Shown: positions 1-64,000 of the stretch, piece by piece
Layout: each line of letters opens with the position of its first letter
Position numbering within the stretch: position 1 is the stretch's first letter
DNA from: Escherichia phage UPWr_E4
Sequence record: PP418987.1
Reading direction: 5' to 3' (one strand)
Length of the DNA stretch: 64,000 bases
Made by a program: the position numbers and the translations under genes
The notes under the pieces: generated by a model
The model's database searches: none
The model's input: only the letters and a program-made list of their open reading frames with translations
What the model was told of the DNA's origin: nothing

Positions 1-2669
1 GCTTGCCCCCAATTATTAGGGACACGACGAATACCAAGATCGACGGCAGTTACAAACCCTTGATTGGTGATTACACTTTTTCCTTTAATAATTGGATAAT
101 AACAATCCTGTGAAACATAACCATGATCGACGAATAATGGAGCTTCTACTCGCCATTGGTTGCCCCAATCACCCGGTTGTCTAGCAATCCATCCAGAACC
201 GTTAATGTGTACACGATCGCGGTTAACGTTAACCATTGCGATATTTTGTGGATTTAGCGAAATCTCACCATTGTTTGTGATATGTACTGCCGCCTGAGTA
301 GCATAGCTATAAAATGCTAGCGAATTATCAGCACCACCCTTACCAATATACCAGTTACCACTCCCGTCTACGTCACCACGAATATGCAAAGCATTACCAG
401 CAGTTGTTGATAATACAATAGAATCACCCGGACGTTTAATAATCAATCTACCTTCGGATTCAACTTCACCAAAGAATTTAGTTTTAATTGCACCAGTCGC
501 TAAAGTACGTTCAGTGGAAAAATGAACGCCTTTGCTGTCTTCTAACTGAATAATGTTATCGCGCGCATTATTACTATCACCCCAATGGTTAAATTTAAAA
601 TAATCTCGTGATCCTAAACGTCCGGCATCAAAAGTCATCAAGCCTTTTATATTAATATCACCACCAAAAAATGCGGTGAGAGAATCGCGTTTTAATTTTA
701 AAACGTTAGCACCACTAGTACCACCCAAAGTAACATCACCAGTTCTTAATTCATAACGGAAAGGTCTATTTGTATTAAAGTTTCCATCTTGATCATTTTC
801 GTCGGTGGAAAGAATATAAAGACTCTCTCCATCATTACGGAAAATTGTACCAAATTTTCCGCCATACATACGGAATGCATTAGATGAGCGGAATTTAACT
901 TCTGTTTTAAATGTGGTAGTGTTATTAAGGTTAACAGTAGAGTTAAAATTGGTAGGAGCACCGAAGTTAACTGCGCCATTAAAATCTTGTTGAGCTGTCC
1001 ATGTGTGGCGACCATCTTCAAGAACAACACGGCGGACTGTGCAAGTTCTATTTCCAGAATTACCGAACACACGAACGACAAAATAACGGTAGTTTGTCTG
1101 GGATACAGTACCGCGCCAAACCTGAACAGTACGCCCTGTGCTAGTGTGTTCACTAGGACCAACGGAAAACATAACCAGGTTTCCGTCAATCGTCCCCCAA
1201 TCCATATTTGCTGGCATGTTCTTTATTTTGTTCAAAGGAACGCTAAACATACTACCAGGAACAAAATCAAAGGTTTGCCAATCTAACTCCGCTAATTGAG
1301 CTTTAATACCACCCATACCCAAAGTAATTGGAAGAGAATAAATCGTCCCCCAATCCATATTTGCTGGCATGTTCTTTATTTTGTTCAAAGGAACGCTAAA
1401 CATACTACCAGGAACAAAATCAAAGGTTTGCCAATCTAACTCCGCTAATTGAGCTTTAATACCACCCATACCCAAAGTAATTGGAAGAGAATAAGATGTA
1501 TATACTTCGTTCCATGCACCCCACGCACCACCAGTATATGCACGCTCAAAAATACGATCGCGAGTAGTTGCACCCGTTCCGGCAGTAGTAAATTTTTGGA
1601 AAATAGCACCACCAGAAGCACGCTGTTTAACTTCCAGCAAACCAACAATAACAGTCGGCAAACCTTCACCGGTAGGACAGTTAATAACGGCATCAGTGCC
1701 TAAAATATTATATAACCCAGGAGTTTTAAAATCATTCAGATCTCCGTCATAGAAAGTCGCCGGTGTGACATTACCGACTTGTTGCCAAGGTCCCCATTTA
1801 GGCGCAGAAGCATCCCACGCAGCAGTAAGACAACGAGTATAAACAACACCAAATCTGGTCGTATATCTCTGTGTGCGAGAATAGTTTCCACCTTCATATA
1901 CTTCTAAAAGTCCTTGAGCGGACGATCCTTCTTCTGGGAAATTTCTGTCAAAGGTAGCAATGGAACTTGAACTATTTCGCCACAAACCAAAGTGTTCAGC
2001 GCCTCCTAGATCATTAAGATCAATTGTTGTTGACAGTGGACGAGTACCAGATTGAATATTTCGCCACACACTCCACGGACCATTTACTCCGTTCCATGTA
2101 GCAGTCAAGGAACGAATATAAACATTTCCGTATCTAGTTGTATATCTCTGAGTACCAGCAAATTGACCGGCCACAAATACTTCTAGCACACCTACAGCAT
2201 TTTCTTCTGGAAATTTATTTGCTGGTTGAGCGTTGGTTGAAGTTGCTTTCGACCAAACTCCAAGACATTCTTCAACAGGCCCATACGTATCTAAATTAGC
2301 ATCAACAGGTAATTCGCCATTATTTTTTATAAACGTTGTGCTATTGACATTTATGTCAGATGGAGTTAGCGTGATATCTTTTGACCCATCAAAGGATATA
2401 CCATTAATTTTTCGTGCTGTTTTTAATTTCGTTGCAGTTGCAGCGTTACCTGTTAAATTTCCAATTATATTTCCATTAACAGTTAAAGAACCATCAATTG
2501 TTCCTCCATATTTTAAACCTAATTCTATAACACTACCTGAGTCATCTTTTGTGAAAATTGTTTTATCTTTTAAGTTTATAGCCAATTCACCTTCGGCTAA
2601 TACTGAAGCAGCAGGACGTTGACCTGCAGTTTTGCTTCTTTTAAATTGTATTTGTTTTAAAGTAGCCAT
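1..2669 (-). CDS. 37: long tail fibre distal subunit gp37, partial (start codon at 2669, 3' end beyond window start)
   Basis: Minus-strand frame open from ATG (revcomp of 2667-2669) to position 1; N-terminus translates [30 protein letters not shown], recognised as T4 gp37; follows 34-35-36 in order. Confidence 0.9.
1188..1493. repeat. perfect tandem duplication, 2 x 153 bp (1188-1340 and 1341-1493), in frame within gene 37
   Basis: The two 153-nt units are identical at every position when read from the sequence; 153 = 51 codons. Confidence 0.95.
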
Positions 2670-2677
2670 AAGTCCTC

Positions 2678-3328
2678 TTAATAATAGCCGAAATCTTGAA
2701 CAGAATCCTTAATTACGATTTGGTCAAATCGTGGAACGTGTGAAGGTTGAGATGCAGGATTCTGTGAAAAAAGGTTTGGCGCAGTTAAATTTCCTGTCAT
2801 AGTGTCTCCAGAGCGTAATACCCTAGAGTTTGCATTTGCTGTAACAGTATTTATTGCTCCATCAACATAATCTTTACGAGTAACATCAGATGCTGCGGAA
2901 GGAGTAGATGTAACAGTTACAGATGGAGCCGTTACAGCTTTGGTAAATGTTGTCAAACCTTCTGGCGTAATCGTAATTTGTCCAGTAGTGATTTCACTAC
3001 CTGCTGGTCTAAAACTAATACCGCCAGAAGAGCCACCAACTACAAGAGTATTACCAGTGCCGCCACCAGAACGAATTCGGATAGGGGTTTCATTATTACT
3101 TAATTGAAGATAACTATTTACCCCGTAATTAATAGTAATTGGACCGGCGTAAGTACCACCATTAGCTTTAGAAACGAAATCGTTATCAGCTGCCTGCGGT
3201 TTATTATATTCTGAATATATTTTAAATGATTTGTAGAGTACATCGTCACCGGCTGAATTCAATGGAAAATTTCCTTGATGCCAAATGACAGATCCACCCA
3301 CAGTTGAACCTACTTTTAAATCAGCCAT
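2678..3328 (-). CDS. 36: long tail fibre subunit gp36
   Basis: 216 aa ORF; N-terminus MADLKVGST and C-terminus [17 protein letters not shown] recognised as T4 gp36; synteny. Confidence 0.85.
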
Positions 3329-3351
3329 TATATGCCCCTTTATTTTAATAT

Positions 3352-3359
3352 TATTTATA
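3352..3359 (-). promoter_or_regulatory. late promoter (TATAAATA) upstream of gene 36, preceded by a hairpin after gene 35
   Basis: Plus-strand tatttata = TATAAATA on minus strand, about 25 nt upstream of the gene 36 ATG. Confidence 0.55.
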
Positions 3360-3390
3360 AAGAAAAAGGGAACCCGAAGGCTCCCTCAGT

Positions 3391-4506
3391 TTAAAATTCT
3401 CTAAATTCCTGTCCAAACACTTTGCCAGTTTTAGAAGAGGCTTGTGTAGGAAGTACCATTATATCTGGAGGTGAAGCCGATTCACAGACATAATTAACGC
3501 GAATACCGTTGACGCCAAATTCGGCAGGTTTTGAAATGCCGCCATTTCTTGATACTTCAGAAAAACTTAAATTTCTCATGCCGCCTTGACCTGCTTGAGC
3601 AGTTCTTTGTGCATATATCGTAAATCCTACGGCGTTTTCTGGAACAACTACATAGTCTTCTTTTAATTCCCAAGACCCAGCTTGCCCAGTAAACTCAGCT
3701 TGGGTCGAGGAAATATATCCATTTGATGCATCATAAAAACGAATGGATATGTTTGTAGTTCCAAGATCAAGTAAATCAGCATCAGCATATAACTGTGCTT
3801 TAAGATAAAGAACATCACCAGGAATTAAATTATAGTCAGAAAGTTTACTTATAGCAGCTGAAGTTGGCAATCGCGCAATTTCGTTATTAGTTCCACCAAC
3901 TGCTGACATGAATTGCTCGACACTTTCATAAGTTCTTTTTGGAAATCCTGTCGCTCCGACGTCTTCTAAACTATCAAATACAACATCTAAAATAGTTTGA
4001 TAATCATCTGTGCTTTTTCTATTACTTAGTTTAACATGCTCTAATGCAATAGCTCTTTTAGAAGAAGTATAAAAAGCAGCATATGATACGTCAAATCTTG
4101 ACAATACTGAATCTGATGGAAAAACTGAAGTTCCTGCTCCCCTTAACCAAGATACCACTTCAGGAGGAAAATTAACCTTTCCGCTAGTTAATATAGCAAC
4201 AAGTCTATTGTTTGACAAAGAATTCATGAAACTAACAAAAGCGGCAGATGTTGTATTGTTTGAAGCAGAAAAAGCATATGACTTACTATCAACTAATGCT
4301 CCCGTAGAAGGGTCAAAAACTCTTAAATGAAGACCTGCACTAAATGTTTGATTTCCAACGGGATTATCCTGAAATTTAACATATGGCCCCGCAGTAGAAA
4401 GCGGGCAAGAACCCGCTATGCTTATTTTATATCTTACTGAATTGCTTTCCGATAAAAATGGCGTTTGGACATATCCTTGTCCAAACTCTGCCATAAATTT
4501 TTCCAT
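3391..4506 (-). CDS. 35: long tail fibre hinge connector gp35
   Basis: 371 aa ORF between 34 and 36; size and position match T4 gp35. Confidence 0.85.
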   Translation of the reverse strand: MEKFMAEFGQGYVQTPFLSESNSVRYKISIAGSCPLSTAGPYVKFQDNPVGNQTFSAGLHLRVFDPSTGALVDSKSYAFSASNNTTSAAFVSFMNSLSNNRLVAILTSGKVNFPPEVVSWLRGAGTSVFPSDSVLSRFDVSYAAFYTSSKRAIALEHVKLSNRKSTDDYQTILDVVFDSLEDVGATGFPKRTYESVEQFMSAVGGTNNEIARLPTSAAISKLSDYNLIPGDVLYLKAQLYADADLLDLGTTNISIRFYDASNGYISSTQAEFTGQAGSWELKEDYVVVPENAVGFTIYAQRTAQAGQGGMRNLSFSEVSRNGGISKPAEFGVNGIRVNYVCESASPPDIMVLPTQASSKTGKVFGQEFREF

Positions 4507-4514
4507 AATACCTC

Positions 4515-7500
4515 TTATTCAATCCACTCAAATTTAACAGTTTTATTCACTGGGTCAGGAATAATGCGAACATTACCAATTCGCAAGAAATCGCGAATAG
4601 TAAGATTACCTATTATTCCATTATCAGATGGGATCGCTCCTATATCTGAAGGTTGAGGAGGGTTACCTCCGTCAAATACCTGAACAAAACTTGACCAAGA
4701 GTTTTTGGTTTTCTGCCATGTACGTGTCCAGCGAGTGGTACGTGCTTCTGGGGTCGTTGGATAAGTAATCCAATCTTGGTAAAGTGAATCAAGTGTGTTA
4801 CCAAACTGAGTCAATGTACCAGGAGATTTAACTTCTTCACCACGTTCTAAGTATGGAAGTCCAGTCACTTCATTAGTTTTTTCAACCATTTTAAAATAAC
4901 CCGGGAACTGGTTATAAGTGGCTGAATCATTAATATCGATTGACCAGAATCCTACTGTATCAGATGTTGGCGCACGGGTATATAAATCAGAGGTTTTAGT
5001 ACCCTGAGAACGAATTCTCGAGTTAACAGTCAAACCACCCGAACTTATAGTAGCACCTTTTGCAATGATTAAGCTTTCACCAATCGTTACTTGGCCAGAT
5101 GCATTATTAATAGCTAAAGGACGCAATCCATTAAATCCGCCAGTTTGATCACCCGATGCAGTAAGCATAAAATTCGTTACTGACCCGTCATTGCGAACAA
5201 TGAAACCATAATTTCCGCTAATAGCACGGAAAGCATTTGCGCTTCGAGAAATAATTTCACCAGTTGCAGTGACTGAATTACCAAATGTTGCTACACCATT
5301 TGCATTCAATGTTCCTGAAGCATTAACATTTATCGGTGTTACTGTACCGTTGATATTAAATGTTATATTTCCAGCTTTATTACGCTGAGAATAAAAATGA
5401 CTAGACGTTTCATCACTAACTTCAAATACGGTAGAACGTGTTGTGTCTGATTCCCCACTAAACTGATTTCCCCACACTCTGACTGTCATCGTTTGAGCTG
5501 GGTTTGTTCCAGTTTGAGGTCCTTTCTCAAAAATCAGACGAGTTGCCGTTCCAGTATTAGAAATAGTTAATGTACTATTTGCTGAAACTGATCCACCGAA
5601 TGTAGCAGTACTAGATGATACAAGAGGGGCACTCAGATTCGTTTGTTGGGTTAAGGTTAGTGAACCATTAACTGTTTGTGCAATGTCCCTACGAATGAAC
5701 TGGAGCGAATCTAGACCATCTAATAAATTACTATCTACAGCTTTTGCTTTTAATGGCAAATAATTTGCTAATACGCGATTTAATTCATATGGTGATACTG
5801 CATAACCATTTTTCTCATATGATTCTAATGGCTGTGTTGAACCTACCGTATCATTACCAACAAACGTTAATGAACCAGAAGAAGTTTTAACAAACCCTCT
5901 TATCAGAGTAGTTGCTGCCCAAGTTGGTTCACTCTGCACAATCCATTTTAAATTTTTTGGAGATACAGCAGTATTTGCTGACGTTCCAGTCACAGTTTCA
6001 GACTGAGTTGCAACTTTAATAACACCTTCTTGCGATTCGGTAGATTTAGTACCTAAAAGCTTTTTAGGAGTTATTAAAACATTATCTAATGTTCCTGCAG
6101 CAGCTTCAACTTGTGTAGCTACACGAAGTGTACCACGCTGTGTCTCATTTGCTTCAAGAATATTAAGGGTATAATGGTCCCAGAGAGTTCCTGATTCAAC
6201 TAATCCAGATAGAGCAACAACAGAAGTACGATCAGTACTATTAAATCTGGTTTTAATTTTTAATGGTGTAGAGATACGAGTATCGTCGACGCCTGCGTCG
6301 AATTCAACCTGTGTAGCAATTTCAGCTATACCACTTAAACTTTCAGTTGCTCTACGGTCATTTAAAGTTTTAGGAGTGACTGCACGAGTATAGTCAGTTC
6401 CTGTATTAACTTCACTTTGCGTAGCAATTTCAATTAAACCAATTCTTCCATCAGTTGATGTCTTTTTATGTAACGTTTCTGGCGTTACAACCGCATTTGC
6501 CCATCCTTCTTGGCTTTGTCCAGCAATTACTTCACTTTCAACTGCTAAAATTACTGCGCCTTGTTGCGTTGGAGTAGCTTTATACTGATCCAAAGCTTTA
6601 GGTGAAACAACTAAATTATTAGTGTTTTTATTATAAACATTCGTACCATTTAATTCACGACTAGAAGCTGGAGTAGCTCCTGCGGTAGATACAAAAGTTA
6701 CAATACCCGATAATGTTTCAGAACCTTGACGAGCTTGAAGCTTTTTAGGAGTGATGATTGTAGTATCATCAGTACCTGTATTAGTTTCCTGCTGCGTAGC
6801 AATTTCAGCGACACCTCTGCGAGTTTCTGTAGCAGTTCTTTCATTCAGCTTTTTAGGAGTGATGATAAGGTCATCTGCAAAAGAGAATGTGGTGTTCTGA
6901 TTCACTTGAGCAGTAGTTGCTATTCTTGCAATACCTCTGCGAGTTTCTGTAGCAGTACGATTAGCTAACGTTTCTGGAGTAATTGCCAATTCTTTTTGCG
7001 GAGAATTTTCTAAATCAGCATTTGCTTGAGCTTGTGTAGCTAAAGCAATTACGCCTAATCTTGCTCTAGTAGAATTATTTAAAGAATCGACTCTTTCAAC
7101 TGTTGGAACGTTTTGCTGTACAACCCAGTATTTTCCATCAGAATCTTCTATATAAGCAAGTTGCAAAACTGGTACATAATTAGTTTCACCGTTAAAAACT
7201 AATTCTTGAACTGTTACCCATTCAGCTTCAGGCGGATATTCTGAACGTTTTGGGAATTGCAGCAATTGAACTGAAGAAGCAATTTTATCTTCACCAGCAG
7301 CTTTGATTTTAACTGTTTGTCCTTTTCTCATGTAATTCATGGAAATTTTAACAGTATCACCAACAGAAATATCAGTCGGAAGCTGAAGTTCAATTGTTTG
7401 GGTTGTTCCATTATTCGCGCCAAATACCATGACTTCTTCATTTGGACGAATATTTGAATTAGTTGTTATAATGCGTAAACGTGCTTTACTATCCCCGTCA

Positions 7501-8384
7501 AACAATCTCCACAATTTCTCATTATCGTCAAACATCAAGAAACCGTCAATCGATGTACGGCCTTCAATGGAATGAGTTCCAACTTCTTGTACTGAAGTCG
7601 TTTCATCGTATGTAGTAACAATTGTATGATAAAGTGGATTCAGTTTATCTAAATCAACGAAATTAATAATATCGCCATGATTAGCAAATCTCGGAAGTTT
7701 AACATTAATTGGTGCAGCAGAAGTAAATCTACGTACGATAAAATCATTAGATTGTGCTTGATATGCAGTCGATGGAGTAACAATCGCAGCTTCTCTGCTA
7801 TAATCAGCAATATACATTTGCCACAAACGATTATTAAAAATGAATACCATCTGTGACTTTGGATGAGTCATTAAAACTGAACGTACCTGTTCACCTCTAA
7901 AATTGACAATACTCTGATTTGAAGAATTTATTTTAACCTGATTTATGCCAGGTTTTCCACCGATATCTTGAATTATTACGGTTTCTCCATCAAGCGGAGA
8001 AGGTGGTAAAGTAAACTCAATGTCATTGCCAACTGATGTATCTACTGAAATTGCTTCTCCGGATTTTAATTGATATGGTCCAGATGATACAGTTGTATAT
8101 ACGGCATCAGTACGTAATGCTTTCCAACGAATTCTATTAAAATTTCCAGCAGGTTTTGGAATATTATCCGTTGCTGCCCAAAAACGATTATTATAAATGA
8201 TTACAAAATCTTTTAAATATCCACGAGTTGGATCATATTGCTGAACTGTGTTTTCTTGAATTAAGTAATCAACGTTAACACCGTCAGTTCCTACGGTACG
8301 ATCAGCTAAAGCTACGTTGATTATTTTATCGCCACCTGCGTCCAGACCATCTTCTGCTCTGAACTTTCTTTTAATCTCGGCCAT
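4515..8384 (-). CDS. 34: long tail fibre proximal subunit gp34
   Basis: 1289 aa ORF (same length as T4 gp34) with repeated fibre motifs; synteny. Confidence 0.9.
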   Translation of the reverse strand: MAEIKRKFRAEDGLDAGGDKIINVALADRTVGTDGVNVDYLIQENTVQQYDPTRGYLKDFVIIYNNRFWAATDNIPKPAGNFNRIRWKALRTDAVYTTVSSGPYQLKSGEAISVDTSVGNDIEFTLPPSPLDGETVIIQDIGGKPGINQVKINSSNQSIVNFRGEQVRSVLMTHPKSQMVFIFNNRLWQMYIADYSREAAIVTPSTAYQAQSNDFIVRRFTSAAPINVKLPRFANHGDIINFVDLDKLNPLYHTIVTTYDETTSVQEVGTHSIEGRTSIDGFLMFDDNEKLWRLFDGDSKARLRIITTNSNIRPNEEVMVFGANNGTTQTIELQLPTDISVGDTVKISMNYMRKGQTVKIKAAGEDKIASSVQLLQFPKRSEYPPEAEWVTVQELVFNGETNYVPVLQLAYIEDSDGKYWVVQQNVPTVERVDSLNNSTRARLGVIALATQAQANADLENSPQKELAITPETLANRTATETRRGIARIATTAQVNQNTTFSFADDLIITPKKLNERTATETRRGVAEIATQQETNTGTDDTTIITPKKLQARQGSETLSGIVTFVSTAGATPASSRELNGTNVYNKNTNNLVVSPKALDQYKATPTQQGAVILAVESEVIAGQSQEGWANAVVTPETLHKKTSTDGRIGLIEIATQSEVNTGTDYTRAVTPKTLNDRRATESLSGIAEIATQVEFDAGVDDTRISTPLKIKTRFNSTDRTSVVALSGLVESGTLWDHYTLNILEANETQRGTLRVATQVEAAAGTLDNVLITPKKLLGTKSTESQEGVIKVATQSETVTGTSANTAVSPKNLKWIVQSEPTWAATTLIRGFVKTSSGSLTFVGNDTVGSTQPLESYEKNGYAVSPYELNRVLANYLPLKAKAVDSNLLDGLDSLQFIRRDIAQTVNGSLTLTQQTNLSAPLVSSSTATFGGSVSANSTLTISNTGTATRLIFEKGPQTGTNPAQTMTVRVWGNQFSGESDTTRSTVFEVSDETSSHFYSQRNKAGNITFNINGTVTPINVNASGTLNANGVATFGNSVTATGEIISRSANAFRAISGNYGFIVRNDGSVTNFMLTASGDQTGGFNGLRPLAINNASGQVTIGESLIIAKGATISSGGLTVNSRIRSQGTKTSDLYTRAPTSDTVGFWSIDINDSATYNQFPGYFKMVEKTNEVTGLPYLERGEEVKSPGTLTQFGNTLDSLYQDWITYPTTPEARTTRWTRTWQKTKNSWSSFVQVFDGGNPPQPSDIGAIPSDNGIIGNLTIRDFLRIGNVRIIPDPVNKTVKFEWIE

Positions 8385-8418
8385 TCTCCCGGGCTCCTAT
8401 TGTGTTTTCAATAATAAG

Positions 8419-8426
8419 TATTTATA
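8419..8426 (-). promoter_or_regulatory. late promoter (TATAAATA) for gene 34
   Basis: Plus-strand tatttata about 35 nt upstream of the gene 34 ATG. Confidence 0.6.
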
Positions 8427-8429
8427 CCT

Positions 8430-8459
8430 GTTTACTTTAAGATTTAGATAGTATATAAT
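8430..8459 (+). promoter_or_regulatory. early sigma70-type promoter for rnh (GTTTAC, 18 nt spacer, TATAAT)
   Basis: gtttac at 8430-8435 and tataat at 8454-8459; divergent from the gene 34 late promoter. Confidence 0.45.
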
Positions 8460-8488
8460 AGAAATCTCACTAATTGAACGAGGTTCAT

Positions 8489-9406
8489 ATGGATTTAGAA
8501 ATGATGCTGGATGAAGATTACAAAGAAGGAATTTGCTTTATTGACTTTAGTCAAATTGCTCTTTCAACTGCTCTGGTAAACTTCCCAGATAAAGAAAAAA
8601 TTAATTTATCAATGGTTCGTCATTTGATATTGAACTCAATTAAGTTTAATGTCAAAAAAGCAAAAACACTTGGATACACTAAAATTGTACTGTGTATTGA
8701 TAACGCGAAATCTGGATATTGGCGTCGTGATTTCGCGTATTATTACAAGAAAAACCGTGGAAAAGCACGAGAAGAATCTACTTGGGACTGGGAAGGTTAT
8801 TTTGAATCCAGCCATAAAGTTATAGATGAATTGAAAGCTTATATGCCATACATTGTTATGGATATTGATAAGTATGAAGCAGATGACCACATTGCTGTTC
8901 TTGTTAAAAAGTTCTCTTTAGAAGGACATAAGATTTTAATCATTTCATCGGATGGTGACTTTACACAGCTTCACAAATATCCAAATGTTAAGCAATGGTC
9001 ACCGATGCATAAGAAATGGGTTAAAATTAAAAGCGGTTCTGCTGAAATTGACTGTATGACTAAAATCCTTAAGGGCGACAAAAAGGATAACGTTGCTTCA
9101 GTTAAAGTACGATCTGACTTTTGGTTTACCAGAGTTGAAGGTGAACGAACTCCTTCAATGAAAACTTCAATCGTTGAAGCTATTGCTAATGACCGTGAGC
9201 AAGCTAAGGTGCTTCTCACAGAATCTGAATATAATCGTTATAAAGAAAATTTAGTTCTAATTGATTTTGATTATATTCCTGATAATATTGCTTCAAACAT
9301 TGTGAATTACTATAATTCATATAAATTACCACCGCGTGGCAAAATTTATTCATATTTTGTAAAAGCGGGTCTTTCTAAATTAACTAATAGCATTAATGAA
9401 TTTTGA
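8489..9406 (+). CDS. rnh: RNase H (5'-3' exonuclease / flap endonuclease)
   Basis: 305 aa from ATG at 8489 (MDLEMMLDEDYKEG...); the track start at 8474 is a TTG extension. Confidence 0.9.
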   Translation: MDLEMMLDEDYKEGICFIDFSQIALSTALVNFPDKEKINLSMVRHLILNSIKFNVKKAKTLGYTKIVLCIDNAKSGYWRRDFAYYYKKNRGKAREESTWDWEGYFESSHKVIDELKAYMPYIVMDIDKYEADDHIAVLVKKFSLEGHKILIISSDGDFTQLHKYPNVKQWSPMHKKWVKIKSGSAEIDCMTKILKGDKKDNVASVKVRSDFWFTRVEGERTPSMKTSIVEAIANDREQAKVLLTESEYNRYKENLVLIDFDYIPDNIASNIVNYYNSYKLPPRGKIYSYFVKAGLSKLTNSINEF

Positions 9407-9414
9407 GGTGAATA

Positions 9415-9684
9415 ATGGCTAAAAAAGAAATGGTTGAATTTGATGAAGCTATCCATGGCGAAGACTTGGCTAAATTTATTAAAGAAGCATCTGATCATAA
9501 ACTGAAAATTTCCGGTTATAATGAACTGATTAAAGATATTCGAATTCGTGCCAAAGATGAACTTGGCGTTGATGGTAAGATGTTTAATCGTCTATTAGCT
9601 TTGTATCATAAAGATAACCGTGATGTGTTTGAAGCTGAAACTGAAGAGGTAGTTGAACTTTATGACACAGTTTTCTCTAAATGA
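9415..9684 (+). CDS. dsbA: dsDNA-binding protein DsbA (late transcription factor)
   Basis: 89 aa ORF MAKKEMVEFDEAIHG..., same size and position as T4 DsbA. Confidence 0.8.
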   Translation: MAKKEMVEFDEAIHGEDLAKFIKEASDHKLKISGYNELIKDIRIRAKDELGVDGKMFNRLLALYHKDNRDVFEAETEEVVELYDTVFSK

Positions 9685-10000
9685 CATTCGTCCGGTCGAT
9701 GAGACCGGTCTTTCAGAAAAAGAACTTTCAATTAAGAAAGAAAAGGATGAAATAGCAAAGCTTCTTGATCGTCAAGAAAATGGATTTATTATTGAAAAAA
9801 TGGTAGAAGAGTTTGGAATGAGTTATCTTGAAGCTACGACAGCATTCTTGGAAGAAAACTCTATTCCTGAAACTCAATTTGCTAAATTTATTCCTTCGGG
9901 TATAATTGAAAAAATTCAGTCAGAAGCTATCGACGAAAATCTTTTGCGTCCTTCTGTTGTTCGTTGTGAAAAAACTAATACATTAGATTTTCTACTATGA
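9662..10000 (+). CDS. 33: late transcription co-activator gp33
   Basis: 112 aa from ATG at 9662 (MTQFSLNDIRPV...); overlaps the dsbA 3' end. Confidence 0.8.
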   Translation: MTQFSLNDIRPVDETGLSEKELSIKKEKDEIAKLLDRQENGFIIEKMVEEFGMSYLEATTAFLEENSIPETQFAKFIPSGIIEKIQSEAIDENLLRPSVVRCEKTNTLDFLL

Positions 10001-10650
10001 TTAAACTCCGCATGCCTGCTGGTGGTGAAAGATACATTGATGGTAAATCAGTTTATAAATTATACTTAATGATAAAACAACATATGAATGGAAAGTATGA
10101 TGTTATTAAGTATAATTGGTGCATGCGGGTGTCTGATGCCGCTTATCAAAAGCGAAGGGATAAGTATTTTTTCCAGAAGTTATCAGAAAAATATAAATTA
10201 AAGGAACTTGCTTTAATCTTTATAAGCAATCTTGTTGCTAACCAGGATGCTTGGATTGGCGACATCTCTGACGCTGATGCACTTGTGTTTTATCGTGAAT
10301 ATATCGGACGCTTAAAGCAAATTAAATTTAAGTTTGAAGAAGATATTCGCAACATTTATTATTTTAGTAAGAAAGTTGAAGTTTCTGCTTTTAAAGAAAT
10401 CTTTGAGTATAATCCAAAAGTTCAATCAAGTTATATTTTTAAACTACTTCAATCGAATATAATTTCGTTTGAAACGTTTATCTTGCTTGATTCGTTTTTA
10501 AATATAATTGATAAACACGATGAACAGACTGATAATTTAGTCTGGAATAATTATTCTATAAAGTTAAAGGCTTATAGAAAAATTTTAAATATTGATTCAC
10601 AGAAAGCTAAAAATGTTTTCATTGAAACTGTGAAATCTTGCAAGTATTGA
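9997..10650 (+). CDS. 59: helicase loader gp59
   Basis: 217 aa, same length as T4 gp59; position between 33 and 32. Confidence 0.85.
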   Translation: MIKLRMPAGGERYIDGKSVYKLYLMIKQHMNGKYDVIKYNWCMRVSDAAYQKRRDKYFFQKLSEKYKLKELALIFISNLVANQDAWIGDISDADALVFYREYIGRLKQIKFKFEEDIRNIYYFSKKVEVSAFKEIFEYNPKVQSSYIFKLLQSNIISFETFILLDSFLNIIDKHDEQTDNLVWNNYSIKLKAYRKILNIDSQKAKNVFIETVKSCKY

Positions 10651-10651
10651 T

Positions 10652-11284
10652 ATGAATATAGTATATTGGTTTACATTTGAAGACCGTGTCAAAAATAAGA
10701 CTCCGCCATACTATTATATCGGTAGTAAATTAAATTGCTCATTTGAGAACGGAATAATATATGACTCTTCCGGAAAGGAATACTGGAGCTCATGTAAACA
10801 AAAAAGATTTTTGAATGCGCTAATGCTTCAAAAACCGAGCGTTAAAATAATTCAAATTGATGATGACTTGGATGTTATTGAAGCAGAACGAAAATACCAA
10901 CTTGAAGTAAATGCCAGAGATAATCCAGACTATTTTAATCTGGTATATGCTGGTGGTGGATTTGGTGTGAGTGGTGAAACTCATCCAGCCAAAGACCCGG
11001 AAGTTAGAGAGCATATGAGATTGGCTAATTATATGAACCGTGACGATTTTAGACCTTGGAAAACATCACGAGCTAATATAGAGTCTTGGAAATTATCTCA
11101 TATTGCTTACGAGAATTATGTGTTATTATTATCCTCTAATCTGTACGGTAAAACTCCTGGATGGCGAAGAGTTAAAGGTAATATAAATATAACTGATACA
11201 ACTGCTAAATCGATGGTAAAGTATTTCAACTCAGGTTGGATACCTCTCGAAGACCCAGAGTATTGCGAATTATGCCAGCTATGA
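10652..11284 (+). CDS. segG: freestanding GIY-YIG homing endonuclease (SegG-like)
   Basis: N-terminal IVYWFTF...PPYYYIGSK resembles a GIY-YIG motif; sits between 59 and 32 where T4 segG lies. Confidence 0.65.
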   Translation: MNIVYWFTFEDRVKNKTPPYYYIGSKLNCSFENGIIYDSSGKEYWSSCKQKRFLNALMLQKPSVKIIQIDDDLDVIEAERKYQLEVNARDNPDYFNLVYAGGGFGVSGETHPAKDPEVREHMRLANYMNRDDFRPWKTSRANIESWKLSHIAYENYVLLLSSNLYGKTPGWRRVKGNINITDTTAKSMVKYFNSGWIPLEDPEYCELCQL

Positions 11285-11290
11285 GGTAAA

Positions 11291-11338
11291 GTGTCATAGC
11301 ACCAACTGTTAATTAAATTAAATTAAAAAGGAAATAAA
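11291..11338 (+). promoter_or_regulatory. gene 32 autoregulatory translational operator (AU-rich UUAAA repeats, upstream pseudoknot region)
   Basis: gtgtcatagcaccaactg followed by ttaattaaattaaattaaaaaggaaataaa immediately 5' of the gene 32 ATG. Confidence 0.6.
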
Positions 11339-12244
11339 ATGTTTAAACGTAAATCTACTGCTGAACTTGCTGCACAAATGGCTAAACTGAATGGCAATAA
11401 AGGTTTTTCTTCTGAAGATAAAGGCGAGTGGAAACTGAAACTCGATAATGCGGGTAACGGTCAAGCAGTAATTCGTTTTCTTCCGTCTAAAAATGATGAA
11501 CAAGCACCATTCGCAATTCTTGTAAATCACGGTTTCAAGAAAAATGGTAAATGGTATATTGAAACATGTTCATCTACCCATGGTGATTACGATTCTTGTC
11601 CAGTATGTCAGTACATCAGTAAAAATGATCTGTACAACACTGACAATAAAGAGTACAGTCTTGTTAAACGTAAAACTTCTTACTGGGCTAATATTCTTGT
11701 TGTAAAAGACCCAGCTGCTCCAGAAAATGAAGGTAAAGTATTTAAATATCGTTTCGGTAAGAAAATCTGGGATAAAATCAACGCGATGATTGCGGTTGAT
11801 GTTGAAATGGGTGAAACTCCGGTTGATGTAACTTGTCCGTGGGAAGGTGCTAACTTTGTACTGAAAGTTAAACAGGTTTCTGGATTTAGTAACTACGACG
11901 AATCTAAATTCCTGAATCAATCTGCGATTCCAAACATTGACGATGAATCTTTCCAGAAAGAACTGTTCGAACAAATGGTTGACCTTTCTGAAATGACTTC
12001 TAAAGATAAATTCAAATCGTTTGAAGAACTGAGCACTAAATTCGGTCAAGTTATGGGAACTGCTGCAATGGGTGGTGCCGCTGCAACTGCCGCTAAGAAA
12101 GCTGATAAAGTTGCTGATGATTTGGATGCATTCAATGTTGATGACTTCAAAACAAAAACTGAAGATGATTTTATGAGCTCAAGCTCTGGCAGTTCATCTA
12201 GTGCTGATGACACGGACCTGGATGACCTTTTGAATGACCTTTAA
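11339..12244 (+). CDS. 32: single-stranded DNA-binding protein gp32
   Basis: 301 aa; [19 protein letters not shown]..., zinc site [11 protein letters not shown], acidic C-terminus. Confidence 0.95.
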
Positions 12245-12266
12245 TAGATTATATTACTAATTAATT

Positions 12267-12296
12267 GGGGACCCTAGAGGTCCCCTTTTTTATTTT
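12267..12296 (+). terminator. rho-independent terminator after gene 32
   Basis: ggggacc-ctaga-ggtcccc hairpin followed by ttttttatttt. Confidence 0.7.
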
Positions 12297-12315
12297 AAAA
12301 ATTTTTCACAAAACT

Positions 12316-12345
12316 GTTTACATCCTTGTTCTTCCATGGTACTAT
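12316..12345 (+). promoter_or_regulatory. early promoter (GTTTACA, 17 nt spacer, TACTAT)
   Basis: Motifs read directly; immediately downstream of the gene 32 terminator. Confidence 0.5.
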
Positions 12346-12388
12346 ACAACTATCGGCAATACTGCTGATGATTAAAGAGGAAAACAAT

Positions 12389-12616
12389 ATGGCTAAAGTT
12401 GATATTGACATCGTTGATTTTGAATATATTGAAGAGATTATTCGTAATCGTTATCCTGAACTTAGTATCACAAGCGTGCAAGATTCTAAGTTTTGGAGTA
12501 TTCAAATCGTTATTGAAGGTCCTCTTGAAGACCTCACCCGCTTTATGGCTAATGAATATTGTGATGGTATGGATGCTGAAGACACAGAATTTTACATGGG
12601 AATGATTGAACAATAA
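12389..12616 (+). CDS. small early protein (frd.3-like), function unknown
   Basis: 75 aa from ATG at 12389 with AGAGGA RBS; the track start at 12326 is an upstream extension. Confidence 0.55.
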
Positions 12617-12661
12617 TTATCAAGGGGCTATTAAGCCCCTATTAAAATGAGGAAAATCAAA

Positions 12662-13048
12662 ATGGAAATCGGCAAAAAATACGAGTTAAATCCACACCGT
12701 ATTAAATCTTTCATTGATATTAGTTCATCAAATGCTAATATGGTCGGCATCATTCAAGAAAATGGTGGTTGGTTTGAAGTTAAATCAATATCAAGTTTAG
12801 ATGGCTTTGATTATGTAACCGAAATCATTTGTGCTAATGGTGAAATCTATAATGATGATGGTATGGGTGATGATTATTTTGAACTTAGTGAAGAAGAGTT
12901 TTATTGTTTCCGCGAATATAAAGAACCGACTTCTGAAGAAGATGAAGTCAAAGACAAGGTTTCTGGCGTAACAAAAATTCACTGCATTGTTGACGAAAAC
13001 AATGTAGATGAAATCATTGAACTTTTGCGAAAAACTTTCAAAAAGTAG
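12662..13048 (+). CDS. small acidic early protein (frd.2-like), function unknown
   Basis: ORF in track (12647..13048); ATG at 12662 has better GAGGA spacing. Confidence 0.55.
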   Translation: MEIGKKYELNPHRIKSFIDISSSNANMVGIIQENGGWFEVKSISSLDGFDYVTEIICANGEIYNDDGMGDDYFELSEEEFYCFREYKEPTSEEDEVKDKVSGVTKIHCIVDENNVDEIIELLRKTFKK

Positions 13049-13076
13049 TTTACATAGGGTTTTAGTTGTGATACTA
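13047..13076 (+). promoter_or_regulatory. early promoter (GTTTACA, 17 nt spacer, TACTAT)
   Basis: Motifs read directly, upstream of small ORFs. Confidence 0.45.
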
Positions 13077-13107
13077 TTACCCTATCAAAACTAATGGAGA
13101 AAAGAAA

Positions 13108-13176
13108 ATGTTAGCACCTTATATTATGGCAGCAGTTATGTTGGTTTGTTTATATCTTTTGATTAAAGCTTGCTAA
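13108..13176 (+). CDS. tiny hydrophobic peptide (22 aa, MLAPYIMAAVMLVCLYLLIKAC), putative single-pass membrane peptide
   Basis: GGAGAA RBS 7 nt upstream of the ATG; stop overlaps the RBS of the next ORF; below the 60 aa track cutoff. Confidence 0.3.
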   Translation: MLAPYIMAAVMLVCLYLLIKAC

Positions 13177-13186
13177 GGAGAATAAA

Positions 13187-13429
13187 ATGAGATTACAACG
13201 TCAGAGCATTAAAGATTCGGAAGTTAGAGGTAAATGGTATTTTAATATCATCGGTAAAGATTCTGAACTTGTTGAAAAAGCTGAACATCTTTTACGTGAC
13301 ATGGGATGGGAAGATGAATGTGATGGATGCCCTCTTTATGAGGATGGAGAAAGCGCAGGATTTTGGATTTACCATTCTGACGTCGAGCAGTTTAAAGCTG
13401 ATTGGAAAATTGTGAAAAAGTCTGTTTAA
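13187..13429 (+). CDS. small early protein, function unknown
   Basis: 80 aa ORF with GGAGA RBS. Confidence 0.55.
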   Translation: MRLQRQSIKDSEVRGKWYFNIIGKDSELVEKAEHLLRDMGWEDECDGCPLYEDGESAGFWIYHSDVEQFKADWKIVKKSV

Positions 13430-13439
13430 GGAAAATAAT

Positions 13440-13795
13440 ATGTCTGACATTCGTGTAGCTGGAATTGCTCGAGTAAGTATTCGTTGCCAACTTAAAACTG
13501 CACCTGGGACGGCTTATATTAATTTATCACACGACCTATGTTCTAGTGAAAGACAGTTAACAGGTGTAATTACATTTTACGCTGGATTTGGCGGAAACGA
13601 ATTTACTGTAGGCGAATTTGTTGGCTGTAAATTAAAAGTTCAGAAGAACGTATTAGAACTTTTTAATGACCTTTACGATGATAGTGATGAAGTTTTTGAT
13701 GAAATCGCACAAGCAGTTAACAGAGGAATGGTAACTTTAGTTAAAATGATTAAAGATAGCGGATTTGCTTCTGGCCCCTTTCAGTGGGAGGTAAT

Positions 13796-13799
<4 letters not shown>
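13440..13799 (+). CDS. small early protein, function unknown
   Basis: 119 aa ORF, ATG with RBS. Confidence 0.55.
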
Positions 13800-14824
<1,025 letters not shown>

Positions 14825-14825
<1 letters not shown>

Positions 14826-15373
14826 TGAAACAATACCAATTTTTAATTAAAGATATCCTGGAAAATGGCTACGAAACCGATGACCGAACAGGCACAGGAA
14901 CAATTGCTTTGTTCGGTACTAAATTACGCTGGGATTTAACTAAAGGTTTTCCTGCAGTAACAACTAAGAAGCTCGCCTGGAAAGCTTGCATTGCTGAGCT
15001 GCTTTGGTTTTTATCGGGAAGCACAAATGTCAATGATTTGCGATTAATTCAACATGATTCGTTAATCCAAGGCAAAACAGTTTGGGATGAAAATTACGAA
15101 AATCAAGCAAAAGATTTAGGATACCATAGCGGTGAACTTGGTCCAATTTATGGAAAACAGTGGCGTGATTTTGGTGGTGTAGACCAAATTATAGAAGTTA
15201 TTGATCGTATTAAAAAATTGCCAAATGATAGGCGTCAAATTGTTTCAGCATGGAATCCAGCTGAACTCAAGCAGATGGCATTACCGCCTTGTCATATGTT
15301 CTATCAGTTTAATGTGCGTAATGGCTATTTGGATTTGCAGTGGTATCAACGATCAGTAGATGTTTTCTTGGGT
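14825..15373 (+). CDS. td: thymidylate synthase, exon 1
   Basis: MKQYQFLIKDILENGYETDDRTGTGT...QRSVDVFLG; frame breaks at the known td intron 5' splice site (cttgggt|taattgagg). Confidence 0.9.
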
Positions 15374-16389
15374 TAATTGAGGCCTGAGTATAAGGTGACT
15401 TATACTTGTAATCTATCTAAACGGGGAACCTCTCTAGTAGACAATCCCGTGCTAAATTGTAGGACTGCCCTTTAATAAATACTTCTATATTTAAAGAGGT
15501 ATTTATGAAAAGCGGAATTTATCAGATTAAAAATACTTTAAACAATAAAGTATATGTAGGAAGTGCTAAAGATTTTGAAAAGAGATGGAAGAGGCATTTT
15601 AAAGATTTAGAAAAAGGATGCCATTCTTCTATAAAGCTTCAGAGGTCTTTTAACAAACATGGTAATGTGTTTGAATGTTCTATTTTGGAAGAAATTCCAT
15701 ATGAGAAAGATTTGATTATTGAACGAGAAAATTTTTGGATTAAAGAGCTTAATTCTAAAATTAATGGATACAATATTGCTGATGCAACGTTTGGTGATAC
15801 ATGTTCTACGCATCCATTAAAAGAAGAAATTATTAAGAAACGTTCTGAAACTGTTAAAGTTAAGATGCTTAAACTTGGACCTGATGGTCGGAAAGCTCTT
15901 TACAGTAAACCCGGAAGTAAAAACGGGCGTTGGAATCCAGAAACCCATAAGTTTTGTAAGTGCGGTGTTCGCATACAAACTTCTGCTTATACTTGTAGTA
16001 AATGCAGAAATCGTTCAGGTGAAAATAATTCATTCTTTAATCATAAGCATTCAGACATAACTAAATCTAAAATATCAGAAAAGATGAAAGGTAAAAAGCC
16101 TAGTAATATTAAAAAGATTTCATGTGATGGGGTTATTTTTGATTGTGCAGCAGATGCAGCTAGACATTTTAAAATTTCGTCTGGATTAGTTACTTATCGT
16201 GTAAAATCTGATAAATGGAATTGGTTCTACATAAATGCCTAACGACTATCCCTTTGGGGAGTAGGGTCAAGTGACTCGAAACGATAGACAACTTGCTTTA
16301 ACAAGTTGGAGATATAGTCTGATCTGCATGGTGACATGCAGCTGGATATAATTCCGGGGTAAGATTAACGACCTTATCTGAACATAATG
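15374..16389 (+). mobile_element. group I self-splicing intron in td (1016 nt) carrying the I-TevI ORF
   Basis: Intron 5' end taattgaggcctgagtataaggtgac... and 3' end ...ctgaacataatg recognised as the T4 td intron; flanking exons join in frame to a 286 aa thymidylate synthase. Confidence 0.9.
15505..16242 (+). CDS. I-TevI: intron-encoded GIY-YIG homing endonuclease I-TevI
   Basis: 245 aa; MKSGIYQIKNTLNNKVYVGSAKDFEKRWKRH... with zinc finger CKCG...CSKC. Confidence 0.9.
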   Translation: MKSGIYQIKNTLNNKVYVGSAKDFEKRWKRHFKDLEKGCHSSIKLQRSFNKHGNVFECSILEEIPYEKDLIIERENFWIKELNSKINGYNIADATFGDTCSTHPLKEEIIKKRSETVKVKMLKLGPDGRKALYSKPGSKNGRWNPETHKFCKCGVRIQTSAYTCSKCRNRSGENNSFFNHKHSDITKSKISEKMKGKKPSNIKKISCDGVIFDCAADAARHFKISSGLVTYRVKSDKWNWFYINA

Positions 16390-16701
16390 CTTCCATTTAA
16401 TATTGCATCATATGCTACGTTAGTTCATATTGTAGCTAAGATGTGTAATCTTATTCCGGGAGATTTGATATTTTCCGGTGGTAATACTCATATCTATATG
16501 AATCACGTAGAACAATGTAAAGAAATTTTACGTCGTGAACCTAAAGAGCTTTGTGAACTGGTAATAGGCGGATTGCCTTATAAATTCCGCTATCTTTCTA
16601 CTAAAGAACAATTGGAATACATTCTTAAACTCAGGCCTAAAGATTTCGTTCTCAAAGATTATCAGTCCCACGGCGTCTTGAAAGGAAAAATGGCGGTGTA
16701 A
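16390..16701 (+). CDS. td: thymidylate synthase, exon 2
   Basis: LPFNIASYATLVHIVAKMCNLIPGDLIFSGGNTHIYMNH... continues exon 1 in frame. Confidence 0.9.
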   Translation, partial: LPFNIASYATLVHIVAKMCNLIPGDLIFSGGNTHIYMNHVEQCKEILRREPKELCELVIGGLPYKFRYLSTKEQLEYILKLRPKDFVLKDYQSHGVLKGKMAV

Positions 16702-16724
16702 TTTTAATTTAATTGTGAGGATTT

Positions 16725-16988
16725 ATGATTTTACGATTTAAAGATACTTCTGGTGTAGTTCTTTTTACACTTCCTAACCCAAGTGAGTTAGAAGTTCCAG
16801 GACCAAATCAGCCTATTATCATTTATGGCAAAAAATATTATACTCATAAAATGACTCGTGAGTATTTTGATAATAAAATTTCCACAGTTAAAACTTCTTC
16901 TGACTGTTACTACGATATTACTGTTTTAACGGAAAAACAATATGCCGAATTATCACCGCGCGGGCCGTCTATGTCGGGTAGTGAATAA
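16725..16988 (+). CDS. small protein (nrdA.1-like), function unknown
   Basis: 87 aa ORF with GAGGA RBS. Confidence 0.55.
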
Positions 16989-17268
16989 ATACAAATCCGA
17001 CTTTGATGTGAATATTCACCGTGGTACATTTTGGGGAAATTACGTCGGTAAAGATGCTGGCAGCCGGGAGGCTGCCATTGAATTATTCAAAAAAGATTTT
17101 ATACGTCGAATTAAATCCGGAGAAATAACTAAAGCACATTTAGAGCCTTTACGTGGAATGAGGCTAGGATGCACATGTAAACCAAAGCCGTGTCATGGTG
17201 ATATAATAGCTCATATAGTTAACCGACTGTTTAAAGACGATTTTCAAGTTGAGGACTTATGCAATTAA
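16942..17268 (+). CDS. small protein (nrdA.2-like), function unknown
   Basis: 108 aa ORF overlapping its neighbours. Confidence 0.55.
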
Positions 17269-19523
17269 TTAATGTTATCAAAAGTAGTGGTGTTTCTCAG
17301 AGCTTTGACCCGCAAAAAATTATTAAAGTTTTATCTTGGGCATCTGAGGGAACATCAGTAGATCCTTATGAATTATATGAAAATATTAAATCATATCTCC
17401 GTGATGGAATGACAACTGATGACATTCAGACTATTGTCATTAAGGCTGCTGCGAATTCTATTTCGGTTGAAGAGCCTGATTATCAATATGTAGCTGCACG
17501 CTGTTTAATGTTCGCTCTTCGTAAGCATGTTTATGGGCAGTATGAACCACGTTCATTTATTGACCATATTTCTTACTGTGTAAATGAAGGTAAATACGAC
17601 CCTGAACTGTTGTCAAAATATTCAGCAGAAGAAATTACATTTTTAGAATCAAAAATTAAGCACGAACGGGATATGGAATTTACTTATTCCGGGGCGATGC
17701 AATTAAAAGAAAAATATCTAGTTAAAGATAAAACCACTGGTCAAATTTATGAAACTCCACAGTTTGCATTTATGACTATTGGAATGGCCTTGCATCAAGA
17801 TGAACCTGTTGATAGATTAAAACATGTTATCCGTTTTTATGAAGCGGTATCTACTCGACAGATTTCATTACCAACTCCTATTATGGCTGGTTGCCGTACT
17901 CCAACTCGGCAGTTTAGTTCATGCGTTGTTATTGAGGCAGGCGATTCACTGAAGTCTATCAATAAGGCTTCTGCTTCAATTGTTGAATATATCTCTAAAC
18001 GCGCTGGAATTGGTATTAACGTTGGTATGATTCGTGCTGAAGGTTCTAAGATTGGCATGGGTGAAGTACGCCATACTGGTGTTATTCCTTTTTGGAAACA
18101 TTTTCAGACTGCAGTTAAATCATGTTCACAGGGTGGAATTCGTGGCGGCGCTGCTACTGCTTATTATCCTATTTGGCATTTGGAAGTTGAAAATCTTCTC
18201 GTTTTGAAAAATAACAAAGGCGTAGAAGAAAACCGCATTCGTCATATGGATTATGGTGTTCAACTGAATGATTTGATGATGGAACGTTTTGGAAAGAACG
18301 ATTACATTACTTTGTTCAGTCCCCATGAAATGGGCGGAGAGCTTTATTATTCTTATTTTAAAGACCAAGACCGTTTCCGTGAATTATACGAAGCAGCAGA
18401 AAAAGACCCTAATATTCGTAAAAAGCGTATTAAAGCCCGTGAACTATTTGAATTGCTCATGACTGAACGCTCAGGAACAGCAAGAATTTATGTACAGTTC
18501 ATTGATAATACGAATAACTATACTCCGTTTATTCGTGAAAAGGCACCTATTCGTCAGAGTAACTTGTGCTGTGAAATTGCTATTCCAACAAATGATGTGA
18601 ATAGTCCTGATGCTGAAATTGGATTGTGTACTCTCTCTGCATTCGTACTAGATAATTTTGACTGGCAAGACCAAGATAAAATTAATGAATTGGCAGAAGT
18701 TCAAGTTCGTGCTCTTGATAATCTGTTGGATTACCAAGGATATCCAGTTCCTGAAGCAGAAAAAGCTAAAAAGCGTCGTAACCTCGGTGTAGGTGTTACC
18801 AACTATGCAGCTTGGCTGGCAAGTAACTTTGCTTCTTATGAAGATGCTAATGATTTAACACATGAACTATTTGAGAGATTACAGTATGGACTCATTAAAG
18901 CATCCATTAAGCTCGCCAAAGAAAAAGGACCTTGCGAATATTATTCAGACACTCGTTGGTCTCGAGGCGAATTACCTATCGACTGGTACAATAAAAAGAT
19001 TGACCAAATCGCAGCTCCAAAATACGTTTGTGACTGGTCGTCGCTGCGGGAAGACCTTAAGCTCTTTGGCATCCGTAATAGCACATTATCAGCACTTATG
19101 CCATGTGAGTCATCTTCCCAAGTTTCTAACAGTACAAACGGTATCGAGCCTCCACGTGGACCAGTCTCTGTTAAAGAATCAAAAGAGGGTTCCTTTAATC
19201 AAGTCGTGCCCAATATTGAGCATAACATAGACCTCTATGATTATACGTGGAAATTAGCTAAGAAAGGTAATAAACCTTATCTTACGCAAGTAGCTATTAT
19301 GCTTAAATGGGTATGTCAATCAGCTTCAGCAAATACATACTATGACCCGCAGATTTTTCCAAAAGGAAAGGTTCCAATGTCAATAATGATTGATGACATG
19401 CTATACGGATGGTATTATGGCATTAAAAATTTCTATTATCATAATACCCGTGATGGTTCTGGTACTGATGATTATGAAATAGAAACTCCAAAAGCTGAAG
19501 ATTGTTCATCCTGTAAATTATGA
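17259..19523 (+). CDS. nrdA: aerobic ribonucleotide reductase large subunit
   Basis: 754 aa; class Ia RNR motifs (NLCCEIAIP); same length as T4 NrdA. Confidence 0.95.
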   Translation: MQLINVIKSSGVSQSFDPQKIIKVLSWASEGTSVDPYELYENIKSYLRDGMTTDDIQTIVIKAAANSISVEEPDYQYVAARCLMFALRKHVYGQYEPRSFIDHISYCVNEGKYDPELLSKYSAEEITFLESKIKHERDMEFTYSGAMQLKEKYLVKDKTTGQIYETPQFAFMTIGMALHQDEPVDRLKHVIRFYEAVSTRQISLPTPIMAGCRTPTRQFSSCVVIEAGDSLKSINKASASIVEYISKRAGIGINVGMIRAEGSKIGMGEVRHTGVIPFWKHFQTAVKSCSQGGIRGGAATAYYPIWHLEVENLLVLKNNKGVEENRIRHMDYGVQLNDLMMERFGKNDYITLFSPHEMGGELYYSYFKDQDRFRELYEAAEKDPNIRKKRIKARELFELLMTERSGTARIYVQFIDNTNNYTPFIREKAPIRQSNLCCEIAIPTNDVNSPDAEIGLCTLSAFVLDNFDWQDQDKINELAEVQVRALDNLLDYQGYPVPEAEKAKKRRNLGVGVTNYAAWLASNFASYEDANDLTHELFERLQYGLIKASIKLAKEKGPCEYYSDTRWSRGELPIDWYNKKIDQIAAPKYVCDWSSLREDLKLFGIRNSTLSALMPCESSSQVSNSTNGIEPPRGPVSVKESKEGSFNQVVPNIEHNIDLYDYTWKLAKKGNKPYLTQVAIMLKWVCQSASANTYYDPQIFPKGKVPMSIMIDDMLYGWYYGIKNFYYHNTRDGSGTDDYEIETPKAEDCSSCKL

Positions 19524-19574
19524 TATAATTTGACTCACGGACGAGTCACCAACTATTAACTAAGCGGAAAATTT

Positions 19575-20753
19575 ATGAGCACAGTTTTTAATACAAACCC
19601 AGTTGATGTTTTAAAAGAACCTATGTTTTTTGGTTCAGGTCTTGGTATTGCGCGTTATGATATTCAACGTCATAAAGTTTTTGAAGATTTAACCGAAAAG
19701 CAGTTGTCATTTTTCTGGCGTCCTGAAGAAGTAAACTTAATGATGGATGCTGCACAGTTTAATAAGCTTCCTCAGTACCAGCAAAATATTTTTACTAACA
19801 ACCTGAAGTATCAATCACTTTTAGATAGCATTCAGGGTCGTGCGCCGTCTGCTGTACTTATGTCATTAATTTCAGACCCAAGTCTTGATACATGGGTTGC
19901 TACATGGACTTTTAGTGAAACTATTCACAGTCGTTCATATACTCATATCATGCGAAATCTTTATACTGATCCATCGAAGGTATTTGATGAGATTGTATTA
20001 GATGAAGCTATTATGAAACGTGCTGAATCCATTGGACGTTATTATGATGATGTTCTGATTAAAACTCGTTATTGGGAAAACGCTAAAGCTGATATCGAAT
20101 ACCAAAAAGAAATTAATGCAGACGAAGACGTTATTGAAGATGCTATTGAGCATGAGACATATTGGAAGCGTGAGTTAATGAAATCTCTTTACCTCTGTTT
20201 GCACGTTATTAATGCCTTAGAAGCTATTCGTTTTTATGTATCTTTCGCATGTACCTTTAACTTCCATAAGAACATGGAAATCATGGAAGGTAATGCCAAG
20301 ATTATGAAGTTCATTGCACGCGATGAACAGCTTCACCTTAAAGGCACCCAATATATTATTCGTCAACTTCAATCTGGTACTGATGGAGATCAATGGGTTA
20401 AAATTGCTCAAGAGTGTGAACAAGAAGCAGTTGATATTTTCATGGAAGTTAACCGCCAAGAAAAAGATTGGGCAGTTCATTTATTTAAAGATGGAGATGT
20501 TCCTGGATTAAATACAAATAGCATGTGGAGCTTTATTGATTACTTAACTGTATCTCGTATGAAGCAGTGTGGTCTTCCATGCCCAATTACCGATGCTCCG
20601 GTTAAACATCCATATCCTTGGATTCGTGAATATCTTAATTCTGATAATGTTCAATCTGCGCCACAAGAAGTAGAATTGTCATCTTATCTTGTTGCACAGA
20701 TTGATAATGATGTTGATGATAAAGTTATGATGAGTTTTAAAAAATACTTTTAA
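19575..20753 (+). CDS. nrdB: aerobic ribonucleotide reductase small subunit, uninterrupted (no intron)
   Basis: 392 aa continuous ORF following nrdA. Confidence 0.9.
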   Translation: MSTVFNTNPVDVLKEPMFFGSGLGIARYDIQRHKVFEDLTEKQLSFFWRPEEVNLMMDAAQFNKLPQYQQNIFTNNLKYQSLLDSIQGRAPSAVLMSLISDPSLDTWVATWTFSETIHSRSYTHIMRNLYTDPSKVFDEIVLDEAIMKRAESIGRYYDDVLIKTRYWENAKADIEYQKEINADEDVIEDAIEHETYWKRELMKSLYLCLHVINALEAIRFYVSFACTFNFHKNMEIMEGNAKIMKFIARDEQLHLKGTQYIIRQLQSGTDGDQWVKIAQECEQEAVDIFMEVNRQEKDWAVHLFKDGDVPGLNTNSMWSFIDYLTVSRMKQCGLPCPITDAPVKHPYPWIREYLNSDNVQSAPQEVELSSYLVAQIDNDVDDKVMMSFKKYF

Positions 20754-20757
20754 GGAG

Positions 20758-20773
20758 TGGGCCGCAAGGCCCA
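20758..20773 (+). promoter_or_regulatory. hairpin between a distal Shine-Dalgarno (AAGGAG 20752-20757) and the denA ATG; possible structure-bridged RBS and/or nrdB terminator
   Basis: tgggcc-gcaa-ggccca hairpin; no RBS adjacent to the ATG at 20781. Confidence 0.4.
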
Positions 20774-20780
20774 TTTTATT

Positions 20781-22368
<1,588 letters not shown>

Positions 22369-22371
22369 GCT

Positions 22372-22425
22372 GTTTACAAGTCCCTCGTGTTGTGTTATAG
22401 TAGTCTTACTGACATAACATGAGGA
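22372..22425 (+). promoter_or_regulatory. 54 bp promoter/stop/RBS cassette, copy 1 (identical to 38327-38380)
   Basis: GTTTACA, 17 nt, TATAGT, then stop codons in all three frames and a GAGGA RBS; exact second copy elsewhere in the window. Confidence 0.6.
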
Positions 22426-22432
22426 CTTTATG

Positions 22433-22936
22433 ATGGATTTGCAGCTTATTACTACTGAAATGGTCGTTGAAGCATACGGTGATACTACAGATGGGATTTC
22501 TGTATTTAAAGGAAATCGTCGAGTTGGATATATCACCGATCTTAAGAAAGATTTAGCTAAGCAAGTCAAGCGGAAAACGACCATTAAAGAATATCGAAAT
22601 CGTCGTCTTGAGCAAGCCCGTGATATGCTTCCTGATGCGGTTGAGGAGATGAAAGTCTTTTTAGAAAATCAGCTTGCGAAATATGATTGCGATGTGTTCA
22701 TTAATCAGACTCAACCTAATGTTCATATTAACAACTGTAAATGCTATATCATCGTTAATCCTTTAACGGGAAAACATCGTCTTGGAATTAGTAATCCAAA
22801 TCGTAGCGCATCGGATATGGCAGAAGATGTTGCGGCGTGCTTTAAAATTTCTAAATCTCCGGCTGAACATCATATTTTAATTAACGGTCTTTCTCAAGAC
22901 GATATTATAGAGGTTATTAAAACTTTATGCAATTAA
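22433..22936 (+). CDS. alc: Alc, inhibitor of host transcription
   Basis: MDLQLITTEMVVEAYGDTTDGISVFKGNRR...; 167 aa, size and position as T4 Alc. Confidence 0.85.
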   Translation: MDLQLITTEMVVEAYGDTTDGISVFKGNRRVGYITDLKKDLAKQVKRKTTIKEYRNRRLEQARDMLPDAVEEMKVFLENQLAKYDCDVFINQTQPNVHINNCKCYIIVNPLTGKHRLGISNPNRSASDMAEDVAACFKISKSPAEHHILINGLSQDDIIEVIKTLCN

Positions 22937-23280
22937 GTAATACGACAGCAGGTTTGCTATTAATTGTAATTGCATTAGGCGGAACTTCTTTAATTTTAAA
23001 AAATAAAATTGAAAGATTAGAAACGTCTGTTGTAGAAATTACAAAAACGGCCAATGAAAACGCCTTAGCATTAAATAATTTGCGAATTCAGTATAATTAT
23101 ATTGATGCGATGAATAATAAAAATCGTGAGGCGATTGCTGCTATTGAGCGTGAAAATGAAAAACTGCGCAAAGATGCAAAGAAGGCGGATGTGGTGGCTC
23201 GTAAGCCAGGATTGGTTGAAAAACAAATCAACAACTCCTTCAACAAGTTCGCAGAAGACATCCAGGACCTTTCTAAATGA
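22927..23280 (+). CDS. i-spanin (inner-membrane spanin, pseT.3-like)
   Basis: N-terminal transmembrane segment (TAGLLLIVIALGGTSLIL) followed by a coiled-coil-like region; paired with a downstream lipoprotein gene. Confidence 0.65.
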   Translation: MQLSNTTAGLLLIVIALGGTSLILKNKIERLETSVVEITKTANENALALNNLRIQYNYIDAMNNKNREAIAAIERENEKLRKDAKKADVVARKPGLVEKQINNSFNKFAEDIQDLSK

Positions 23281-23576
23281 TTAAACTATCAGCAGTAATA
23301 TTATCTATTGGTCTTCTAGTTGGTTGTTCGACAAAGCCTCTAGAAGTAAAGAAAGAAACAGTTCATCCTAATTGGCCTGTACAAATAAAGTCATATGACG
23401 AAGCTAAATTATCTTGGCAAGTTAAAGTTATTGATGGTAAAGCTTGGGTCGGTATGCCATTTGAAGATTCTCAGGAATTTCGTATTTGGCTTAATGATGT
23501 AAAACGATATGTACACGACCAGAAAACTATGATATGTTATTATCGTCAAGAGTTAAAAGAGGATAAATGTAAATGA
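23277..23576 (+). CDS. o-spanin (outer-membrane lipoprotein spanin, pseT.2-like)
   Basis: Lipoprotein signal peptide with lipobox LVGC (MIKLSAVILSIGLLVGC); start overlaps the i-spanin stop. Confidence 0.65.
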   Translation: MIKLSAVILSIGLLVGCSTKPLEVKKETVHPNWPVQIKSYDEAKLSWQVKVIDGKAWVGMPFEDSQEFRIWLNDVKRYVHDQKTMICYYRQELKEDKCK

Positions 23577-23799
23577 TTTCATGGCATCAATTTGAACATC
23601 TCAAAGGATTGATTTATGAATCCGAGATGGCTGCAATGATTTATGGACGTCAGATTCAGCGATTAGAATCTTTACCTCCAACTAATGATGTTTTATTAGC
23701 TCAATCACGTGCTAATCTTAAAAATGAATACCAAAATAAGTGGGGCAAAGCATCTAAAGACCTGCATGATTATATTCAATCATTGGTTGAGAAAAATAA

Positions 23800-23803
<4 letters not shown>
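23573..23803 (+). CDS. small protein, function unknown
   Basis: 76 aa ORF translationally coupled (ATGA overlap). Confidence 0.5.
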
Positions 23804-25021
<1,218 letters not shown>

Positions 25022-25022
<1 letters not shown>

Positions 25023-25219
25023 TGGCTTGGCACCATGAAACTTGGGCTATTGTTATTGTAAATAGCGGTTTAGTTGGTACTAGTAATGGGCAATTTTGTG
25101 TATTTACTAGTGAAAATAGAGCATGGGAGGAATGCCTTAAATTAAGAGAAAAGAATCCTGATGTTGAACTAGTAGTAAAGAAAACTAAACTGCCTTTACC
25201 ATGGAAAACGTATGAATAA
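25022..25219 (+). CDS. small protein, function unknown
   Basis: ATG overlapping the pseT stop (TAATG); the track start 24992 is an extension. Confidence 0.45.
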
Positions 25220-25412
25220 CCTAGAAAAGATTTATCGTCTTTGTGATAAAATTGAAAAAGAAAAGAAATATCTATTTTGTCTATGGCCTATTGTTGACGG
25301 AAGAGTAGGCCTAGATGTTCTTGATTATGAAACAGAAGACAAAGTAGATGGCGCAACTTTTGATAACGCTTTGGATGTTATTGATTGGCTTGAAGAAAAT
25401 TATGTGAGGTAA
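25212..25412 (+). CDS. small protein, function unknown
   Basis: 66 aa ORF. Confidence 0.45.
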   Translation: MNNLEKIYRLCDKIEKEKKYLFCLWPIVDGRVGLDVLDYETEDKVDGATFDNALDVIDWLEENYVR

Positions 25413-25414
25413 AT

Positions 25415-25690
25415 ATGTTTCCGACTTACTCTAAAATCGTAGAAGTAGTGTTTAGCCAAATTATCGCTAATAATATGTTTGAAAAACTTGATAACGCAGC
25501 TGAGCTTCGAATCCATGCTCAAGTGACTCATGTATTGAACACTTTGCTTCCAGACCAGGTGGATTCTGTTGCCATCACGTTGTATCCAGGTTCCGCGCAT
25601 ATCATTGTCGTATTCGGTCTTGATGCTGAGCTAGTCATCAAAGGCGATATTCGCTTTGAATCACAGACATCAGAATTCAAAGCAATTTAA
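25415..25690 (+). CDS. small protein, function unknown
   Basis: 91 aa ORF. Confidence 0.45.
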   Translation: MFPTYSKIVEVVFSQIIANNMFEKLDNAAELRIHAQVTHVLNTLLPDQVDSVAITLYPGSAHIIVVFGLDAELVIKGDIRFESQTSEFKAI

Positions 25691-25691
25691 A

Positions 25692-25721
25692 GTTTACTTT
25701 ACGGTAGAGTTGTGATATTAT
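25692..25721 (+). promoter_or_regulatory. early promoter (GTTTAC, 17-18 nt spacer, TATTAT)
   Basis: Motifs read directly upstream of the 25752 ORF. Confidence 0.4.
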
Positions 25722-25751
25722 AGCTCTACCAAAACAAACGAGGAAATTGAA

Positions 25752-26279
25752 ATGAGCGAATGGTTTGAAGAAGATAAGGTTTATCGCTTTAAAACTGGGT
25801 ATAAAGATATTTTTAATGAAACTTGCGGGGCTAATAAACGAATTGCCCAGTTTATTGGGGAAAATTCATTTAAAGTAAAAATAGATCCTGCGAAAAATGT
25901 TATTAGCATTAAACGCGAAATTGATGATTGTTGGTATAAAGCTGTTGATGTAATGGGTGAATCCTATAAAGTTAGCCCGTTATTTTCAATTGCTTATATG
26001 TTAGAATATTCTTTTTTCGAAGAAGTTCAAAAAGATGATTCTGTAAGTAAATTTGAAATTAAAACTGATAAAGAAATTAAGTGGAAAGTAGTAGGTATTA
26101 CTGGTTGCATGTTTTATATCTATGCTCAAACTGATACAAAGGAAGAAGCTAAAAAGAAAGCTCTAGAATATCTTGAAGAGTATGAAGAAGGCCCGGTAAT
26201 GATTACTCAAGATGCTGAATTAGTTTCTGTCAAATTAGTTAAAAACGTTGAAAGTAAGGAGCTGGGATCAACATGCTAA
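25752..26279 (+). CDS. protein of unknown function (175 aa)
   Basis: ORF with GAGGA RBS downstream of its own promoter. Confidence 0.55.
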   Translation: MSEWFEEDKVYRFKTGYKDIFNETCGANKRIAQFIGENSFKVKIDPAKNVISIKREIDDCWYKAVDVMGESYKVSPLFSIAYMLEYSFFEEVQKDDSVSKFEIKTDKEIKWKVVGITGCMFYIYAQTDTKEEAKKKALEYLEEYEEGPVMITQDAELVSVKLVKNVESKELGSTC

Positions 26280-26509
26280 GTGAAAAACCAATTACTGTTA
26301 AAGAATTCCAAGAAAAAGTTAAACTATTTGCGCAGGAATTAGTAAATAAGGTTTCTGAACGATTTCCCGAAACATCGGTTCGTGTTATTACCGAAACTCC
26401 TCGTTCAGTATTAGTAATTGTGAATCCAGGTGATGGCGATCAAATATCGCATCTTAAACTGGATTTTGATGGATTAGTTGAAGCACAAAGGGTGTATGGC
26501 GTACTATGA
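26273..26509 (+). CDS. small protein, function unknown
   Basis: 78 aa ORF. Confidence 0.5.
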   Translation: MLSEKPITVKEFQEKVKLFAQELVNKVSERFPETSVRVITETPRSVLVIVNPGDGDQISHLKLDFDGLVEAQRVYGVL

Positions 26510-26844
26510 TGAATTTAACTGATATAATTGATAATTGTCTTGAAAATGATACTGGCGATCATAGAGCGCTTGATTCTGAAACAGCACAGTTCATTAGAAT
26601 AACTTTAATGAATGATACTTTGGTGAATAGTATTCATCCTTCTGTGTATGATGCTATTATTGTGACGAAGTATCCAGTTGAGCTTCACAAAAAGATGGTT
26701 GGTGCAATTTTTATTGATAAGAAAAACCGCTTTAAAGATGGGCAGAATATAATTAGTTCTGTTATTAAAAGTATAACTAAACTTCGTCACGAAATTTATC
26801 GTGTTGAAACTGCTAAATCTGCTTATCTGGTGATTATGAAATGA
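26506..26844 (+). CDS. small protein, function unknown
   Basis: 112 aa ORF. Confidence 0.5.
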   Translation: MMNLTDIIDNCLENDTGDHRALDSETAQFIRITLMNDTLVNSIHPSVYDAIIVTKYPVELHKKMVGAIFIDKKNRFKDGQNIISSVIKSITKLRHEIYRVETAKSAYLVIMK

Positions 26845-27422
26845 AAGCGAGTACAGTACTTCAAATTGCATATTTAGTATCACAAGAATCAAAATGTTGC
26901 TCCTGGAAGGTAGGAGCAGTAATTGAAAAGAATGGACGTATTATTTCTACTGGGTATAATGGTTCACCTGCAGGGGGTGTGAACTGTTGTGATTATGCTG
27001 CTGAGCAAGGTTGGTTGCTGAATAAACCTAAACATACTATCATTCAAGGTCATAAGCCTGAATGTGTATCATTTGGTTCAACTGATCGTTTTGTCTTGGC
27101 GAAAGAACATCGTAGTGCTCACTCGGAATGGTCATCTAAAAATGAAATTCATGCTGAACTAAATGCGATTTTGTTTGCTGCACGAAATGGTTCTTCAATT
27201 GAAGGTGCTACTATGTATGTAACACTTTCTCCTTGTCCGGATTGCGCAAAAGCGATAGCTCAGTCTGGAATTAAAAAACTGGTTTATTGCGAAACATACG
27301 ATAAAAATAAACCTGGCTGGGATGATATTCTGCGAAATGCAGGTATTGAAGTGTTTAATGTTCCTAAGAAAAACTTGAATAAGTTAAACTGGGAAAATAT
27401 CAACGAATTCTGTGGTGAATAA
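26841..27422 (+). CDS. cd: dCMP deaminase
   Basis: 193 aa; cytidine/dCMP deaminase zinc motifs HAELNA and SPCPDCA. Confidence 0.9.
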   Translation: MKASTVLQIAYLVSQESKCCSWKVGAVIEKNGRIISTGYNGSPAGGVNCCDYAAEQGWLLNKPKHTIIQGHKPECVSFGSTDRFVLAKEHRSAHSEWSSKNEIHAELNAILFAARNGSSIEGATMYVTLSPCPDCAKAIAQSGIKKLVYCETYDKNKPGWDDILRNAGIEVFNVPKKNLNKLNWENINEFCGE

Positions 27423-27658
27423 TGAAATTTCGTTTGGTACAGCTCACAGCAATTAGTTCTTATTCTAATGAGAATATTTCATTTGCTGTAGAGTATAAGA
27501 AATATTTTTTCTCTAAATGGAAGCAGTATTATAAGTCAGAATGGGTTTGTATTGATAGACCATATAGTTGGAAATCTGATTTAGAAAAATGCCAAAAATT
27601 ACTTTCCACTCTTAAAGAACGTGGAACAACTCATATTAAAACTGTAATAGGTAAATAA
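27422..27658 (+). CDS. small protein (31.2-like), function unknown
   Basis: 78 aa ORF. Confidence 0.5.
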   Translation: MKFRLVQLTAISSYSNENISFAVEYKKYFFSKWKQYYKSEWVCIDRPYSWKSDLEKCQKLLSTLKERGTTHIKTVIGK

Positions 27659-27967
27659 ATGAAACTGACGACTGAACAAAAAGTAGCAATTCGTGAAATT
27701 TTGAAAACTAAATTGTCCATGGGTGTTTCAAACGTAGTTTTTGAAAAGTCTGACGGTACTATTCGTGTTATGAAAGGTACTCGCGACGCGGACTTTATGC
27801 CAACCATGCAAACTGGCAAATTGACTGAATCTACTCGGAAAGAATCTACTGACATGATTCCGGTATTTGATGTTGAGCTTGGTGCATGGCGAGGTTTTTC
27901 TATTGACAAATTGATTTCCGTTAATGGTATGAAAGTTGAGCATTTGCTCCAATTTATTGGTAAATAA
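27659..27967 (+). CDS. small protein (31.1-like), function unknown
   Basis: 102 aa ORF. Confidence 0.55.
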   Translation: MKLTTEQKVAIREILKTKLSMGVSNVVFEKSDGTIRVMKGTRDADFMPTMQTGKLTESTRKESTDMIPVFDVELGAWRGFSIDKLISVNGMKVEHLLQFIGK

Positions 27968-27968
27968 A

Positions 27969-27993
27969 TGCTTTAAGAATTATTTGTTATTAT
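27969..27993 (+). promoter_or_regulatory. MotA-dependent middle promoter candidate for gene 31 (TGCTTTA box, 12 nt, TATTAT)
   Basis: aaatgctttaag...tattat read directly. Confidence 0.4.
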
Positions 27994-28023
27994 TAATTCA
28001 TCTGTTAACAAAAAGGAAAAACG

Positions 28024-28359
28024 ATGTCTGAAGTACAACAGCTACCAATTCGTGCTGTCGGTGAATATGTTATTTTAGTTTCTGAACCTGCACAAGCCGG
28101 TGATGAAGAAGTTACAGAATCAGGACTTATTATCGGTAAACGTGTTCAAGGTGAAGTTCCTGAACTGTGTGTAGTTCACTCTGTCGGTCCTGATGTTCCT
28201 GAAGGTTTCTGCGAAGTTGGCGATTTGACTTCTCTTCCAGTTGGTCAAATTCGAAATGTTCCGCATCCTTTTGTAGCTCTGGGTCTTAAGCAGCCAAAAG
28301 AAATTAAACAAAAATTCGTTACCTGTCACTATAAAGCTATTCCGTGTCTTTATAAGTGA
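28024..28359 (+). CDS. 31: co-chaperonin (GroES analogue) gp31
   Basis: 111 aa; [30 protein letters not shown]... recognised as T4 gp31. Confidence 0.9.
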
Positions 28360-28367
28360 TATAAATA
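28360..28367 (+). promoter_or_regulatory. late promoter candidate (TATAAATA) downstream of gene 31
   Basis: Exact TATAAATA on the plus strand. Confidence 0.4.
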
Positions 28368-28506
28368 ATAATATGAATTGGGTGTCGGAATAATAAGTTA
28401 ACCGAACAATTCTATGTGGTAGTCTACAACTGAGAGATCTGTCGAAAGAAGATGAAATTCAGAAGAACGTGACTACCGAGTTTTAATCTCTAACGAGAAT
28501 TTTTAA

Positions 28507-28755
28507 ATGATTAAACAATTACAACACGCTCTTGAACTGCAACGAAACGCATGGAATAATGGTCACGAAAACTATGGCGCATCTATTGATGTTGAAGCCG
28601 AAGCTCTTGAAATCCTGCGTTATTTCAAACATCTGAATCCTGCTCAAACTGCATTAGCTGCTGAGCTTCAGGAAAAAGATGAACTTAAATATGCTAAGCC
28701 TCTGGCTTCTGCTGCACGAAAAGCAGTTCGTCACTTTGTGGTAACACTGAAGTAA
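28507..28755 (+). CDS. rIII: lysis inhibition accessory protein rIII
   Basis: 82 aa; MIKQLQHALELQRNAWNNGHENYGA...; size as T4 rIII. Confidence 0.85.
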   Translation: MIKQLQHALELQRNAWNNGHENYGASIDVEAEALEILRYFKHLNPAQTALAAELQEKDELKYAKPLASAARKAVRHFVVTLK

Positions 28756-29153
28756 TTTATTGGAGAGTCACTGCCTTAGTGTGAAGTTAAAACGAGGAGC
28801 CGTCGAACTGTCTGATTAATGATTTGCGAATCATTATAGTTTTAAGACCCCGGCAGTTTTACGGTGTACCTCTTGAATGTTATTCTTATAGCGGCAAGTG
28901 CATGCTACCCCGAGGTGATGGCCAATCGGGAGTACGCCTCAAGGCCTATATATCCATCAGTATATATCTTATCCTCGAGAAATCGAACCCGGAACCTTTA
29001 AGCTAACGGTGTGCAACAGATAAGAGCTATAAGGTATGATGACGGGTTTATGGTTATCCTGGTCGTTAAATATCAAAAAACCTATGTTCCCCTTGAGGGC
29101 TTGCGCAGGCAATGCCAATAAGTCCTGCATTTTCATTTAAAAGAGAATTTATA

Positions 29154-29330
29154 ATGGCAAAACAAGCTAAAGCAAAGAAAGCAGTTGAAAAGAAAGTTGG
29201 TGATTCTAAACGCGCTGGCTACAAGCGTGGGTCGAACTCTCGTATCAATCAAACTGTTGAGAAGATCATGCGCCGAGCACGTGCGGTTCTTCGAGATGAT
29301 GCTTCTCGTTTTGGTAAGCAGAAAGCATAA
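29154..29330 (+). CDS. small lysine/arginine-rich protein (30.9-like), function unknown
   Basis: MAKQAKAKKAVEKKVGDSKRAGYKRG...; ATG at 29154 (the track start 29112 is an extension); followed by a strong terminator. Confidence 0.5.
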   Translation: MAKQAKAKKAVEKKVGDSKRAGYKRGSNSRINQTVEKIMRRARAVLRDDASRFGKQKA

Positions 29331-29335
29331 GTTGA

Positions 29336-29365
29336 GGACTCCTTCGGGAGTCCTTTTTTATTTTC
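29336..29365 (+). terminator. rho-independent terminator
   Basis: ggactcc-ttcg-ggagtcc hairpin followed by ttttttatttt. Confidence 0.7.
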
Positions 29366-29383
29366 CAAAGATTGCATAAAGTT

Positions 29384-29416
29384 GTTTACAGTATGGTTCC
29401 TTTGTGATAGTATTAT
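29384..29416 (+). promoter_or_regulatory. early promoter (GTTTACA, 17 nt spacer, TAGTAT)
   Basis: Motifs read directly. Confidence 0.5.
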
Positions 29417-29440
29417 CTTACACAAACAAAGGAGAATAAA

Positions 29441-29773
29441 ATGAAAACGATTAATCTGAACGCTGCAGTTAAAACTAAATGCTTCAATGGTAAATATGAT
29501 GAAACTATGTGGTTCTTAATGGCAGTTGAAGGTGATATTATTGAAGTAGAAACAACAGAAGGTATGGGAACAGATTTCACCTTTACAATTCAAGTTCATA
29601 ATTTCTTTACTGGTTGGATTTATGAATTGAATACAGTAATCGTTGGAAAAATTGAACAAAATGAATTAGGTGAATGGTATTATGTTACAGCTCGCCAACG
29701 TGCCGAACGCTTAATTGAGAAGATGAAAAAAGTTGGTAAACTTGACATGCAGCATTGGAAAGTAGTAAAATAA
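29441..29773 (+). CDS. small protein (30.8-like), function unknown
   Basis: 110 aa ORF with GGAGA RBS. Confidence 0.55.
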   Translation: MKTINLNAAVKTKCFNGKYDETMWFLMAVEGDIIEVETTEGMGTDFTFTIQVHNFFTGWIYELNTVIVGKIEQNELGEWYYVTARQRAERLIEKMKKVGKLDMQHWKVVK

Positions 29774-29775
29774 TT

Positions 29776-29804
29776 GTTTACTTTGGTACAGGATATGATA
29801 TTAT
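29776..29804 (+). promoter_or_regulatory. early promoter (GTTTAC, 17 nt spacer, TATTAT) embedded in an inverted repeat
   Basis: Motifs read directly; ggtacagg ... cctgtacc flank the -10 element. Confidence 0.45.
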
Positions 29805-29828
29805 ATACCTGTACCGCAATTAAACATC

Positions 29829-30215
29829 TTGGAGAATAAAATGAACTACATCAACTTTGAACGTAAATATGTTTCTAATGTTTCTAACGGTATTACAGGT
29901 TCTATTGATACTATTTGCCTTTGGAAACATCAAAATGGATCAGTATGCGAAATTGAGCAGTATATGACTCCTAATTACGTTTATATGCGATTTGAAAACG
30001 GTATCACGGTTTCAATCACGATGGAAGGTTCCAACTTTAAAATCGCTCTGGATGATGATTTCCGTGAACGCGATTTAGGGACTCATCCTTGCTGGAATGG
30101 CGTTAATCGCAAGCTTTTGGTTAAAACTTGGATTCGTCATATTCTGAGTAACAGAGCTAAACCTGAGCATCTTGAAGCAATCTTTGATGTAGTTCTTAAC
30201 GAATTTGATATTTAA
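29829..30215 (+). CDS. small protein (30.7-like), function unknown
   Basis: 128 aa ORF. Confidence 0.55.
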   Translation: MENKMNYINFERKYVSNVSNGITGSIDTICLWKHQNGSVCEIEQYMTPNYVYMRFENGITVSITMEGSNFKIALDDDFRERDLGTHPCWNGVNRKLLVKTWIRHILSNRAKPEHLEAIFDVVLNEFDI

Positions 30216-30255
30216 AATAAATGAGGGGCTTTGGCCCCTTACTGAGGAAAATGTT

Positions 30256-30543
30256 ATGTTTATGACTACTTATTTTGATACCCGTAAAAACTTCTGCGAA
30301 GTAGTTTTCTCAAAGGCGCCTAAAGACCTTCCTGCACATTTGCAACCTACTAGCGAATCGATTAAAAACTACGTTAATGTAGTCTGCCCTTTAGAGTTTC
30401 GTACTGTAAATGGGCGCGATACTTTAGCTATCACTAAACTCAATCGCGAAATTGACATTGATCCCTCAATTGCGCGTGAAATTAATAGTTCTGATATTAA
30501 TGGCGGTAATGTTAAATCGCACGGTTTTCAGATGAGGTTTTAA
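30256..30543 (+). CDS. small protein (30.6-like), function unknown
   Basis: ATG at 30256 with GAGGA RBS; the track start 30205 is a TTG extension running through a hairpin. Confidence 0.5.
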   Translation: MFMTTYFDTRKNFCEVVFSKAPKDLPAHLQPTSESIKNYVNVVCPLEFRTVNGRDTLAITKLNREIDIDPSIAREINSSDINGGNVKSHGFQMRF

Positions 30544-30740
30544 TGAAATTCTTTTTAGGTCAAACTGTTGAATTAAAGGGAGTTGGTATACCTGGATTAA
30601 TTTCTAAGGTTCTACCTCCGTTTAAATGGAGTGGTATTCAAATAAAAGAGGCTTATATTGTTTTCTGGGTAGATGGAAATGAAGACCTTCGTATGGGTGA
30701 TGAATTATCTCCTATCTACGGATTAAAGGAAATAGTATGA
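30543..30740 (+). CDS. small protein, function unknown
   Basis: 65 aa ORF. Confidence 0.45.
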   Translation: MKFFLGQTVELKGVGIPGLISKVLPPFKWSGIQIKEAYIVFWVDGNEDLRMGDELSPIYGLKEIV

Positions 30741-30943
30741 ATATAATTAATAAGATTTTTGGAATTCAGTACATTAAGGTCACATATAAAGTAACAGATA
30801 AAAATCCGTATACTGATGAACATGAAGAACCGCAAGTTGAGTCTATTATATTAGAAAAGGACCCTAACTGGCCAGTTGAATTTCGTCTTCCTTGCTATGG
30901 TCATTGGGCTGATGTTGAAATTATAAGCATTGAAAATGTCTGA
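30737..30943 (+). CDS. small protein, function unknown
   Basis: 68 aa ORF. Confidence 0.45.
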   Translation: MNIINKIFGIQYIKVTYKVTDKNPYTDEHEEPQVESIILEKDPNWPVEFRLPCYGHWADVEIISIENV

Positions 30944-31394
30944 GTTAGAGATTAGAAGCAATTTTAGGTGGCCATCATGTGCATTAAGTAATTTCGCCCA
31001 TTGGCCTTTCGTTATGGATGGCATTCAATTTGGAGGTCTTGAAGGATTCCTCCAAGGATGCAAAGTGAAAAATGTTGAACAACAACGTCGTATATTTGGG
31101 TTATCCGGGCTTGCCGCCCAACAAGCTGGAAGGTCTTATGCAAGAGCTCAGGACCGTGGGACCCTCTTCTGGCTTGGAGTTCCATTTTCAAGATACTCCC
31201 CGGCGTGGAAAGAATTATACACAAATGCATATTTTGAAGCAGCGATCCAAAACAAGGGCTTCCGTGATGCATTACAAGCCTCGAAAGGAAAAGTTTTGAA
31301 GCACAGCATGGCTAGTGGTCTAACAAAAGATGATACAATACTAACCGAAGCTGAATTTATTGATGTGTTAAACCTATTAAGAGACTCTCTATGA
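30930..31394 (+). CDS. protein of unknown function (30.3-like)
   Basis: 154 aa ORF. Confidence 0.55.
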   Translation: MKMSELEIRSNFRWPSCALSNFAHWPFVMDGIQFGGLEGFLQGCKVKNVEQQRRIFGLSGLAAQQAGRSYARAQDRGTLFWLGVPFSRYSPAWKELYTNAYFEAAIQNKGFRDALQASKGKVLKHSMASGLTKDDTILTEAEFIDVLNLLRDSL

Positions 31395-32245
31395 AGCCTA
31401 CTATTTTAACTGATATTGATGGAGTATGTTTAAGCTGGCAATCAGGCCTTCCTTATTTTGCTCAGAAATATAATCTTCCGTTAGAACATATTTTAAAAAT
31501 GATCCAGGATGAGAAATTTATTTCTCCTGGTAAACTATTTAATTGCGATGAAGAACTTGGCGTTAAGCTAATTGAAAAATACAATCGTTCGGATTTTATT
31601 CGATACTTGTCTCCATATAAAGATGCCCTGTGTGTAATTAACAAATTAAAAGAAGATTATAATTTTGTAGCTGTTACAGCATTGGGTGATTCTATTGACG
31701 CTCTGCTGAATCGTCAATTTAATTTGAATGCTCTTTTTCCTGGTGCCTTCTCAGAAGTACTGATGTGTGGTCATGATTCTTCAAAAGAAGAGTTGTTCAA
31801 AAAGGCAAAAGAAAAATATAACGTAATTTGTTATATTGACGATCTCGCTCACCACTGCGATCACGCAAGTGAAATATTAAATGTTCCTGTTTATTGGATG
31901 GCTCGAGGGGAACGTGACAGTATTCCAAAAACTGCACAGCGAGTTTATACATGGAATGATGTAGAGAATAAGCTTTTTCCATCGAAGGAAAATAAAGAAA
32001 GTTTTGATAGTGAAAAAGTTATAAAAGATGTAATTGAGAAGATGATTAAAAACGATTCTTTTCGTTGGAACACTACTTGGAGAACTCCTGGATTTAATCC
32101 TTATAATCCATATCATCCATATTATACACACTCACATCAGATGCATCCATTCCATACGTGGAGTTATATTAAGCCTGGCGACGCAGGGTATTTTAATAGA
32201 CTTACTAGTGGTAGTGGTGATAATATTTTCCAAGGAGCATTCTAA
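31391..32245 (+). CDS. putative HAD-superfamily hydrolase (30.2-like)
   Basis: N-terminal ILTDIDGV resembles HAD motif I (DxDG); 284 aa. Confidence 0.55.
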   Translation: MKPTILTDIDGVCLSWQSGLPYFAQKYNLPLEHILKMIQDEKFISPGKLFNCDEELGVKLIEKYNRSDFIRYLSPYKDALCVINKLKEDYNFVAVTALGDSIDALLNRQFNLNALFPGAFSEVLMCGHDSSKEELFKKAKEKYNVICYIDDLAHHCDHASEILNVPVYWMARGERDSIPKTAQRVYTWNDVENKLFPSKENKESFDSEKVIKDVIEKMIKNDSFRWNTTWRTPGFNPYNPYHPYYTHSHQMHPFHTWSYIKPGDAGYFNRLTSGSGDNIFQGAF

Positions 32246-32514
32246 TGTTTGTTGTTCACACTATTTATGAAAATGAAGGTAATACTACACGTGATTACGG
32301 TCACGTAAATCAATTTTTTAGATGCAATCCAGAATTCCGAGCTCAAAAAGACGAACGAATTTTTAAAAAATGTGTAGAGCAAGGTTTCATTTACGTCAAG
32401 CACTGGATGCAAGGAAATAAAGTTAGAACCACGTACCACAGGTCTTTGACTGAGCTTAATGATGAATTGATTTATAATAGAGCTGTAAACCAAACTCTAA
32501 AGGATGAACAATGA
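32245..32514 (+). CDS. small protein (30.1-like), function unknown
   Basis: 89 aa ORF. Confidence 0.5.
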   Translation: MFVVHTIYENEGNTTRDYGHVNQFFRCNPEFRAQKDERIFKKCVEQGFIYVKHWMQGNKVRTTYHRSLTELNDELIYNRAVNQTLKDEQ

Positions 32515-33974
32515 TTCTTAAAATTCTGAACGAAATAGCATCTATTGGTTCAACTAAGCAGAAGCAAGCAATTCTTGAAAAGAATAAAGATAATGAATTG
32601 CTTAAACGAGTATATCGTCTGACTTATTCTCGTGGGTTACAGTATTATATCAAGAAATGGCCTAAACCTGGTATTGCTACCCAGAGTTTTGGAATGCTGA
32701 CTATTACCGATATGCTTGACTTCATTGAATTCACGTTAGCTACTCGGAAATTGACTGGAAATGCGGCAATTGAGGAATTAACTGGATATATTACTGACGG
32801 TAAAAAAGATGATGTTGAAGTTTTGCGTCGGGTGATGATGCGAGACCTTGAATGCGGTGCTTCAGTATCTATTGCAAACAAAGTTTGGCCAGGTTTAATT
32901 CCTGAACAACCTCAAATGCTTGCAAGTTCTTATGATGAAAAAGGCATTAATAAGAATATCAAATTTCCAGCCTTTGCCCAGTTAAAAGCTGATGGAGCTC
33001 GGTGTTTTGCTGAAGTTAGAGGTGATGAATTAGATGATGTTCGTCTTTTATCACGAGCTGGTAATGAATATCTAGGATTAGATCTTCTTAAGGAAGAGTT
33101 AATCAAAATGACTGCAGAAGCTCGCCAGATTCATCCAGAAGGTGTGTTAATTGATGGCGAATTGGTATACCATGAGCAAGTTGAAAAGGAGCCAGAAGGC
33201 CTAGATTTTCTTTTTGATGCTTATCCTGAAATTAGTAAAGCTAAAGAATTCGCCGAAGTAGCTGAATCACGTACTGCATCTAATGGCATCGCCAATAAAT
33301 CTTTAAAGGGAACCATTTCTGAAAAAGAAGCTCAATGCATGAAGTTTCAGGTCTGGGATTATGTCCCGTTGGTAGAAATATACGGTCTTCCTGCATTTCG
33401 TTTGAAATATGATGTACGTTTTTCTAAACTAGAACAAATGACATCAGGCTATGATAAAGTAATTTTAATTGAAAACCAGGTAGTAAATAACCTAGACGAA
33501 GCCAAGGTAATTTATAAAAAGTATATTGACCAAGGTCTTGAAGGTATTATTCTCAAAAATATCGATGGATTATGGGAAAATGCTCGTTCAAAAAATCTCT
33601 ATAAATTTAAAGAAGTAATTGATGTTGATTTAAAAATTGTAGGAATTTATCCTCACCGTAAAGACCCTACTAAAGCAGGTGGATTTATTCTTGAGTCAGA
33701 GTGTGGAAAAATTAAAGTAAATGCTGGTTCAGGCTTAAAAGATAAAGCCGGTGTAAAATCGCATGAACTTGACCGTACTCGCATTATGGAAAACCAAAAT
33801 TATTATATTGGAAAAATTCTAGAGTGCGAATGCAACGGTTGGTTAAAATCTGATGGCCGCACTGATTACGTTAAATTATTTCTTCCGATTGCGATTCGTT
33901 TGCGTGAAGATAAAACTAAAGCTAATACATTCGAGGATGTATTTGGTGATTTTCATGAGGTAACTGGTTTATGA
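32511..33974 (+). CDS. 30: ATP-dependent DNA ligase
   Basis: 487 aa; adenylation motif KADGAR; recognised as T4 DNA ligase. Confidence 0.95.
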   Translation: MILKILNEIASIGSTKQKQAILEKNKDNELLKRVYRLTYSRGLQYYIKKWPKPGIATQSFGMLTITDMLDFIEFTLATRKLTGNAAIEELTGYITDGKKDDVEVLRRVMMRDLECGASVSIANKVWPGLIPEQPQMLASSYDEKGINKNIKFPAFAQLKADGARCFAEVRGDELDDVRLLSRAGNEYLGLDLLKEELIKMTAEARQIHPEGVLIDGELVYHEQVEKEPEGLDFLFDAYPEISKAKEFAEVAESRTASNGIANKSLKGTISEKEAQCMKFQVWDYVPLVEIYGLPAFRLKYDVRFSKLEQMTSGYDKVILIENQVVNNLDEAKVIYKKYIDQGLEGIILKNIDGLWENARSKNLYKFKEVIDVDLKIVGIYPHRKDPTKAGGFILESECGKIKVNAGSGLKDKAGVKSHELDRTRIMENQNYYIGKILECECNGWLKSDGRTDYVKLFLPIAIRLREDKTKANTFEDVFGDFHEVTGL

Positions 33975-34159
33975 AAGCTTACTTAGAAACAATTGTCATT
34001 GCTCAAAAAGAAGGTGGAGATGTTTCTACTTCTGTATCACAAGTCATTCTCGAATTTGTAGATGCATACGCTTATAATAAATTCACAGAAACATTTGATG
34101 CCTATGAAAAAGGTCCAAAGTTTGAAATATACCGTACTCTCTTACCACTAGATTATTAA
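33971..34159 (+). CDS. small protein, function unknown
   Basis: 62 aa ORF overlapping the ligase stop; followed by an aaaggcc-ttcg-ggccttt hairpin. Confidence 0.45.
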   Translation: MKAYLETIVIAQKEGGDVSTSVSQVILEFVDAYAYNKFTETFDAYEKGPKFEIYRTLLPLDY

Positions 34160-34180
34160 AGGCCTTCGGGCCTTTAATTT

Positions 34181-34188
34181 TATAAATA
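34181..34188 (+). promoter_or_regulatory. late promoter (TATAAATA) upstream of alt
   Basis: Exact TATAAATA about 20 nt upstream of the alt ATG, downstream of a hairpin. Confidence 0.5.
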
Positions 34189-34208
34189 GAATAAACACTA
34201 GAGAGGCT

Positions 34209-36266
34209 ATGATGGAACTTATTACAGAATTATTTGACGAAGATACTACTCTTCCGATTACAAACTTAAATCCAAAGAAGAAAATACCGCAAATTTTTTC
34301 AGTTCATGTTGATGATGCAATTGAACAACCAGGCTTTCGTTTATGTACCTATACATCTGGAGGTGATACTAATCGCGATTTAAAGATGGGCGATAAAATG
34401 ATGCATATTGTTCCTTTTACATTAACTGCTAAAGGTTCAATTGCTAAATTAAAAGGTCTTGGTCCAAGCCCAATTAATTATATCAATTCAGTTTTTACTG
34501 TTGCGATGCAAACAATGCGTCAGTATAAAATTGATGCCTGTATGCTTCGTATTCTTAAGTCTAAAACCGCTGGTCAAGCTCGACAAATTCAAGTTATTGC
34601 TGATAGACTTATCCGTAGTCGTTCAGGTGGCAGATACGTCCTTCTTAAGGAACTCTGGGATTACGATAAAAAGTATGCATATATTCTTATACATCGCAAA
34701 AATGTATCACTAGAAGACATTCCGGGAGTTCCGGAAATTAGTACTGAGCTCTTTACTAAAGTTGAATCGAAGGTCGGTGATGTTTATATCAATAAAGATA
34801 CTGGAGCTCAAGTAACTAAAAATGAGGCAATTGCAGCATCTATTGCGCAAGAAAATGATAAACGTTCTGACCAAGCTGTAATCGTTAAAGTTAAAATTTC
34901 CCGTAGAGCAATTGCGCAAAGTCAATCATTGGAATCTTCTAGATTTGAAACGCCGATGTTTCAAAAATTTGAGGCTTCAGCAGCAGAATTAAATAAACCT
35001 GCTGACGCTCCTTTAATTTCTGACGCTAATGAATTAACTGTTATTTCTACTTCAGGATTTGCATTAGAGAATGCTCTTAGTAGTGTTACAGCTGGAATGG
35101 CATTCAGAGAAGCTTCTATAATTCCTGAAGATAAAGAATCTGATGTTAATGCAGAAATAAAAAATAAAGCTTTAGAAAGATTACGAAAAGAATCTATTAC
35201 TTCAATAAAAACTTTAGAAACTATTGCTTCTATAGTTGATGATACTTTAGAAAAATATAAAGGTGCTTGGTTAGAAAGAAACATTAACAAGCATTCGCAT
35301 TTAAATCAAGATGCTGCGAATGAGTTAGTACAAAATTCTTGGAATGCAATAAAAACAAAGATTATTCGAAGAGAATTGCGTGGATATGCTCTTACCGCTG
35401 GATGGTCACTACATCCTATAGTCGAAAATAAAGATTCATCTAAATACACACCGGCACAAAAACGCGGAATTCGTGAATACGTAAGTTCAGGATATGTAGA
35501 CATAAATAACGCTCTTTTGGGATTATATAATCCAGATGAGCGTACAAGTATTTTGACAGCATCTGATATAGAAAAAGCTATTGATAATTTAGATTCTGCC
35601 TTTAAAAATGGTGAACGATTACCAAAAGGTATTACTTTGTATCGTTCACAACGAATGTTACCTTCAATATATGAAGCACTGGTAAAAAATCGAGTTTTTT
35701 ATTTTAGAAATTTTGTGTCAACATCATTATATCCAAATATTTTTGGTACCTGGATGACTGATTCATCTGTGGGTGTTTTACCAGACGAAAAGCGTTTAAG
35801 TGTTTCTATTGATAAAACTGATGAAGGACTAGTAAATTCTAGCGATAATTTAGTTGGAATTGGATGGGTTATTACTGGGGCTGATAAAGTCAATGTTGTT
35901 TTACCAGGTGGAAGTTTAGCACCTTCAAATGAAATGGAAGTCATTTTGCCACGTGGATTAATGGTCAAAGTTAATAAAATAACCGATGCATCTTACAATG
36001 ATGGAACAGTTAAAACTAACAACAAGCTTATTCAAGCTGAAGTTATGACCACAGAAGAACTCACCGAATCGGTAATTTATGACGGTGACCGTCTAATGGA
36101 AACCGGCGAAGTAGTTACAATGACAGGTGATATTGAAATAGAAGACAGAGTTGATTTTGCATCATTTGTTTCATCAAATGTTAAACAGAAAGTAGAATCA
36201 TCTCTTGGAATTATTGCGTCTTGTATAGATATTGCAAACATGCCTTACAAGTTCGTTCAAGGATAA
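34209..36266 (+). CDS. alt: Alt ADP-ribosyltransferase (head-packaged), copy A
   Basis: About 685 aa; MELITELFDEDTTLPITNLNP...; ADP-ribosyltransferase R-S-E signature (LYRSQ, FVSTSL, EVILPRG). Confidence 0.85.
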   Translation: MMELITELFDEDTTLPITNLNPKKKIPQIFSVHVDDAIEQPGFRLCTYTSGGDTNRDLKMGDKMMHIVPFTLTAKGSIAKLKGLGPSPINYINSVFTVAMQTMRQYKIDACMLRILKSKTAGQARQIQVIADRLIRSRSGGRYVLLKELWDYDKKYAYILIHRKNVSLEDIPGVPEISTELFTKVESKVGDVYINKDTGAQVTKNEAIAASIAQENDKRSDQAVIVKVKISRRAIAQSQSLESSRFETPMFQKFEASAAELNKPADAPLISDANELTVISTSGFALENALSSVTAGMAFREASIIPEDKESDVNAEIKNKALERLRKESITSIKTLETIASIVDDTLEKYKGAWLERNINKHSHLNQDAANELVQNSWNAIKTKIIRRELRGYALTAGWSLHPIVENKDSSKYTPAQKRGIREYVSSGYVDINNALLGLYNPDERTSILTASDIEKAIDNLDSAFKNGERLPKGITLYRSQRMLPSIYEALVKNRVFYFRNFVSTSLYPNIFGTWMTDSSVGVLPDEKRLSVSIDKTDEGLVNSSDNLVGIGWVITGADKVNVVLPGGSLAPSNEMEVILPRGLMVKVNKITDASYNDGTVKTNNKLIQAEVMTTEELTESVIYDGDRLMETGEVVTMTGDIEIEDRVDFASFVSSNVKQKVESSLGIIASCIDIANMPYKFVQG

Positions 36267-36269
36267 ATC

Positions 36270-38327
36270 ATGGAACTTATTACAGAATTATTTGACGGCG
36301 CTTCGGCGCCGGTTGTTAACTTAAATCCTAAGCATAAAATACCACAAATTTTTGCTATTCAAGCCGGCGAAGAAAGCGTGCTTCCTGGATTTAGATTTTG
36401 TACATACACCTCTGGTGGTGATACGAATAAAAACGTTAAGCCAGGCGATAAAATGATGCATATCGTAATGATAGGTGTTAATGAGAAACTATCATTAGTT
36501 AAGCTTAAAAACTTGGGTGGAAATCCAATTGGTGTCATTAATGCCGTTTTTGATACTGCTCTTCAAACAATGAAACAGTATAAAATCGACGCATGCCTAT
36601 TCCGCGTACTAAAAAGTAAAACAAATGGCGCAGCTCGTCAAATGCAAGTTATTGCTGACCGTTTAGTACGTACTAAAGGAGCAGGTCGATATGTTCTTTT
36701 AAAGGAAATCTGGGACTATGATAAGAAATATGCATATATTATGGTTTACCGTAAAAATGCCAATTTAGAAGACATTCCAGGTGTACCTCCTATTTCAACT
36801 GAGTTATTCACAAAAGTTGAATCAAAGGTCGGTGATGTTTATGTAGACGTTAAAACAGGAAATGCTGTTCCTAAAGCTGTCGCTGTTGCTGCTTCTATTG
36901 CTTTAGAAAATGATAAGCGCACGGACCAAGCTGTTATTCAGAAAACTAAAATCAGTCGTCGATTAGCAGCACAAGCTCAATATTCTACTGTTGATGCTTC
37001 ACTTCAGGGTGATAGCTTTGCTGCCAAGAAATATCAAGAGTTTGAATCTAAAGTTCCGGTATATAAAGCAGAAGGACCAATGAACTCTGGCGTTATCCAG
37101 ATTGGTTCAAACTTCAGCAAAGGAGCTATCGGTGGTATGAGAAGTGCTTCTCGTTTTAAATCTAGCGATTATGAACTAGAAAGCTTCCGAAATCATATTG
37201 CATTGGCCCATGCACGTTTACGTGATCCATCTATCAAGTTGCAGAGCGATATAACATATCAAGGTTCTCAAGAATATTTAAAGAATAAAGAATTCTTTGA
37301 TTATAAAACTGATAAAATTTTAAGCGATCTTGCTGACATTAATATTTCTAATAGCTTTGATGTTATTAAGAAAATTATCAATGATTTGGTTAAAGGTTCT
37401 AAAGCCACGCCAGATGAAAAGACAGCTATTATTCAATTTGTAATGAATGGCATTTATAAATTGATTAATGAATCTGCTGCCCAGGCATATGAATACGCAA
37501 GCACCGAAGTAGCTCCAAAAGGACTGACTCAGGCTGAATCTGATGTAATTGAAGATTATTGTGCAGATTCATATGTTGAAATGAACTCGTTCCTTTTGGG
37601 TAAACCAGATTCTACCCGTGAAGAATACATGGAACGAGCTATTAAGCACATCGAGACGTTAGATTCTGCCTTTGCCAAAGGATCAGTTCTTCCTCCAGGA
37701 ACTACACTTTACCGTGGGCAAGAAGTTACCTTTAAAACTTTGCGTCATAACATTGAAAATAAAATGTTCTATTTCAAGAACTTCGTATCCACATCGCTTA
37801 AACCAAATATCTTCGGTGAGCATGGTAAAAACTATATGGCTCTAGATGATTCTGGCGCAGTATTTTCTGGCGAAGGAGAAGGTTCCGTTGATACAGAAGA
37901 TTTGATGCATATGGGTAGTCATTCTACATATGCTAATGAAGATGCTGAAACTAGCGTGGGTATGGTAATTAAAGGAGCTGAGCGAATCAAAGTTATCGTT
38001 CCAGGTCATTTATCAGGATTTCCATCAGAAGCTGAAGTTATTCTACCACGTGGAATTTTACTGAAGATTAATAAAGTAAGTACGTACTTTATGAAAGAAA
38101 CTGCTTATAACAAGTATCTAATCGAAGGTACAATCGTTCCTCCTTCTGAACAATTAGAAGAATCAGTATATGATGGAGACCATCTAATGGAAACTGGTGA
38201 AGTTCGTCCAATGGCTGGATTTAATCAATTCCTTGTAGAAGAATCAAAAGAAGAGGAAAATGAAGTTTCTCAAATCTTGGCTTCTTTGGTTAACATCAAC
38301 GGAATGTCTAAAAAGTTCAAAATGTAG
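36270..38327 (+). CDS. Alt-family ADP-ribosyltransferase paralog, copy B
   Basis: 685 aa; same N-terminus MELITELFD, roughly 60-65 percent identical to copy A over the first ~230 aa by eye, divergent middle, conserved R-S-E signature (LYRGQ, FVSTSL, EVILPRG). Confidence 0.8.
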   Translation: MELITELFDGASAPVVNLNPKHKIPQIFAIQAGEESVLPGFRFCTYTSGGDTNKNVKPGDKMMHIVMIGVNEKLSLVKLKNLGGNPIGVINAVFDTALQTMKQYKIDACLFRVLKSKTNGAARQMQVIADRLVRTKGAGRYVLLKEIWDYDKKYAYIMVYRKNANLEDIPGVPPISTELFTKVESKVGDVYVDVKTGNAVPKAVAVAASIALENDKRTDQAVIQKTKISRRLAAQAQYSTVDASLQGDSFAAKKYQEFESKVPVYKAEGPMNSGVIQIGSNFSKGAIGGMRSASRFKSSDYELESFRNHIALAHARLRDPSIKLQSDITYQGSQEYLKNKEFFDYKTDKILSDLADINISNSFDVIKKIINDLVKGSKATPDEKTAIIQFVMNGIYKLINESAAQAYEYASTEVAPKGLTQAESDVIEDYCADSYVEMNSFLLGKPDSTREEYMERAIKHIETLDSAFAKGSVLPPGTTLYRGQEVTFKTLRHNIENKMFYFKNFVSTSLKPNIFGEHGKNYMALDDSGAVFSGEGEGSVDTEDLMHMGSHSTYANEDAETSVGMVIKGAERIKVIVPGHLSGFPSEAEVILPRGILLKINKVSTYFMKETAYNKYLIEGTIVPPSEQLEESVYDGDHLMETGEVRPMAGFNQFLVEESKEEENEVSQILASLVNINGMSKKFKM

Positions 38328-38380
38328 TTTACAAGTCCCTCGTGTTGTGTTATAGTAGTCTTACTGACATAACATGAGGA
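38327..38380 (+). promoter_or_regulatory. 54 bp promoter/stop/RBS cassette, copy 2 (identical to 22372-22425)
   Basis: Exact 54/54 match to the cassette upstream of alc. Confidence 0.6.
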
Positions 38381-38387
38381 ACACAAA

Positions 38388-38678
38388 ATGAAATCTTCTT
38401 TGCGCTTTTTAGGTCAAGAACTTGTAGTTGAAGGAGTTATTCCTGCTGATAATGCTTTTAATGAAGCAGTTTACGATGAATTTATCAAAATTTTTGGAAC
38501 AGATAAAAAGTTCGGAATTTTTCCTTCTGAAAATTTTTCAAAGCCAGAACAGACTGAAAGTATTTTCCAAGGTGTAGTAACAGGTAAATTTGAGTCAGAA
38601 GCTCCGGTAAAAATTGAAGTTTATATTGAAGACAGTTTAGTTGCTTCAGTTTCTGCTTTCATTTCATTCCGTAAATAA
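38388..38678 (+). CDS. protein of unknown function (96 aa) expressed from the duplicated cassette
   Basis: ORF with GAGGA RBS 7 nt upstream; last plus-strand gene before the convergent gene 54. Confidence 0.55.
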   Translation: MKSSLRFLGQELVVEGVIPADNAFNEAVYDEFIKIFGTDKKFGIFPSENFSKPEQTESIFQGVVTGKFESEAPVKIEVYIEDSLVASVSAFISFRK

Positions 38679-38683
38679 AAATA

Positions 38684-38703
38684 TGGGGACCAAAAGGTCC
38701 CCA
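38684..38703. terminator. bidirectional hairpin between convergent transcription units
   Basis: tggggacc-aaaa-ggtcccca between the 96 aa ORF (+) and gene 54 (-). Confidence 0.55.
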
Positions 38704-38706
38704 TTG

Positions 38707-39672
38707 TTATATTGCTCCTAATATTTTACTCTGCGAATTGACAATTCCTGTCATAGTATTAATATTTGAAATGCTTCCTGCAGTTCCCCCTAATCTACTA
38801 AGTCGTGAAAGCGAATTAGATAGTCCAGTAACACCTCCACTATTTCCTAGAACGCTTTGAATACCATTTATAGTAGCAGATTCAAGCCATTCAAGGGCAG
38901 CTTGTCTATCAACTGCTCCAGCCTGCATCACTCTATACGCAAAAGTAACATCAAATGTAGTTATTTGGTTATCTCCATCATATGATAACTCAGGAGCGCT
39001 TACGGACACTGGAATGCATCCAGTGAACATCACCGCAGTATGTGGTAATCCATTGCGAGAATGAAGATTAACCTGAATATCTGCCTCGACATCTTGCGGC
39101 AAAGCACGCAATCCAGTTACTGGGTCTTGAACAGCGTTAACCCAGTCTTGCATTGCACGATAGTTACAAGCTTCTGAATCCATTCTGAATGAAATAACCA
39201 AAGGGTCTAATTCTCTCCCAGTTATACGAATATTAGGAGAATTATAGTTCCAGTCAGTTTCATAGGATAATCTATTCTCTGGCATTTTTACAGAGTATAT
39301 CATCAATCCAGATGAGTTATATGCCACGTTAAAGAAGTCAATTAAATATGTACCAACTGTAAATGAGCCTAATAAACTTTGAACTGTACGTTGACTCATG
39401 GCACCAATAAGATATTTACTAACCCCTGATTTTCTTATCAGTTTTTGTGTGCCAGCTGTAATTAGCGTAGTAATTCCCTGATTAATATCGCCTTGAGTTA
39501 ATCCTAACCAATCTGAATTTAGGCCCAAGTTATTATAAGAAAAGTTGCTAATTGAACTTATCAACGAAGAGCTTTTAGTTGATGGAGTTGTAGCAAAAAC
39601 ACAGCTGAACATATTATTACGTTGGAAATCTGCGTTTATTGCTTGATTATTAAATTCCTCTAAAGAATACAT
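38707..39672 (-). CDS. 54: baseplate tail tube initiator gp54
   Basis: 321 aa; size and position as T4 gp54. Confidence 0.85.
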   Translation of the reverse strand: MYSLEEFNNQAINADFQRNNMFSCVFATTPSTKSSSLISSISNFSYNNLGLNSDWLGLTQGDINQGITTLITAGTQKLIRKSGVSKYLIGAMSQRTVQSLLGSFTVGTYLIDFFNVAYNSSGLMIYSVKMPENRLSYETDWNYNSPNIRITGRELDPLVISFRMDSEACNYRAMQDWVNAVQDPVTGLRALPQDVEADIQVNLHSRNGLPHTAVMFTGCIPVSVSAPELSYDGDNQITTFDVTFAYRVMQAGAVDRQAALEWLESATINGIQSVLGNSGGVTGLSNSLSRLSRLGGTAGSISNINTMTGIVNSQSKILGAI

Positions 39673-40766
39673 TAAAAAGTCCCCGCATATAAAGAAGCAC
39701 GGTTTAACGTGATAATTTCTCTCATAGTAATCTCGAGAGTAAATGTACTAGGGAGATTTGGAGCAATAGCTAATCCGTTAAAGTTACCATTAGGTGTTTT
39801 ATCAAATCTGATACTCTGGATTTGACATGGACCGAATATTTCCGTTTTTCCATCAAACTTAGATGTTGCACCAAAGTTTTTCACCATCCAAATTGTCGGG
39901 TTTGAAACTACAAGAACGTTAGTTAAACTCGATGTCATTTTCTCAAATAACGTCTTATTTTTAACTGCATCTTCTGGAGTTAACGGCTCAATAAAAGTAG
40001 AACGGTACCACTCATCTAAATATCCTTTTATTTCAGCAGCATATTGAGATTTACCAGTTTCACCGTAAGAAAAATAGTTAAAATACTGATAGATATTAAT
40101 AATAGCCATTAAATCTTCTGTTGAGCGCGGAGTCAAATCCCAAGTGAACACTTTAGTTCTATTTTCAGCACCGCCGTACATGCTTCTGGCTGTCGTATAA
40201 ATCTGTTCATTATTATCAGCCATTATACCTTGTGTTATACTTTCCAGCGCTCCAAATACTGCGGTTGAAGCCATATTGCTTAGCACACCAGTAGCAGTAC
40301 CTCCACCTTTTGTAATAAGACTATCTTGAACATCATTAAATCTATGTGATGACGTATCGACGTCAGATTTAGATCTAGGTAAAAGAATATTTGCAACAGG
40401 AACTTTACTTATTGTTCCTGAATTATTATCTGATATTAGTCCATTTGATAGTTTTGATACTGTATTACTGATAGTGTTTCTGGCTGTACGTAAAATACTC
40501 GAAGATGAAGAAGAGTAGTTAGATCTCATCGTTCTAAGACTTCCAGAATCCCTAGATGACATATTGTATGCAGTAAATAATAATCCATTCTTATATAGAT
40601 CTGTTACCTGGAAGTCCCCTGTAGTGTCATTACCACTAGCACGCCCAGTTGGAAACTGGGCTGTGTATGTTTTAGTTCCTACTTCTGATTTAGTACTCTG
40701 TCCGGCTGAAATTGTTTCACCGGACTTTTTAATTAAATCAGCAGTTATTTCTTTAACAATTGCCAT
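39672..40766 (-). CDS. 48: baseplate tail tube cap gp48
   Basis: 364 aa, same length as T4 gp48; synteny. Confidence 0.85.
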   Translation of the reverse strand: MAIVKEITADLIKKSGETISAGQSTKSEVGTKTYTAQFPTGRASGNDTTGDFQVTDLYKNGLLFTAYNMSSRDSGSLRTMRSNYSSSSSSILRTARNTISNTVSKLSNGLISDNNSGTISKVPVANILLPRSKSDVDTSSHRFNDVQDSLITKGGGTATGVLSNMASTAVFGALESITQGIMADNNEQIYTTARSMYGGAENRTKVFTWDLTPRSTEDLMAIINIYQYFNYFSYGETGKSQYAAEIKGYLDEWYRSTFIEPLTPEDAVKNKTLFEKMTSSLTNVLVVSNPTIWMVKNFGATSKFDGKTEIFGPCQIQSIRFDKTPNGNFNGLAIAPNLPSTFTLEITMREIITLNRASLYAGTF

Positions 40767-40774
40767 ATTATTCC

Positions 40775-42547
40775 TTAATTAACTCCCGTCGCACCAAATA
40801 CACCAGGAGCAGTTGTGCTTGTGACAGGTGTCATATTATGAACGACAGTATTTTTCTTAATAACATTATTAGTATTATTGATTGAAGGAGATGCTTGTTG
40901 AACAGGAGCTTGTTGTGCTTTGTTCTTTTCAATCACCTGGACCTGTTTTGCTTCTGGTGATTTAGCAGAAGTTTCAGGTTTTGCTTCAGGTTGATTTTTC
41001 TTGAGCTCTTGATAAGTGGCATCAATTTTAGCAAATCTAGAAGCAAGTTCTTTTTTAACTGCTGGTGAATTATTTAAATCCGGATCATTCATTCGTTTTT
41101 TAAGGTCTTCATGAGCAGCTTCAATTGATTTAACTGTCGAGTCTTTGCTCATATCAGCTGAATCAGCGTATTTTTCAAAACGAATCATCGCAGCACGAGC
41201 TTCATTAGCTTTCATTAAAGCATTTTTTCTTTCTTCCGGTGAAAGTTGTTTTAATTTTTCTTCTTCTGCTGCACGTTCTTCGTCAGTAGTCAATGCTTCT
41301 TTATTATCTACACCACGAATCCAGTTAGATGCACGAGTTTTCCAGTTCGCAATTTTGTCTAATCCTTTTGCTATTGGGCCAAGATCATCATTCATTCGTT
41401 TATCTTGATAATTTGCTACTTTTTCTTGGTCTTCTTTATTAAGAGATGCTCCAGTAGAATTTTGGAAATTTTCTAATGCTCTTCCTTCTACTTCATCAGC
41501 AGTATCCTTCATGCCAGGAATGACTCGAAGAATTGCTGCAGATAATTTAGCCATACCTAATTGAATAAGCTCTCCTAAATTATAAAGAACACTTCCAAGC
41601 CCTTCAACAATAGCTACTGTTAATCCGCCCCAATCTCCAGCTTCCCAGAACTTTTTAATTTCATCAATAGATTCAAAGATGCTTTGTAATAAAGGGCCCC
41701 AAGTTCCTGTTTCGCTTGAGAAAGTTTTAAAATCAGTGCTAAATAAATCCCAGGCTTTTGAAAATTTATCTGACCAGTATTTAAAATGAACCATCAGCAG
41801 GTCTATTCCAATAACAACAGCCATTATCAATGCAACCATTTTAGCAGCTTCAATAGCAGCACTGACGGTATACTTAAATAGCATGCTAGATATTTTATCA
41901 GTAATTGAAATAGATTTCTTAAATCCGAAATCAACTGTCTTTGTTAATTTATCTAAAGCTTGAGATAATTTTAAGTTAAATGCGTCTCTTTTTTGCTTCT
42001 CTTCTGGAGACTCTTGTTTTGGTTCAATTGGCTGAGGAGTAGGGAAAAAATCAGCATCAGGATCATTATTAACTGCTTCAGGAGCCGGTAATAAAGGACC
42101 CACAGATTCAGCTGTATCATCCTCGACGACTTTAACAGGAATAGCATTTTCTACTACTGCTAAACTCGTTCCAGTCTGTTGAATTCCAGCTGTTTGAATT
42201 TTTTGTTCTAATAAACTCGTTAATTTATCTAATTTGCTTCCGAGTGATTCGCCTATTTCTTTATTGATATTATTGCCAATTTCAACAGTCTCGGCAATTA
42301 ACTCAGAACCGGCAGTAGTATCACTTACTGCGCTTTCAACGTTATCAATTGCTCCAACTATTTCATTTGATTTTTCTTCAACAGTCTGAGCTATTAATTC
42401 AGAGGCAGCTTGAGCATCATCTAATTTTGTAGAAATGTCATTAAGACCAGATAAAGTATTAGAAGCGGATTTAGCCGCTTCCTGTGTTGGTTTATTATCT
42501 GAAATAACTTTTCTACGCATCGTTTGCATTTCTTGTGGCTTTTTCAT
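40775..42547 (-). CDS. 29: tail length tape measure protein gp29
   Basis: 590 aa, same length as T4 gp29; synteny. Confidence 0.85.
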   Translation of the reverse strand: MKKPQEMQTMRRKVISDNKPTQEAAKSASNTLSGLNDISTKLDDAQAASELIAQTVEEKSNEIVGAIDNVESAVSDTTAGSELIAETVEIGNNINKEIGESLGSKLDKLTSLLEQKIQTAGIQQTGTSLAVVENAIPVKVVEDDTAESVGPLLPAPEAVNNDPDADFFPTPQPIEPKQESPEEKQKRDAFNLKLSQALDKLTKTVDFGFKKSISITDKISSMLFKYTVSAAIEAAKMVALIMAVVIGIDLLMVHFKYWSDKFSKAWDLFSTDFKTFSSETGTWGPLLQSIFESIDEIKKFWEAGDWGGLTVAIVEGLGSVLYNLGELIQLGMAKLSAAILRVIPGMKDTADEVEGRALENFQNSTGASLNKEDQEKVANYQDKRMNDDLGPIAKGLDKIANWKTRASNWIRGVDNKEALTTDEERAAEEEKLKQLSPEERKNALMKANEARAAMIRFEKYADSADMSKDSTVKSIEAAHEDLKKRMNDPDLNNSPAVKKELASRFAKIDATYQELKKNQPEAKPETSAKSPEAKQVQVIEKNKAQQAPVQQASPSINNTNNVIKKNTVVHNMTPVTSTTAPGVFGATGVN

Positions 42548-43077
42548 TCAAATAATCCAATAATATTGCCAATTCCGGTTATTGGACCATTAGGGCCAGG
42601 AATTGCTAAAGTTGTAGAAATATCATTTGCCCATTTTAAAACAAATGCTGGCATCTCAAGAAAATTAATTTCTTTAACTTCATCATTGACCTTAAGCAAG
42701 CATTTAGATAACATATCGCTCACCGTTAAAAATTGTTCAAATTTTCCAGGAGGTCTAAAATAAAATGTATTTCCTTGGTATTGAAATTCCAATCTTTGAC
42801 ATACATAAACGTCATTAATATCATAAGTATAACCATCTATTTCTTTACGAGATTTAATCTTTCCATTAAATTCCAATAAATGAATAGAAACGAAATCAAC
42901 TTCTGCCGGTGATAAATTCGGACAAATAGAATCAATAAGAAGTTTTAAATTTTCATCAGGACCTTTAACATCTTTTAAAATGTTATAATGTTTAAGACCC
43001 ATCTTAGGAATAGAAACTTCTTTATTACTTATTGGAAGAACTACTTTCTTCAGTGGTAGTATCAGATTTAAATTCAT
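42544..43077 (-). CDS. 28: baseplate hub distal subunit gp28
   Basis: 177 aa; overlaps the gene 27 3' end. Confidence 0.8.
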
Positions 43078-44197
43078 TTTTAACCTTAACTGGGTCTATT
43101 GTTTCCAGTTTCGTTGCATTAGTGAACATATATAGATGAGTTACTGAATTATTATTTGATAATTCATGGATAACTTCATCAACGTAAAATTCTGTTTTAA
43201 ATTGGTTTTTACTATCATTAAAAATAATTTTAACACCAGGAGTCAAGTTAAAATTACCGACAGTAGAACATTTAGCATAGCCATCATATTGCGCCATAGT
43301 TTGAAGACGAATAGCTTCTTCATAGCCATTCCTATAAGTCATTTCAGAATAAGCACCTGACCTTGACACTACAATAGAGTTTTCACCCTTTCCTGTAGTA
43401 ATCATTGGCAGTGAAGAATCTAAAAACGAATGAGCATAGATAGTAGCATTTTTCATTGGATCACGTTTATGCGGGTTTGATTTAGTCAACCAAACAAAAT
43501 CATATGCTAATGGATATTTCAATTCTTGGACGAATTGACCTATTAAAGTTGGCTCACCTACAATCATTGGATATGGTTCTTGATTTATCATCATATCATA
43601 GTCCATCATGTTAACTCCCATGATGTCTTGCCATACAAATACAAATTTGTCACTTCCTACAGCTAGAGCAACTTCTCTGACATATGACAAATAGTTTTCA
43701 AATGTGCTAGTCCATGGAATATCAGGAACATAAGCATTTATAGCATTTATTGCTGGAGTTAATAATGTGCGGTCTTGATAAATGACACCAAGCATTTCTT
43801 TTATAGATTCACCTGCATCAGGGAAAAATGGTCTACCAAATTTAAGATTTTCTATAGAATGAATAGTTCCCAATTCAATAGCAATGATGTTATCGCCTTT
43901 TGAATCTACTGACACGGAAAAATGCTTGCATCCATAAATTCGTGTTTTAACATTATTAATATCGTTTGCATTAGCTACAGAAATTTGAATTATTTCATTT
44001 CCATCCATTTTTGTGTGGATATTTTTAGAATCATAAAACTGCAGCATTCCTTCATTTCGACCATAAAGAGAGTCACGCATAGTTAATGTGGTAATAGTAG
44101 CAGCTAATTCAACAAATCTATTATTACTCCAAGCGTCATAACTCTCAAATAATTTAACGCTGAGATTTGGATATCCAGGACGTTGTAACATACTCAT
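43025..44197 (-). CDS. 27: baseplate hub subunit gp27
   Basis: 390 aa; [28 protein letters not shown]... recognised as T4 gp27. Confidence 0.9.
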
Positions 44198-44946
44198 TGA
44201 TGTTTATCCTTCTCAATCAGTTTTAATACGAATCCGCGCTCGGCAGGAATCATTTTCATTATTGAATTTAAGCTATAATTACTTTTTACAAGCGTGTGAT
44301 TAATTTGATAAAAAGTAAATATCTCATCTGGATTAACTAATAGCTTAAACACATCTACTATATCAGTGTATTTTTTAATGTACTTATCACAACACGACAT
44401 GTGCAATGTTAAATTAATAGGATTCATTGCATCGAGAATTTTTTCTAATGTTTCTATCTCGATGGCGTCAACAAGTTCTATTTGACTGGACTCGCTAATT
44501 TCCTTCCAATCATACCATATTTCATCTACTTGGACAGAATGAATATTTTCAGTAATCATCTTTGCTTTATTTTCATAAAACTCAGAAGGAAAATTTAATT
44601 TAATTTTAACATTAGCTACATCAAAAACAGGTTCCTTTAATTCTTTTTGATATATTTCAAATGGAACTGTCTTTTCTTTTTTACATTTTGGACATACAAA
44701 TGTGACCGGTACTTTAGTTTTACCTATTGAACCTACAAATACCTGCAAAAATATAAATGGTTGCCAAGTCTTTGGATAGTCTCCAAAATAATCATCAATT
44801 AAATCAGTAATTATTTCTTTTTGTTCTTGTGATGACCGATGTTCTATATCGTTTCGAACTAACAAAAAATCTCGATAATCTTCTACCGTAAATGGTTTAA
44901 AACGATGAACACCATCTGGTAATTTACAACGAATAATGTTTGCCAT
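44194..44946 (-). CDS. 51: baseplate hub assembly catalyst gp51
   Basis: 250 aa with CxxC...CPKC motif; synteny. Confidence 0.8.
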
Positions 44947-44963
44947 AGATGCTCCTTTTATTC

Positions 44964-44975
44964 TATTTATAAATA
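44964..44975. promoter_or_regulatory. overlapping divergent late promoters (TATAAATA on both strands) for gene 51 (-) and genes 26/25 (+)
   Basis: tatttataaata: tatttata at 44964-44971 (minus-strand TATAAATA) and tataaata at 44968-44975 (plus strand). Confidence 0.55.
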
Positions 44976-44996
44976 TGATAAATAAAGGAGCTAAAT

Positions 44997-45623
44997 ATGT
45001 ATGAATACAAATTTGATGTGAGAGTTGGTTCTAAAATAATCAACTGTCGCGCATTTACTCTTAAAGAATATCTAGAACTTATTACTGCTAAAAAGAATGG
45101 TTCAGTAGAAGAGATTGTTAAAAAGCTAATCAAAGACTGTACAAATGCAAAAGATTTAAACCGCCAAGAATCAGAACTATTACTGATTCATTTATGGGCG
45201 CATTCTCTTGGAGAAGTTAATCACGAAAACTCCTGGAAGTGCACCTGTGGAACTGAAATACCAACCCATATAAATCTATTACATACACAAATAGATGCAC
45301 CAGAAGACCTCTGGTATACACTGGGTGACATTAAAATTAAATTCCATTACCCTAAAATTTTTGATGATAAAAATATAGCCCACATGATAGTATCATGTAT
45401 AGAAACGATTCATGCTAACGGTGAAAGCATTCCAGTTGAAGACTTAAATGAAAAAGAACTGGAAGATTTATATTCTATCATCACAGAGTCAGATATTGTA
45501 GCTATAAAAGATATGCTTTTAAAGCCTACTGTTTATTTGGCTGTTCCAATTAAATGTCCAGAGTGTGGAAAAACTCACGCTCATGTAATAAGAGGACTCA
45601 AAGAATTCTTTGAGCTATTGTAA
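44997..45623 (+). CDS. 26: baseplate hub subunit gp26
   Basis: 208 aa, same length as T4 gp26. Confidence 0.8.
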
Positions 45624-46021
45624 TGGCAAATATTAATAAGCTTTATTCTGATATTGACCCAGAGATGAAAATGGATTGGAACAAAGACGTTTCAAGATCA
45701 CTTGGATTAAGGTCAATTAAAAATAGTCTTTTAGGAATTATTACAACAAGAAAAGGTTCAAGACCGTTTGACCCTGAATTTGGATGCGATTTATCTGACC
45801 AACTTTTTGAGAATATGACTCCTCTTACTGCTGACACGGTTGAGCGTAATATCGAAAGCGCAGTAAGAAACTATGAGCCACGTATTGATAAATTAGCAGT
45901 TAATGTAATACCGGTTTATGATGATTATACTTTGATAGTAGAAATACGCTTTTCAGTCATCGATAACCCTGATGATATTGAGCAAATAAAACTACAACTG
46001 GCTTCCAGTAATAGAGTATAA
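45623..46021 (+). CDS. 25: baseplate wedge subunit gp25
   Basis: 132 aa; [26 protein letters not shown]... recognised as T4 gp25. Confidence 0.85.
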   Translation: MANINKLYSDIDPEMKMDWNKDVSRSLGLRSIKNSLLGIITTRKGSRPFDPEFGCDLSDQLFENMTPLTADTVERNIESAVRNYEPRIDKLAVNVIPVYDDYTLIVEIRFSVIDNPDDIEQIKLQLASSNRV

Positions 46022-46047
46022 TGCTTCACGTATAAACGTGGTATAAT
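46022..46047 (+). promoter_or_regulatory. MotA-dependent middle promoter for uvsY (TGCTTCA box, 13 nt, TATAAT)
   Basis: atgcttcacgtataaacgtggtataat read directly. Confidence 0.55.
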
Positions 46048-46087
46048 GAATCTAAGTCCATCCAATAACAATTGAATAGAGAACAAT

Positions 46088-46501
46088 ATGAGATTAGAAG
46101 ATCTTCAAGAAGAATTGAAGAAAGATGTGTTTATAGATTCGACTAAATTACAGTATGAAGCAGCTAATAATGTGATGTTATATAGTAAATGGCTTAATAA
46201 GCATTCAAGTATTAAAAAGGAAATGCTTAGAATTGACGCCCAGAAAAAAGTTGCTCTTAAAGCTAAATTAGACTACTACTCGGGACGAGGAGATGGTGAT
46301 GAATTTAGTATGGATCGTTACGAGAAATCAGAAATGAAGACAGTTCTATCAGCTGATAAGGATGTTTTAAAGGTTGATACCTCGTTACAGTATTGGGGGA
46401 TTTTATTAGATTTCTGTAGCGGAGCTCTTGATGCTATTAAATCACGTGGATTTGCTATTAAGCATATTCAAGACATGCGAGCATTTGAGGCTGGAAAATA
46501 A
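46088..46501 (+). CDS. uvsY: recombination mediator UvsY
   Basis: 137 aa; MRLEDLQEELKKDVFIDSTKLQYEAANN... recognised as T4 UvsY. Confidence 0.9.
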   Translation: MRLEDLQEELKKDVFIDSTKLQYEAANNVMLYSKWLNKHSSIKKEMLRIDAQKKVALKAKLDYYSGRGDGDEFSMDRYEKSEMKTVLSADKDVLKVDTSLQYWGILLDFCSGALDAIKSRGFAIKHIQDMRAFEAGK

Positions 46502-46725
46502 TGAGATATAGCATTGATGATGCTTTTAATTATGAAGAAGAATTTGAAACGGAAATTCAATTCTTAATGAAAAAGCATAATCTTAAGCGTCAGGATATTC
46601 GTATCCTGGCCGATCACCCGTGTGGTGAAGATGTCCTTTATATTAAAGGAAAATTTGCCGGATATCTTGATGAATATTTTTATTCTAAAGATATGGGCAT
46701 TGATATGCATATGAGAGTTGTATAA
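46501..46725 (+). CDS. small protein (uvsY.-1-like), function unknown
   Basis: 74 aa ORF translationally coupled to uvsY. Confidence 0.55.
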   Translation: MRYSIDDAFNYEEEFETEIQFLMKKHNLKRQDIRILADHPCGEDVLYIKGKFAGYLDEYFYSKDMGIDMHMRVV

Positions 46726-46753
46726 ATAGATATATAATTCAGAGGAGACAATC

Positions 46754-46921
46754 ATGTCAGATAAGATTTGTGTTGTCTGTAAAACTCCAATCGATTCTGC
46801 ATTGGTTGTTGAAACAGACAAAGGTCCTGTACATCCTGGGCCTTGCTATAATTACATTAAAGAACTACCAGTTTCAGAAAGTTCGGAAGAACAATTAAAT
46901 GAAACGCAACTTTTGCTATAG
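46754..46921 (+). CDS. small cysteine-containing protein (55 aa, uvsY.-2-like), putative zinc-binding
   Basis: GAGGAG RBS, ATG at 46754; MSDKICVVCKTP...HPGPCYNY; TATAAATA at 46721-46728 upstream; below the track cutoff. Confidence 0.45.
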   Translation: MSDKICVVCKTPIDSALVVETDKGPVHPGPCYNYIKELPVSESSEEQLNETQLLL

Positions 46922-46976
46922 TGTGACCTTTAGTCTATAGTTTTGGCCCTTCCTTTTTGGTTGGGCCTTTTTTAAT

Positions 46977-47207
46977 TTAAAAGCTTTCTTCTACTTCATC
47001 GTCTGAATCTTCTAATTCAGCTCTTTTTCCTGCCAAAGCATCTCTCACAGAGATGTCATCAGTATCTTTTAATTCAGTTTCTTTAACTCTTTTCTTATAA
47101 TAAGCTTCAAGCTCTTCTAAACCTTCTAATGTTTGACAAGAGGCAATTTTACCCATAAATTCATCAATAGAAGCTTCATAAAGAAATTGTTTAAATTCTA
47201 GTAACAT
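46977..47207 (-). CDS. uvsW.1: UvsW.1 small protein
   Basis: 76 aa from the ATG at 47207 (minus) with GGAGA RBS; the track start 47219 is a TTG extension. Confidence 0.7.
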   Translation of the reverse strand: MLLEFKQFLYEASIDEFMGKIASCQTLEGLEELEAYYKKRVKETELKDTDDISVRDALAGKRAELEDSDDEVEESF

Positions 47208-47232
47208 CTTTTTCTCCAAAGGGCCGAAGCCC

Positions 47233-48744
47233 TTATAAATTAACTGTTTTCATTACGTAATTAAATTTTTCATCTGCGTAGCGCTGAATACGATCAATGC
47301 CGTGTTTTAAAAGATAGTTCAAGTGAACATATTTCTTTTTAGTATTAGCAGATTTTGGCTTGACACCACAGTCATCTATGAGGTCCCAGACTGTTGCGAT
47401 TGTTTTAGAACCATGCTTACGTAATACACGACCGATTGTTTGTAATACAATGATTTTTGATTTAACACCGTGCGCTAAAACAACGTGATGCAGATTTTTA
47501 ACTGAAATACCAGTAGAAAATACACCATAACTAGCTACTATAATTATTCCTTTACCATTTTCAGCTAAGGTTTTCATTACGTTGCGGGTTTCGGTATCAA
47601 CTTCCCCTGATACGTAATAAACTTTATCGTATTCATTTTTAATTAAATCGAAAATAGCTTTACCGTGCGATACGTGTTTAAACATGACAAAAGCGTTTTC
47701 ATCTTTTTGTGCAAGCTTAATAGCTAATTTAGCGATCCATTTATTTCTTTTACTAAGCCCAGTAATAATTTTTATTTCTTCTTGGTAAGTTTTTCCCTTT
47801 AATTTAGTAGTGAACTCATCGGGATAGCGAAGAAAAATACTATTAATTTTTAACTCAGTTACTTGTCCATCTTCCATTAATTTAGAGGTCGTTACTGGCT
47901 TAAATATTTCACCGAACATTCCAACATACTGCATGATATTGGCTTTGCCATCACGTAATGAACCAGACAAACCGAATTTGAACATGCAGTTATTTAAACC
48001 TGATATGATAGATGAAATACTTTTTCCTGTAGCAAGATGACATTCATCATTCATCATCATTCCAAACTGTGAGAACCATTCTTTCGGTTGTTTTACTACA
48101 GTTTGCCATGTACCAACAACGACCGGTGCATCATTTTTATATTTATCATCTTTTGATGCTCCACCACCGATTTTCTTTATCATTGCATGACTGAATAAAC
48201 GATAGTCAACAAAGTCATCAGCCATCTGAGTTGTCAGAGCAGTTGTTGGAACAATGATAAGAATTTTACCTTCATAATTTTCCAAATAATATCGCGCAAG
48301 CAAAGCTTGAATTAACGATTTACCAGCGGATGTTGGAAGATTAAGAATTCTACGACGATTAACTAATCCTTCGAACACTGCATCTTTTTGATACCAGTGT
48401 GGTTCAATTCTTTTATTTCCTGAATAGATTTCTAATTTAGAAAGCCATTCATCAAAATCTTTTCTTGATAATTCTTCTTTTTCGTTAATTTGTGGGTCAA
48501 TCCAGGCTTTATAGCCAAAGTTATCACAGAACTTTTTAATTTGCCCGACTAAGCCGAATGGAAGAAGACGATTATAATCTAACAGACGGATTCGTCCATC
48601 CCAGTGGCCATATCTGTACTTCGGATTAAAACGATACCCATCAGCTTCAAAGCTAAAGAAATCACGGAGTTCATGAAATGTACTTTCTTCACAATCAATT
48701 CTCACGTGACTAAAATCATAAAAATGTACTTTAATGTCAGTCAT
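47233..48744 (-). CDS. uvsW: DNA/RNA helicase UvsW (SF2)
   Basis: 503 aa; Walker A PTSAGKS and DECH box. Confidence 0.9.
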   Translation of the reverse strand: MTDIKVHFYDFSHVRIDCEESTFHELRDFFSFEADGYRFNPKYRYGHWDGRIRLLDYNRLLPFGLVGQIKKFCDNFGYKAWIDPQINEKEELSRKDFDEWLSKLEIYSGNKRIEPHWYQKDAVFEGLVNRRRILNLPTSAGKSLIQALLARYYLENYEGKILIIVPTTALTTQMADDFVDYRLFSHAMIKKIGGGASKDDKYKNDAPVVVGTWQTVVKQPKEWFSQFGMMMNDECHLATGKSISSIISGLNNCMFKFGLSGSLRDGKANIMQYVGMFGEIFKPVTTSKLMEDGQVTELKINSIFLRYPDEFTTKLKGKTYQEEIKIITGLSKRNKWIAKLAIKLAQKDENAFVMFKHVSHGKAIFDLIKNEYDKVYYVSGEVDTETRNVMKTLAENGKGIIIVASYGVFSTGISVKNLHHVVLAHGVKSKIIVLQTIGRVLRKHGSKTIATVWDLIDDCGVKPKSANTKKKYVHLNYLLKHGIDRIQRYADEKFNYVMKTVNL

Positions 48745-48769
48745 GTCTAAATACCATGTAATAAATATA

Positions 48770-48777
48770 TCTATATT
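48770..48777 (-). promoter_or_regulatory. late promoter (TATAAATA) for uvsW
   Basis: Plus-strand tatttata 26 nt upstream of the uvsW ATG. Confidence 0.5.
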
Positions 48778-48794
48778 TATACTGAGGAAATATT

Positions 48795-49475
48795 ATGATA
48801 GATAAAGATTATATTGCAGAGCTGAAGGCTCTTGATGATAACAAAGAAGCTAAAGCTAAATTAGCTGAATATGCTGAACAGTTTGGTATAAAGGTCAAAA
48901 AGAATAAATCTTTTGATAATATCGTTGTTGATATTGAAGAAGCCCTCCAGAAGCTCGCTAGTGAACCTATGCCGGAGACTGATGGGTTATCTATTAAAGA
49001 CTTAATTGATGCTGCTGATGCTGCAGAGGGGTTAAAATATGACGATGAAGAAGTCAATCCAGAAGCAGCACTTTTGATTGATTCTCCGGTTAAATCTGAC
49101 ATTAAAATTGAAGTAGTAGAAACAGATAAAATTCCTGAAAATACCACTGTTTTAATTGAAGATACTCCTTTTGTTGAAGAAAAATTCGAACAGGCTGTAG
49201 CTGAGATTATTGAATCTGAAAAGCCGTCTGTATTTACTCTTCCGGAAAACTTTAGCCCGAATCTTCAGTTGATTGGAAAAAATCCAGGATTCTGTACTGT
49301 TCCTTGGTGGATTTATCAATGGATTGCTGAAACTCCTGATTGGAAATCTCACCCAACTAGTTTTGAACATGCGTCAGCACACCAAACTTTATTTAGCTTA
49401 ATTTATTACATTAACCGTGACGGATCAGTTTTAATTCGTGAAACACGCAACTCTTCTTTCGTAACATTAAAATAA
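48795..49475 (+). CDS. inh: Inh, inhibitor of prohead protease
   Basis: 226 aa ORF at the T4 inh position next to hoc. Confidence 0.75.
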   Translation: MIDKDYIAELKALDDNKEAKAKLAEYAEQFGIKVKKNKSFDNIVVDIEEALQKLASEPMPETDGLSIKDLIDAADAAEGLKYDDEEVNPEAALLIDSPVKSDIKIEVVETDKIPENTTVLIEDTPFVEEKFEQAVAEIIESEKPSVFTLPENFSPNLQLIGKNPGFCTVPWWIYQWIAETPDWKSHPTSFEHASAHQTLFSLIYYINRDGSVLIRETRNSSFVTLK

Positions 49476-49484
49476 GGATAACTT

Positions 49485-50903
49485 ATGACTTTTACAGTTG
49501 ATATAACTCCTAAAACACCGACAGGGGTTATTGATGAAACTAAGCAGTTTACTGCTACACCCAGTGGTGAAACTGGAGGCGGAACTATTACATATGCTTG
49601 GACTGTAGATGATGCTCCACAAGATGGAGCTGAAGCAACTTTTGATTATGTATTAAAAGGACCTGCTGGACAAAAGACTATTAAAGTAGTTGCAACAAAT
49701 ACAGTTCCAGATACTGATGCTGAAACAGCAGAAGCTACTACAACTATCACAGTTCAAAATAAGACACAAACAACTACTTTAGCTGTAACTCCTGGTAGCC
49801 CTGATGCTGGAGTGATTGGAACTCCAATTGAATTTACCGCTGCCTTAGCTTCACAGCCATCAGGTGCAAACGCTACGTATCAATGGCACGTTGACGGTTC
49901 TCCTGTAGACGAAGCAACTGACGCTACATTCAATTACACTCCTGACACAAGCGGAGTTAAAAAAATCAAGTGTGTAGCTCAAGTAACTGCGGCAGATTAT
50001 GATGCACTAAGCGTTACTTCTAATGAAGTATCATTGACTGTTAATAAAAAGACGCAGACGACTACCTTGGCAGTAACTCCTGATAGTCCTCCAGCTGGAG
50101 TGATTGGAACAGCCGTTGAATTTACTGCTGCCTTAGCTTCTCAACCTGATGGGGCATCTGCTACGTATCAGTGGTATGTAGATGATTCACAAGTTGGTGG
50201 AGAAACTAACTCTACATTTAGCTATACTCCAACTACAAGTGGAGTAAAAAGAATTAAATGCGTAGCCCAAGTAACTGCTGAAAATTACAATGAAAAGGAA
50301 GTTACTTCTAATGAAGTATCATTGACAGTTAATAAGAAGACAATGAATCCACAGGTTACATTGACTCCTCCTTCTATTAATGTTCAGCAAGATGCTTCGG
50401 CTACATTTACGGCTAATGTTACGGGTGCTCCAGAAGAAGCACAAATTACTTACTCATGGAAGAAAGATTCTTCTCCTGTAGAAGGGTCAACTAACGTATA
50501 TACTGTCGATACCTCATCTGTTGGAAGTCAAACTATTGAAGTTACTGCTGTCGTTACTGCAACTGATTACGATAGCAAAACTATTACAGCAGAAGGTCAA
50601 GTTCAGGTAACTGATAAAGTTGCTCCAGAACCAGAAGGTGAATTGCCTTATGTTCATCCTCTTCCACATCGTACTTCAGCTTATATCTGGTGCGGTTGGT
50701 GGGTTATGGATGAAATCCAAAAAATGACCGAAGAAGGTAAAGATTGGAAAACTGAAGATCCAGACAGTAAATACTACCTGCATCGTTACACTCTTCAGAA
50801 GATGATGAAAGACTATCCAGAAGTTGATGTTCAAGAATCACGCAATGGATACATCATTCATAAAACTGCTTTAGAAACTGGTATCATCTATACCTATCCA
50901 TAA
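49485..50903 (+). CDS. hoc: Hoc, outer capsid decoration protein with Ig-like domains (472 aa)
   Basis: MTFTVDITPKTPTGVIDETKQF..., tandem Ig-like modules and conserved capsid-binding C-terminus ...YIWCGWWVMDEIQKM.... Confidence 0.85.
   Translation: MTFTVDITPKTPTGVIDETKQFTATPSGETGGGTITYAWTVDDAPQDGAEATFDYVLKGPAGQKTIKVVATNTVPDTDAETAEATTTITVQNKTQTTTLAVTPGSPDAGVIGTPIEFTAALASQPSGANATYQWHVDGSPVDEATDATFNYTPDTSGVKKIKCVAQVTAADYDALSVTSNEVSLTVNKKTQTTTLAVTPDSPPAGVIGTAVEFTAALASQPDGASATYQWYVDDSQVGGETNSTFSYTPTTSGVKRIKCVAQVTAENYNEKEVTSNEVSLTVNKKTMNPQVTLTPPSINVQQDASATFTANVTGAPEEAQITYSWKKDSSPVEGSTNVYTVDTSSVGSQTIEVTAVVTATDYDSKTITAEGQVQVTDKVAPEPEGELPYVHPLPHRTSAYIWCGWWVMDEIQKMTEEGKDWKTEDPDSKYYLHRYTLQKMMKDYPEVDVQESRNGYIIHKTALETGIIYTYP
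49770..50342 (+). repeat. tandem diverged repeat (2 x about 288 bp) encoding two closely related Ig-like domains of Hoc
   Basis: TTTLAVTPGSPDAGVIGTPIEFTAALASQP... versus TTTLAVTPDSPPAGVIGTAVEFTAALASQP..., about 75 percent amino acid identity by eye. Confidence 0.6.
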
Positions 50904-50998
50904 TCATAATCATAAGGGGCTTCGGCCCCTTTCTTCATTTTGAAAGCACACAAAACATACTCAGAAAATGATGTATATAATGGCATCAACTCGATAAC

Positions 50999-51196
50999 AT
51001 GAGATTGATTATGAGAACTGAGGTTGTGGTGTTTACTCTTCATGAGTCTGGAAAGTCATTCATTGAAATTGCTCGTGAATTAAACTTACAGGCGAAAGAA
51101 GTGGCTGTATTATGGGCTCGAGCTATGACTGCTAAGAATAAATTTGAAACTCGAGAAAAAGTTGTCTATAGAAAAAGACATATTAATAAAAGGTGA
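50999..51196 (+). CDS. small putative helix-turn-helix protein (24.3-like)
   Basis: 65 aa; segment GKSFIEIARELNLQAKEVAVLWAR looks like an HTH. Confidence 0.45.
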   Translation: MRLIMRTEVVVFTLHESGKSFIEIARELNLQAKEVAVLWARAMTAKNKFETREKVVYRKRHINKR

Positions 51197-51199
51197 AAA

Positions 51200-51478
51200 A
51201 TGGAACAGTATGATCTTTATGAAAATGAATCTTTTGCTAATCAATTACGCGAAAAAGCATTCAAAAGTAAACAGTTTAAGCTAGAGTGTTTTATTAAAGA
51301 TTTTTCGGAACTTGCTAATAAAGCAGCTGAACAAGGTAAAACACATTTTAATTATTATTGTATTGCTCGTGATAAATTGATTACTGAAGAAATTGGTGAT
51401 TGGCTGAGAAAAGAAGGATTCAGCTTTAAAGTTAATAGTGATCAGCGTGATGGTGATTGGTTAGAAATTACATTTTGA
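51200..51478 (+). CDS. small protein (24.2-like), function unknown
   Basis: 92 aa ORF. Confidence 0.5.
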   Translation: MEQYDLYENESFANQLREKAFKSKQFKLECFIKDFSELANKAAEQGKTHFNYYCIARDKLITEEIGDWLRKEGFSFKVNSDQRDGDWLEITF

Positions 51479-51487
51479 GGATTAATT

Positions 51488-52492
51488 ATGTTTAAAAAGT
51501 ATAGCAGTCTTGAAAATCATTACAACTCTAAATTTATTGAAAAACTTTATAGCTTGGGATTGACTGGTGGGGAGTGGGTAGCTCGTGAAAAGATTCACGG
51601 CACAAATTTCTCGTTGATTATTGAGCGTGATAAAGTAACTTGCGCTAAACGCACTGGTCCTATTCTTCCTGCTGAAGATTTCTTTGGGTATGAAATTATT
51701 TTGAAGAATTACTCTGATTCCATTAAAGCAGTACAAGATATTATGGAAACTTCAGCGGTTGTATCTTATCAAGTTTTTGGCGAATTCGCTGGACCTGGCA
51801 TTCAGAAGAATGTCGATTATGGCGATAAAGATTTTTATGTATTTGACATTATTGTTACTACAGAAAGTGGTGATGTGACTTATGTCGATGATTATATGAT
51901 GGAATCATTCTGCAATACATTTAAATTTAAAATGGCTCCACTTTTAGGTCGCGGTAAATTTGAAGAACTTATTAAATTGCCAAATGATTTAGATTCTGTC
52001 GTCCAGGATTATAATTTTACGGTAGACCATGCTGGATTAGTTGATGCAAATAAATGCGTTTGGAATGCTGAAGTAAAAGGCGAAGTATTTACCGCTGAAG
52101 GATATGTATTGAAACCTTGTTATCCTTCTTGGATGCCTAATGGCAATCGCGTAGCTATCAAATGCAAGAACTCTAAATTTAGTGAAAAGAAAAAGTCTGA
52201 TAAGCCTATTAAAGCTAAAGTTGAACTGTCAGAAGCTGATAACAAATTGGTTGGAATTTTAGCTTGTTACGTTACACTGAACCGAGTAAATAACGTTATT
52301 TCTAAAATTGGTGAAATTGGTCCAAAAGATTTTGGAAAGGTGATGGGGCTAACTGTTCAAGATATTTTGGAAGAAACTTCTCGTGAAGGTATTACTCTAA
52401 CTCAAGCGGATAATCCTTCTTTGATTAAGAAGGAATTAGTTAAAATGGTACAAGATGTACTTCGTCCGGCTTGGATTGAATTGGTAAGTTAA
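51488..52492 (+). CDS. rnlB: RNA ligase 2
   Basis: 334 aa; [24 protein letters not shown]..., motif I KIHGTN. Confidence 0.9.
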
Positions 52493-52498
52493 ATAAAA

Positions 52499-52516
52499 AG
52501 GGACCTTTCGGTCCCT
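52499..52516. terminator. bidirectional hairpin between convergent rnlB (+) and gene 24 (-)
   Basis: agggacc-tttc-ggtccct followed by a T-run. Confidence 0.6.
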
Positions 52517-52521
52517 TTGTT

Positions 52522-53805
52522 TTATTCATCAATGATAATTTTTGGTAGCTTAACACCTAATAAAACAGACAAATCTGAACGACCCGCCATTTTATCCATA
52601 TCTCCACCATCAATTACTCTTGCTTCTTTTTCATCTTTTGCTACAGTGTAAGGATTTGCAGATAAAGCATATCTAACTAATAAACCGATAGATGGCTGCA
52701 AACTTTCTGGATCAACTACAACTTTAAATGCACCTACATGTTCAGGGTCATCTAAGTCAAGACCTTCTGTATACGGAGCATAGAAAATTGATCCAACAAT
52801 TTCTTTTTCACCAATATTTTCTACTACGCCAACGATTACATAATCTAATGGACTGTTGGTATCGCAATAAAGCGGTAAACCATTAGCTAAGAACCCGTAG
52901 GCATTTTGTGAAAGATATTTGTCATCTTCTGGTTTATGTTTTAACCAACCTGATGCAGCAAGAATCGCAGCGGCACGAGCTGAAGCAACACAGAACGTTG
53001 CTGTATAAGTTGATTCTTTCTGGATATGTGAAACCATTTCACATACCATTCGGTATAATGAACGACCAGCTTCAGGTGCAGATGCATAACTCAAATCAAT
53101 GAATCCAGTATCAGTAATTCCTGTAACTTTATAGCGTTTTGATACTGTAATCAAAGACTGCAGAATATCTTTATTGATTTCATCCGCCATTTCAGTTGCA
53201 AGCAAATCTTCCAAGAAATTAGGAGCATCGAATCCGTTTGCTTCTAAATCTTGTGCTAATTCAACTGTGATGCCAGTTTTAAGTTTACGAGATTTAACTG
53301 CGGTTTGCCATTTATTAATCTGGAATCTAGCATCCGCAATTTCGCTATCAGAGTTTTCAAATTTGCTTGTTACTGCAGCATCAGAAAATAGACGAATCTT
53401 TAAAAGAACGATTGCAATCTGAAGAGCTAATTCTAAATCGCTTTCTTCAATATCAGCAAATGGTGTATCTTCTAATACTTTATAAACGATATTATTATAT
53501 TTGAATAAATCGCCTTTATTGAGAGTTAATTTAGACTCTTCTGTTAATTCTGTGATTTGTTCTCGGTCTACATACCCAGCTTCTCCAGCGTAAGTAGCAC
53601 CAGTTTTAAATGTAAATTCGTTATCCGGGTTAAGGTATTTGATACCATAAAAAGCAGCAACAGGTTGATTAGTTCTTTGCGTTGCTACAATGTCAGAATA
53701 TATTAATTTAGTGGTAGCGCGAGTCAAAGCAACGAGATTTGGGCGACCGATTGAGTTGCTATTCGTTGTGGTTGATTCGCGCAGAAGTTCGTTGATTTTA
53801 GCCAT
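52522..53805 (-). CDS. 24: capsid vertex protein gp24
   Basis: 427 aa, same length as T4 gp24; paralogous to gp23. Confidence 0.9.
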   Translation of the reverse strand: MAKINELLRESTTTNSNSIGRPNLVALTRATTKLIYSDIVATQRTNQPVAAFYGIKYLNPDNEFTFKTGATYAGEAGYVDREQITELTEESKLTLNKGDLFKYNNIVYKVLEDTPFADIEESDLELALQIAIVLLKIRLFSDAAVTSKFENSDSEIADARFQINKWQTAVKSRKLKTGITVELAQDLEANGFDAPNFLEDLLATEMADEINKDILQSLITVSKRYKVTGITDTGFIDLSYASAPEAGRSLYRMVCEMVSHIQKESTYTATFCVASARAAAILAASGWLKHKPEDDKYLSQNAYGFLANGLPLYCDTNSPLDYVIVGVVENIGEKEIVGSIFYAPYTEGLDLDDPEHVGAFKVVVDPESLQPSIGLLVRYALSANPYTVAKDEKEARVIDGGDMDKMAGRSDLSVLLGVKLPKIIIDE

Positions 53806-53832
53806 TGCGCTTTCCTTTTGGTTTATATGATT

Positions 53833-53840
53833 TATTTATA
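53833..53840 (-). promoter_or_regulatory. late promoter (TATAAATA) for gene 24, preceded by a gggacc-ttcg-ggtccc hairpin after gene 23
   Basis: Plus-strand tatttata 28 nt upstream of the gene 24 ATG. Confidence 0.55.
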
Positions 53841-53888
53841 CCATAAAAACAACTAAAGGGACCCGAAGGTCCCTTAAATCGTCAAAGA

Positions 53889-55454
53889 TTAGATACCTTT
53901 AACATATACACGTCTAAAGTAAGCGTTTTTACCAAGGCTATTCAGAATAGAAGGCATACCGCTCTGGATGCGAGAAGCCGGAGCCTGAGCAGCGGATTCT
54001 GCAAATGGGTTGATACCGATACCGTAACGAGTTTTGAATCCCATTACCGGTTGGAAGTTCTTCGGATCAGAACCACGCAGCGGAGTCAGAGCTACATATG
54101 GAGCATAGTAAATACCAGCATCCATTTCGTTCGGACCTTTATAACCTACGGTGAAATAATCCTGTTTAGCATACTGGTCGATATATACACGGTATTTACC
54201 ACCCAGAACACCAGCAAATACTGACTTGGTAGTATCAGTGTTAAAGCCAGTAGCCAGACCTTGTGCAGCATAAGAAATGCCGGTATCAACTGAAGCCAGA
54301 ACGTTAACTACGTTACGGGAAGCGATAATGAAGTTACCTTCGCCGCGACCAGTCTGACGAGCAATTTCAACTGCTTCTTTGTCAATCTGGAACAACAGAG
54401 CTTTAAAGGATTCACCTGCCCAGCGAGCACCACGAATATCGATTGGGTCCTGGAAGTCAAATACACCAGCTTTAGAACCCGGAGTCAGGGTCATACCAGA
54501 TTTACCAACCTGAGCGGAGTAGTTAATCCAATCAACAACTTCACGGTTGATTTCCAGCATAATTTCTGTAGCCAGAATACCAGACAGTTCAGCATCAGCA
54601 TCCATACCGTGAACAGCGCGGAGGTCTTGTGCTAATTCAATAGAGTAAGCAGCTTTCAGCTGACGAGATTTAGCTTCGATAACTTGTTTATCGATACGGA
54701 AGCCCATTTCATTCCACGGGTTATCGGTAGAACCGTTAAAACCTTCTTGAAGTTCAGCGATAGAAGTAGCCATACCTTCAGCGATTTCTACCAGTACACC
54801 AGCTTCCATTTGTTTCTTAATTTCAGCATCTAATTTGTCTGCGTCAGATGCGCCTGAATCAATTTGTTTAGCTGCTGTAGCTTGCAGATATACTGTACCA
54901 GTTTCCTGGAAGAAGTGAGTGTAAATAGTTCCGACTTCAAGAGTATCACTTGCTTTCAAAGCAGCGAATTTCTTAGCAGCACCCTGACCAGAGAACATTG
55001 CATCTGGACCATACATTGGGTGGAATGCTTCTTTAGCACCGGAAGCGATTGGGTCTTTACCATATACTGCGCGCAGTGCGAATACCTGGCCAGTCGGGCT
55101 GTTCATTGGCTGAACACCACAAATATCGAAAGCAATCAGGTTAGGAATAGCACGACGTACCATACCCATAACAGCTGGGCCAATCTGAGTTACTGCTCCA
55201 GAAGTCTGACCTGCAGCGATGTTGGTAGCATTGTAACCGTGGTCACCACCGATTTCAGCTTCTGTTAAGAAAGAACCGAATGCCTGAGCAATTTTTTCGT
55301 CTTTATATTCCGGAGCTGTCTGGAAATCTTTTTCCTGGTTTTCAAAGATTTTAGCGATAATCGCTTGTTTGCTATTAGCAATTTCCGGTAAACCTTCACC
55401 TTCCAGTAATGGCTTCCATTTGTTCAAAAGTTCAGCTTTAGTTTTGATAGTCAT
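53889..55454 (-). CDS. 23: major capsid protein gp23
   Basis: 521 aa; MTIKTKAELLNKWKPLLEGEGLPEIANSKQ... recognised as T4 gp23. Confidence 0.95.
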   Translation of the reverse strand: MTIKTKAELLNKWKPLLEGEGLPEIANSKQAIIAKIFENQEKDFQTAPEYKDEKIAQAFGSFLTEAEIGGDHGYNATNIAAGQTSGAVTQIGPAVMGMVRRAIPNLIAFDICGVQPMNSPTGQVFALRAVYGKDPIASGAKEAFHPMYGPDAMFSGQGAAKKFAALKASDTLEVGTIYTHFFQETGTVYLQATAAKQIDSGASDADKLDAEIKKQMEAGVLVEIAEGMATSIAELQEGFNGSTDNPWNEMGFRIDKQVIEAKSRQLKAAYSIELAQDLRAVHGMDADAELSGILATEIMLEINREVVDWINYSAQVGKSGMTLTPGSKAGVFDFQDPIDIRGARWAGESFKALLFQIDKEAVEIARQTGRGEGNFIIASRNVVNVLASVDTGISYAAQGLATGFNTDTTKSVFAGVLGGKYRVYIDQYAKQDYFTVGYKGPNEMDAGIYYAPYVALTPLRGSDPKNFQPVMGFKTRYGIGINPFAESAAQAPASRIQSGMPSILNSLGKNAYFRRVYVKGI

Positions 55455-55472
55455 TTGTGTTAACCTTTAAAA

Positions 55473-56282
55473 TTAGAAACGAGATGCGACTTTCGCATAT
55501 ACACTTACAATATCTTCTGCACCTTGTGCAGATTTATCTTCTACAGCTTCAGTGACGAAATTCAGTCCGGCTGCTTCAGTATCAGGAGTATTTATACTCT
55601 CAGTAATAGTGCTTTCATCTTTATTAGATTTCTTCACCATTTCTACGATTGCACTCAATTTACTTGAGAATGCATCTGAATAATCCATACCTTCGACCAG
55701 AGCAGAGACTTTTTCTTTTTGAGACTCAGTCAGATCTTTAGTACTTTCGCTCAATGCCACTTCACGCTGCACATAATTGATATATGCGTCACGCTTATTG
55801 AGTTCTTCGAACAGACGAGCTGATTCTTCTTTATGTTCTTGCAGTTCTTCTTCCATTTCAGCTACAACATCAACTGATTCTTCTGGAACAACAACGTTGT
55901 GTTCAACGAAGAGCTCTTTCAATCCACCAAGCATGGATTCAAACAGTTCGGCTTTGATACCTTTATCTACTGCTAATTTATTTTCAGTGAGCCATTCTTT
56001 TGCAAGATGGTCAAGGAATTTAGAAGCTTGCTCAGCGATTTTCTTCTCAGCTTTTTCTTCTGCTTCTTCTTTATTTTTTTCTACTTCTTCTTCTGCTTTT
56101 TCAGCAATTTTAGCGATATGAGATTCAGCTAATTTAACGGCGTGCTGCTTGACGGTAGCTTCGAATACAGTGCCGAAAGTTTCTTTTGCTTCCGGAGAAA
56201 TATTAACTGATTCGAAAATACTATCAAGAGCAACGGAAGCATCAATTTTCTGCGCTTCGGCAATCAGTTGTTCTTTAAGCAT
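55473..56282 (-). CDS. 22: prohead core scaffolding protein gp22
   Basis: 269 aa, same length as T4 gp22. Confidence 0.85.
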   Translation of the reverse strand: MLKEQLIAEAQKIDASVALDSIFESVNISPEAKETFGTVFEATVKQHAVKLAESHIAKIAEKAEEEVEKNKEEAEEKAEKKIAEQASKFLDHLAKEWLTENKLAVDKGIKAELFESMLGGLKELFVEHNVVVPEESVDVVAEMEEELQEHKEESARLFEELNKRDAYINYVQREVALSESTKDLTESQKEKVSALVEGMDYSDAFSSKLSAIVEMVKKSNKDESTITESINTPDTEAAGLNFVTEAVEDKSAQGAEDIVSVYAKVASRF

Positions 56283-56309
56283 TTTGTAGTCCTGTTGTTT
56301 AGATAATAA

Positions 56310-56317
56310 TATTTATA
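56310..56317 (-). promoter_or_regulatory. late promoter (TATAAATA) for gene 22
   Basis: Plus-strand tatttata about 28 nt upstream of the gene 22 ATG. Confidence 0.55.
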
Positions 56318-56951
56318 ACGCTTTTTTCATGGCCTCTGCGAGAGCCATATAGGCGTCATCGGCACTTGTATCGGCTTCCGCCGTCTGTGATTCGGTAATT
56401 TCCTTAGGAGTTACCCATGCATCTGGAGCACTTGGACCCCATACTGCATCAACACCTACAGTTAATTTGAATCCTTCGTTTACGATACGATAACCTTTAT
56501 TTGTGTCAGTCAATGAACCTAATCCACGAGAAGAAACTCCTGGAATCCATCCGGCACGAATATTAGCTGCTAATTTATCTCCAGGACCATGGTCACCTTC
56601 AATAACACGAGCTCGTCCGTATACGTCATTTCCTTTCCACCACATATCTTCTATAATGATAGCGGCTTGCATCGGGTCAACATTAGCGCGTGGAGGATGA
56701 TTTAATTCTCCGAGAGCTTGTTTAGTTAAAACTTGCTCATTAATATAGTCTTTTACCGCTTTTTCTAATATACGTTTTGGATAAAGACGTTTATTTCTAT
56801 TGACGACTTCCGCTTGCATGAATATTCCTTCGATGTATAAACCCGGTTTTAAACCTAAGTCTTTTCCATCGTGAGATTCAAGCATTGGCACGCCATCAAT
56901 AATTTCGCCAGGTTGACCCCAAGTTTCAATTAGTAATTGGGGTTCATTCAT
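56313..56951 (-). CDS. 21: prohead core protease gp21
   Basis: 212 aa, same length as T4 gp21. Confidence 0.85.
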   Translation of the reverse strand: MNEPQLLIETWGQPGEIIDGVPMLESHDGKDLGLKPGLYIEGIFMQAEVVNRNKRLYPKRILEKAVKDYINEQVLTKQALGELNHPPRANVDPMQAAIIIEDMWWKGNDVYGRARVIEGDHGPGDKLAANIRAGWIPGVSSRGLGSLTDTNKGYRIVNEGFKLTVGVDAVWGPSAPDAWVTPKEITESQTAEADTSADDAYMALAEAMKKAL

Positions 56952-57376
56952 TAGCTTAATCCTAATGCTTTACGGCGTTTAAGAGCTTTTTTACGCTTAC
57001 GCTGAGCACGAGATTGACCTGCTGGATTGGCAATCTTCGTTTTGGTAGCTTTACGAGCAATTTGTCTACGTTTTGCTTTAGACAGCCCAGTGGTTTGAAA
57101 TGCATTACGTTCACGCGTTTTGCGGTCTTTAGTGCGAGTAATTTCACCACGGGCGGAAACATGTTTAACGATAAATTCATTTAACGGCATATTTTCATTA
57201 ATAGAAGCTAATGCAACCGCTAAATCAGTTTCATCATCAAGCATATTCTCGACAATTGTATTTATATCGTCTTTATTTAAAGCAGAAGACAATTCGTCAA
57301 AGCGACCCTGTGCTTCAGGAATAAGTGCTTCGACATTCTCGAGAACTAATTCATGAGTTTCAGGGATCAGAAGCAT
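56951..57376 (-). CDS. 68: prohead core protein gp68
   Basis: 141 aa; basic C-terminus; synteny. Confidence 0.7.
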
Positions 57377-57614
57377 TATTCATCATCCTCGTCTTCGTCA
57401 GAGTCTTTGTCTTTTTTGTCGTCTTTATCATCACTATCTTCGTCTTCGTCATCATCCTCGTCATCAGGTTCTTCACCTTCGATTAAGAAATTACGAGCGA
57501 TAGCGATTTTTTCTTCTTTAATTAAATCAGTCGTTCTTGCAGCCATGGCTTCAGCAAATAATTTACGAGCGGCTACGAGGTCGTTTGATTTAATAGCTTC
57601 AATTAAACCTTCCA

Positions 57615-57615
<1 letters not shown>
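57376..57615 (-). CDS. 67: prohead core protein gp67 with poly-acidic C-terminus
   Basis: 79 aa ending [32 protein letters not shown]. Confidence 0.75.
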
Positions 57616-59240
<1,625 letters not shown>

Positions 59241-59272
59241 TTAAGCAGGATGGGGATTTCTCCCCATTCATT

Positions 59273-59764
59273 TTATTCCCAATAATCGAGAGCAAGAGTT
59301 ACTTCAAAGGTTTGGATTTCATTGTTTGAATCCCAATCTAATTGAAGTTCACCCACGTTAGTAGGCCACAGACCTTTAATTTCAATTTCTTTTGTTACTG
59401 TTTTAGCATCACGAGCATATTGACGAACAATAGCGCTCTTTTTATACTCTGCAGGTTTTCCACCAGTAATTTCGTTTCCTTGACCAGCAGCAATGCTTTG
59501 CCAATCAACAAACTTCTGGCGAGCATCATGAGCTTCATCGTTCATTACTGTAACAGTCCAGTCATCGAATGTACGATCGCCTGCTACGTTAATTTTACGG
59601 TTCATAAATCCGACTGGAATTTTTTCTACAATACCAGCTGGTAAAGCAGTGGCTTTACATTGGAATGTAAAATTTTGTCCAAGATAAGAAATTTCTACTT
59701 GGAATAAGTTAGGTCGAGCAAAATCACCAGATTCAAACGCTCGTGTTACATCATCTACAAACAT
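59273..59764 (-). CDS. 19: tail tube protein gp19
   Basis: 163 aa, same length as T4 gp19. Confidence 0.85.
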   Translation of the reverse strand: MFVDDVTRAFESGDFARPNLFQVEISYLGQNFTFQCKATALPAGIVEKIPVGFMNRKINVAGDRTFDDWTVTVMNDEAHDARQKFVDWQSIAAGQGNEITGGKPAEYKKSAIVRQYARDAKTVTKEIEIKGLWPTNVGELQLDWDSNNEIQTFEVTLALDYWE

Positions 59765-59837
59765 ATTAGCCTCTGTAGTATTTATATCCCTATGTTTAAC
59801 CTAGGGCATATAGAATTAAAGAATTAAGGATATAGTG

Positions 59838-59845
59838 TATTTATA
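59838..59845 (-). promoter_or_regulatory. late promoter (TATAAATA) for gene 19, adjacent to a ggcctg...caggcc hairpin (59847-59864)
   Basis: Plus-strand tatttata; a second copy at 59778-59785 is very close to the start codon. Confidence 0.5.
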
Positions 59846-59880
59846 TGGCCTGCCGAAACAGGCCTTTAGAATGCACCGTA

Positions 59881-61860
59881 TTAACCAGCAAGACCAGTTA
59901 ACTCATCGAAATCTGCACCAGTAGCAGTTGCGACGAAATTCAAAGTAATATAATTTATACTGCGCGCCGGTTGAATGTAGAATGTTGCAACAAACTCATT
60001 TCTATCAATTACTGACGGAGTGTTATTTGTTGTATCGCAAACTACACGATATTCATAAATTCCACCGAGAGCTTTAATTCCCTGTAAGTATTGGGCAGTT
60101 TCTGTGCGGAATGATGAACGAGTAAACGCGTTGTTTAATTCGAACAAACGATATTTTGAACTACGTCCGATATTCGTTTTCAACATATTAAACAGACGAC
60201 GAACGTTAATACGATCAAATGGAGAAGGAACAGAAGTAGCTGTTTTATCACCATACAATACGTAACCATCACCACCTGTACCAGTTACTGGGTTGATAGC
60301 TTCTTGATATAAACGGTCGCGCTGAGCTTGGCGAGTTTCAATAGCAAGTTTAATAACGTTAAGAATCTGACCACGATTATAACCAGCTGGAGACATCCAA
60401 GTCTGAGAAACGTTATCAGTTCTCGCGCATAAACCGGCAATATCAGCTGCTAATGGAACCCAACGATTCACATCATTATATTTGTCATACTGATATTTGT
60501 AGTTGCCGTCGATTGCTGCATAGGTTGAACTGATATTAAAGTTATTATCAGTGTATGAACCTGCCGCAGTTCTCCAGTTAACTAAATTATCTACTGCACG
60601 AGTTACAGGAATTCCAACTACAGTTTCACGCGGAGGAGAGCACAATACTAAGCAATCTTGGCGAGCATCTCCAATTGAAACGACGTGTTTTTGGACAGTA
60701 GATGCTGTTTCTAAAGATTCACCGGCACAAGAACCCGCAATAAACAGTTGAACATCAACAGATTCACGGTCAGCAAAGAAGTCCCAAGCTTCCATTAAAT
60801 CTCCTGCTGTTACTTCAGCATTTGATGATAATCCACCAGACAGAGTTAAAATTCCAGAGAAGCCTTCTGGCCAGTTTTGTGCAGTTGCAAAAATATATTC
60901 TGAACCACCTTTTGCGAAAAAGTCATCGATATAGATGTTACTATCGTAAATATCTTTTTCACCACGCTTAGTTGAAAGAACAACGCTTTGAACAATAGCA
61001 TCATTTCGACGAACTATAATAGCGTACTGTGAGTCAGTCTGCGGCCCATATCCAAATACTGCCTTGGCAGTAGATGCACGAGTACCACCACCTGGATAAA
61101 TTGGCAGTAATGCAGAAGCGCCTTTCGCATAGTCAGCTTTAGATACGATTTCAATTTCAATTTTATCGCCTAATTCGCCTGGATAGAGAGCTACTACTCC
61201 TGGAATTCCATATTTTTCAAGATTTGCTTGAAAGTCAACCGCTGTCATAGCAGCTTCAGCATTTTCAATTTCAGCTAATAAAATACCAGAATCAGTAATA
61301 ATTTTTCCAAGAGTTATTACTGCAGCTAAACCGGAAGAAGATGAAGAAATTTCTGCAGTCCAGTTAGAACCTAATGTTGGGTATTCGCCAACTTCTTTAG
61401 CTTTAGCAATAATTTTTGCAGTAGGAATATTAATTTTCTTAATTTTTCCATCAGCATCTACTTCGGTAATTTTACCTTCTGTTTCAACATCTTCTGAAAC
61501 ATATTTGACCGTGATTTTATCTCCAACCGCGTAGTTACTACCTGGGGTAGAAATTGTGTATTCAATATTACCAGCAATCGGAGATGAGTTTTTAGCGGTA
61601 TCTCTATCGACAGCGCGCACAACTCGCAAATCATTTCCATATTGTAAGAAATTCATTGCAGACATAAAATAGTCAGCAGTTTCAGCTGTAGGTTGACCAA
61701 AAGTATTAACTAAATCTACTTCGTTTGTAACCTGTTTAATCTGAAAAGCAGGACCCCACTGGAATTTACCGGCCAAAGCTGCTGTACCAGTAGAGTTATT
61801 AACCACGGTGCTTTGAACCGTAGTTTCTTTGAGCTCAATGCCCGGAGATAATAAAGTCAT
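59881..61860 (-). CDS. 18: tail sheath protein gp18
   Basis: 659 aa, same length as T4 gp18. Confidence 0.9.
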   Translation of the reverse strand: MTLLSPGIELKETTVQSTVVNNSTGTAALAGKFQWGPAFQIKQVTNEVDLVNTFGQPTAETADYFMSAMNFLQYGNDLRVVRAVDRDTAKNSSPIAGNIEYTISTPGSNYAVGDKITVKYVSEDVETEGKITEVDADGKIKKINIPTAKIIAKAKEVGEYPTLGSNWTAEISSSSSGLAAVITLGKIITDSGILLAEIENAEAAMTAVDFQANLEKYGIPGVVALYPGELGDKIEIEIVSKADYAKGASALLPIYPGGGTRASTAKAVFGYGPQTDSQYAIIVRRNDAIVQSVVLSTKRGEKDIYDSNIYIDDFFAKGGSEYIFATAQNWPEGFSGILTLSGGLSSNAEVTAGDLMEAWDFFADRESVDVQLFIAGSCAGESLETASTVQKHVVSIGDARQDCLVLCSPPRETVVGIPVTRAVDNLVNWRTAAGSYTDNNFNISSTYAAIDGNYKYQYDKYNDVNRWVPLAADIAGLCARTDNVSQTWMSPAGYNRGQILNVIKLAIETRQAQRDRLYQEAINPVTGTGGDGYVLYGDKTATSVPSPFDRINVRRLFNMLKTNIGRSSKYRLFELNNAFTRSSFRTETAQYLQGIKALGGIYEYRVVCDTTNNTPSVIDRNEFVATFYIQPARSINYITLNFVATATGADFDELTGLAG

Positions 61861-61888
61861 TTTTAATCCTCTTTAATATGCTTTAATA

Positions 61889-64000
<2,112 letters not shown>

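Follow-up and report, generated by a model that had tools for sequence, protein, structure and literature searches.

A second, tandem D2 module gives the Hoc protein of Escherichia phage UPWr_E4 a fourth Ig-like domain

Introduction

The hoc gene of Escherichia phage UPWr_E4 codes for a Hoc protein of 472 amino acids in which one Ig-like domain, D2, is present as two consecutive in-frame copies. The window analysed here, which is the whole stretch of 64,000 nucleotides under sequence record PP418987.1, had previously been read from its letters and open reading frames only, and the original prediction was that Hoc carries an extra Ig-like domain through tandem domain duplication. That observation is real and its reading correct, as confirmed by the presence of a second in-frame D2 module, one unit beyond T4 Hoc. 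It is very probable that the gene is the hoc of a Tequatrovirus and that its product is a capsid-surface fibre of four Ig-like domains (D1, D2a, D2b and D3) with an anchor, the extra domain being the second D2 module. Longer forms of Hoc are common among the sequenced relatives, so the finding is real but ordinary.

The hoc locus

The locus at 49485-50903 is the T4 hoc locus. Its product matches the T4 Hoc chain in the PDB (5vf3_Z) with E=7e-218 in a phmmer search. On one side it adjoins inh, at 48795-49475, and on the other the homologues of 24.3, 24.2 and rnlB, which is also the arrangement in T4, while uvsW lies upstream of the locus on the opposite strand. The resulting gene order, uvsW-inh-hoc-24.3-24.2-rnlB, agrees with that of annotated T4-like genomes (T4, RB3, GiZh, PP01, ime09 and others). 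Positions 38000-62000 of the window share 99.4% identity with Escherichia phages vB_EcoM-CHD2BS1 and G3F6, both of which belong to Tequatrovirus.

The gap between inh and hoc is only 9 nt, and a putative ribosome-binding site 6 nt ahead of the hoc ATG shares bases with the inh stop codon (Table 1). A hairpin resembling an intrinsic terminator follows the hoc stop codon, and the records of GiZh, KAW1E185 and G10400 annotate a terminator at the equivalent position after hoc. In a promoter scan, sigma-70-like matches were fewer than the shuffle expectation, and a scan of the + strand gave no exact TATAAATA directly upstream of either gene.

Table 1. Positions of hoc, its modules and the adjacent signals in the window.
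Feature	Coordinates	Strand	Details
Putative ribosome-binding site, AAGGA	49474..49478	+	read from the sequence; putative function
hoc gene	49485..50903	+	ORF of 472 codons plus stop; product, highly immunogenic outer capsid protein
Domain 1, distal Ig-like	49485..49748	+	aa 1-88 in repeat register; structural domain ~aa 1-91; AF2 strands 4-91, pLDDT ~83-93
Repeat copy 1, class a D2 module	49749..50036	+	aa 89-184; structural domain ~aa 93-187
Repeat copy 2, class b D2 module	50037..50324	+	aa 185-280; structural domain ~aa 189-283
Short recombination or conversion tract, head of copy 2	50052..50156	+	105 nt; identical to G10400
Domain 3, Ig-like	50325..50612	+	aa 281-376; structural domain ~aa 285-376; Pfam Ig_3/I-set 289-373; pLDDT ~87-95
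Linker and C-terminal capsid-binding domain, non-Ig	50613..50900	+	aa 377-472; aligns to T4 Hoc 281-376
Intrinsic-terminator-like hairpin AAGGGGC-TTCG-GCCCCTT with T-rich tail	50914..50941	+	11 nt past the hoc stop

A tandem repeat of one Ig-like domain

A repeat search of hoc returns one two-copy direct-repeat family, with units of 288 nt (96 aa) at a spacing of 288 nt and 75% identity. Tandem Repeats Finder (TRF) places the repeat at 49749-50342 with a period of 288, 2.1 copies, 76% matches and a score of 685. The original prediction had put it at 49770-50342; the end agrees with the TRF end, while the start falls about 20 nt late. Both units are in frame with the ATG and lie head-to-tail. 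They are identical at 215 of 288 bases (74.7%) and at 71 of 96 residues (74%), which bears out the earlier estimate, made by eye, of two consecutive modules of about 96 aa and about 75% identity. The differences between them are distributed over the three codon positions as 14, 16 and 43.

In local alignments with a shuffle control, D2a and D2b share 76% identity (z=63), a similarity that is far beyond chance, and they resemble each other more than either resembles any other domain of the protein; the remaining pairs of Ig-like domains show 32-44% identity (z=10-17). The C-terminal domain was without similarity to the Ig-like domains of the protein in the same kind of alignment (z ~0). Since all pairs of Ig-like domains are similar, the whole Ig string of Hoc looks like a product of serial duplication in which the D2a/D2b pair would be the latest step. 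Each repeat unit has the length of one structural domain, and the two units coincide with the domains at residues 93-187 and 189-283 of the AlphaFold2 (AF2) model. The data thus show the two D2 copies to be in-frame tandem paralogues.

Assembly errors typically arise at tandem repeats, and the two copies could in principle stem from faulty assembly or sequencing, or from a duplication that is very recent and confined to this isolate; the data hold nothing specific in favour of such an origin. Mis-assembly of one unit into two, in either direction, is excluded by the 73 differences over 288 bases between the copies. The intact gene of 1419 nt is also present in dozens of phages sequenced independently since 2011 (ime09, phiD1, PP01, HP3 and G10400), and synonymous divergence between the copies (dS ~1) argues against recent duplication. 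The divergence of the copies, the independent relatives and the dS value rule this explanation out, and the probability that we would still assign to it is negligible.

Domain architecture

The hoc product consists of four Ig-like domains followed by a C-terminal capsid-binding domain. Ig-like and BIG_2 profiles had been proposed as a check of the extra domain, and the former were recovered in part. The Pfam PKD profile reaches 36.8 bits, above its cutoff of 23.5, with its best stretch at residues 195-267, in copy 2, and Ig_2 scores 29.6 bits against 27; Ig_3 (28.5 against 30) and I-set (22.8 against 23.7) stay under their cutoffs, both of them on domain 3. Big_2 gave no match to the hoc product in the Pfam search. 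An AF2 model built with 39 homologues has a mean pLDDT of 83 and comprises four all-beta (beta-sandwich) blocks at about residues 1-91, 93-187, 189-283 and 285-376, with pLDDT near 90 (~77-94 for the structural domain of copy 1). The C-terminal region is modelled as helices and strands with low confidence (pLDDT 36-66). The top Foldseek matches of the model in the PDB are four-Ig fragments, namely Dscam1, Sidekick-2 and ICAM-5 D1-D4, and the Hoc of phage RB49 (3shs) was also retrieved. For the whole model the TM-scores are low (0.15-0.3), owing to differences in inter-domain angles. These matches support the four Ig-like domains and no closer kinship.

Comparison with T4 Hoc

T4 Hoc (UniProt P18056; PDB 5vf3 chain Z) has 376 aa, in contrast to the 472 aa of the protein described here; both lengths had been given correctly in the original prediction. 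It is made of three Ig-like domains and a non-Ig capsid-binding domain (PMC10385173), and it does not, as the prediction had allowed it might, have the same four-Ig architecture and length. The alignment that had been suggested as a check covers residues 1-125 and 211-472 of the longer protein, and since these stretches flank the gap, the surplus is exactly one 96-aa unit: two D2-type modules here stand against a single D2 in T4 Hoc. Residues 377-472 pair with residues 281-376 of T4 Hoc inside a stretch of 531.9 bits. The capsid-contact residues Y293, H295, R300, W309 and W310 of T4 Hoc, which correspond to Y389, H391, R396, W405 and W406 here, are all invariant in the alignment. At residue 29, E is found here and Q in T4 Hoc. 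Copy 2 is the counterpart of the single D2 of T4, with a DNA identity of 89.9%, against 80.2% for copy 1.

Frequency and copy number among relatives

The 472-aa Hoc is a common, long-deposited Tequatrovirus allele and is not peculiar to this phage. Among the best 120 clusters at 90% identity retrieved with this Hoc, the lengths were 376 aa (79 clusters), 472 aa (29), 568-570 aa (8), 377 aa (2), 468 aa (1) and 567 aa (1). The lengths of 376, 472 and 568-570 aa correspond to one, two and three D2-type modules. With a 100-nt query, the junction between copy 1 and copy 2 is covered to at least 80% in at least 79 phage records, a few of which (ECML-123-2, T4_ev151) consist of two pieces joined across one module. 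As ~655-674 records carry the C-terminal region of hoc, roughly one in nine deposited T4-like genomes has two or more modules, a share (~11%) that is approximate because megablast may miss diverged junctions.

The carriers of two modules include the long-known phages PP01, ime09, phiD1 and HP3. The 472-aa proteins of CHD2BS1/G3F6, phiD1, G10400, PP01, HP3, ime09, teqhal and JEP6 have the same length and the same five-domain architecture as the one described here, and their genes are 93-98.9% identical to it in DNA. In annotations, the 472-aa product has been labelled 'Hoc-like head decoration', 'PKD domain protein', 'capsid and scaffold protein' and, once, 'endonuclease'. For annotation, the 472-aa form is to be taken as a normal allele and named Hoc, in place of the last three of these labels.

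Expansion of the Ig string is not restricted to this genus. A query with the C-terminal domain retrieves 136 Hoc-family representatives (clusters at 50% identity), 81 of them at E ≤ 1e-10, and in most of the 136 the match falls at the C-terminus. The part of these representatives that precedes the match spans about 1-15 domain lengths, most often two. Recent duplications of adjacent domains are also found in other lineages, with 63 of 80 residues identical at offset 94 in one representative (P0124) and 66 of 80 at offset 89 in another (P0134). Hoc homologues are described as keeping a linear string of one to ten or more Ig-like domains (PMC10385173), and a three-domain variant has been characterised in phiPNJ-9 (PMC11853027). 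The Hoc proteins of RB49 (PDB 3shs), phiPNJ-9 and Serratia phage Muldoon (10 Ig-like domains) combine an Ig string with a C-terminal capsid-binding domain, as here; unlike the phages compared above, they belong to distant lineages, and their expansions are independent events.

Module classes and mosaicism

Clustering by DNA sorts the D2 modules into three classes, named a, b and c. All the multi-module genes clustered begin their array with class a, which also forms the sole module of UFV13 and GiZh. Class b occupies the second place here and in phiD1, PP01, teqhal and G10400 and the middle of the three-module gene, and it is the sole module of T4, RB3 and KAW1E185. Class c occupies the second place in HP3, ime09 and JEP6, which differ in this from the phage under study, and the third in UGKSEcP1. 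In the 568-570-aa Hoc proteins of UGKSEcP1/UGKSEcP2 and metagenomic relatives, the first two modules are of classes a and b, as here; in UGKSEcP1/UGKSEcP2, unlike here, a third module of class c brings the number of Ig-like domains to five. The modules of UGKSEcP1 are 99.7% identical to module 1 of phiD1 (class a), 99.7% to module 2 of phiD1 (class b) and 96.9% to module 2 of ime09 (class c).

The architectures seen in 121 proteins were a, b, c, mosaics, a-b, a-c, b-c and a-b-c; arrays in reverse order, or with the same class repeated, were absent from these 121. This census took in the 120 best-scoring clusters and 18 genomes, a subset of all relatives. At the 72 sites that separate a from b, most modules are patchworks. 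The D2 of T4, for example, is of class b in blocks 3-5 (0-1 mismatch per 48 nt) and of class a in its last block (2 mismatches against 14).

Such patchwork is also visible in the gene described here. The first modules of phiD1, G10400 and CHD2BS1 match copy 1 at 100% identity, and the best deposited match of copy 2 reaches 96.9%. Thirteen of the 16 differences between this hoc and that of the nearest genome, CHD2BS1, fall in the 105-nt stretch at the head of copy 2 (Table 1), which is a short recombination or conversion tract. This G10400-type patch in an otherwise CHD2BS1-type gene explains why copy 2 is at most 96.9% identical to any record.

Age of the duplication and selection

Nei-Gojobori estimates for copy 1 against copy 2 are dS 0.99 and dN 0.18. 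For comparison, the hoc loci of this phage and of 17 other phages (18 in all) were analysed by segments. The median pairwise dS is 0.27 for the orthologous D1 and 0.23 for the orthologous D3+D4 (across phages, 0.26 for D3 and 0.15 for D4). For the modules, pooled dS is 0.19-0.23 within classes and rises between them to 0.97 (a/b), 0.61 (a/c) and 0.56 (b/c). These dS estimates come from just 96 codons, lie close to saturation and lose sharpness through recombination, and any single date for the duplication is meaningless because the modules recombine. With a dS of ~1.0 between the copies and of ~0.25 between orthologous segments, the age of the paralogues is several times that of the diversity among hoc alleles of the genus as sampled. 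The data thus show that the two D2 copies parted long before the Tequatrovirus hoc alleles sampled here split from one another, in line with the earlier view of an older duplication with clearly diverged DNA (dS ~1.0 against orthologous medians of 0.23-0.27 in the 18 phages).

The dN/dS ratio lies at 0.08-0.30 throughout the Ig modules and, among phages, at 0.04 in the C-terminal domain, a pattern which indicates that both D2 copies are maintained by purifying selection. The opposite explanation would be that the extra module is a tolerated, functionless and decaying insertion, and that the longer Hoc is without selective meaning. It could draw on the fact that Hoc is dispensable in the laboratory (PMC9958956) and on the annotation of the hoc genes of T6 and ACG-C40 as split by frameshifts. 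However, the ratios within class a (0.29), within class b (0.26) and between the two (0.15) are similar to those of D1 (0.30) and D3 (0.12), the 30 clusters of 472 aa contain no stops or frameshifts, and both modules are modelled with pLDDT ~90. Decay of a useless insertion is thus highly improbable.

Origin of the two-module gene

Tentatively, and as a possibility to which we give somewhat less than even weight, D2 would be a recombining, collinear cassette array of three ancient classes that varies the length and the surface of the fibre, with T4 Hoc as a reduced chimeric derivative of it and not the ground state. In the preferred reading, which goes less far, the D2 position is a small array of variable copy number, with one to three modules of the old classes a, b and c in fixed order. 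Unequal homologous recombination between modules would add or remove units, crossing-over at the conserved module ends would lead to their loss and perhaps to their regain, and short conversion tracts would shuffle patches between them. The present phage carries a-b, and T4 a single module mostly of class b with a class-a tail. An old array is favoured because the order of the classes is constant and because a-type and b-type single-copy genes show a dS of ~1.0 in D2 and of ~0.25 in the flanks.

A simpler version, in which one crossover within an a-b array would suffice to yield the single-module genes, was rejected. One deletion step fits RB3 and KAW1E185 (a class-a head followed by b) as well as UFV13 and GiZh (a class-a body followed by a b tail), and fails for T4, slur07 and module 2 of HP3. 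The class-b body and class-a tail of T4 do not derive from one simple deletion in an a-b array, so a history of an array with losses needs additional exchanges.

T4-type phages recombine freely, and the extra module might instead have arisen when two long-diverged, single-copy D2 alleles were joined by an out-of-register crossover during co-infection, in which case the 25% divergence of the copies would be the age of the alleles and not that of the two-domain architecture. The two parental types that this requires do exist as single-module genes: a-like D2 modules in 376-aa proteins (92% protein identity to copy 1 in the cluster P0093 and 94.5% DNA identity in ACG-C40) and b-like ones (95% protein identity to copy 2 in P0103 and 96.1% DNA identity in KAW1E185); the heavy mosaicism of the modules is also consistent with it. 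Nonetheless, a precedes b and b precedes c in all of the ~40 multi-module clusters. If alleles had been joined unequally and at random, arrays such as b-a, c-a, a-a and b-b should also occur, and none of these is found. For a-type and b-type single-copy genes that differ by a dS of ~1.0 in D2 and of ~0.25 in the flanks, differential loss of old paralogues is simpler. Moreover, a joining of alleles still requires a first non-homologous duplication at some point. We thus regard this origin as unlikely, and the old array as the preferred reading.

Possible function of the extra module

The C-terminal domain of T4 Hoc attaches the protein to the middle of gp23 hexamers; Hoc is present in 155 copies per head and forms a fibre of ~180 Å (PMC10385173). 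In the present phage, the extra module may act mainly as a rigid spacer that would push the distal D1 farther from the capsid. Each of the ~155 fibres would gain one Ig domain, that is, ~4-4.5 nm on ~18 nm, or about a quarter of its length, and a longer Hoc fibre is the likely result.

The module might also contribute contacts of its own. The tripeptide S-L-T is a reported MUC2 contact in the three-domain Hoc of phiPNJ-9 (PMC11853027); since it ends each D2 module, it is present twice in the translation of this hoc (S183-L184-T185 and S279-L280-T281), and the extra module would thereby provide a second copy of a residue group that contacts mucin in another Hoc. Residues E29 and G33, which are needed for MUC2 binding in the Hoc of phiPNJ-6 (PMC11150434), are present in the D1 translated here. 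By alignment, D342 corresponds to D246 of T4 Hoc, the site of an adaptive change in mucin binding (PMC9271167, cited in PMC11853027). Mucin-binding residues have been mapped to different domains in different Hoc proteins (PMC11150434, PMC11853027), and as the published data disagree on the domain that contacts mucin, a spacer role is what we infer. Either the extra length or the second S-L-T may alter adherence, aggregation or antigenicity; the original prediction had proposed a change in capsid surface display and possibly in adherence to mucus or bacterial surfaces.

Significance

Hoc is a platform for T4 capsid display and vaccine design, and it is the protein behind the model of phage adherence to mucus. 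The variable number of Ig-like domains in the Hoc family is already known. A full-text search of the openly accessible literature gave no explicit account of the 472-aa D2 duplication in Tequatrovirus; what it gave was just a general statement on the varying number of Ig domains and the three-domain variant. As D2 copy-number polymorphism was absent from the literature found, the population structure of the a/b/c mosaic is a modest addition to that knowledge and not a discovery. Its interest lies in the fact that close relatives of T4 possess natural fibres with three, four or five Ig-like domains, for which interchangeable D2 modules serve as building blocks. This natural series is a ready-made and naturally validated means to vary the length of the fibre, and it lets the effect of Hoc length on mucin adherence, aggregation and immunogenicity be asked.

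The hoc locus and its neighbours

The short gap that separates uvsW from inh in the window was inspected, and no homing-endonuclease gene (segE/hoc.2) is found between the two genes. Among the fetched hoc loci, an endonuclease gene is present at this spot in T4, RB3, T6, ACG-C40, teqhal, slur07, and G10400, and it is absent in phiD1, UFV13, GiZh, PP01, HP3, ime09, and JEP6. The gap also harbors one copy of the T4 late-promoter motif TATAAATA, which occurs 18 times in the whole window vs. 8.4 expected from shuffles. On the other side of hoc, comparison of the ORFs with the fetched genomes indicates that the 24.3 homologue stops ahead of the start of 24.2, as it does in HP3; most of the other fetched genomes carry a 204-nt version of 24.3 that overlaps 24.2. 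The RefSeq taxonomy line of HP3 (NC_041919.1) reads 'Rosemountvirus', yet its hoc locus is Tequatrovirus-like.

Features of the hoc locus in the window and of hoc in two other phages (locus-internal coordinates for the latter)
Feature	Position	Strand	Remark
uvsW	47233-48744	-	
uvsW-inh gap	48745-48794		50 nt only
Late-promoter motif TATAAATA	48774-48781	-	inside the gap
inh	48795-49475	+	
Gene 24.3 homologue	50999-51196		65-aa ORF
hoc, T6 (NC_054907)	L006 1337-2468		1132 nt, two annotated CDS
hoc, ACG-C40 (NC_019399)	L007 1337-2468		1132 nt, two annotated CDS

Variation of Hoc

The division of hoc into two CDS in the T6 and ACG-C40 records corresponds to a one-base frameshift, which could be either a sequencing error or a natural Hoc-null allele. 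A T4-type hoc D2-D2 junction, the boundary between two tandem D2 Ig-like modules, was noticed at 19502-19601 (97% identity) of MG010123.1; oddly, this database entry of 32 kb bears the name 'Staphylococcus phage SAJK-IND'. Two more distant representatives of the Hoc family, P0124 (468 aa) and P0134 (545 aa), contain adjacent-domain duplications of their own, with 79-82% identity over 80 residues and offsets of 94 and 89 residues, respectively; tandem Ig-domain duplication is thus an independently recurring event within the Hoc family.
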